Positions 1-29,634 of a stretch of 29,634 bases of DNA are shown here, piece by piece. Both the position numbers and the translations under genes were made by a program. How positions within the stretch are numbered: position 1 is the first letter of the stretch; every line of letters begins with the position of its first letter. Below the pieces are notes generated by a model, which was given only the letters and a program-made list of their open reading frames with translations, made no database searches and was not told the DNA's origin. Source of the DNA: Candidatus Heimdallarchaeota archaeon (GTDB taxonomy: Archaea; Asgardarchaeota; Heimdallarchaeia; Hodarchaeales; Hodarchaeaceae); contig RDOB01000002.1 of the NCBI GenBank assembly GCA_011364965.1, positions 616,631 to 646,264 on the forward strand. The letters are read 5' to 3'.

Positions 1-1222
1 TGGCGTTTGTATGCATTAAATCGAGAGTAATTTTCATATCTTTTTTTGGATCCAAGATGCTAATATCTGCATCTGTTCCAATATCCAAGGTTCCTTTTTC
101 AGGAGCCATTCCATATAATCGTGCAGGATTTGTGGCTAATAAATTACCTAAATCAAAAGGTTGTATCCCTCGTTTCATAGCTTCAGAGAATAAAAGGGGG
201 AATAGTACCTCTGTGCCCATGAATCCATAAGGTATACGATTAAAATAAGGTGAGCTTAATTTTGCTTCTTTTGGGAATGCACAATGATCTGAAGATAATA
301 CACTAATTGTTCCATATTTAATTCCTTCCCAAAGCTTATCTTGATCAAATTGCGTTCGCAGGGGTGGTCCCATGATATACAATGCTGCATCCTCTCGTTT
401 GTATACTTGTTCAGTTAAGGTGAGATAATGAGGGCAAGTTTCAGTAAAAATTTCATATCCCATGCTTTGTCTTAGGTTTATAACGTCTAGACCTTCTCCT
501 GTACTACAGTGAACAACAAATAATGGACAAGCTGCATTATGTGCTAATCGTGAGATTCTTTCAATCGCTTCTGCTTCAGTCCAATTTGGTTTTGTTTTTG
601 CATAGTTTGAAGGTTTGTTTTCTCCCTTATCCAAAGCACGATGAACTAATAATTGTTGAACAGAATGATTTTCTGCATGAACCATTGCCATTCCTCCTGC
701 TTTCCCTATTGCTTCCAGCATCTGAAATATTTGTCCATCAGTTAAAGGCCCTTCTCCAATATTAATCATAAAGATTTTAAAGCTCGGTACGCCGTAATCA
801 ACGACCGATTTATATTCATTCAGAAATCTTTCTTCCGTATAAGTTCCTATGAGGTGAAAACCAAAATTTAAGAGGCTTTGTTTGCTAGCAGCTTCAATAC
901 GGGCTTTAATTGTATCAAGTGGGCCTATGTCCTTATATTGAATGGCAAAATCAATGAAAGCTGTAATTCCTCCAGCTAAACCTGCGGTACTTCCGACCTT
1001 AAAATCGTCAACAGTTACAGGTTCTCCTGTTTCCAAATATTCAAAATGTGTGTGACTATCAATAATTCCTGGGAAGATTAGCTTTCCTGTTGCATCAAGT
1101 GTTTGTTCAGCTATTATCTTTCTTAAAGAAATTTGAGTTATTTTTCCATCTTCTACACCGATATTTGCTTTTTGCAGGCTTGATGGGAAAACTAAGGTAC
1201 CATTTTCAATTGTTAAATCCAT
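1..1222 (-). CDS. hydA: Dihydropyrimidinase/D-hydantoinase-like cyclic amidohydrolase (3' end runs off the window)
   Basis: Not in the ORF track; translated by hand from ATG at 1222, with SD GAGG upstream: MDLTIENGTLVFPSS...GKLIFPGIIDSHTHF...GGITAFIDFA...VPSFKIFM...VHAEN...VVHCST...TETCPHYL...GPPLR...SSDHCAF...ATNPARLYG...GTDADI. The HxH motif, carbamylated Lys, two further His and the Asp of the binuclear amidohydrolase site are all present. Confidence 0.88.
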   Translation of the reverse strand, partial: MDLTIENGTLVFPSSLQKANIGVEDGKITQISLRKIIAEQTLDATGKLIFPGIIDSHTHFEYLETGEPVTVDDFKVGSTAGLAGGITAFIDFAIQYKDIGPLDTIKARIEAASKQSLLNFGFHLIGTYTEERFLNEYKSVVDYGVPSFKIFMINIGEGPLTDGQIFQMLEAIGKAGGMAMVHAENHSVQQLLVHRALDKGENKPSNYAKTKPNWTEAEAIERISRLAHNAACPLFVVHCSTGEGLDVINLRQSMGYEIFTETCPHYLTLTEQVYKREDAALYIMGPPLRTQFDQDKLWEGIKYGTISVLSSDHCAFPKEAKLSSPYFNRIPYGFMGTEVLFPLLFSEAMKRGIQPFDLGNLLATNPARLYGMAPEKGTLDIGTDADISILDPKKDMKITLDLMHTNA

Positions 1223-1419
1223 TTCAATACCTCGATCAATCTAGGTGGATTAATATTAAAAAAACTAGATTTTACATCCATTTAAATTCTTTAAGGATTG
1301 ATCTTCGTCAAATTTCTTATTTCCTTCATAACAGAATATTCGTTATTTCCATAGGAATAGACACTTAAATAGACTTAAAAGGGAGATTCATCCCATAAGT
1401 AATTTTAATGGTGAAAAAA

Positions 1420-2397
1420 ATGAGAAGTTTTATCGGTAGAGACATTTTATCGTTAAAAGAATTCGAAAGAGCAGAATTTGAAAGAGTTTTCGAGGTGGCT
1501 CGTGAGTTAGAATCAATCGCTAGAAAGCGTAGAAATTCTGATCTATTAAAAGAGAAAACATTACTCACAGCTTTTTTTCAACCAAGTACTAGAACCAGAT
1601 TAGCTACAGAAGCTGCAATGCATCGATTAGGTGGACATGTATTAGGTTTCGCTGACCCAAAAATGACAAGAGCTGGAGATTTCTACCAAGAATCAATGAA
1701 AGATACGGTAAGGATGTTAGAGTATTATGCTGATGTCATTGCGATACGGCATTTCCAACAAGGGGCTCCTGCAGAAGCAGCTAAGTGGTCATCTGTTCCA
1801 GTTATTAATTGTGGAGATGGTTGGGGTGAGCACCCTACGCAAGTACTAACAGACCTGTATACCATATGGAGATGGACGGGCGCTGTGCCAGGACTAACAA
1901 ACCTTGATGATTTAACTTGGCTATGTGTTGGTGATATGCGAATGAGAACAATGCACTCCCTTAGTTATGCCCTCACTCAATTCGGAGCTAAGGTCTATTA
2001 TGTCTCTCCTCCTGAAATGTCATTGACAGAGGAGTTTAAAAAAGAGTTAGAAGCTTATAATCCAAATTATACAGAAGTATCAAGTGTTGAGGATTGTGTA
2101 AGCGAAGCAGATGTTATTTATATGGAACCTGTTGTCCAACCTGATTATACAAAATCCCGTGATGAACGTTCAGGTGATGTAGGATTGACTCCTAAACGAT
2201 ATCAAATTTCTAAAGAACTTATGCAGACAAAAGGGAAAAGAAATGCGATAATATTGCACTCTTTGCCACGAATGGATGAACTACCATCAAATGTCGACCC
2301 TACGAGACATTCGTATCAATGGATTGAAGCATTTAATGGCGTAGTTATGAGAATGGCGCTACTCGCTCTAGTAATAGGTGATGGAATTTTAATATAA
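1420..2397 (+). CDS. Aspartate carbamoyltransferase-like protein (pseudo-ATCase, probably altered amine substrate)
   Basis: Carbamoyl-phosphate motifs STRT, IRH and HPTQ are present, as is RTxHSL. The RxQ motif reads YMEPVVQ and HPLP reads HSLP. The ORF track starts at 1408, but ATG 1420 has GGTGA 5 nt upstream and is preferred. Confidence 0.85.
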   Translation: MRSFIGRDILSLKEFERAEFERVFEVARELESIARKRRNSDLLKEKTLLTAFFQPSTRTRLATEAAMHRLGGHVLGFADPKMTRAGDFYQESMKDTVRMLEYYADVIAIRHFQQGAPAEAAKWSSVPVINCGDGWGEHPTQVLTDLYTIWRWTGAVPGLTNLDDLTWLCVGDMRMRTMHSLSYALTQFGAKVYYVSPPEMSLTEEFKKELEAYNPNYTEVSSVEDCVSEADVIYMEPVVQPDYTKSRDERSGDVGLTPKRYQISKELMQTKGKRNAIILHSLPRMDELPSNVDPTRHSYQWIEAFNGVVMRMALLALVIGDGILI

Positions 2398-2403
2398 GAA
2401 GGA

Positions 2404-2421
2404 ATTCCCCCCTTTCTTTTT
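2404..2421 (+). terminator. Putative C-run/U-tract archaeal terminator of the carbamoyltransferase gene
   Basis: attcccccctttcttttt just after the stop codon at 2397, between convergent genes. Confidence 0.45.
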
Positions 2422-2431
2422 GTTATTATAA

Positions 2432-2788
2432 CTATTTTATTTTTCTTTTTAGAAAAGATGGCAATTTGGGGATAGCCTTGGATTTATCCTCTGGATGAGT
2501 AATCAACCCTAGAATTCCCATTAGAGAAAAAAATAAACCCATTGTTAAAAAAAGAAGACGGATGGAAGCAATTATTTGTGAGATTAAATTTTCTGGCATT
2601 TCTCTAGTAAATATAACAAGAATTAAATAAATTAAAAGTAATAAAATCCCCCATGGTAGCGTTTGAGGGTTAAGAAGTCTTACGCCAGGAGGCATTCCTT
2701 TCATATTTTTGAATGGTTTTGTAGAGGATTGAGGTCTACCTCTTTCCTCTTGACCCTCTGAAAGTTGATCTTGTTGATCGCTTTGCAT
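2432..2788 (-). CDS. Small 2-TM membrane protein, last gene of the ECF operon
   Basis: Polar N-terminus followed by two hydrophobic helices; starts 4 nt after the ecfT stop codon. Confidence 0.65.
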   Translation of the reverse strand: MQSDQQDQLSEGQEERGRPQSSTKPFKNMKGMPPGVRLLNPQTLPWGILLLLIYLILVIFTREMPENLISQIIASIRLLFLTMGLFFSLMGILGLITHPEDKSKAIPKLPSFLKRKIK

Positions 2789-2792
2789 AGGA

Positions 2793-3629
2793 TTAAATTC
2801 CTAAAGTCAAAAAAGTGTTTATCCTCCATGCTATCCAAGTAAACCATGAGGCAAAGAAGATAATGACAATAAACCAATCTCTTTTTCGAAATCTTACTTC
2901 CTTCATATAAGTTCTGTCGATTCCAAGCTGCTCAGGTAGCGAGTACCCTCTTATCTCCATTGCTAAAGCCATTTGAGTTCCTCTTTTTAGAGCTCCAACG
3001 GCTAATGGGACAAAAGTTACCACGAGCCCTCGTAGCATATTAATTGGATTAAGAGAAAACATGGAGGGGTATCCTCGCGCTTCAGCTGCGTTTCCAATAT
3101 TATTTAATTCCTCTTGGATTAAAGGGAATAATCTCATTGCAAAACCTACCATATAAGATGCTCTAAACCCTAGTCCAATATTATGCAATGCATGGCCAAT
3201 ATCGAAAGGGTCAGTTGACATTACAAACATAGAAAATGCCATTGCCATAGCCATTATTCTGATTCCAAGTGAAAGGCCGAATGAAACACCTGCCAACGAT
3301 AGATTCAAAATAAAAGGTTCGCCAAATAATTGGGATAGGAGCTCGATTTCAATGGGTAAATATGGTTCACCTGCGAAGAAAAAGACCTGTAATAATAATA
3401 ATGCAACAACCATCGGTAGGAGTAGGAGTATGAACCCAATATATTCCCATGGCCATATTTTCCCAAATAGTGCGATTATAATTATTGGGATTAGAAAGTA
3501 AATGATCATATAATAATCTAGAGGAGCTAATAAAACTAGAATTACATAAAATAGGGCAACAACGATTTTAGTTACTGGATTCAGACTAGATAGGAAAGAT
3601 TTTCTAATTGAAAATTCGTATAAGAGCAT
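2793..3629 (-). CDS. ecfT: ECF transporter transmembrane T component (EcfT/CbiQ family)
   Basis: N-terminal SxLxxLNPxTK, multiple TM helices and two coupling motifs (EARG, EIRG); adjacent to the ECF ATPase. Confidence 0.93.
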   Translation of the reverse strand: MLLYEFSIRKSFLSSLNPVTKIVVALFYVILVLLAPLDYYMIIYFLIPIIIIALFGKIWPWEYIGFILLLLPMVVALLLLQVFFFAGEPYLPIEIELLSQLFGEPFILNLSLAGVSFGLSLGIRIMAMAMAFSMFVMSTDPFDIGHALHNIGLGFRASYMVGFAMRLFPLIQEELNNIGNAAEARGYPSMFSLNPINMLRGLVVTFVPLAVGALKRGTQMALAMEIRGYSLPEQLGIDRTYMKEVRFRKRDWFIVIIFFASWFTWIAWRINTFLTLGI

Positions 3630-3639
3630 TTTGCGACAC

Positions 3640-5361
3640 CTACTGATTTAATATTGAAATTATTGCTTTTTCTGCTTCCTTTAGCGTTAAAGGAAGAGGA
3701 TTAATTCTAAGATTATCACACAGTTGAGTAATTTGGGGAGGACGAACATTTGTCTTTGCTAATTCTTTCGCTTGAGAGAATGTGGAGCGAGGATCTCCAT
3801 CTAGAAGTACTTTACCTTGATGAAGGGCTATCAATCGTTCTCCGTATTCGGCTGCAAGCTGAATCCAATGAGTAATGACCACCACACTCACACCTTTTTC
3901 TTTATTTATAGCTTGTAGTTCTCTCATTAGTTTATCTGCACTGATTCTATCCAAACCTGTCGTTGGTTCATCAGCTATCAACAATGTTGGCTCCATTGCA
4001 TAGACTGAAGCTAATGCTACAAATTGCCGTTCTCCTCGACTTAATCTAAAAGGATGGACTTTTCGTAAATCCCACAAATTGAATCTTTCTAAAGTGTCCT
4101 TTACTCGATCTTTTCGTTCAGCTTTTGGCATTTTAAGATTTTTCAATCCAAATTCAATTTCGCTGGCTACATCATCTTTGAATAATTGATGATCTGGATT
4201 TTGGAAAACATAACCTATTGTCTGAGCAAGCTCTCTAGAAGAAAAGTCCCTTATATCTTTGCCATTGACAAAGATTGTCTCTTTAGGAGGTTTAACTATT
4301 CTTTTTATACATTTAGATAATGTGGTTTTGCCAGAACCATTTTGACCGATTATACATGCGAATTCGTTCTGATTTAGCGATAGAGTTATACCATCCAATG
4401 CTTTCACATGTTTATTATAACCAAATACTAAATCATTAATTGTGACGAGAGGATCAATATCATTTCGTTTGTCGGTTAGGTTGTCTGATTTCCAGTTACG
4501 ATCATTAGGTCCAAGTAAATTAGTGAATAGAGGCACAGCTTGACTTAGATTTAATGGGGGGTGGATATTAAATCCTTTCTTCCTCAAATTTTGTCCTAAT
4601 CTAGTAACTTGAGGTGGTAGTATTCCGCTTTGTCCTAAAGTGTCGGCTTCTTCAAAGAATTGATCTGGAGGAAGATCTAATGCTATTTTACCACCTTTTA
4701 ATAAAATCATTCTATCGCAATAATCTGCTAGTTCTTCAATCTTATGTTCAACCATCAAAATGGTCATATCTAGCTTTTTTGCCATCGTTCTGACGGCATC
4801 AAATACTAATTCTGTTCCTGACGGATCTAAGCCGGAAGTTGGTTCATCTAGCATCATTACTTTGGGATAAAGCGTGGAGACAGAAGCAATTGCGATTTTT
4901 TGTTTTTCTCCTCCACTGAGTCCATAGGTGGTTCGATTATAAAGATCTTGAAGTTGAAATCGTTCAGTTGCTTCTTGCCTTCTTCGTTCGATTTCATCTT
5001 GGGTTAAACCGAGATTTTCTGGTCCCCAGGCTAATTCATCTTTTACGTATAGATTAAATAATTGAGCTTCGGGATCATCGAGAACTAAACCAACTTCCTG
5101 TGAAATTGTACCTAGTGCGTTTTCACCAAGGGGCTTTCCTTTATATAATATTTCTCCGTCTAAAACTTTAGCTGTATAGAATTGAGGAATAACTCCATTA
5201 ATTAAATATAATAGGGAAGTTTTTCCTACACCTGTTTCTCCAACAATTCCTACAAACTCATTTTCTGAAATCGATAGATTTAATCCCTCAAATAAAGGTT
5301 CAGTGCCTCGTCTATATTGAAATTTGATATCTTTCAATTCAATGAGTGGGATTTTGTGCAT
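3640..5361 (-). CDS. ECF transporter ATPase with two fused ABC domains (EcfA-A')
   Basis: Two complete NBDs: GETGVGKT/LSGGEKQ/LDEPT/VEH and GQNGSGKT/FQNPDHQ/LSRGERQ/ADEPT/ITH. Confidence 0.95.
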   Translation of the reverse strand: MHKIPLIELKDIKFQYRRGTEPLFEGLNLSISENEFVGIVGETGVGKTSLLYLINGVIPQFYTAKVLDGEILYKGKPLGENALGTISQEVGLVLDDPEAQLFNLYVKDELAWGPENLGLTQDEIERRRQEATERFQLQDLYNRTTYGLSGGEKQKIAIASVSTLYPKVMMLDEPTSGLDPSGTELVFDAVRTMAKKLDMTILMVEHKIEELADYCDRMILLKGGKIALDLPPDQFFEEADTLGQSGILPPQVTRLGQNLRKKGFNIHPPLNLSQAVPLFTNLLGPNDRNWKSDNLTDKRNDIDPLVTINDLVFGYNKHVKALDGITLSLNQNEFACIIGQNGSGKTTLSKCIKRIVKPPKETIFVNGKDIRDFSSRELAQTIGYVFQNPDHQLFKDDVASEIEFGLKNLKMPKAERKDRVKDTLERFNLWDLRKVHPFRLSRGERQFVALASVYAMEPTLLIADEPTTGLDRISADKLMRELQAINKEKGVSVVVITHWIQLAAEYGERLIALHQGKVLLDGDPRSTFSQAKELAKTNVRPPQITQLCDNLRINPLPLTLKEAEKAIISILNQ

Positions 5362-5666
5362 TGTCAGTGTTTTTATCTCCTGATGAATATAAAATATCGA
5401 TTATGATTATTTTTTGAAGTTTTATGCTCAGTTTGAGATCTACTAAGGGATCTTTTAGCATTTCTGATCTGATTTACAGTATTATCAACATCAAGTCGAT
5501 AACTTTCACCGCTGAAGGTATCTTGACGATCTTCCTAAATTATTGAAAAGGTATCCCCAACAGCTCTTTTGTTAGTCTATCAGGTAAAAGAGCTTCAACT
5601 GAAGCTTTGCTTAGTTAATAATGAAAGAATTTAATTTAAAAGCATTTTATTATATTCATGAGCTAT

Positions 5667-5686
5667 AAAAAAAAGGGGAGAAGAAG
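5667..5686 (-). terminator. Putative U-tract terminator after the S-component gene
   Basis: Minus strand reads cttcttctcccctttttttt about 25 nt after the stop codon at 5712. Confidence 0.5.
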
Positions 5687-5711
5687 TTTCTGAAAGATTA
5701 AGCTAATTTTC

Positions 5712-6287
5712 TTATCGCCAGAGAACTTCGCTTCTTACAATTGATCTCGTAATGAAGAATCCTATTGCTGTACCTATTCCTACTGAAATGAAAATAATCA
5801 CACATGCGATTAAGAAGAAGTCAATAGTACCACCCCAGATCAGGATGATAGCGAATAATTCAGGGAATAATCCGGGAAAACCAGCTAGTCCTGCAATTAA
5901 GAATTTTTCAAATGTTATTTCTTTTTCACCAACACCAAATAAACGAAGCACGGCAACGATAATAATCCCGTTGATTGTGTTTTCAATAAACCAGATTGGT
6001 GCTAGTGGGCCAGTAGCTGTCAAGTTTGCAACAATCGGATTGATATTTGCAACAATTAGCGCACCAGTCATACCAAAGAGGCAGCAACCAATAACAAGCC
6101 AAGTAAATAAATTAATATTACCAAATATTAACACAGAACCGCCTGTTAAAGCTGTATCAACTCTTTCTGCGACTTGAGCACAAGCTGTGAAAGCAACTGC
6201 TATTAGTACCGACGAGACAATGGCTTTAGAAGATTTTGGCCAAAGTTCGAACTCAAATGATGGAATTGGATCGATTGGTAGTCCCAT
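5712..6287 (-). CDS. Probable ECF substrate-specific S component
   Basis: 191 aa with about 6 TM helices and an FGxxGALI motif; upstream of ecfA-A' and ecfT; SD GGAGTGA lies within the end of the preceding gene. Substrate unknown. Confidence 0.75.
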   Translation of the reverse strand: MGLPIDPIPSFEFELWPKSSKAIVSSVLIAVAFTACAQVAERVDTALTGGSVLIFGNINLFTWLVIGCCLFGMTGALIVANINPIVANLTATGPLAPIWFIENTINGIIIVAVLRLFGVGEKEITFEKFLIAGLAGFPGLFPELFAIILIWGGTIDFFLIACVIIFISVGIGTAIGFFITRSIVRSEVLWR

Positions 6288-6293
6288 ATTTTT

Positions 6294-6533
6294 TCACTCC
6301 TTCTTTTTCCAAACAAATACATAGAATAATATTACTGCAATCACTAATAGGAGGCCAGAAGCGACCCACCCTATTGGAAGCCCTAGAATTGTGTCTGGTA
6401 TAAGTCCGAACCCTGTGCTCAGGTTCAAGTCAGCAAAAGCCGAATTCTCGTCTCCTAAGATGACAATCCCTACAATTCCGATAATTATAAGAATTGCAGC
6501 ACCGACTAGTATGTATAGAGCATCTTTTTTCAT
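6294..6533 (-). CDS. Small 2-TM membrane protein, first gene of the ECF operon
   Basis: MKKDALYILVGAAILIIIGIVGIVIL...WVASGLLLVIAVILFYVFVWKKKE. ATG 6533 is preceded by GGTGA, so it is preferred over 6572. Confidence 0.75.
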   Translation of the reverse strand: MKKDALYILVGAAILIIIGIVGIVILGDENSAFADLNLSTGFGLIPDTILGLPIGWVASGLLLVIAVILFYVFVWKKKE

Positions 6534-6628
6534 ATAGTTCACCGAAATTGATTCATTTCGTATACATTTCAAGTTTTAATTTTCTCATTATTTTTTATGA
6601 GGGTAAGCCACTACACGGCAATTTTATC

Positions 6629-6642
6629 CTTTTAAACTTTTC
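6629..6642 (-). promoter_or_regulatory. BRE + TATA box of the ECF operon
   Basis: Minus strand GAAAAG-TTTAAAAG, the canonical archaeal BRE/TATA arrangement, about 95 nt upstream of ATG 6533. Confidence 0.5.
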
Positions 6643-7055
6643 TTAACGAATCTAACACATTTTTCAAAGGATGGAGGCTTTTCATTATACTTTCTCCTTT
6701 CTTTCAAGTTTAATAAGAAAAGGGAAAATGTGAAAATTTATCTCCATTGGTTATCAACGATGATTCTACCTAGGATAATCTTTACGAAAAGTTACACTTA
6801 AAATCCATATACCCCTAATTCAACTTTTAAAAGTCCTTTCACTGAATCAGGACATTATTTGGCATTCCTTCCACAAATGTGAATGTAGCTATGATTTCAA
6901 AGGGATTATATATTTCTTGCAAAACAGTAGTATTATTCCTGTTACTTTTGTTATTTATTTTTTATTAACCAAAATAAATTTAATTTTTCAAGCAAACAAG
7001 TAAGGACAGGAGAATTTATGCTTTTAAAGATTCGATCTTACTCAGGCGGTTAATT

Positions 7056-7853
7056 ATGTCTATGATAGATGTTTTCTTCAACTATTTTCTTTATTACTTG
7101 CCAAGTTTTATTTTAACTTTTTTTGCTTTTTTGATAGGGATTGCAATATATTTTGTGGGGAAAAAAAAGAATATATATCTAATGAATCAATTTTCTTCTA
7201 AATTTAATGAAGCAATTGAAGGAAGAGTAAATAATCTCGACCTTAAAGAACATAGCACAGTTGGTAGAACATATTTAGGTGAAACAAAAGAAAATTTATC
7301 CTTAAGGAATTTTAGATTGCATTTCACTATGGTAAAACGTCATTTAATACTAAGTAAAGCAGGAGCAATCTTAAGAAATATTCATGATTATGTTCTTCTT
7401 GAAGCAGATCCATCAGATAACGTTGTGAAGCGCTATCAGCTTGAAATACTTCAGAAAAATGATATGAAACGTATTAAGGCTTTAAGTGATATGCTTCAAA
7501 CGTTAGAGACAATCGAATTAGGGGATAAAATTAAACAATTTTTCATTATCAAAACAAACGATAAGAATTTATTTCTCGCATGTTTTAGAGAAGATAAAAC
7601 CATTCTTAAGAAAATATATGCTCAAAGAAACTTTATCGTTAGAATCTCATATTATCCGTTAGAATCCCCTTCGATACATTTAGTAGCAGAAATGAGAGAA
7701 GGATTAAATCCAAAATTCTTAATTGATATACTATTTGATTTAACAACAATTATTACAAAATTGGGGAAATCAGGATACTATTCAAAACAGCGAGAGACCC
7801 AGAGAATTGTAAAAGATAAAACCATTGAGAAAGATAAAAGGGATTTTAAGTAG
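7056..7853 (+). CDS. Single-TM protein resembling CCDC47/DUF1682 (PAT complex subunit)
   Basis: One N-terminal TM followed by YFVGKKKNIYL, then LHFTMVKRHLIL...LRNIHDYVLLE, then a charged C-terminal helix. These blocks are colinear with human CCDC47 as I recall it. The CDS is certain; the homology is by eye. Confidence 0.6.
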   Translation: MSMIDVFFNYFLYYLPSFILTFFAFLIGIAIYFVGKKKNIYLMNQFSSKFNEAIEGRVNNLDLKEHSTVGRTYLGETKENLSLRNFRLHFTMVKRHLILSKAGAILRNIHDYVLLEADPSDNVVKRYQLEILQKNDMKRIKALSDMLQTLETIELGDKIKQFFIIKTNDKNLFLACFREDKTILKKIYAQRNFIVRISYYPLESPSIHLVAEMREGLNPKFLIDILFDLTTIITKLGKSGYYSKQRETQRIVKDKTIEKDKRDFK

Positions 7854-7862
7854 GAAATTATC

Positions 7863-8414
7863 TCACAAATTTTTAAGTGATTTGATTTTTCTATCAATTT
7901 TTATTCTTAGATCAAAAATGTCAGTGATAGTTGGAAATCGATATACAGGTAAATCTACATATTCTCCCTCTAAATCGCTTTCATAAAGACGAATACTAAA
8001 CCCTTTGGCTCCAATGTGTGATGATGCAATTGATAAGCTTACAAAAGAAAATTCATCCCATTTATATTCATATTTACGTTTTCCAATTTTAAAAATTATC
8101 GTGTTCTTGTCAAAAACTAATTCCCGTTTAAGATATCGAGTATAATAAAGATATGAGAGTGTTACTGCTCCCATAATTTGAACAATAACGGAAAAAATAT
8201 CAATTACAATGTATTCTTCCCCAAATATTTGAGCAATTTGATATCGAAGTGAAGTGAATCCTAGGATCTCTAATGCAAATATGATTAGAAAAATCATAAT
8301 TATTGAAAAATAACCTTTTGTTTTATGAATTATTGGGAATATTTCTTCAAAAATTGGATCGATTTCTTGTACCTTTGATTGTTCCATTTTAACAACCCTT
8401 ATTTCTTTACCCAA
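7863..8414 (-). CDS. Hypothetical membrane protein (2 TM + probable bacterial PH-like domain)
   Basis: Two TM helices, then a beta-rich ELVFDKNTIIFK...YEYKWDEFSFV pattern. Overlaps the upstream gene by 16 nt; alternative start ATG 8387. Confidence 0.7.
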   Translation of the reverse strand: MGKEIRVVKMEQSKVQEIDPIFEEIFPIIHKTKGYFSIIMIFLIIFALEILGFTSLRYQIAQIFGEEYIVIDIFSVIVQIMGAVTLSYLYYTRYLKRELVFDKNTIIFKIGKRKYEYKWDEFSFVSLSIASSHIGAKGFSIRLYESDLEGEYVDLPVYRFPTITDIFDLRIKIDRKIKSLKNL

Positions 8415-8980
8415 AACTTAAAGCTAGAATACTTTTTATCCAAGTTTATAGGATTAAATAATTTCGCCCCATGTCTACTAATAAACGTATTTGAATTTAT
8501 TATTACCTTATTTTTAAGATCTGCATAAAGTAAACCTAAAGTACGAGATTTATAGGTTGTTATACCTTTTTCTACCTTGGAAATAAGGTTACCCTCACCA
8601 AAGAATAATAACCACATCCATTCAAATTCCATTGCACTCATTACAGTTGTTGCATCACGAATATTTTCGACTAAAGTCGACCATTTTATAGATGGTGCTT
8701 TTTCAAGGTAGATTACCGAGCATCCAACTCGATATGTTGGGCTCGCCATAAATGCAAAGGCTTTAGAAAGAACAAATCCTTTATTACGAACCCCACCAAA
8801 AATTAATGCGTCAAATTTCTTTTTTTGATCAAATGTGGCTTTCTTCTTCAGTGTGGTGGCAATATCAAAATCTCTAATTGCTACATCAAAACTAGCGATC
8901 CAACGGCCACCTTTAATCATTAATTCATTTTCTATATAACGCAGATATCGTTCGTTATTTGAAATATTAATGGAAGACAC
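8399..8980 (-). CDS. Hypothetical alpha/beta protein
   Basis: 193-aa ORF with a GTG start. A BRE/TATA-like GAAAAAAACTTAAATA lies about 25 nt upstream, suggesting a leaderless transcript. Confidence 0.75.
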   Translation of the reverse strand: MSSINISNNERYLRYIENELMIKGGRWIASFDVAIRDFDIATTLKKKATFDQKKKFDALIFGGVRNKGFVLSKAFAFMASPTYRVGCSVIYLEKAPSIKWSTLVENIRDATTVMSAMEFEWMWLLFFGEGNLISKVEKGITTYKSRTLGLLYADLKNKVIINSNTFISRHGAKLFNPINLDKKYSSFKFWVKK

Positions 8981-9108
8981 AAATATCTAAAGTTTGAAAG
9001 TTATTTAAGTTTTTTTCTTTAGAAGAATGTTAACTTATGTAAAACTGATAATTTCCATTATTTGATTCTAAAAAATTAAGAGTATTTCACTTATATTGAT
9101 CTCTTTCT

Positions 9109-9154
9109 AAAAAAAGAAAAAAAAGGAAAAAAAAGAAAAAAAAGGGGGGAGGAG
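9109..9154 (-). terminator. Multi-U-tract terminator of the APC permease gene
   Basis: Plus strand A7-G-A8-GG-A8-G-A8-G6-AGGAG, i.e. a 46-nt pure pyrimidine tract on the minus strand starting 10 nt after the stop codon. Confidence 0.7.
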
Positions 9155-9164
9155 TTTGTTTGTT

Positions 9165-10991
9165 TTATTCGGGGGGAATGGAAGCATAAATTGTTGTAAA
9201 ATCTACACCGCGTTTACTGTAATAATTCTTCATGACTAGATATATTACCAATCCAATCAGAATTAATACAACGACCGTCCAGAAGCCCCAGTTGAATGTG
9301 GCTAAAATATCCGCTGCAGCAAAATCAGGTATCAGTCCAGTTCCCCAATCACCGTAAAATATTACAGGAACTAACGGGGGAACGAATGGAATTGGATCAA
9401 TGCCTAAAACAACATCTAATGTTGCTAGGATACCGAATTCACCTAGTATTATTAAGTCCAAATATATATTCGCTATCAGTGCTACCCAACCGATCACAAC
9501 AACAAGTTCACGGCTTCCCAACTTAGGCTTCCACGGCGCCCTGTCATAGACATCTTTTAGTCTTTTTGGCAGAACTATTGCAGCTACACATGCCATGGTG
9601 AAGAAGATACCATCAAACAGATCTGTGGCTGTAATACCATTTCCAAACAGATCAGCTAGAATAGGAATATCAAGAACTCCACCTGGAGTGAAGAAACCAC
9701 TTTCAGAGAAAGCTCCAAATACCGCGACAATTGCAGTAAACATAATGGCATTTGTAGGGCTGTGCCATCGTTCATCCACTTTAGCAAAAGCTTCGGGTAA
9801 AGCTCTGTCAAATGACATAGCGAATAAAATACGGGACGAAGTAGTTACGAATGGCGGAAGGTCATTTGCTAACCAAAGAACTGCTGCAATCGCGAACAAC
9901 AATGGAACAATTCCACCTAAAGCAAACCCTAATCCGTCAGCTGCCATGACAGCGACGAACGGCATCCAACCAAATCCTGTTAATGTTGGATCTGAAGTAG
10001 TAGCTCCATAATTATTGAATCCTAGAGCTTGGAAGAAAGTCCAACCATTTACATCTCCAACAGAAGCAGCCATACTAAGAAGCGTACTCACAGTCATATA
10101 TACGAATAGGATAATAAATCCAGCTCCCAGATGACTTATTGGTAAGGATTTGTTAGATTCTTTGACTTCACCAGCCGCGAATGAAATAGCAGCATATCCG
10201 ATCCAAGACCAGTATGCACCCAATATTGCTGTGTTAACTGCGCTGAAGTAATTAGGCGCTCGTGAAGCGTCAATTCCTGAATTAATTGCGTCCTGAATCC
10301 ATGCATTAGGTGCTGCTCCAGTAACATGCGTAATTCCACTGACCATAGCTGCCTCATTAAATGCACCGAATAGTAAGGAAAAGTAAATGCCAATTGTTAT
10401 TACTGCGGGAATCCAGAACATTGCATGGAGGAACTTTCCTGTCATTGAAGTACCAAAGTATGCTATAGCTGCAAAAGCGAATATGAAAATAATACCTATA
10501 ATGAGTTTCCAGAACGGATTGTTCAACGCATCAAAGATATCAAGAAGGAATCCAATATTGAAATAGACTTCACCAAAGGCTACGGGCAGAAATAGAAAAG
10601 AAAAATCTATTACTGCCACAGCAATTAACCCATAAGAAATCGCAATACCTAAGAACTCAGCCCAAGCTGATAAAAAGCCAACACCTGGACTAATGGTTCT
10701 TGATATATAGACGTATCCGCCACCTGCTCTAGGCATGGCAGTTGCCATTACTGCAAAAACAAATACAGTTGCGAGAGCAGCAATGCCAGTTAAGAGAAAT
10801 GCGATAACTAGAGGGTCTACTGGTAAAAACATATCATCGGGGTGTAATGGTGCCCAGCCTGTTGTTTGAAACACTCGTTTTTGCCATCCACCGCCTATAA
10901 CATTACTCAAAATGAATATTGTAGCGGTAACGACTCCTATTTCTCTAACTAAACCTGTTGCATCCCTCACATATGTCTTACTCTCAGACAT
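9165..10991 (-). CDS. APC-family amino acid/polyamine permease
   Basis: YVRDATGLVREIG N-terminus, MPRAGGGYVYISR, AGEVK, SRILFAMSFDRALP and a C-terminal IPPE; 12 or more TM helices; SD AGGTGA. Confidence 0.95.
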   Translation of the reverse strand: MSESKTYVRDATGLVREIGVVTATIFILSNVIGGGWQKRVFQTTGWAPLHPDDMFLPVDPLVIAFLLTGIAALATVFVFAVMATAMPRAGGGYVYISRTISPGVGFLSAWAEFLGIAISYGLIAVAVIDFSFLFLPVAFGEVYFNIGFLLDIFDALNNPFWKLIIGIIFIFAFAAIAYFGTSMTGKFLHAMFWIPAVITIGIYFSLLFGAFNEAAMVSGITHVTGAAPNAWIQDAINSGIDASRAPNYFSAVNTAILGAYWSWIGYAAISFAAGEVKESNKSLPISHLGAGFIILFVYMTVSTLLSMAASVGDVNGWTFFQALGFNNYGATTSDPTLTGFGWMPFVAVMAADGLGFALGGIVPLLFAIAAVLWLANDLPPFVTTSSRILFAMSFDRALPEAFAKVDERWHSPTNAIMFTAIVAVFGAFSESGFFTPGGVLDIPILADLFGNGITATDLFDGIFFTMACVAAIVLPKRLKDVYDRAPWKPKLGSRELVVVIGWVALIANIYLDLIILGEFGILATLDVVLGIDPIPFVPPLVPVIFYGDWGTGLIPDFAAADILATFNWGFWTVVVLILIGLVIYLVMKNYYSKRGVDFTTIYASIPPE

Positions 10992-11343
10992 TTATTAATT
11001 TCACCTTTTAGAAATTTCTATTAATTGTCTACTAAGTAATTATTGTAAAATCGATTAAAACAAATTTATCAATGTCTTATTTCGACCTACAATCCCAATT
11101 CATGAAAAATGCTCCTGTTTAATTTCATTGAATAGATATTTAGAAGCACTTAACACAAAAACAAAAGGGACTAGGGGCAGATTAAAAAACTTTCCTTTTT
11201 CATTAAATATAATGTAATTATAATCATGATTCAGCATAATAATTAAATAACTATTATTCCTATTCCTAATTATTTGAAATTACGTACGTTACCTATTGAA
11301 ATATCAATAAAATTCTAGAAATATGATTAAATTGGTGAAGTAA

Positions 11344-12354
11344 ATGGTGAGATTTTTCTTTTGTACAGATATACATGGATCCGAGGCGGTTTGGAGAAAA
11401 TTTCTAAATACTCCACGATATTTAAAAGTGGATACAATTATCATGGGTGGAGACATAACAGGGAAAAGAATTGTTCCTATTTTGCAACAATCTGACGGAA
11501 CTTGGAAAGGTAGTATCTACGGGACAGTAGATCAAGAAGTTATCATGAAAACAGAAGAAGAAATTGTTGATTTTGAAAAAAGAGCTCGAATGGCTGGTTG
11601 TTATCCAACTCGTTTAACTGCTAGAGAGAATGAGGATTTAGCAGAATCTCTTGAAGAAGAAGATGGGATTCAAAAATTAAAAAAAGGGGGAGCACTTGAT
11701 AAGCTTTTTGATCGTGTTGAAGCTGAGGGATTGCAAAAATGGATTGATATGGTTGATGATGTTATAGATGGTAGTAGACGAGTTCCTGAAGGAACGAAAA
11801 TTATAATTTGTCCCGGAAATGATGATAAATTTGCAATTGACGAGATAATCAAGAAAGATCCGCGTGTTATTTATGGGGAAATGGCAAAAATTGATTTAGA
11901 TAATGATCATGAAATGATAAGTTATGGTTGGACAACACCGACTCCTTGGGATACATATCGCGAATGTAATGAAGAAAATATAAAAGAGAAAATAGAAGAA
12001 TTGGTTTCATTAGTAAATAACATTGAAAATTCTGTATTCTGTTTCCATTGTCCTCCTTATGAAAGCAAAATCGATGAAGCTCCATTATTGAATCCAGATC
12101 TTACGTATGTGGGTTGGAGAGGTGGAGAACCCATTAGAGGCGCAACAGGTTCAAAAGCGGTCAGGGAAGCTATAGAAAAATATCAACCTATTGTTTCGTT
12201 GCATGGACATATTCATGAATCACCTGGGTCTGTCAAAATTGGACGCACGTATTGCATTAATCCGGGGAGTGAATATTCTGAGGCTATTCTTAAAGGATAT
12301 TTAGTGGAATTGGAAAAAGGTGAACTGAAAGCAATGCAAAGGGTTGAAGCTTAA
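11344..12354 (+). CDS. Calcineurin-like (Icc-related) metallophosphoesterase
   Basis: Motifs DIHGS, GGDITGK, PGNDD, FHCPPY, HGHIHE and INPGS; SD GGTGA. Confidence 0.93.
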   Translation: MVRFFFCTDIHGSEAVWRKFLNTPRYLKVDTIIMGGDITGKRIVPILQQSDGTWKGSIYGTVDQEVIMKTEEEIVDFEKRARMAGCYPTRLTARENEDLAESLEEEDGIQKLKKGGALDKLFDRVEAEGLQKWIDMVDDVIDGSRRVPEGTKIIICPGNDDKFAIDEIIKKDPRVIYGEMAKIDLDNDHEMISYGWTTPTPWDTYRECNEENIKEKIEELVSLVNNIENSVFCFHCPPYESKIDEAPLLNPDLTYVGWRGGEPIRGATGSKAVREAIEKYQPIVSLHGHIHESPGSVKIGRTYCINPGSEYSEAILKGYLVELEKGELKAMQRVEA

Positions 12355-12472
12355 ATTTAATTCAAGGATAAGGATCATTTAATTAAAGAGGAGAATAAAT
12401 TCAAACAAAAACTTTTAATATCTTCATCCTGATAAAAAATAACATTAAAAACTGCATTTTTGAGGCCCAAAA

Positions 12473-13333
12473 ATGGATCCATCATTAAAAGTACAAAATG
12501 ATAAGCTTATGAAAGTAGGTTACTTGATCCTTCAGGAATGTAAAAAAAAATCTCTCCCCTGTTTTCTTTGGGGCGGCGGAGCTATTTATCACATGCTTGG
12601 AGGAAAGCTAGATTATCGGATAATGAGCGATATTGAATTTTTCCTTCCAAAAGCTGCTGATAAATCTATTCAGGAAATCCTTGAAAAATTAGGATTTATT
12701 CCCTATAAAACCTTTAATAATATACAAAATATGTATTCGAATCCAAGAAGGGAATTTTATCGTCCAAGCAGGGAGCTAACTGACTCTGAAATCGAAGATA
12801 TAATGCATGGAAGGAGGAAGAATGTGAAAGATGTCGAATTTCAAAAAGTGGAGCTCTTCATTGATGGTATCAGGATGTGTTGGTTATTCAAGATAGAAGA
12901 TTTGCCAAAAAATTATTTTGATTCACTAATATGTCCTCCGGGATTCCAAATTGCCCTTAAAGTTAATCCTATCCATCCTGATGATTTTGATTTTAAAGAT
13001 ATCCAAGATATTTCTAGTGTTTTAAATAAATCAGGATGTGAAATAAAAGAATTTGATTCGATTTTTATTGAACCTCAAGTCACTGAGGACATAAATTTTA
13101 GTATAGGTACCAATTTTCTCGAAAAAATAGCTAAAGATAAGTACGAGTTTCCAACAACAGCAGTTAGAAATTTAAAAGAAGTTTTAAATTATTCTGGTCT
13201 TACTGAAGATGGAAAATCAAAAGTTCAACAATTGATAGATTATTTAAGTCCATTTATCTCAATCGATCAAGGAAGCCGTTTAAAAAATATTAAACGAGAA
13301 AAACCTGTACGGGTTGATGCTAGAACCCGATAA
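12473..13333 (+). CDS. Pol-beta-superfamily nucleotidyltransferase-like protein (divergent paralogue)
   Basis: LWGGGAIYH...RIMSDIEFF...KVELF...LK...KDIQD; colinear with the convergent neighbour at 13373-14302. Confidence 0.7.
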   Translation: MDPSLKVQNDKLMKVGYLILQECKKKSLPCFLWGGGAIYHMLGGKLDYRIMSDIEFFLPKAADKSIQEILEKLGFIPYKTFNNIQNMYSNPRREFYRPSRELTDSEIEDIMHGRRKNVKDVEFQKVELFIDGIRMCWLFKIEDLPKNYFDSLICPPGFQIALKVNPIHPDDFDFKDIQDISSVLNKSGCEIKEFDSIFIEPQVTEDINFSIGTNFLEKIAKDKYEFPTTAVRNLKEVLNYSGLTEDGKSKVQQLIDYLSPFISIDQGSRLKNIKREKPVRVDARTR

Positions 13334-13372
13334 AATTCTAACTTATTTGATTATATTGGTAAGCTCTATCAA

Positions 13373-14302
13373 TTATGGTTTTGGCTTTTCAAAGAGGTGT
13401 TTCCCACTAAAAATACCAAACTCTCCAACCGTTTGAGTTGTTTCAACAGGACGATACCATTTTTTCGTCGATCCTATTTTTGCTCTCGCTCTCCAAGCTC
13501 GATTCTTCTCAATTTGCGAAAAATACTCCAGTATTTCATTAATTTTTGTGGAAATATTCATTTTTTGATCTTCATTAAGCTCATTAAAACTAGGTAATAT
13601 ATCCTTTATTTTCGCTAAATTAGTAGTTACTGTATGATAGAATCCCCACGCATAGGTACCTTTACTCAAATATTTCTCACCAATGTATTTGATATTGATA
13701 GCTTCGGGTTCATCAGAATAGCTAATTTTATGGGGAATTAAGAGCATCATAGTATCAACTAAATCTTTATAGTTCATAAAAACAATTTGTGTTTTGCCCA
13801 AAAATAGTTCTGCTAATGGTAGTGTGGGGGAATCTAATTTTAAGCGTGAATTATCTAATTCAATATCATGATTAAATTTTATTGAACCATAAAAACAATC
13901 GATGAACCACCAGTTTTTTGGATGAAGATATATTCGTCTTTGACTTGCAGTAGAACTTAGTGTTGGTTTACGTTTAATATATCCCATTTTTCCTATGAAT
14001 TTGTCCATACCTTTCATATCTTTATATGAAATCGCTCCATCAATATCTGTAATCTCAATCTCGTCATCTCCTAGTCGTTTCAGACTTTTATAAAGTCCTT
14101 CAAGACCGTGTGGCTGCACATGTAACCGTATGGCTAATCCTCCGAGAAGTCTAAATAAGACTCCTGCTTTTTCAGCTTCAAAAACTAGTTTTTTCGCTTC
14201 TTCGATAAATACATGCAATGGAATAACCCCACCCCATTCCTCTGGAAGATCAACAAGCTCAACACCCTCTTTTTTTTGTAATGAAATTAATATCACCACC
14301 AA
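13373..14302 (-). CDS. Pol-beta-superfamily nucleotidyltransferase-like protein
   Basis: RLLGGLAIRLH...ITDIDG...FIDCF...GKTQ...KDLVD: the GG...DxD...D signature plus the K...KDxxD helical motif. Start is uncertain (TTG 14302, or GTG 14299/14296). Confidence 0.78.
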   Translation of the reverse strand: MVVILISLQKKEGVELVDLPEEWGGVIPLHVFIEEAKKLVFEAEKAGVLFRLLGGLAIRLHVQPHGLEGLYKSLKRLGDDEIEITDIDGAISYKDMKGMDKFIGKMGYIKRKPTLSSTASQRRIYLHPKNWWFIDCFYGSIKFNHDIELDNSRLKLDSPTLPLAELFLGKTQIVFMNYKDLVDTMMLLIPHKISYSDEPEAINIKYIGEKYLSKGTYAWGFYHTVTTNLAKIKDILPSFNELNEDQKMNISTKINEILEYFSQIEKNRAWRARAKIGSTKKWYRPVETTQTVGEFGIFSGKHLFEKPKP

Positions 14303-14392
14303 AATATATTAGACTTCTGATAATGGCCATGTAGAATGGTAAAGTCAAAAATATAGCAAACAAACAAGTGTTATTGAATTTTTTGTTTTTAA

Positions 14393-15136
14393 TTAATTTA
14401 GTGAGAGTAATTCCTCCAAGCTTTCCACGGCTTCTCCGATAATTAATATGGCAAAGAATAATAAAATAATAGCAGAACCCTTCGTAATCCAGTTAAAGAA
14501 TCTTGGATTTGGTGATCGTCTAATGACTGCTAAAAAAGTAGTAAATATGAGAACCCATGCAAGAATTCCTGATAAAAACATTAATACAATAATCAGACGT
14601 GATACTAAATCAGGAGCGTTAAAATCACTAAATAATATTATTGTTCCAGCTGAAATCCACCATAGGTATGACCATGGAGAGCTAATTACAACTGATAAAC
14701 CAGTTATGTACCGATTTGATAAGTATCGTGAAATATTAATTTGGTTCTTTGAAGTACTAATTAGATTTGTGTTATCAATACTAATTATTCCCTCTGTTTT
14801 TTTTAAAAGGCTTGAGATGCCCAAATATCCCAGAATCAATATATTAATTACAAAAAGTATTAGCTTAATCAAAGGATTAGAAAAAATATCTTCCAAGGTT
14901 TCTCCTCCAATAGTTAGGGCCATAAACGCCATAAAAAAGTCTCCAGTCATGGCGCCTATTCCAATCAAAATTGAGGAAAGCCAAGCAACCTTATGACCAT
15001 ATGATATATTAAGAGCCTGCTTAATCATTTCTACATTGATAGGCCCCAAAGGCGCAGCAAGAGTTATACCTAGAAATGCGACAATGAACCAGGTTCCTAA
15101 AATCTCTAATAGGTTCAAAAATAATTTTATCTCCAA
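14393..15136 (-). CDS. LysE/RhtB-family amino acid exporter
   Basis: LAAPLGPINV, G...GAMTGD, YLG and SPWSYLWW motifs; about 6 TM helices. Confidence 0.9.
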   Translation of the reverse strand: MEIKLFLNLLEILGTWFIVAFLGITLAAPLGPINVEMIKQALNISYGHKVAWLSSILIGIGAMTGDFFMAFMALTIGGETLEDIFSNPLIKLILFVINILILGYLGISSLLKKTEGIISIDNTNLISTSKNQINISRYLSNRYITGLSVVISSPWSYLWWISAGTIILFSDFNAPDLVSRLIIVLMFLSGILAWVLIFTTFLAVIRRSPNPRFFNWITKGSAIILLFFAILIIGEAVESLEELLSLN

Positions 15137-15234
15137 ATTATTAAATATAACGAATTTTTAAAAAGAATTATTTTATATTAAACTCTCGAATAACATAAAA
15201 TTTGTTCTATTTAATAAGGAACTGTGTGTAAAAT

Positions 15235-16611
15235 ATGAAATTTGAAGATTTAAGTTTTGAAGACGCTCCTAAAATAACTGGAAAGATACCTGGATTGATA
15301 TCAAAAAAGATTTTGCAAAAACAATTAGCTATTGAAGGAAAAGCGTTATCTTATCCTCGTAATATTCCTTTTGTTATGGAAGAAGGATTTGGTGCTACGA
15401 TAAAAGATCCTGATGGAAATATTTTTATTGATTTCTTTTCTGGTGCAGGTGTACTTGCATTAGGTCATTGTAATCCCTTTATCACGAAAGCTGTGGAAAC
15501 TCAACTTAAAAAAATCACCCATACCTTGGATTTTCCAACAAAGATAAGAATTGAGTTAATTGAAAAATTACGAGATATCTTGCCAGAGAAACTTAAAAAC
15601 AATATTAAAGTACAATTTGGTGGTCCAACTGGTTCAGATGCGGTAGAAATGGCCGTTAAATTGGCAAAAATCATTACAAAACGCCATACACTCCTTTCTT
15701 TTGAGGGGGCTTATCATGGTATGACTGCTGGAGCATGTTCCTTAACATCAGGAAGCTTCTGGAAAGAAAAATACTTGCCAATGTTGCCAGAAGTTCATTT
15801 TGTACCTTATGCATATTGTTATCGCTGCATTTTTAATCAGGATAGAAAGCAGTGCAAGTTTCAGTGTATTTCCTTTTATGAACACGTTCTAGCTGATCCT
15901 CATTCAGGAGTAGTTCACCCTGCAGCAACAATTATTGAGCCAATTCAAGGAGAGGGCGGGTCTATCGTTCCTCCTGAAAAGTTTATAAAATCCATAGAAG
16001 AAATTAATAGAAAATATGATGTACCTATAATATTTGATGAAATTCAATCTGGTTTCTATAGAACTGGAAAATTATTTTCATTTGAACACTCATCGGCCAC
16101 ACCAGATATTATAACAATGTCAAAAGCCTTAGGAGGTGGTTTTCCACTTTCTGCTATTGCTTATCGTGAGGAATTAGATATCTGGCATAAGGGTGCTCAC
16201 ATAGGTACGTTTAGAGGTAATGTAACTGCAATGGCTGCTGGTTTGGCTTGTATTAATTTCATGATAGACAATGATCTTGGAAGTCACGTTTTATCCACAG
16301 GTAAATTCATGTTAGATTATCTAAAGAAATTGGAAAAAACCTCTGATATTGTTGGTGAGGTTAGAGGAAAAGGACTAATGACTGGAATTGAGATTGTTAG
16401 TAATAAGGAATTGAAAATACCTTCAAGTGCTTTAGCTGCAGAAATACGAAATAAATGTTTTCAAGAAGGAGTGATTATTGAAGTAGGTGGTCATTATGAT
16501 AATGTTGTGAGATTCCTTCCACCCCTTATTATTACTCATGAATTAGTCAAAACTGGCATTATGATAGTAGAAGAAGCTATTGCACAAGTCGAGAAAAGGA
16601 TGAAAAAGTAG
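15235..16611 (+). CDS. Class III PLP aminotransferase, diaminobutyrate aminotransferase (Dat/EctB)-like
   Basis: GPTGSDAVE, YHGMT, EPIQGEGG, DEIQSG, MSKALGGG (PLP Lys) and GAHIGTFRGN, the last typical of DABA aminotransferases. Confidence 0.9.
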   Translation: MKFEDLSFEDAPKITGKIPGLISKKILQKQLAIEGKALSYPRNIPFVMEEGFGATIKDPDGNIFIDFFSGAGVLALGHCNPFITKAVETQLKKITHTLDFPTKIRIELIEKLRDILPEKLKNNIKVQFGGPTGSDAVEMAVKLAKIITKRHTLLSFEGAYHGMTAGACSLTSGSFWKEKYLPMLPEVHFVPYAYCYRCIFNQDRKQCKFQCISFYEHVLADPHSGVVHPAATIIEPIQGEGGSIVPPEKFIKSIEEINRKYDVPIIFDEIQSGFYRTGKLFSFEHSSATPDIITMSKALGGGFPLSAIAYREELDIWHKGAHIGTFRGNVTAMAAGLACINFMIDNDLGSHVLSTGKFMLDYLKKLEKTSDIVGEVRGKGLMTGIEIVSNKELKIPSSALAAEIRNKCFQEGVIIEVGGHYDNVVRFLPPLIITHELVKTGIMIVEEAIAQVEKRMKK

Positions 16612-16621
16612 GAAGTGAGTA

Positions 16622-17824
16622 TCAAGGAATATTTCCCCATAATATAGCAAATGAAGCATAAAATTCCAAAGCTTTAATCAAATGTTCAATTGGAACCTGA
16701 TCCTCCTCTGTATGGGCATATTTTTCATTTCCAGGTCCAAAGCCAAATGTTGGTATATTAAATAATCCTTTACATCCAACACCGTTAGTAGAGAAGGGCC
16801 AGATGTATAATTCTGGTTCTTCATTGAATTGCAATTGATAAGCTTTAATTGCGGTTTGAATTAGAGGATGTGAAGTATCCATATACCAAGAAGGATAAAA
16901 CGCTTTAATTTGATGATTAGAACCTGATCTACTTTTATATTCATATTCTGGAATATATACTGTTGCGTTTGCTGTTTTTACTGTTTTTAAATATCTTATC
17001 TCTTTAAGAACATCTTCCTCAGTTTTAGACTCTTGTGGTGTTAATCTTCTATCGATATGGATAGTAACGCTGTCTGGTATTGCATTCTGATTAACTGCCG
17101 TTGAATATATGTCAGTTACAGAGATACATGGTTTTCCAAAAGTAGAATCGATAGGAAAGGTCGTGTTCATTTCTTCAATGTCCAGTATTATTGGTGCAAT
17201 TTTATATATAGCATTTTCTCCTTGTTCAGGAGATGCACTGTGACAGGAAACACCAGATGTTTGAATTTTTAAATCTACACGACCTCGTTGTCCATATGCA
17301 ATTTTTAGATTGGATGGTTCTGCTATTATGACTGCATCAGGGGATATTTTGTTTTCTTTAATGATATATTGCCAGTTTAATCCTTCGTATATTTCTTCCA
17401 TAACAGATGCTATTGCTAGAAATTTAAGACCTCTGGGAATTCCTATTTTCTTTAATATGGCTCCAGTATAAACTAAAGATGCAATAGATCCTTTCATATC
17501 ACAAGCGCCTCGCCCATAAATAATTCCATTCTTTATTATCCCCTTATAAGGATCGAAATTCCACTTTTCTAAATTTCCTACATCAACAGTATCCACATGT
17601 CCTTCTATGGCTAGAATTCTCTCTCCATGGCCTAATTGGCCTATTAAATTACCCATTCCATCAATAAAAATATTTTCATACCCAATTCTTTCCATTTCTT
17701 GCTTTATTCTCTGAATGACTGCTTCTTCATTGTTAGAAAGGGATGGAATTGCTATTATATCTCTTGTGAATAAAATCAAGTCATTCTTTAGCTCAGATGC
17801 AGCTTTCATTATTGCTTCTTTCAT
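16622..17824 (-). CDS. ygeY: YgeY-like M20 metallohydrolase
   Basis: GHVDTVDVG, GRGACDMKG, EEIYEG, EPS...GQRGR, GVSCH...GENAIYK, WPFSTNGV and GFGPGNEKYAH. Confidence 0.85.
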   Translation of the reverse strand: MKEAIMKAASELKNDLILFTRDIIAIPSLSNNEEAVIQRIKQEMERIGYENIFIDGMGNLIGQLGHGERILAIEGHVDTVDVGNLEKWNFDPYKGIIKNGIIYGRGACDMKGSIASLVYTGAILKKIGIPRGLKFLAIASVMEEIYEGLNWQYIIKENKISPDAVIIAEPSNLKIAYGQRGRVDLKIQTSGVSCHSASPEQGENAIYKIAPIILDIEEMNTTFPIDSTFGKPCISVTDIYSTAVNQNAIPDSVTIHIDRRLTPQESKTEEDVLKEIRYLKTVKTANATVYIPEYEYKSRSGSNHQIKAFYPSWYMDTSHPLIQTAIKAYQLQFNEEPELYIWPFSTNGVGCKGLFNIPTFGFGPGNEKYAHTEEDQVPIEHLIKALEFYASFAILWGNIP

Positions 17825-17887
17825 GATGAATAAACTGAAATTCTAGTTTATTTAATCTATCTTCTTCAAGTCAAGCTATAAGAGAAG

Positions 17888-18673
17888 CTAATCCGATATT
17901 TCGTGATCTTGAAGAATTCCCTCTGCAACATCGGACATTCGACTAAAAATAACATTTTTTGTTTTCATGTGTTTGATAAGATCTTCTAATACATTCAATC
18001 TATAAGCATGACCGATAGCTGCTGGATGATTTGTTAAACAAAATACTCGACGATTAAGAGGAATATCATCATCGTTTGAAAATGCGTCAAATTGTGATTT
18101 CCAGATTTCTAAAACTGAGGAAGGTGAATGTTGGTATGTTTCAAAAACTTGCCAATCATCCAAATACCATTCAACAGGAAATTCAACTAATTTTTTTGAA
18201 TCTGGTAGGGTAAGAATATATGGACGATCATCATTAAATAAACTGGAATCATAAATGTATCCCGCTTTTGCTATTAATTCCAAAGTATTAGGAGAAAGTC
18301 TCCAATATGGTGCTCTGAATCCCTTAACTTTGTCAACAAACTTCTCTAATGGCCTCGTCATTCTCTCAATTACTATTTCTTCTTCAAAAACAGATAATTT
18401 ATCCATATATTCATGCAAATACCCATGAGCTGCTAGTTCATGTCCCTCTTCGATGATTTTTTCAACCGAATTTGGATACTGTTCTACTACCCATCCACAT
18501 GTGAAGAATGTTGCTTTGATATCATATTTCCTAAGCAGAGTAAGAATTCGTGGCATTCCTCTTCGTACAGCAAATTGACCTTTGGATATTCTTCCTTGTT
18601 CTTCCAATTGGCGAATCTGTACACTTTCAGCATCAAAATCGAATGTTAAACAGGCATATAATTGATTAGTCAA
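17888..18673 (-). CDS. CE4 polysaccharide-deacetylase-fold amidohydrolase (HP0310/PuuE-like)
   Basis: TFDFD, ATFF, HELAAHGYLHE, GFRAP, YDSS, LDDW and NHP; no signal peptide; TTG start with SD GAGG. Confidence 0.9.
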   Translation of the reverse strand: MTNQLYACLTFDFDAESVQIRQLEEQGRISKGQFAVRRGMPRILTLLRKYDIKATFFTCGWVVEQYPNSVEKIIEEGHELAAHGYLHEYMDKLSVFEEEIVIERMTRPLEKFVDKVKGFRAPYWRLSPNTLELIAKAGYIYDSSLFNDDRPYILTLPDSKKLVEFPVEWYLDDWQVFETYQHSPSSVLEIWKSQFDAFSNDDDIPLNRRVFCLTNHPAAIGHAYRLNVLEDLIKHMKTKNVIFSRMSDVAEGILQDHEISD

Positions 18674-18686
18674 ACGTATTCCTCTT

Positions 18687-19610
18687 TTATATCCTTAATA
18701 ATGGTAATGTCATACAATGAGGGCCCCCTCCGCCTCTAGATAGTTCACTTCCTTTAATTGGAATTACCTCAACTGATTGGTCTCGTAATTCATGTATTAT
18801 TCGTTCATTCCATTCATAAATAACACATTTTCTTCTTTCAAGGCAAAATATGTTTGCTCCAAATAGATATAACTCATTATCTGTTATTTTTATGTTTCTT
18901 GCCTCATATTTTTCATTTAGAAACTCCAATAAAGTCATTAGTTCTATAGGTTCATTTTTTCGTAAAATTCGGGCCGGATAGGTAGAGATCGAGGCAGGAT
19001 GGTAAACAAAAAGGTCTTTATCTAGAAACATTATTCCTCCATCGAGATGAATTCGCCATGAGGGAAGAGGAACTAAAACCACAGTATGTACAAGTTCCTT
19101 CTCAAGTAATATTTTACTTACTTTTTTGGCACTTCGTTCAGTTGTTCTTGTACCATATCCAATGAGTAATGTATTATCATCAGGAAAGACAAGATCCCCT
19201 CCTTCTACCACGTCAGGAGATTCAATTTCCATTAATTTAGGGATTTTAAGTTTTTGGAGAGCATAAGAGATTAATAATGGTTCGATTGATCTCACATTAT
19301 GTTTCATATTCATTTGGATATATCCCCCTTTGGTTACGGCACAAATATCACGTACATAAGTCAAATTTGGATTAATAACTGCTATTTCTTTTTCTGTGAG
19401 CAAATCATTCAAAAAAATGACTTTAATTCCATTTTCAAGTAATGTTCTGGAAAAATTATCATGCTCTTCTTGAAATCGCTTCCAGAATACAACATCCCTA
19501 AAAGAAAATTCCTTAAAAGAATTAACTGTAATTTTTTTGCATTCTTCTCCAGGACGGTACATTAAGACTTTTTTTAGCGAGTTATATTCACAATGAGCAC
19601 CAAATTCCAT
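18687..19610 (-). CDS. Short-form arginine deiminase/amidinotransferase (pentein) family protein
   Basis: NLTYVRD, EGGD, GTRT, HLD and [13 protein letters not shown]; the Cys-His-acid triad is intact. At 307 aa it is too short to carry the helical clip domain of long ADIs. Confidence 0.88.
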
Positions 19611-19659
19611 TTAAATCAGCGTACCATGAATTTTTATTCAAGAACACCTATTAACCAGA

Positions 19660-20463
19660 TTAAAACATGGTTAGCAGTTCTTTGGGTAATCTAAGGAATC
19701 CAGCGAAAATCAGAGCGAAGGAAATATTCATCATGTTCGTCCAAATATAATGAATGTACATTACATCGCTAAAATACCAAAAAACCCAACCTGAGAATGA
19801 GATAGCTAAGATAATAAAACCAAGTGCAATAATAAATGGAGAGGATAGATCTGAATTCTTTCCCAAATTATACCAATAAAGTGCATAAATCAATACTATG
19901 GGAATAACTATTAAAAAGAAGAATCCATACATCCCAAAAATGTCTTCTAAGATTAATAATGATATTATAAACCCTATTTCTCCTAAAACCAGGATCAAAA
20001 GTGCTGGAATATATACTAAATTTGATTCAAACCTTTTAATTTTACCTAGACCAACCCAAAAGCAAGCTAACCAGATAATTATTGGAGAATACCAAAAGAT
20101 GTAACTTAAAGGGTCTGAGGTATTAAAAGAAATGAATCCTAAAGCTTCCAAACTTAAACCCAGGTATAAAAGAGAGAAAATTAGAAATGAGATACCCCAA
20201 ATAATGAGATAGTCTGGTTTACCTTTCAATGGTTTAGTTTTACTAAAATAGCGATATAAAAGAAATCCACCAATTAAAAGCAGAAGAATGAATGCTGTTA
20301 CTGCCACTGCAAATTGACCATAAGTGTTCATTAAATTTGTTATTGGGAATCCTTTTGGTTTGATTAATGTTATAGCAATTAGAATCAGATAAGTAACTGC
20401 TATTAATATGGAATTTTTTTCATTTTTCTTTAGATAATTAATTGTGACATCCTTGATATTCAT
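19660..20463 (-). CDS. Multi-pass (7-8 TM) membrane protein of unknown function
   Basis: Hydrophobic throughout; SD GGAGG; first gene of the minus-strand run ending at ygeY. Confidence 0.8.
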   Translation of the reverse strand: MNIKDVTINYLKKNEKNSILIAVTYLILIAITLIKPKGFPITNLMNTYGQFAVAVTAFILLLLIGGFLLYRYFSKTKPLKGKPDYLIIWGISFLIFSLLYLGLSLEALGFISFNTSDPLSYIFWYSPIIIWLACFWVGLGKIKRFESNLVYIPALLILVLGEIGFIISLLILEDIFGMYGFFFLIVIPIVLIYALYWYNLGKNSDLSSPFIIALGFIILAISFSGWVFWYFSDVMYIHYIWTNMMNISFALIFAGFLRLPKELLTMF

Positions 20464-20614
20464 ACAAACCGATCCTCCATTTCTTATGTTATAGTAAGCA
20501 GTTTAAAAGGTTTTAGAAGGATTTTGAATCGTACTATATTATAATAGCTCTAATAGTTTTGGGATCTTCAACTTTATGGTTTTATTGTCTTATCTCTTTA
20601 AATAATCTATTAGA

Positions 20615-21208
20615 TTAAATATTGTCCAGGTTATGCATTTTAATAATTTTATTAATTTTTGTTCTTATTCCTGCAGTTATTTCTTCCTGCCACGTTTTCA
20701 ATAGTGATACTATTGCGCCTTGAGATTCTATCCGCTTCAAACCTAATTGGTGCTCAGTCATATTCCGAGAAAAAGTGAGATCAGACAATAAAACAACACG
20801 ATAACCATTATCTAAAAGATCGATAGCTGTTTGCATAATACAAACATCAGTTTCTAATCCACAAAGAATAACAACTCTTTTTTGATGTTTTTTAATTTCA
20901 TCTTGAATATCTTTTTGACCCCAACAAGAATAAATAAATTTATCAAATATCTTTACTTTATATTCTAAAATTCTTAGAATTTCTTCATGAACCGTGCCGT
21001 TTTCTTGAATGTTTTCAGCAGTAATTATTATTGGTATATCTAAGACCTGAGAAATCCTTATAAGATGTTTCATTTTATTTAGGAATATTTCAGAATTTTC
21101 ATCTTTTAATCCCTTCATGAAGCAGATTTGGACATCAATAATTAATATGCAACAGTCCTCTTTGTTTATCAATGCTGATGACCGAGAAATTGGTTCCATT
21201 ACTTCCAT
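20615..21208 (-). CDS. Isochorismatase-family cysteine hydrolase
   Basis: LIIDVQ, FDKFIYSC and CGLETDVCI supply the Asp-Lys-Cys triad; SD GAGGTG. Confidence 0.92.
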   Translation of the reverse strand: MEVMEPISRSSALINKEDCCILIIDVQICFMKGLKDENSEIFLNKMKHLIRISQVLDIPIIITAENIQENGTVHEEILRILEYKVKIFDKFIYSCWGQKDIQDEIKKHQKRVVILCGLETDVCIMQTAIDLLDNGYRVVLLSDLTFSRNMTEHQLGLKRIESQGAIVSLLKTWQEEITAGIRTKINKIIKMHNLDNI

Positions 21209-21505
21209 ACAAATAACACCTCTTTAAAATTTTAAGAAAATAATCCTCTTTATAATTGGTTTATAGAAGAAATAATTTATTATAACACACTTTCTATTGA
21301 ATTTGGAAAATTCCTTAAAACTTTCCAAAATTTGTCATTTATTAGTATTAAAATAATTGGACAAAATTTCAGAGTAAGTAAAGGTTGCTTAAAGTCTCAA
21401 AATCGTTATTGGAATCTCAATACTATGATTTAACGGAAATAAGATCACGCAATCTAATATAAATATATGTTAAAACCAAATTTTTGAATATAAATTAGGT
21501 AGGTT

Positions 21506-22792
21506 TTGTTAATGAACACTAATCACTCTGGTTTTTATAATTCAAATTTAGTATGTCCTAAGTGCCACAAAACAGTAAAAGAAGAAGATTTTATTTTAAA
21601 TCAATGTGCCTGTAATTTTCGGCTAAGAATAAACTTTGATTATGAAAGATTGAGTGAATCACTTTCAAAATCTGATTTAATGAGACGTCCATTTAATCAC
21701 GAAAAATATATTGAATTTTACCCTTTAAAGAATAGCAAAAACCTTATAAATTTAGGTGCTGGTGGAACTCCTTTATTTCGTGCTGAACGCTTGGCAAAGA
21801 AAATTGGAATGAAAAATTTATTTCTCAAAATTGAAATAGGTAATCCATCTGGAAGTTTTAAAGATCGTCCGATATCGATTGGCGTATCAAAAGCTAAAGA
21901 ATTAGGTACAGAGACATTAACTGCTGCATCTTCTGGTAATGCTGCTGCTGCTTTAGCAACCTATGGAGCTCGTGCAGGTAAAGAAGTGGTGGTTTTTGTA
22001 CCAGAAGCTGCTCCCCAAGGAAAGATAGCTCAACTTTCATTCTTGGGTGCTAAAGTCATTCGTGTCTCTATAGTAGAAGAAGGCATAGATCCAACCGTAA
22101 CACTGTTTAAGGCTGCTTATAAAGAATACGGTTGGACCCCATGCCCATCATTTGGTCCTTTCAATCCTTTCCAAGCTATAGGGACAAAAAGCCTTGGTTT
22201 CGAGATTGCAGAGCAATTCAACTGGGAATCACCAGATTGGATATTATGCAATACAGGTAGTGGAGGATTATTATGGGGGACTTACAAAGGATTTGATGAG
22301 TTTAAGCAACTCGATTATATCAACGCAATTCCTAAAATGGTAGCTGTTCAACCAGAGGAATGCTCACCGATTGTGGAAGCAGCAAAAAGAAACATTCCTC
22401 CACTCGAATTCATAGATTGGACTAAGACTCCTAATACTGTAGCTGGCGGGTTAGCAGATCCTCACCCCTGGGATGCTGATTCCGCTTTAGAGGCTATCTA
22501 TGAAAGTAAAGGAACAGGTATTGCAGTAAATGAAGTAGACATTATCCGAACTCAAAGATGGTTGGCAAAATACGAGGGAATTTTTGGAGAGCCATCAGGT
22601 ACTGCTGCCATTGCTGGATTAGAACTGTTATACGAAAACGGAACGATTGATGCGAGTGATCAAATTGTAATCCCCATTACAGGAACTGGTTTTAAGGATC
22701 CAGAAATTGTTTTGAAGTCATTGAAGGTATTTAGTCCAATTAAACCTGATTTAAGCCAATTGCAATCTTTATTGAAAGAAATGTCAAACTAA
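21506..22792 (+). CDS. thrC: Threonine synthase-like fold-type II PLP enzyme
   Basis: N-terminal CxxC...CxC, GxGGTPL, NPSGSFKDR, SSGNAAAA, EGIFGEPS and ITGTGFKD. Alternative start ATG 21512. The NPxR motif reads NPFQ. Confidence 0.8.
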   Translation: MLMNTNHSGFYNSNLVCPKCHKTVKEEDFILNQCACNFRLRINFDYERLSESLSKSDLMRRPFNHEKYIEFYPLKNSKNLINLGAGGTPLFRAERLAKKIGMKNLFLKIEIGNPSGSFKDRPISIGVSKAKELGTETLTAASSGNAAAALATYGARAGKEVVVFVPEAAPQGKIAQLSFLGAKVIRVSIVEEGIDPTVTLFKAAYKEYGWTPCPSFGPFNPFQAIGTKSLGFEIAEQFNWESPDWILCNTGSGGLLWGTYKGFDEFKQLDYINAIPKMVAVQPEECSPIVEAAKRNIPPLEFIDWTKTPNTVAGGLADPHPWDADSALEAIYESKGTGIAVNEVDIIRTQRWLAKYEGIFGEPSGTAAIAGLELLYENGTIDASDQIVIPITGTGFKDPEIVLKSLKVFSPIKPDLSQLQSLLKEMSN

Positions 22793-22845
22793 TATATACC
22801 ATACTTTAAAATATATCCCTCTGAGAAAAAAGGAGTTTTAAAAAA

Positions 22846-23661
22846 ATGCCTCGACCAATGTGGTTTGTAAATTTAATTAAGAAAGGGTTTCCCCACAGAT
22901 TCTTTTTTTCTAAATTTACTAAAGTTCCATTGATTGGGAGAATATTGGACTACATGATGTTTCATGAAGATGATATTATCTATCTTCCAAAAGATACGGC
23001 CATAAAGGTGAATCAACCAATTGAGAGGCATGGAGATATGATTCTTCCATCTGTTGTTGTAGATCATTTCATTGACGAAGCAAACTATCTCTGGGTGATG
23101 GATTGGTGTATTTGTAGATCCTCTTCTAAGTGTGATAGTTATCCTACAAATTTCGGTTGTCTTTTTCTTGGAGAAGCAGCAATTGATATTGACCCTCGCC
23201 TCGGACGTCAAGTGACCCGACAAGAAGCTCATGAACACGTTAAAAAATGTCGGGAGGCAGGATTGGTTCATTTAATTGGACGTAATAAACTAGATACAGT
23301 ATGGCTGAAGGTGGGGCCAAGTAAAAAATTACTTACAATATGTAACTGCTGTGAATGTTGTTGTTTATGGCGTATACTACCACATGTATCCCAAAAAATT
23401 TCAAATAAGGTAACCAAACTACCCGGTGTGTCTGTTCAAGTGGGAGAAGAATGTTTGCTTTGTGGAATCTGCACAGAAGGCATTTGCTTTGTTAACGCGG
23501 TAAGTTTAGGGGAAAACCGAGCAGAGATTAGTGATTTATGCCGAGGATGTGGTCGATGTGTCGAAGTATGCCCGCAGGGTGCAATTAGTCTGACTATTAA
23601 GGATCCTGAGAGCATACTTTCATCAATAAATAAAATAGAATCGCTTGTTGATATAACCTAA
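22846..23661 (+). CDS. 4Fe-4S ferredoxin-domain protein
   Basis: CICR...C...GC, ICNCCECCC, and C-terminal CLLCGICTEGIC and CRGCGRCVEVCP; SD AGGAG. Confidence 0.9.
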   Translation: MPRPMWFVNLIKKGFPHRFFFSKFTKVPLIGRILDYMMFHEDDIIYLPKDTAIKVNQPIERHGDMILPSVVVDHFIDEANYLWVMDWCICRSSSKCDSYPTNFGCLFLGEAAIDIDPRLGRQVTRQEAHEHVKKCREAGLVHLIGRNKLDTVWLKVGPSKKLLTICNCCECCCLWRILPHVSQKISNKVTKLPGVSVQVGEECLLCGICTEGICFVNAVSLGENRAEISDLCRGCGRCVEVCPQGAISLTIKDPESILSSINKIESLVDIT

Positions 23662-23672
23662 ATTTTGTGAAT

Positions 23673-24428
23673 CTAGATTCTATGTTTTACTACCTGCTCT
23701 GGATTATCTGTGATGATTCCATTCACTTGCTTTTCTATAGCTGATTTAATATAAGCAATATTTCCCTCTTCCATATAAATATTTATTAAAATCCCCTCTT
23801 TTTCAGCAAGTTTGAATAATCTATGAGCTCCAAATTTATGTAAATAAATAGTTAAGACTCGGGAATGTAAAATTTTCCAATTATTAGGAATAATATCGTA
23901 AAACGGATGAATCGCATCACAAGCTAATTTAGAGGCAACTTTCAATTGGTTGAAAGGAGAATGGCATAAGAGGGCTGTAGGTATAGATTTATTTATATTT
24001 TTGATTTCTTGGAGGATGACATGATGGAATGATGAAATAATTACATTATCTGGAATTAATTGAATGGAAAATTGGGTGAGTATATCATTTAATTCTCTTG
24101 CACAACCTCTTGGGGTTTTTATTTCTATATTCAATAAAGTTTTATTGCCAAATAATTCCAAAATTTGATCTAAACCTGGGATTGTAACTCCATTACTATC
24201 TAATTCAATATTAGTTAATTCTTTATAGCTTAAATCTTTAATATACTCTTTCTTACCTAACTGAAGTAGATCATAATCATGGAAGCAAATAAATTGTTTA
24301 TCTGCGGTTAAATGGACATCAAATTCAATGCCATCACATTGGTTATTAATTGCAGTTTTGAAAGCAGGAATTGAATTCTCTGGCTCATTATTTACTCGAT
24401 ATCCTCTATGAGCAATCGCTTTTGTCAT
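23673..24428 (-). CDS. Glycerophosphodiester phosphodiesterase (GDPD/UgpQ family)
   Basis: IAHRG, PENS, IEFDVH, FHD, NIEIK, ISSF and GIITDNP. Confidence 0.95.
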   Translation of the reverse strand: MTKAIAHRGYRVNNEPENSIPAFKTAINNQCDGIEFDVHLTADKQFICFHDYDLLQLGKKEYIKDLSYKELTNIELDSNGVTIPGLDQILELFGNKTLLNIEIKTPRGCARELNDILTQFSIQLIPDNVIISSFHHVILQEIKNINKSIPTALLCHSPFNQLKVASKLACDAIHPFYDIIPNNWKILHSRVLTIYLHKFGAHRLFKLAEKEGILINIYMEEGNIAYIKSAIEKQVNGIITDNPEQVVKHRI

Positions 24429-24478
24429 TAAGCTTTCCCCAAATAAGAAATTTTTTTAAGCTAGAGTGAATTCATATC

Positions 24479-24889
24479 CTACTGCCGTTCATCTTCATAA
24501 GATATTACTTGAGGAATTTCCACATTTAGAAGATCTAATTCTTTCTTGAATTTCTTTGAAAGTGGCCGAATTTCATTTTTTCGATATCGATATGTTATAT
24601 CTGCTTTATCTCCCTTTAGATCATCCCACGGTTCGACAAGAACAACATCATTTATACTAATTCGATAGCCTCGTCGGAATCTTCCAGGTATTCGTGCTGT
24701 TCGTTTGACTTGATCTGTACATAAAACTTCCATTCTTCTAGCACCAAGGTTTCTAATTACTACACCTATAACTTCATGAGAACCAGGGTATCTTGTTCTT
24801 CTAACCATATCACTAGTAGGAGATTCGCTTTGATTTTGTTCTTTCTTCGGAGTTTTTCGCTTTGTTTTCGCTTTTGGCAGTTTATTCAT
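24479..24889 (-). CDS. eif1a: Translation initiation factor aIF-1A
   Basis: OB-fold core GVV..NLG.RRMEV.C.D...R.ARIPGR...I...DVVLVEPW...KADI.YRY. Confidence 0.93.
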   Translation of the reverse strand: MNKLPKAKTKRKTPKKEQNQSESPTSDMVRRTRYPGSHEVIGVVIRNLGARRMEVLCTDQVKRTARIPGRFRRGYRISINDVVLVEPWDDLKGDKADITYRYRKNEIRPLSKKFKKELDLLNVEIPQVISYEDERQ

Positions 24890-25247
24890 GCTCCTAATTA
24901 TATAAATTATTCTGTTTGCAAGGGTTTTGTATTATTTTTCTACTTTCTTTGCGTTTTTATATTCTCAATCATCTACTGAGCTAAAGAATGGCATCATAAA
25001 CAGTAATCTAGTAATTTATATCAAACGGTCCAATGTTCTTTAAAAAAACATTAATTATACGTTATTCTTGATAATTACTGCTCATTTTTTCTCAATTTTT
25101 TGAGTTCAAAAAGCTTTGGGTTTTTTTGGGACAACATGGAGATTAAAGTTGAGAATGATATCTTCCTCATTCTTTTCAATGCTTCTTATTGTCTTAATGC
25201 AGAGAAAGGTCTATAAAAACTTCTTTTAATGATTTGAATGATAGTTT

Positions 25248-25853
25248 ATGGATTTATTTCCCTTTCAACAATTACCTCTATTTATTGTTGTCGATGGTCA
25301 AGATGGTTCAGGTAAGGATACCCAAGCTATAAATATAGCAAGATATTTTTTCAAAAAGGGGTCATTTTTGATTAATATTCGTAGCCATCCAGCACTAGAT
25401 AACGTTTATGGTCGGAAAACAAAACAAGCATTAGAACAAGGAGGAAGGAGAGGACACCTCATCGCTGCAATTTTTTATACTATTGATGTTATAAGATCAG
25501 TAGTAAAATATTATCGCCATGAACCAAGAATTCTCATTTTTTCGAGATATTTACTTGGAGTATGTTATTTACCAAATTCCTTAATATTCGCTGGGTACAA
25601 TCTATTTGAACGCGTTTTACCCACAAGTGGACTTTTTTTCTATTTGGAAGTTACTCCTGAGGTCGCAAAAGGACGCATTTCAGGTCGAGGAGGTAGGGAG
25701 GAAATGTTTGAAGAATTACCACGATTGCGGAAAATGCATAAAAAAATGCGTCGAATTACTAAAGTGAAAAACTGGATCATTATAGATGGGGATCTCGCCC
25801 CCGATGCAGTCTGGATACAAATAAAGAACGTATTAGACGAAAACTTTGGTTAA
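25248..25853 (+). CDS. tmk: Thymidylate kinase-like NMP kinase
   Basis: P-loop DGQDGSGKDT, SRY in place of the usual DRY, YLEVTPEVA..RI..R and IIDGD. Confidence 0.75.
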   Translation: MDLFPFQQLPLFIVVDGQDGSGKDTQAINIARYFFKKGSFLINIRSHPALDNVYGRKTKQALEQGGRRGHLIAAIFYTIDVIRSVVKYYRHEPRILIFSRYLLGVCYLPNSLIFAGYNLFERVLPTSGLFFYLEVTPEVAKGRISGRGGREEMFEELPRLRKMHKKMRRITKVKNWIIIDGDLAPDAVWIQIKNVLDENFG

Positions 25854-25868
25854 ACGGAGAAGAACAAA

Positions 25869-27197
25869 TTGAATGAAACTACCTCTGAAATCACAGATTC
25901 TAAATTCCTTCGACTTCCTCATGTTTTTCTAGGGCTTTCGTCGTTCCAGATGCTTGCAATGTTTCGTCGGGGTCTTTTTTATACATATTTGTCTATTTAT
26001 TTGAGATATTTTTTGAATATGAGCGTAACAGAAACCACTCTTTTTGCAACATTACCAATGATCCTAAATGTATTATTCCAAATGCTAGTTTGGGGCGTAA
26101 TCTCAGATAAATTACAGTTGAGAAGAACTTTAGTGGTGATTGGAGAACTTCTGGCTGGAATTGGTACTTTGATGGTATTTTTTATACATCGATTCGTTGA
26201 TATTTCCCTTGCTGGGTGGATTATAATTCTTGGTTTGAGTGGAGTTGAAATCTTTTGGTCAATGTCAAATTCTGGATGGACATCATTACTCTCCGATTTA
26301 TATCCATATGAACAAAGAAATGCCATTCAAGGTAAATTATCTAGCTTTGGAGGACTTGGGAGAATTGGAGGTGTATTACTTGGTGGATTACTTTATAATG
26401 GATTGGAGTTAAAATACGAAGGCTGGGGGTTTTATGAGGGTAGTTTATTTATTGTTGCTGGATTGGTGATGTTTATATCCATAATTCCTATGTTAATGCT
26501 TCCCGAGGGTGGAGTTAAGTTAAACCAAGAAGATTATGAACCACTTTCTTCAGAAGAAGTTTCTCAAATCAATACTCCATATAAGACATCTTTATCTACA
26601 TTTCTCATTTTTATTACAGTAATGGTTTTTCTAAACTTTGGTAGAAATAGTATAGCAATTATACTTCCTCAATACCTGTATTTAGAATCAGGATTTGGAA
26701 TATCCAGTGAACTCCTATCATATGTTACTAATACACAATCTATAGCTATTATATTGATGGGTTTAATGGTTGGTTATATTGGAAGAATGCTTGGGGTAGA
26801 TAGGACACTGATAATAGGATCTATCCTTTCAATTCTTGCCTTAGTCCTTATCGTTTTTGCAAATAATTTGATAATTATTTTTCTTGGAAATTTTATAAGA
26901 GGATTAGCAGACGTTATTGTTTCTACAACGTCTTATGCGTTTGTATCCCGATTAATAGCTGCAAAACAGCGGGCACGGTTGTTTGGAGTTTATAATGCTA
27001 CATTCTTTTTATCATGGGGATTATCTGGAACTCTTATTTCGGGGCCAATTACGGATTACCTTATATCTATTGGAACTTCAGAAGCCCTATCTTATCAAAT
27101 GGCGTTTTTAGCTGCATCTTTCCTAATCTGTATCGGTTTGGGTCTTTTTCTTGGGCTTTTAATTAAACAAAGACAAAATCCCATTGATGAAAACTAA
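25869..27197 (+). CDS. MFS transporter
   Basis: 12 TM helices with motif A (WGVISDKLQLRR; GYIGRMLG) and R...QG / RARLFG; TTG start with SD GGAG. Confidence 0.93.
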   Translation: MNETTSEITDSKFLRLPHVFLGLSSFQMLAMFRRGLFYTYLSIYLRYFLNMSVTETTLFATLPMILNVLFQMLVWGVISDKLQLRRTLVVIGELLAGIGTLMVFFIHRFVDISLAGWIIILGLSGVEIFWSMSNSGWTSLLSDLYPYEQRNAIQGKLSSFGGLGRIGGVLLGGLLYNGLELKYEGWGFYEGSLFIVAGLVMFISIIPMLMLPEGGVKLNQEDYEPLSSEEVSQINTPYKTSLSTFLIFITVMVFLNFGRNSIAIILPQYLYLESGFGISSELLSYVTNTQSIAIILMGLMVGYIGRMLGVDRTLIIGSILSILALVLIVFANNLIIIFLGNFIRGLADVIVSTTSYAFVSRLIAAKQRARLFGVYNATFFLSWGLSGTLISGPITDYLISIGTSEALSYQMAFLAASFLICIGLGLFLGLLIKQRQNPIDEN

Positions 27198-27266
27198 TAT
27201 ACTGCGCCATATATTATCCCTATCTTCTCATGGTTTTTGTAAATTCATCGAAATGATAGCTTAGAT

Positions 27267-27626
27267 ATGCTAAGAATCATTCCTCAGTTGAATACTGATC
27301 AACTACAAGATTTATTTGTATTCACGCCTGGCCAGAGACTCCATTTTACCGTTCAATTTGAGTATGACAATGTTCCAGATCAATATCAAATTAAAGTTAT
27401 TGATCAACAGCAAAATGCTCGTTTGGTTAGTTACGGAAAAGGTTCGAATGAAGTTGTAATAGATTGGTTAATACCAGAGAATTTACTTGAAAAGCATTTA
27501 GGTATCTGGGAATTACAAGTTACTATTGGATCGCATACTGAACGAATGTTCTTTTTAGTTCAACGTGTCAAAGAAAAACCTTTTGCGAATCAGAAGGAGG
27601 ATGCGATAACCTTTTCTTCACCTTAA
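27267..27626 (+). CDS. Stand-alone Ig/MG2-like beta-sandwich domain protein, paralogous to the N-terminus of the next gene
   Basis: FTPGQRL...PDQYQIKVID...YGKGSNE...WLIPEN...HLGIW, matching the N-terminal domain of 27652-28989. Confidence 0.75.
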   Translation: MLRIIPQLNTDQLQDLFVFTPGQRLHFTVQFEYDNVPDQYQIKVIDQQQNARLVSYGKGSNEVVIDWLIPENLLEKHLGIWELQVTIGSHTERMFFLVQRVKEKPFANQKEDAITFSSP

Positions 27627-27651
27627 ATAATTGTGATTTCGGTCTATAACC

Positions 27652-28989
27652 ATGTCGATGATCTGTATCTGCCTTACAGAAGATCCTTTAGCTAAAGTCT
27701 TCTCTTACGTACCTGGACAGAGACTCAATATTAGTATAAATTTTCCAGAGGATTCTATTCCAGATTATTACCGTGTAAAAATATTGGATCATCGTAAAAA
27801 TTCTCGGTTTAATAGATACGGGAAGGGGTCTTCTGAAATTTCTATTAATAATTGGCCAATCCCTCAAAACATTCGTGAGGAGCATTATGGTGTATGGCAA
27901 GTCTGGATTGATGATAAAAAAAATCAAATTCAACCATTTGGCACCTTTTTTTTTGTAGAACATACAAAGCGAGTAGAGTTACCATTATTAGCTAGTGGTG
28001 TTCCAATCATGATGATTGAATTACCTGTTGAAGTTAAAATTACTGAACCAATTCCAATCTCAGAACAAGCTGCTGTAGTCGAAGGGAGCCAACTATCCAC
28101 AACAATTGAAGTTACAGAGAATATTCCTGTTACTAAAATCAAAGGTCTTGGCAAGACCTATGCTACAAGGTTGGCAAAATTATCAATTTACACTGTAACA
28201 GATTTTTGGAATCATACCGATCGGATCGAATTAGCGGAAATAATGCGAATAACTGATAAAAAACTTGCTTCTATGCTTCAAGAAGCTGAATTAATATTAG
28301 GTGAATCCACAGAGAAAGTTTATATAAAAGAGGAGGTAGAGGAAGGAGTTATTCCTGATGATATTTTATCAGTAAAAGGAATTGGGCCGAAATCAGCAGA
28401 AAGATTAGCTTCTATTGGTATATTAACTAAGTCTGATCTTTTGGACTTTGAAAATGTAGAAGAATTAAGACAAACTCTTAAAGTATCAACGGAAAAGCTT
28501 TCTGATATCTTAGCGTCTATTGGTAGAATTTTAAAACCAATAGAAGTGAAACCAATTTCAGATATGGATCCTTTATCCCAACCCATAACAATTATTCATG
28601 GAATAGGTGCTAAATCAGCAGAAAAACTTGCTAAAATTGGAATTTTCACCGTTAATGATTTAATAAATTCATCAGATATGGATTTGAAAGGTGTTATCAC
28701 GCATAGTCAATATAGCAAGTTAAAAACAAATGCAACGATTTTATTAAGGAGAGAGGCTTCTCAAGAGCTCATTAGTACAAAGAAAATCTCTAAAAATGAG
28801 AAGGATCTCCGTCATATAAAAGGTATAGGGGTGAAAACAGCAGAAAGATTGAATAATGCTGGAATAAAATCAATAACGGATCTAGCAGGTATATCTGATA
28901 TTGATGACATAGCCAAATTATCTGGACTAGCATTGTCAAAAATTAGGAATTGGATAAAAATAGCTAAAGAGGTGGATAAATTTGACTAA
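27652..28989 (+). CDS. Ig/MG2-like domain fused to four helix-hairpin-helix (HHH_5/Rad51-NTD-like) modules
   Basis: Four repeats: IKGLGKTYATRL, VKGIGPKSAERL, IHGIGAKSAEKL and IKGIGVKTAERL, each followed by (G/S)Ix(T/S)xxD(L/F). Confidence 0.85.
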   Translation: MSMICICLTEDPLAKVFSYVPGQRLNISINFPEDSIPDYYRVKILDHRKNSRFNRYGKGSSEISINNWPIPQNIREEHYGVWQVWIDDKKNQIQPFGTFFFVEHTKRVELPLLASGVPIMMIELPVEVKITEPIPISEQAAVVEGSQLSTTIEVTENIPVTKIKGLGKTYATRLAKLSIYTVTDFWNHTDRIELAEIMRITDKKLASMLQEAELILGESTEKVYIKEEVEEGVIPDDILSVKGIGPKSAERLASIGILTKSDLLDFENVEELRQTLKVSTEKLSDILASIGRILKPIEVKPISDMDPLSQPITIIHGIGAKSAEKLAKIGIFTVNDLINSSDMDLKGVITHSQYSKLKTNATILLRREASQELISTKKISKNEKDLRHIKGIGVKTAERLNNAGIKSITDLAGISDIDDIAKLSGLALSKIRNWIKIAKEVDKFD

Positions 28990-29269
28990 AATCTGTCATT
29001 CTTTCGTTTATAATACAATATATTCTTCTATTTTCCAGTTAAAGCATTTTGTCGGATTTAAAAAAGATTGACAATTCTTGGGAGCAAATCATTTTAATAT
29101 GATAGCTTTTCAATATTACTACTTGATGTTTTCTTATTAAAGGAGAAAATAGATCAATTTCAAACAATTTAATGTATCAGTACTCTTTGATATTGCTCTA
29201 TTACCCTTAATTTAAATATATGTAATATTAAAGTTAAAGATTTCATAAATAAGTCTTGGAGAGATAACC

Positions 29270-29634
29270 TTGTCAGAATTTGATAGATTAGAAAGTAGTG
29301 ATAAATACACACGGATTCGTGCGGCTGATGCACTTGGAAATGTAAGAACTAAAGCAGCTTTACGGGCTTTACTTGATGCAGCTCGAAATGATCCTGATAA
29401 AGATGTTCGGAAAGCTGCTCTTGATTCCATTGAAAAATTAAGAGATCCAGAAGCTCTTAAAACTTTAGAGAAAATAGCATCTGACGATAAAGATCGTGGA
29501 ACGAGGAGTAAAGCAAAGGATGTCATTAAAACGATTGAAACGAGTGGTCGTGAACTTCCAGAAAGTGAAGCATTCTCTGAGAGTGATGCTGACCGTTCTA
29601 GAAGAGATGCTCGCGCTCTTGAAGAGCATGAGGC
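29270..29634 (+). CDS. HEAT/PBS-lyase repeat protein (runs off the window)
   Basis: Not in the ORF track. TTG start after GGAG, with an in-frame stop at 29246: MSEFDRLESSDKYTRIRAADALGNVRTKAALRALLDAARNDPDKDVRKAALDSIEKLRDPEALKTLEKIASDDKDRGTRSKAKDVI... Confidence 0.85.
   Translation, partial: MSEFDRLESSDKYTRIRAADALGNVRTKAALRALLDAARNDPDKDVRKAALDSIEKLRDPEALKTLEKIASDDKDRGTRSKAKDVIKTIETSGRELPESEAFSESDADRSRRDARALEEHE

Follow-up and report, generated by a model that had tools for sequence, protein, structure and literature searches.

An aspartate carbamoyltransferase-like gene paired with a hydantoinase gene in a Heimdallarchaeota genome probably encodes a catabolic carbamoyltransferase

The gene pair and its surroundings

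The stretch of archaeal DNA analyzed in this study (29,634 nucleotides, hereafter the window) begins with two genes arranged head-to-head, one for a HyuA-like hydantoinase and the other for a pseudo-aspartate carbamoyltransferase (pATC), and the hydantoinase gene is followed by a gene for an allantoin/hydantoin racemase (Table 1). The divergent pairing had been described in an earlier note on this DNA and was confirmed. The amidohydrolase has 34% identity to E. coli HyuA, and all of its metal ligands (HxH, K, H, H and D) are present. The best PDB match of this protein was the D-hydantoinase 1nfg, its TIGR02033 score of 343 bits fell below the cut-off of 393, and the allantoinase model TIGR03178 did not identify it as an allantoinase (236 against a cut-off of 358). 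The pairing is kept in an 86%-identical metagenomic contig and in two archaea of the same class (G036 and G040), whose hydantoinase shares only 28% identity with the present one. In contig L100, pATC P0004 has its own 459-aa hydantoinase.

Table 1. Positions of the gene pair and of neighboring features discussed in the text.
Feature	Position	Strand	Remarks
Allantoin/hydantoin racemase	beyond window edge, after hydantoinase		Pfam Asp_Glu_race, 190 bits; best PDB match allantoin racemase 5lfd (2.9e-49)
HyuA-like D-hydantoinase/dihydropyrimidinase-class cyclic amidohydrolase	2..1222	-	first 407 of 459 codons; gene extends upstream past window
Divergent intergenic region	1223..1419	.	AT-rich; TATA-like TTTAAAT/TTAAATAG boxes
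pATC (pseudo-ATCase)	1420..2397	+	325 aa; Pfam OTCace_N + OTCace
Small membrane protein	2432..2788	-	convergent on pATC; scanned, no family match
ECF-type transporter, whole	2793..6287	-	
EcfT/CbiQ of ECF-type transporter	2793-3629	-	Pfam CbiQ
Fused double ABC ATPase of ECF-type transporter	3640-5361	-	Pfam ABC_tran x2
191-aa polytopic protein	5712-6287	-	candidate S component of ECF-type transporter
YgeY-family M20 hydrolase	16622..17824	-	NF009555 461.6 bits (cut-off 321); 39.5% identical to E. coli YgeY
ThrC-like PLP enzyme	21506..22792	+	28% identical to PALP400 of L015
4Fe-4S protein	22846-23661		next after ThrC-like PLP enzyme

The likely start of pATC is ATG 1420, which gives a protein of the same length as every homologue, all of which begin at the residue encoded there, and which follows a GGTGA (1410-1414) at a distance of 6 nt; the in-frame ATG 1408, which would lengthen the protein by 4 residues, is less likely. 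The TATA-like boxes upstream may act as promoter elements. A sigma-70 scan of the intergenic region found nothing, as expected for an archaeal host, in which sigma-70 and terminator scans are uninformative.

Contig L100 encodes a counterpart of the small membrane protein (44% identity across 73 residues), likewise downstream of its pATC gene; any tie of this protein to the pathway is uncertain. The ECF-type transporter is, by its position, a possible importer of the substrate. The YgeY-family hydrolase lies 14 kb from pATC in a separate operon; in the urate pathway of E. coli, YgeY is the enzyme that cleaves ureido groups by hydrolysis. The ThrC-like PLP enzyme is a distant relative of a PLP enzyme found in bacterial pATC operons and might have a role in the same pathway. 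Additionally, the window holds a pentein deiminase block 12-17 kb downstream of pATC, and the window also contains a CE4 amidohydrolase and an aminotransferase.

Active site and family of the pseudo-ATCase

The pATC gene is labelled aspartate carbamoyltransferase (ATCase) in the database because its product passes the TIGR00670 cut-off, a marginal pass (242.9 versus 236.95) compared with the 331.8 scored by the real PyrB of this genome. An AF2 model of the protein (pLDDT 89) has the Pyrococcus abyssi ATCase PyrB, 1ml4, as its nearest structure (TM 0.85-0.90, 38% identity), and the YgeW models were not passed (39 bits, cut-off 453).

The motifs of pATC were compared by alignment with those of E. 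coli PyrB and of 49 true ATCases, and their fixity was scored in 121 family members. Translation and alignment bore out the earlier note in its claim that the carbamoyl-phosphate site and R167 are intact and the aspartate determinants altered. The carbamoyl-phosphate site retains STRT (S52-T55), R105/H106 (IRH) and HPTQ (H134-Q137), and R167 is kept (GDMRM-R-TMHS) with one residue deleted just before it. The 80s loop reads KMTRAGDFYQES, with S80 replaced by R, an inserted D, K83 replaced by F and K84 by Y; TRVQKER has become EPVVQPD (T228E, R229P, Q231V, R234D) and HPLP has become HSLP (P266S). Beyond the changes listed in that note, E50Q, G85Q, F286W and Q288E were found.

Every residue that contacts the aspartate side chain or closes the domains is substituted. 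K84, R229, Q231 and the closure pair E50/R234, all 100% conserved in the 49 true ATCases, are Y, P, V, Q and D in pATC, respectively. Because the replacements are 98-100% invariant across the 121 family members, they represent a fixed alternative active site rather than decay or chance. In the pocket, three cationic residues are lost and four acidic ones gained. Judged from the alignment, the active site of the family would be unable to bind aspartate in the known way, and the pocket appears to fit a substrate with an alpha-carboxylate and a neutral or cationic side chain. R167 of ATCase binds the carboxylate that is alpha to the nitrogen being carbamoylated.

All 7,989 proteins that matched pATC, among 8,000 candidates scored, are annotated as aspartate carbamoyltransferase; the best 120 of these 7,989 matches are pATC family members, and at least 590 matching stretches occur in species-representative genomes. 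The family is tight, with members 70-75% identical across bacterial phyla, and pATC can be assigned to it as a conserved bacterial-type pseudo-ATCase of the A1SH59 type, orthologous to A1SH59 of Nocardioides JS614. In a transcarbamylase tree, a check that the earlier note had proposed, the family formed a tight clade (SH-aLRT 100) within a pseudo-ATCase clade (92), apart from the clade of true ATCases, in which the PyrB of this genome and that of E. coli were placed. The archaeal gene is of bacterial origin, and the archaeal copies were acquired from bacteria by at least two transfers. The nearest outgroups, P0133 and P0134, lie in unrelated gene contexts that give no functional lead.

Gene contexts of orthologues and the rest of the archaeal genome

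Partner genes were scored for 85 bacterial pATC loci. A YgeW-like transcarbamylase, 34-40% identical to E. coli YgeW, was encoded within 10 kb in 68 of the 85, and wherever the order was read its gene came directly after pATC (44 loci by neighbor count, as well as each Anaerolineae genome with both genes on one contig). Carbamate kinase was present in 63 of the loci, a match to the NCBIfam 8-oxoguanine deaminase model in 43, an XdhAC-like enzyme in 25, and SsnA plus a luciferase-like reductase in 14-16. Genes for a GntR regulator and for PnrA-type uptake are further members of these clusters. The clusters around bacterial pATC encode reductive urate (2,8-dioxopurine) degradation. The archaea G036 and G040 carry the divergent hydantoinase and pATC genes with pATC followed by YgeW-like and carbamate kinase genes, along with an XdhAC-like gene.

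Among 121 Anaerolineae genomes, a YgeW-like gene was present in 20 of the 21 with pATC, versus 29 of the 100 without it. The YgeY family is near-universal in this group (101 of the 121 genomes over the cut-off). By coordinates compared by hand, and with related genomes not being independent, YgeY was linked to pATC on its upstream side in 8 of 20 clusters and present somewhere in 17-19 of the 21 pATC genomes, and it stood directly before the YgeW-like gene in 20-23 of the 29 clusters that lack pATC. The idea that pATC cleanly replaces the YgeY hydrolase was rejected, as the two often co-occur and only a partial displacement is seen.

The earlier note had proposed ring opening followed by phosphorolysis of a ureido group. 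The general idea is strongly supported by the YgeW-like and carbamate kinase genes beside the orthologues, by their purine-catabolic clusters and by the arrangement in G036 and G040. The note's substrate N-carbamoyl-beta-alanine is disfavored, with the residues for its carboxylate (R229, Q231 and K84) lost and the alpha-carboxylate ligand R167 kept, and of the two suggestions in the note, a ureide derived from purines is the more plausible.

No pyrI adjoins pATC, as that note had observed. The canonical pyrB-pyrI pair, which the note suggested should be sought, is on another contig (C16) within a full pyrG-B-I-D-K-F-C-E operon. The genome also encodes an OTCase and a fourth, YgeW-like transcarbamylase adjoining a carbamate kinase; these two genes are on contig C2 rather than beside pATC, and the transcarbamylase is only 35-39% identical to the partner of bacterial pATC. 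Homologues in the genome include two HyuA-like proteins (34-37%), YgeY (40%; 461.6 bits) and a carbamate kinase (44% to YqeA; arcC, 368.5 bits), so that HyuA, YgeY and carbamate kinase are all present, scattered over two contigs.

In this 87% complete genome, SsnA was not found (best match 121.7 bits, cut-off 455.5), YgeX gave a weak match only, and no close XdhAC was detected. The search for XdhAC/XdhD and YgfK returned molybdenum hydroxylases 28% identical at best and a partial GltD-like match. A complete urate pathway did not turn up in the genome. The upper part of the pathway seems absent, and a hydantoin substrate would thus need to be imported.

The carbamate kinase that the earlier note proposed to look for elsewhere in the genome is present; with the separate pyrB-pyrI and the position of pATC in the tree, all three of the note's checks that were run favored its idea. 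CPSase did not exceed the cut-off in any of 31 relatives without pATC, 28 of which encode carbamate kinase; the whole lineage appears to lack CPSase, and for this reason the kinase looks like a housekeeping enzyme in this archaeon. This weakens the argument that a carbamate kinase elsewhere proves a catabolic route, and with the kinase also unlinked to pATC, the note's claim that the route conserves energy is harder to sustain here.

Proposed function and known systems

We consider pATC to be, with fair probability, a catabolic carbamoyltransferase that does not use aspartate and phosphorolyzes the 2-ureido group of an N-carbamoyl-alpha-amino acid supplied by the hydantoinase. The direction of the reaction, the ureido group attacked and the identity of the substrate, which would resemble 2,3-diureidopropionate or allantoate, are what we infer. 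In the proposed route, the racemase and hydantoinase would turn a ureido-substituted hydantoin, either 5-ureidomethylhydantoin from reductive urate breakdown or allantoin, into an N-carbamoyl-alpha-amino acid (2,3-diureidopropionate or allantoate, respectively). pATC would then run the ATCase reaction in reverse on the 2-ureido group, with substrate and phosphate giving the free alpha-amine and carbamoyl phosphate. The latter could be used by carbamate kinase to make ATP or pass straight to PyrB and ArgF, a route that would count in an archaeon without CPSase. Local features in favor of the proposal are the metal ligands of the hydantoinase, the closeness of the racemase to allantoin racemase and the outcome of a search of the genome for an M20 hydantoin-type carbamoylase, which found none. 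Against the catabolic reading, the gene here is not beside YgeW-like or carbamate kinase genes, two ureido groups do not obviously require three enzymes, and the presence of carbamate kinase says little about catabolism in this organism. Additionally, HyuA-type enzymes yield D-configured products and ATCase acts on L-aspartate.

A reaction of the same class and direction may instead act on a distal 3-ureido group, that of beta-ureidoalanine (albizziin) or that of 2,3-diureidopropionate to leave the 3-amine, or, with the ring of ureidomethylhydantoin still closed, on its exocyclic ureido group, with the YgeW-like partner or YgeY taking the 2-ureido group. Li et al. 2025 put YgeW on the 2-ureido group, so that the 3-ureido group would fall to a second enzyme; which cleavage comes first is a matter of open dispute (PMC12990295), and operon partnership alone cannot distinguish the two positions. 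We nevertheless regard this alternative as unlikely, given that pATC retains R167 and has lost the ligands of a distal carboxylate, that the known diaminopropionate 3-carbamoyltransferases are OTCase-like rather than ATCase-like (PMC4581275), and that ureidoglycine carbamoyltransferase (UGTCase), a characterized pseudo-ATCase, acts on an alpha-ureido acid. It is rather doubtful, too, that the archaeal enzyme uses a non-purine N-carbamoyl compound, either an N-carbamoyl-amino acid from imported 5-substituted hydantoins or the ureido compound that the pentein deiminase block would yield, chiefly to supply carbamoyl phosphate. The archaeal enzyme and the bacterial orthologues in urate clusters have the same active-site residues, so that a change of substrate is not indicated, and the racemase is of the allantoin/ureido-hydantoin type. 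These points have to be set against the failure to find SsnA and XdhAC orthologues in the genome, the separation of pATC from the YgeW-like and carbamate kinase genes, the low identity of the hydantoinase to its counterpart in G036 and G040, the deiminase, CE4 amidohydrolase, YgeY hydrolase, transporters and aminotransferase encoded in the window, and the lack of CPSase in the lineage.

An anabolic role, in which pATC carbamoylates an amine with carbamoyl phosphate and the amidohydrolase cyclizes the product, would make the pair a biosynthetic module resembling pyrB-pyrC, with a hydantoin or a dihydropyrimidine-type metabolite as its product. Transcarbamylases can work in either direction, carbamate kinase is able to form carbamoyl phosphate, and the nearest outgroup pseudo-ATCases have biosynthetic-looking neighbors (aminotransferase, HMGL-like, SDR and DHO_dh genes). 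The pATC family itself sits beside a catabolic YgeW-type enzyme and other catabolic genes (8-oxoguanine deaminase-model match, XdhAC, SsnA, GntR and PnrA-type uptake), which makes this role very improbable. Lowest of all is the probability we give to pATC still being an aspartate carbamoyltransferase, as a second, unregulated isozyme. Such an enzyme would agree with the TIGR00670 pass and with one bacterial carrier, G041, that lacks another ATCase; however, no convincing PyrD is present in G041 either, the archaeal genome has its canonical pyrBI and 4 of the 5 bacterial carriers checked likewise have a genuine ATCase at another locus, pATC falls in a separate clade, and the five residues invariant in true ATCases are all replaced.

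A joint reading, which we put forward tentatively and with some doubt, is that the pATC family carries out a second phosphorolysis so far missing from reductive urate degradation, on the 2-ureido group of 2,3-diureidopropionate or 3-amino-2-ureidopropionate, and that in an Asgard-type archaeon without CPSase a horizontally acquired copy, newly combined with a hydantoinase and an allantoin-type racemase, forms a reversed pyrC-pyrB module that recovers carbamoyl phosphate from ureido-hydantoins in the environment to make pyrimidines and arginine. If true, both urea-like groups of the purine would end as carbamoyl phosphate, for two ATP per urate versus one. The family sits in environmental versions of a urate pathway solved only in 2025 for gut bacteria, and its function bears on the disputed point of which enzyme removes which ureido group and on whether anaerobes gain a second ATP per purine. 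Knowledge of that function would also correct a widespread mis-annotation as aspartate carbamoyltransferase. The archaeal gene is a clear case of a presumably catabolic module having passed from bacteria to archaea, into a lineage whose carbamoyl phosphate seems to come entirely from carbamate kinase or ureide phosphorolysis.

Among known systems, A1SH59 was labelled 'ATC_III_HSLP' and placed in subgroup 2 with its function left open (Barba 2013, PMC4016543). It shares with the archaeal protein the blocks MTRAG(D)FYQES, GDMRMRTMHS, IYMEPVVQ[AP]DYT and HSLPRM (alignment in PMC4016543, supplementary file 5), and the traits of its type are found in pATC, with STRT and HPTQ kept, HSLP present and RxQ lost. 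Both genomes also have a genuine ATCase at another locus. The A1SH59 gene is next to a YgeW-type gene, xdhABC and hyuA, and the bacterial orthologues likewise have a YgeW-type gene, xdh genes and hyuA beside them, whereas the archaeal gene adjoins only a hyuA-like gene, without an adjacent YgeW-type or carbamate kinase gene, and differs further in its archaeal host and in its divergent pairing with hydantoinase and racemase.

UGTCase of Rubrobacter xylanophilus (Rxyl_2847), a pseudo-ATCase, phosphorolyzes allantoate to carbamoyl phosphate in vitro (PMC4016543). Like pATC, it is an ATCase paralogue mis-annotated as ATCase, and its gene adjoins a cyclic amidohydrolase gene (allantoinase) and a carbamate kinase gene, in a context of oxidative (uricase) purine degradation. 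UGTCase belongs to another subgroup, with a Lys in the 80s loop (SSSAAKEES), GCS for RxQ, HTLP and no RAGD loop. Against the UGTCase criteria of H[TS]LP, G-x-[SC] for RxQ, a Lys in the 80s loop and allantoinase and carbamate kinase neighbors, pATC has HSLP in common, PVV at the RxQ position, RAGD-FYQE in the 80s loop and no allantoinase neighbor. With PyrB (e.g., P. abyssi 1ml4), pATC shares the fold, the carbamoyl-phosphate site, R167 and the flexible 80s and 240s loops, and it differs in its replaced aspartate and closure residues, in lacking a PyrI partner, in lying outside the pyr operon and in its separate clade.

In the lower half of reductive urate degradation in E. coli and Clostridium, ureidomethylhydantoin is opened by a hydantoinase to give 2,3-diureidopropionate, one of whose ureido groups a transcarbamylase phosphorolyzes, and carbamate kinase makes ATP; YgeW and YqeA have been reported to carry out this phosphorolysis of 2,3-diureidopropionate with formation of ATP (bioRxiv 10.1101/2025.04.24.650524, 10.1101/2025.05.19.654654). 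The logic of this route (YgeW, YqeA, YgeY and HyuA) is the same as that proposed for pATC. YgeW is knotted and OTCase/AOTCase-like, whereas pATC is ATCase-like, and compared with the E. coli pathway the archaeon appears to lack SsnA and YgeX, and no XdhAC match above 28% identity was found. The urate clusters of E. coli and Clostridium are without pATC, whereas environmental clusters carry pATC plus a YgeW-like enzyme.

The pATC gene and the other transcarbamylases of the genome

The head-to-head pairing of the pseudo-ATCase gene (pATC) with a hydantoinase-class gene, described in the earlier note, was borne out by gene coordinates and strands, with an AT-rich spacer of 185-197 bp between the two. 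Translation of pATC probably starts at window position 1420, because all homologues have their first Met there and GGTGA precedes this ATG. The host genome, G000, is archaeal (2.97 Mb, 87%-complete), and its genes include those for RadA, PAC2 and a SAMP-like protein; the window corresponds to C9:616631-646264. Some 150 bases just before window base 1 (L005:~16474-16630) read as N, which hides the C-terminus of the hydantoinase.

Coordinates and arrangement of features in and around the window and in G000
Feature	Location	Strand	Description
pATC	window 1408/1420-2397	+	325-329 aa, both transcarbamylase domains present
Cyclic amidohydrolase (hydantoinase)	window 2-1222	-	codons 1-407 of 459; divergent from pATC
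Asp/Glu/hydantoin racemase	upstream of window, after the amidohydrolase		closest solved structure allantoin racemase 5lfd (E 2.9e-49)
CysK/CBS-like PLP enzyme	upstream of window	other strand from amidohydrolase and racemase	489 aa; preceded by a 4Fe-4S protein
Small membrane protein	downstream of pATC	convergent on pATC	
ECF-type transporter	downstream of pATC	convergent on pATC	
PLP enzyme/4Fe-4S pairs	L005:13285-15687; window 21506-23661		
Deiminase operon	window 14393-20463		ADI/pentein deiminase, CE4 deacetylase-type amidohydrolase, YgeY-family M20 hydrolase
Second ureide-type cluster (L007, L109)	C2:53400-62967		at contig end; SsnA-like amidohydrolase divergent from bona fide dihydropyrimidinase (428 bits), then transglutaminase-like protein, radical SAM enzyme, PhzF, YgeW/AOTCase-related transcarbamylase, carbamate kinase

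Two further features of the surroundings were observed. A fold-type-II PLP enzyme accompanies a protein of about 265-270 aa with C-terminal 4Fe-4S motifs twice; one PLP enzyme (489 aa) is CysK-like and the other (428 aa) ThrC-like. The former shares 64% identity with its counterpart in L015, a bacterial urate cluster with a pATC that NCBI labels Spirochaetota, and no close relative of it is characterised. Additionally, the deiminase operon, which converges on a diaminobutyrate-type aminotransferase, contains a true YgeY (461 bits) 14 kb from pATC.

Both the separate canonical pyrB/pyrI and the carbamate kinase that the earlier note had suggested looking for elsewhere in the genome are present. 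Four transcarbamylases are encoded: PyrB (331.8 bits, within pyrG-pyrB-pyrI-pyrD-pyrK-pyrF-pyrC-pyrE), an OTCase (426 bits), pATC, and a YgeW/AOTCase-related enzyme that adjoins the carbamate kinase and a PhzF protein at a contig end. With 242.9, pATC barely exceeds the cut-off of the ATCase model TIGR00670 (236.95). In a 105-sequence tree with SH-aLRT support, the pATC family formed a clade (100) nested in a pseudo-ATCase clade (92), whose members have an R-A-G-D 80s loop in common and lack RxQ. The true-ATCase clade, holding the PyrB proteins of G000 and E. coli, stood apart, placing pATC outside the true ATCases, in line with the earlier note. We therefore take pATC not to be the ATCase of G000.

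Active site and candidate substrate

Alignment of pATC with E. coli PyrB (from NC_000913.3) and true ATCases confirmed an intact carbamoyl-phosphate site, with STRT, R105/H106, HPTQ and R167 all retained. The alteration of the aspartate determinants was likewise evident. The changes comprise S80R, an Asp insertion, K83F, K84Y and G85Q in the 80s loop; the loss of G166; and the substitutions E50Q, T228E, R229P, Q231V, R234D, P266S (HPLP to HSLP), F286W and Q288E. Each replacement is 98-100% invariant across the 121 family members compared, which argues for a constrained alternative site and not decay; at these positions, 49 true ATCases show the canonical residues with 88-100% conservation. The confident AlphaFold model of pATC (pLDDT 89, with only the 80s and 240s loops lower) was closest to PALA-bound P. 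abyssi ATCase.

In PALA complexes of ATCase, the aspartate alpha-carboxylate is gripped by R167 and the beta-carboxylate by R229, Q231 and K84, and the closed state is locked by E50 together with R234. The pATC family retains R167 and has altered all five of the others, and by family comparison its pocket has lost three cationic residues and gained four acidic ones. On these grounds the pocket would fit an N-carbamoyl-alpha-amino acid with a neutral or cationic side chain. Candidate side chains are the 3-ureido or 3-ammonio group of 2,3-diureidopropionate or 3-amino-2-ureidopropionate, and the ureido group of allantoate. N-carbamoyl-beta-alanine, a substrate suggested in the earlier note, is disfavoured, since its binding would require residues that pATC has lost. 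The broader interpretation of that note, ureido catabolism, is partly supported; gene context and site architecture are the basis on which the function of pATC is predicted. Given the pocket, the adjoining hydantoinase and the allantoin-type racemase, the simplest scheme would have the pyrC-pyrB steps proceed backwards from a ureido-hydantoin.

Orthologue neighbourhoods and the reductive urate pathway

Orthologue context was examined at 85 loci, each with flanks no longer than 10 kb. A second transcarbamylase, 34-40% identical to E. coli YgeW, lies within 10 kb of pATC at 68 of these and directly downstream of it at the 44 scored by neighbour count; carbamate kinase is present at 63/85. Two cluster types recur. 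One comprises a match to NF006055 (8-oxoguanine deaminase model; 669 bits), a GntR regulator, pATC, a YgeW-like gene, carbamate kinase, a PnrA-type ABC importer and a ThrC-like PLP enzyme, followed, where the flank reaches, by a HyuA-like hydantoinase and the PLP enzyme of 488 aa. The other consists of XdhAC-like, SsnA, a luciferase-like reductase, two PLP enzymes, pATC, a YgeW-like gene and carbamate kinase. Both represent environmental versions of the pathway for reductive urate (2,8-dioxopurine) degradation, whose solution dates from 2025 (bioRxiv 10.1101/2025.04.24.650524, 10.1101/2025.05.19.654654). There, SsnA yields ureidomethylhydantoin, which HyuA opens to 2,3-diureidopropionate (both papers and PMC12990295); one ureido group is phosphorolysed by YgeW, with ATP then formed by YqeA (both papers); YgeY hydrolyses the other ureido group and YgeX cleaves diaminopropionate (both papers and PMC12990295). 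Li et al. 2025 noticed a luciferase-type Chloroflexota variant and scored transcarbamylases by Pfam domain only.

Replacement of YgeY by pATC was assessed across 121 evenly sampled genomes of the Anaerolineae class, whose counts are not phylogenetically independent. Among the 21 with pATC, 20 have a YgeW-like gene, versus 29 of the 100 without, so pATC is an accessory of the YgeW module. Members of the YgeY family occur in nearly all genomes (101/121), also where a YgeW-like gene is missing. YgeY immediately precedes the YgeW-like gene in 20-23 of the 29 pATC-less clusters; in pATC clusters, pATC is directly upstream of it wherever both share a contig. YgeY is nevertheless linked upstream in 8/20 pATC clusters. 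In carriers from other groups, YgeY over cut-off was absent from 4/5 genomes. Rather than a clean swap, the picture is one of pATC insertion with partial YgeY displacement.

Two side observations concern these bacteria. YgeY is often directly 5' of the YgeW-like gene, also at sites lacking any further scored gene of the urate pathway. The Anaerolineaceae carrier G041 (L027; closed 2.54 Mb chromosome) has two OTCase-like genes but lacks a canonical ATCase as well as a convincing PyrD, and is probably a pyrimidine auxotroph.

Archaeal carriers and the pATC family

All 21 genomes examined from the host archaeon's genus lack pATC; copies 65-66% identical to it occur in three genomes of another genus of the same class. 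Two of these (G036, G040) have a HyuA-like hydantoinase divergent from pATC, then YgeW-like, carbamate kinase and XdhAC-like genes. An 86%-identical metagenomic contig (L100) repeats the window order of hydantoinase, divergent pATC and small membrane protein, its hydantoinase being 75% identical to that of the window. The two archaeal groups fall in different, well-supported bacterial subclades of the family tree, implying that archaea acquired the gene from bacteria at least twice. As their hydantoinases are only 28% identical, the head-to-head pairing of pATC with a cyclic amidohydrolase has either originated or persisted in widely differing forms.

In G000, pATC is linked to neither a YgeW-like gene nor carbamate kinase; SsnA was not found in this 87%-complete genome, nor was a close XdhAC. 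No CPSase large subunit scored over cut-off in G000 and 30 relatives of its class, near-complete and closed genomes included, and 28 of these 31 encode carbamate kinase, so the kinase is probably the lineage's general source of carbamoyl phosphate and may be its only one. An imported ureide, once phosphorolysed, would supply PyrB and ArgF in addition to ATP synthesis.

Relatives of pATC number in the thousands (316-317 aa, 70-75% identity) in Chloroflexota, Actinomycetota, Planctomycetota, Spirochaetota and others. Clustering at 50% leaves just two full-length representatives of them, and beyond these no relative exceeds 50% identity. The term "pseudo-ATCase" was coined by Barba et al. 2013 (PMC4016543). 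The motif rows for groups 1-3 in Table 1 of that paper disagree with its text's group numbering and with the HPLA/HTLP/HSLP labels of its tree file, and we therefore assigned the pATC subgroup by sequence rather than by group label. The only pseudo-ATCase subgroup assayed is another one, UGTCase, which phosphorolyses allantoate (PMC4016543). The signature blocks of pATC are the same as those of Nocardioides sp. JS614 A1SH59 (ATC_III_HSLP; PMC4016543 supplementary alignment), whose gene has hyuA, xdhABC and a YgeW-type gene as neighbours and was assigned no function in that paper. The pseudo-ATCase family to which pATC belongs is thus known though uncharacterised, and pATC is a rewired archaeal representative of it.

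Follow-up and report, generated by a model that had tools for sequence, protein, structure and literature searches.

A conserved permease-associated cassette of nucleotidyltransferase and metallophosphoesterase genes in Asgard archaea, other archaea and bacteria

What joins a permease, a phosphoesterase and two nucleotidyltransferases (NTases) at a single locus of a Candidatus Heimdallarchaeota genome? The window, a stretch of 29,634 nt, had received an initial annotation in which these genes form a four-gene unit, proposed as an uncharacterised system. Conserved gene linkage supports the general idea behind it, that an APC permease is tied to the transfer of nucleotidyl groups and the hydrolysis of phosphoesters. 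The genes make up the Asgard form of a permease-associated cassette that is conserved but apparently undescribed; our literature search found no paper describing it.

Gene content of the locus

The four open reading frames were found where they had been placed. The permease gene (9165..10991, minus strand, 608 aa) and the phosphoesterase gene (11344..12354, plus strand, 336 aa) are divergent and separated by an AT-rich region of 352 nt (10992..11343), presumed to contain a bidirectional promoter. The NTase genes, NT1 (12473..13333, plus strand, 286 aa) and NT2 (13373..14302, minus strand, 309 aa; the database version starts one codon later), are convergent, with a 39-nt gap. The unit proved larger than four genes and comprises six or seven, with the addition of w09 (8399..8980, minus strand), w08 (7863..8414, minus strand) and, in Asgard archaea, w07 (7056..7853, plus strand). 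The permease gene and w09 share a strand, with w09 downstream, and the last 16 nt of w09 also form the start of w08.

Genes flanking the NTases encode the phosphoesterase, the permease, a LysE exporter and w07 to w09. Catabolic neighbours encode an ADI/DDAH-like enzyme, a CE4 deacetylase, an M20 peptidase and a class-III aminotransferase. Pfam, PADLOC and neighbour checks found no HEPN, antitoxin or CBASS effector gene beside the cassette, in agreement with the initial annotation. No PII or glutamine synthetase match was found among the scanned open reading frames between 7056 and 22792, and no PII-like or other known signal protein adjoins the cassette.

The permease belongs to the APC superfamily, with Pfam scores above threshold (AA_permease, 65.7 bits against a cut-off of 24.6; AA_permease_2, 64.8 bits), a multi-helix core and about 14 predicted helices. 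It is the sole member of its family in its own genome. Comparison with NCBIfam gave weak subfamily matches, with no characterised subfamily above its cut-off. The cytoplasmic C-terminal tail ends ...GVDFTTIYASIPPE, and among 47 homologues that belong to such modules in different phyla, about 45 show the pattern G-[VI]-D ... [IV]-P-P-E-COOH. No hydroxyl residue is conserved in the tail among these 47 homologues, which argues that the tail is not itself the nucleotidylation acceptor.

The phosphoesterase is a calcineurin-like metallophosphoesterase of Pfam family Metallophos (PF00149; 30.6 bits against a cut-off of 21.5) that carries the metal-binding motifs. D9-x-H11, G36-D37, G158-N159-D160-D161, H235 and G288-H289-x-H291 are invariant in 30 aligned sequences, and an insert of about 120 residues separates the GD and GNDD motifs. 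The protein is acidic (pI 4.9), lacks a signal peptide and has homologues of 36-47% identity that adjoin NT2 in other phyla. Its profile is linked weakly, below significance, to aq_1956 (2yvt), SapH, MPPED2 and Rv0805. It also weakly matches models of the YfcE-type clade, whose members are phosphodiesterases. Judged by sequence, both enzyme types, the NTases and the phosphoesterase, keep their predicted catalytic residues.

The accessory protein w09 (193 aa) is soluble and basic (pI 9.9) and forms a very small family, matched by only 81 clusters among 1.84 billion representatives and with no relatives among PDB, Pfam and Atlas families; in two of 17 members there is a weak match (E 0.006, below significance) to the C-terminal domain of prokaryotic cation-chloride cotransporters. 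w08 (183 aa), for which no Pfam or PDB match was found, has two membrane helices followed by a beta-rich cytoplasmic domain of about 95 residues that ends in a helix and for which we infer a PH-like fold. The two are found essentially only in the cassette; in Bathyarchaeia loci and among database proteins they occur as one fused chain, with either of them first. w07 (265 aa, one N-terminal membrane helix, no Pfam match) has homologues of 42-52% identity at the same position in loci L002 and L005-L009; it is a conserved neighbour only in Asgard loci and may be a lineage-specific accessory.

Two diverged nucleotidyltransferases

The NTase motifs first quoted for NT1 and NT2 are present in both proteins and are invariant or at least 90% conserved in their own families. 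In NT1 they comprise GGGAI (G35-G36), S52-D53-I-E55, E127, K163 and K175-D176-x-x-D179, and in NT2 GGLAI (G54-G55), T85-D86-I-D88, D135, K170 and K179-D180-x-x-D183; NT2 also has N144-H145. Both proteins show the Pol-beta superfamily pattern of hG[GS], then [DE]h[DE]h on the following strand, with the third carboxylate supplied by a strand further on. The assigned NTase fold is confirmed on AlphaFold2 models of NT1 and NT2 (pLDDT 92 and 82), in which the catalytic strands span residues 53-58 and 123-130 of NT1 and 86-91 and 133-138 of NT2. NT1 is distinguished by its D53/E55/E127 triad, by a Trp that replaces the family His and by an insert at about residues 97-122. Each NTase has a conserved C-terminal tail modelled with low confidence, …KPxRVDAR in NT1 and W-Y-x-P-V-E-T...G-E-F-G-I in NT2.

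In VIA-align comparisons, NT1 and NT2 each aligned to eight solved NTases with Z scores of 8.2-11.2, against at most 7.8 for unrelated rows. The nearest solved relatives are ANT(2'')-Ia, LnuA, MenT1/3/4 and JHP933 (Z 8-11). NT1 matched ANT(2'') (Z 11.1), LnuA (10.4) and MenT1 (9.9), and NT2 matched MenT1 (11.2), ANT(2'') (10.9), 5uvd (10.6), JHP933 (10.2) and LnuA (9.1). Foldseek probabilities for NT1 and NT2 were 1.00 and 0.98 to JHP933, and up to 1.00 and 0.99 to MenT1.

The two NTases had been described as mutually homologous paralogues. Homology holds through a bridging subfamily, NT2b, but the proteins are not close paralogues: BLASTP found no similarity (E 1.8) and direct profile-profile comparison was marginal (E 3.5e-4, 37% probability, 85 columns). 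NT1 and NT2b profiles align with E 7.9e-9 (95.8%, 198 columns), and those of NT2, a member of subfamily NT2a, and NT2b with E 1.5e-57. NT1 and NT2 belong to two deeply diverged subfamilies of a MenT/ANT(2'')/LnuA-like clade. NT2b pairs with NT2 in other phyla, and profile similarity identifies NT1 as its divergent, Asgard-restricted counterpart.

MenT1, MenT3, MenT4 and AbiEii resemble NT1 and NT2 in fold (Z 8.3-11.2), in the motif order GG, DxD, third acid, K and [KR]DxxD, and, for MenT, in a Ser or Thr beside the catalytic Asp. Unlike them, NT1 and NT2 have no cognate antitoxin gene and no significant PF08843 match, are neutral to acidic, and are strictly linked to the permease and phosphoesterase in stable synteny. 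ANT(2'')-Ia and LnuA are the best or near-best matches (Z 9.1-11.1) and share the catalytic core, but sequence identity is 10-16%, NT1 and NT2 exceed them by 110-150 residues, carry an additional helical domain at the C terminus as well as conserved tails, and are encoded outside any resistance context.

Several family and system assignments were rejected. For the DUF1814/AbiEii/MenT family, one of 38 NT2 members matches PF08843 (E 0.09) and neither NTase has a PADLOC match; for an AbiEii/MenT toxin-antitoxin pair, the neighbours include no wHTH or AbiEi match and no cognate antitoxin. Matches to the CD-NTases CdnE, CdnB and CdnD were poor (TM 0.16-0.24), with no effector and no PADLOC match to CBASS. 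A GlnD/GlnE-type switch is not indicated either, since the NTases lack HD and ACT matches and the scanned open reading frames contain no PII or glutamine synthetase. PF14907 (NTP_transf_5), an uncharacterised nucleotidyltransferase family, is the only Pfam family matched recurrently, always below threshold: NT1 scores 23.3 bits against a gathering threshold of 31.2 (E 5e-5), NT2b gives E 4.5e-4 and 13 of 38 NT2a members E 8e-4 or weaker, and NT2 itself has no match to any Pfam family.

Conservation across archaea and bacteria

The expectation that these genes co-localise in other genomes was confirmed by neighbourhood surveys seeded with NT2 and with the phosphoesterase, in both archaeal and bacterial phyla. 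Among 38 NT2-seeded loci flanked on each side by 6 kb or more, the phosphoesterase is present in 26, the permease in 26 and both in 25; a second NTase occurs in 19, and w09, together with w08, in 15. The phosphoesterase-seeded survey covered 80 loci, many on short contigs, from an independent metagenome collection; 63 of the loci contain an NT2-family gene. Eleven of the 80 have full flanks, and among them the permease is present in all 11 and an NTase in 10.

There are at least 542 NT2-related loci in species-representative genomes and at least 595 sites with phosphoesterase relatives in metagenome contigs. The NT2 family was found in 93 of the 251 Asgard genomes sampled, and the hosts of the cassette include Asgard archaea, Bathyarchaeia, Nitrososphaeria, Anaerolineae and Actinomycetota. 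Elsewhere, the conserved minimal core is one NTase, the phosphoesterase and the permease; many loci show only three of the genes, without w09/w08, most of them on short contigs. Co-directional, tightly spaced arrangements were observed in the orders phosphoesterase-permease-NTase and NTase-phosphoesterase-permease. In Anaerolineae a universal stress protein is inserted into the cassette, and the catabolic genes beside it in other genomes include those for an MttB-like methyltransferase or a creatinase-like M24 peptidase.

A divergent APC permease with an ...IPPE tail is co-inherited with a cytoplasmic metallophosphoesterase with an intact active site and with one or two Pol-beta NTases of the MenT/ANT(2'')/LnuA/JHP933 structural clade. 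In many lineages the membrane-anchored w09/w08 pair belongs to the unit as well.

A possible nucleotidylation switch and its alternatives

Our preferred reading, held tentatively and at somewhat under an even chance, is that a switch based on reversible nucleotidylation is docked on the permease and couples nutrient uptake to nucleotide-based control. The permease, probably through its conserved tail, would be the site where the enzymes come together. NT2, with its canonical catalytic set, would place a nucleoside monophosphate on a hydroxyl of a protein in the complex, the candidate acceptors being the w09/w08 unit, the permease or the NTase itself; where w09/w08 are truly absent from a locus, the target would have to be the permease, the NTase or something else. 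NT1 would serve as a divergent second catalyst or as a regulatory partner, and the phosphoesterase would take off the nucleotidyl mark, such that uptake of a nitrogen-rich compound would be switched on and off by cellular state.

We favour a regulatory complex over a pathway because the permease tail is kept in nearly all homologues, because both NTases have conserved low-confidence C-terminal tails, because the non-enzymatic w09/w08 are fused in either order and essentially confined to the cassette, because the Anaerolineae cassette includes a universal stress protein, and because the same cassette adjoins differing catabolic genes. Against the switch stand the many loci, most on short contigs, in which w09/w08 are missing, the lack of a conserved hydroxyl in the permease tail and the lack of a neighbouring PII-like or other known signal protein. 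In addition, we know of no NTase of the MenT/ANT(2'')/LnuA clade that modifies a protein. PDB entry titles give small-molecule hydroxyls as the acceptors of ANT(2'') and LnuA, and MenT enzymes act on tRNA 3' ends (PMC10435456, PMC7450476).

A close rival, which we regard as possible but rather doubtful, is that the imported compound is what becomes modified, a 'vectorial nucleotidylation'. The permease would import an amine or amino-alcohol, an NTase would at once nucleotidylate one of its hydroxyls, in the way that ANT(2'') and LnuA treat antibiotics, and so trap or activate it, and the phosphodiesterase would cleave the adduct, so that the catabolic enzymes encoded nearby receive a phospho- or free compound. 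The small-molecule O-nucleotidylyltransferases ANT(2'')-Ia (Z 10.9, 11.1) and LnuA (Z 9.1, 10.4) are among the best matches, the NTase families are near neutral or acidic (median pI 5.5-7.1; 8.1 in the small NT2c subfamily), which is atypical of an RNA binder, and the GNDD motif and weak YfcE-type matches of the phosphoesterase are consistent with adduct cleavage. The co-directional forms look like catabolic operons and the cassette is set in amine or nitrogen catabolic neighbourhoods, yet it stays constant while that context varies. Tagging a nutrient from an NTP and then hydrolysing the tag has no known catabolic precedent, and this scheme leaves the two distinct NTases, w09/w08, the universal stress protein and the permease tail unexplained.

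The remaining alternatives fare worse. A second-messenger loop, in which the NTases make a nucleotide signal that the phosphoesterase degrades and that w09 or the Anaerolineae universal stress protein senses to gate the permease, is unlikely. The presence of that stress protein in the cassette, the cotransporter-like matches of w09 and the profile similarity of the phosphoesterase to the cyclic-nucleotide/dinucleotide hydrolases MPPED2, Rv0805 and SapH point towards it, but none of the similarities of w09 and the phosphoesterase reaches significance, the CD-NTase matches are poor, no component resembling CBASS is found by PADLOC, and messenger synthesis is not known for any member of the MenT/ANT clade. 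Least probable, and in our view improbable indeed, is growth control of the MenT/AbiEii kind, with NTases that block translation by extending tRNA 3' ends, are silenced by autophosphorylation of the active site and are reactivated by the metallophosphoesterase, the permease giving the nutritional cue. MenT toxins are inactivated by autophosphorylation of a Ser/Thr beside the catalytic Asp (PMC11375011); T85 of NT2 and S52 of NT1 are invariant and directly precede the first catalytic Asp, and the best structural matches include MenT1, MenT3 (TglT) and MenT4. However, the equivalent position in NT2b is Gly, the NTases are not basic, neither an antitoxin-like gene nor a match to PADLOC or AbiEii models was found, and the strict permease linkage goes unexplained. 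The genes are also highly conserved (70-77% identity within the order) and keep a stable synteny, unlike defence or toxin-antitoxin loci.

The logic of the preferred nucleotidylation switch would resemble that of GlnD-GlnK-AmtB or of DrrA/SidD, built from unrelated parts. GlnD and GlnE, the latter with glutamine synthetase, carry out reversible uridylylation and adenylylation in nitrogen control, and GlnE contains two diverged NTase domains. Like GlnD-GlnK (PII)-AmtB, the cassette genetically ties a Pol-beta-fold NTase and a candidate removing activity to a nitrogen-compound transporter. In contrast, it has no PII protein, HD or ACT domain, its candidate eraser is a calcineurin-like metallophosphoesterase, its transporter is an APC permease rather than an Amt channel, and its NTases come from the MenT/ANT(2'')/LnuA-like clade. 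In Legionella, DrrA/SidM and SidD AMPylate and de-AMPylate Rab1 with an NTase-fold writer and a metal-dependent phosphatase-fold eraser. Their families are unrelated to those of the cassette: the writer is GlnE-like, the eraser is PP2C-like, and both are secreted effectors acting on a host GTPase rather than parts of a transporter cassette.

In its fullest form, the proposal is of a new transporter-coupled nucleotidyl-transfer system in archaea and bacteria, whose enzymes would sit on the invariant ...IPPE tail and either gate the permease by reversible protein nucleotidylation or nucleotidylate the entering cargo, with the Hodarchaeales NT1 as a remodelled DxE/Trp variant; we put this forward as a possibility, with more doubt than confidence. 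The hosts are abundant uncultured lineages, among them Bathyarchaeia, Anaerolineae, soil Actinomycetota and Asgard archaea, and the cassette adjoins genes for the use of nitrogen-rich compounds. If the switch is real, it would solve independently, for a second time, the problem that GlnD-PII-AmtB solves, and would give MenT/ANT-like nucleotidyltransferases their first role outside toxicity and resistance. If instead the cargo is modified, this would be a new uptake chemistry, a group translocation with NMP in place of phosphate. Either way, a role would be gained by families now without one: NT2a/b/c, NT1, w09, w08 and this clade of phosphoesterases.

Composition and conservation of the cassette

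The four genes that the initial annotation had combined into a candidate writer/eraser module are all present, and its coordinates match the ORFs found exactly. They encode an APC (amino-acid-type) permease (9165-10991, minus strand, 608 residues), a calcineurin-like metallophosphoesterase, MPE (11344-12354, plus strand, 336 residues), and two Pol-beta-type nucleotidyltransferases, NT1 (12473-13333, plus strand, 286 residues) and NT2 (13373-14302, minus strand, 309 residues). The permease and MPE pass the Pfam threshold, NT1 matches PF14907 below threshold, and NT2 has no Pfam match. NT1, NT2 and MPE are each single copy in the source genome, which is that of an Asgard archaeon; the taxonomic labels on homologues of these genes read Hodarchaeales or Heimdallarchaeota. 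A module of four genes, however, misses further parts. Downstream of the permease and on its strand lie w09 (8399-8980), which encodes a soluble protein with a pI of 9.9, and w08 (7863-8414), whose product has two membrane helices and a beta-rich domain of about 95 residues. A third gene, w07 (7056-7853, plus strand), is conserved in Asgard loci only.

The interval that separates the permease from w09 (8981-9164) carries a long purine-rich tract on the plus strand, with A and G runs near 9110-9160, which reads as pyrimidine-rich on the coding strand. A LysE-type exporter gene (14393-15136, minus strand) shares the strand of NT2 and is located 90 nt upstream of it. LysE followed by NT2 is also the order in two related loci (L003 and L004), and NT2 may be co-transcribed with an amino-acid exporter in some Hodarchaeales. 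Plus-strand antisense ORFs within the permease (9595-10011, 138 residues) and LysE (14448-14996, 182 residues) are most likely shadow frames rather than genes.

To survey other genomes, NT2 was used as a seed against species-representative genomes (80 loci of more than 542 confirmed), and ORFs were called, clustered and mapped locus by locus. In 38 of the loci, 6 kb or more is available on each side; of these, MPE is present in 26, the permease in 26 and both in 25; a second NTase is found in 19, and w09 together with w08 in 15. With MPE as the seed against metagenome contigs (80 loci of more than 595), an NT2-family gene accompanies it in 63 of the 80, many of these contigs being merely 1-5 kb long. 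Where at least 5 kb was available on both sides, the permease is present in 11/11 loci and an NTase in 10/11. The 80 metagenome loci were also the set checked for fusions of MPE to an NTase, and none showed one. Both surveys therefore bear out the co-localisation in other genomes on which the initial proposal had been made to depend.

Gene order varies between lineages. The Hodarchaeales arrangement (w08<w09<APC< >MPE>NT1> <NT2) is replaced in Bathyarchaeia by NT2c> <w09-w08 fusion<APC< >MPE>NT2a> and in Anaerolineae by NT2a> <USP >MPE> <NT2b<w08<w09<APC, where USP is a universal stress protein and NT2a, NT2b and NT2c are NT2-family subfamilies, NT2a being the NT2 orthologue. Actinomycetota and many soil contigs carry co-directional three-gene forms (MPE>APC>NT or NT>MPE>APC). 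An NT2-family gene is present in 93 of the 251 Asgard genomes sampled. One Bathyarchaeia and one Actinomycetota contig (L074 and L076) hold the complete three-gene cassette twice within 20 kb.

The nucleotidyltransferase pair

The NTase motifs described initially were recovered in both proteins and are invariant within each family. The family alignments place them at G35-G36, D53-x-E55, E127, K163 and K175-D176-x-x-D179 in NT1, and at G54-G55, D86-x-D88, D135, N144-H145, K170 and K179-D180-x-x-D183 in NT2. AlphaFold2 models of NT1 and NT2 are confident (pLDDT 92 and 82, respectively) and position the acidic residues on the expected strands. Eight solved nucleotidyltransferases are common to the matches of both models, with Z scores of 8.2-11.2 against at most 7.8 for unrelated rows: ANT(2'')-Ia, LnuA, MenT1, TglT/MenT3, MenT4, JHP933, 5uvd and TM1012 (also with Foldseek). 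Sequence searches against solved structures with NT1, NT2 and profile A2 gave no match, and NCBIfam, PADLOC and PDB-sequence searches added nothing for the NTases.

The two proteins had also been called mutually homologous. This holds through a bridging subfamily, NT2b, but not directly: BLASTP does not reveal the similarity (E 1.8), and the direct profile-profile match is marginal (E 3.5e-4, 37% probability, 85 columns). Outside Hodarchaeales, modules usually carry two NT2-family genes, NT2a plus either the shorter NT2b (about 250 residues) or the longer NT2c (about 370 residues). The NT1 profile matches NT2b with an E of 7.9e-9 (95.8% probability, 198 columns) and NT2c with an E of 2.8e-5, while the NT2 profile matches NT2b with an E of 1.5e-57. 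Additionally, NT1 and NT2b share local signatures, a GF/GY-x-P...FN-x-x-Q segment and an M-C-[HW] motif. By these profile links and shared signatures, NT1 is the divergent, Asgard-restricted counterpart of NT2b. A diverged NTase pair is a recurrent feature of the module.

The full catalytic set is kept in NT2a, NT2b and NT2c. In NT1 all three carboxylates remain, with Glu at two of the positions, and Trp replaces the family His; NT1 may be a catalyst of altered character or a partner with a regulatory role. The C-terminal tails of NT2 and NT1 are conserved and are modelled with low confidence. Sequence searches found no longer or fused forms of NT2, which is weak evidence because a fold search of the ESM Atlas does find NT2-like folds in fusions. 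These predicted folds (TM 0.74-0.77 over about 250-276 residues) lie within 677-residue Fic-domain proteins of Actinomycetota and 576-residue phosphoribosyltransferase-domain proteins of Microcaldota, which are possibly informative fusions.

Phosphoesterase, membrane pair and permease tail

The metal-binding motifs of MPE are all invariant among 30 homologues. Its third motif is GNDD rather than GNH[DE], resembling YfcE/MJ0936-type phosphodiesterases, and is separated from the second by an insert of about 120 residues. NCBIfam matches are weak and limited to YfcE-type models, and the family profile weakly matches aq_1956, SapH, MPPED2 and Rv0805 in the PDB. A defence-system reading was set aside, PADLOC yielding just a weak match of MPE to the candidate family PDC-S10.

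The genes of the membrane-anchored pair, w09 and w08, overlap by 16 nt. They form a single ORF in seven Bathyarchaeia loci, and fusions in either order occur among database proteins. The w09 family is very small: a search of 1.84 billion representatives yields 81 clusters, none of which is fused to a permease. Pfam, PDB-sequence and Atlas-feature searches returned nothing significant for w09 or w08; the sole hint is that two w09 members weakly match PF21555, the cation-chloride cotransporter C-terminal domain (E 0.006). With respect to the permease, its conserved cytoplasmic C-terminal tail reads G-[VI]-D-x4-[IF]-[YFA]-x-x-[IVL]-P-P-E and then stops, a motif that about 45 of the 47 module permeases, from different phyla, have in common. 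As a control for the tail, the source genome was searched for further members of this permease family, and it holds only this one.

Catabolic surroundings and candidate functions

The catabolic neighbours in the window are the LysE exporter, a class-III aminotransferase, an M20 peptidase, a CE4 deacetylase and an ADI/DDAH-like enzyme, the last encoded at 18687-19610, 4.4 kb from NT2. Elsewhere, the cassette adjoins MttB-like or creatinase-like genes. In four Bathyarchaeia loci (L031, L033, L037 and L042), NT2-family genes without MPE and permease adjoin a creatinase-like M24 peptidase, a DDAH/ADI-like enzyme, a nitroreductase and TldD/PmbA. The association of the NT2 family with enzymes acting on guanidino groups is recurrent. 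A second, single-NTase version (MPE< APC> NT2>) occurs in Hodarchaeota/Promethearchaeota MAGs (L055:1-5701 and L056). Since an MttB-superfamily methyltransferase gene directly follows it, this copy suggests a quaternary-amine substrate.

Gene linkage argues that the cassette proteins work together and is silent on their activity. We tentatively rank first a reversible nucleotidylation switch docked on the permease, because it is the sole reading that uses the tails, the membrane pair, the universal stress protein and the varied catabolic neighbourhoods. Such a switch would employ the conserved tails together with the non-enzymatic w09/w08 pair, and could take in the stress protein of the Anaerolineae module; one cassette serving different catabolic neighbourhoods would fit it as well. 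Modification of cargo by the NTases is a close, somewhat less likely rival. The nearest characterised enzymes use small-molecule hydroxyls as acceptors, the NTases are not basic, and some cassette forms have the look of catabolic operons, all of which favour it.

A second-messenger loop appears improbable. Still less likely is growth control of the MenT type, in which MPE would be the phosphatase that restores activity. In MenT toxins, autophosphorylation at a Ser or Thr neighbouring the catalytic Asp shuts the enzyme off (PMC11375011), and T85 in NT2 and S52 in NT1 occupy the position adjacent to this Asp.

Full-text literature searches turned up no account of these genes in combination and nothing informative on PF14907. 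The superfamilies that make up the cassette are known, and its logic may be a known one too. NT2a, NT2b, NT2c, NT1, w09 and w08 appear undescribed, as do the tail motif and the overall assembly.
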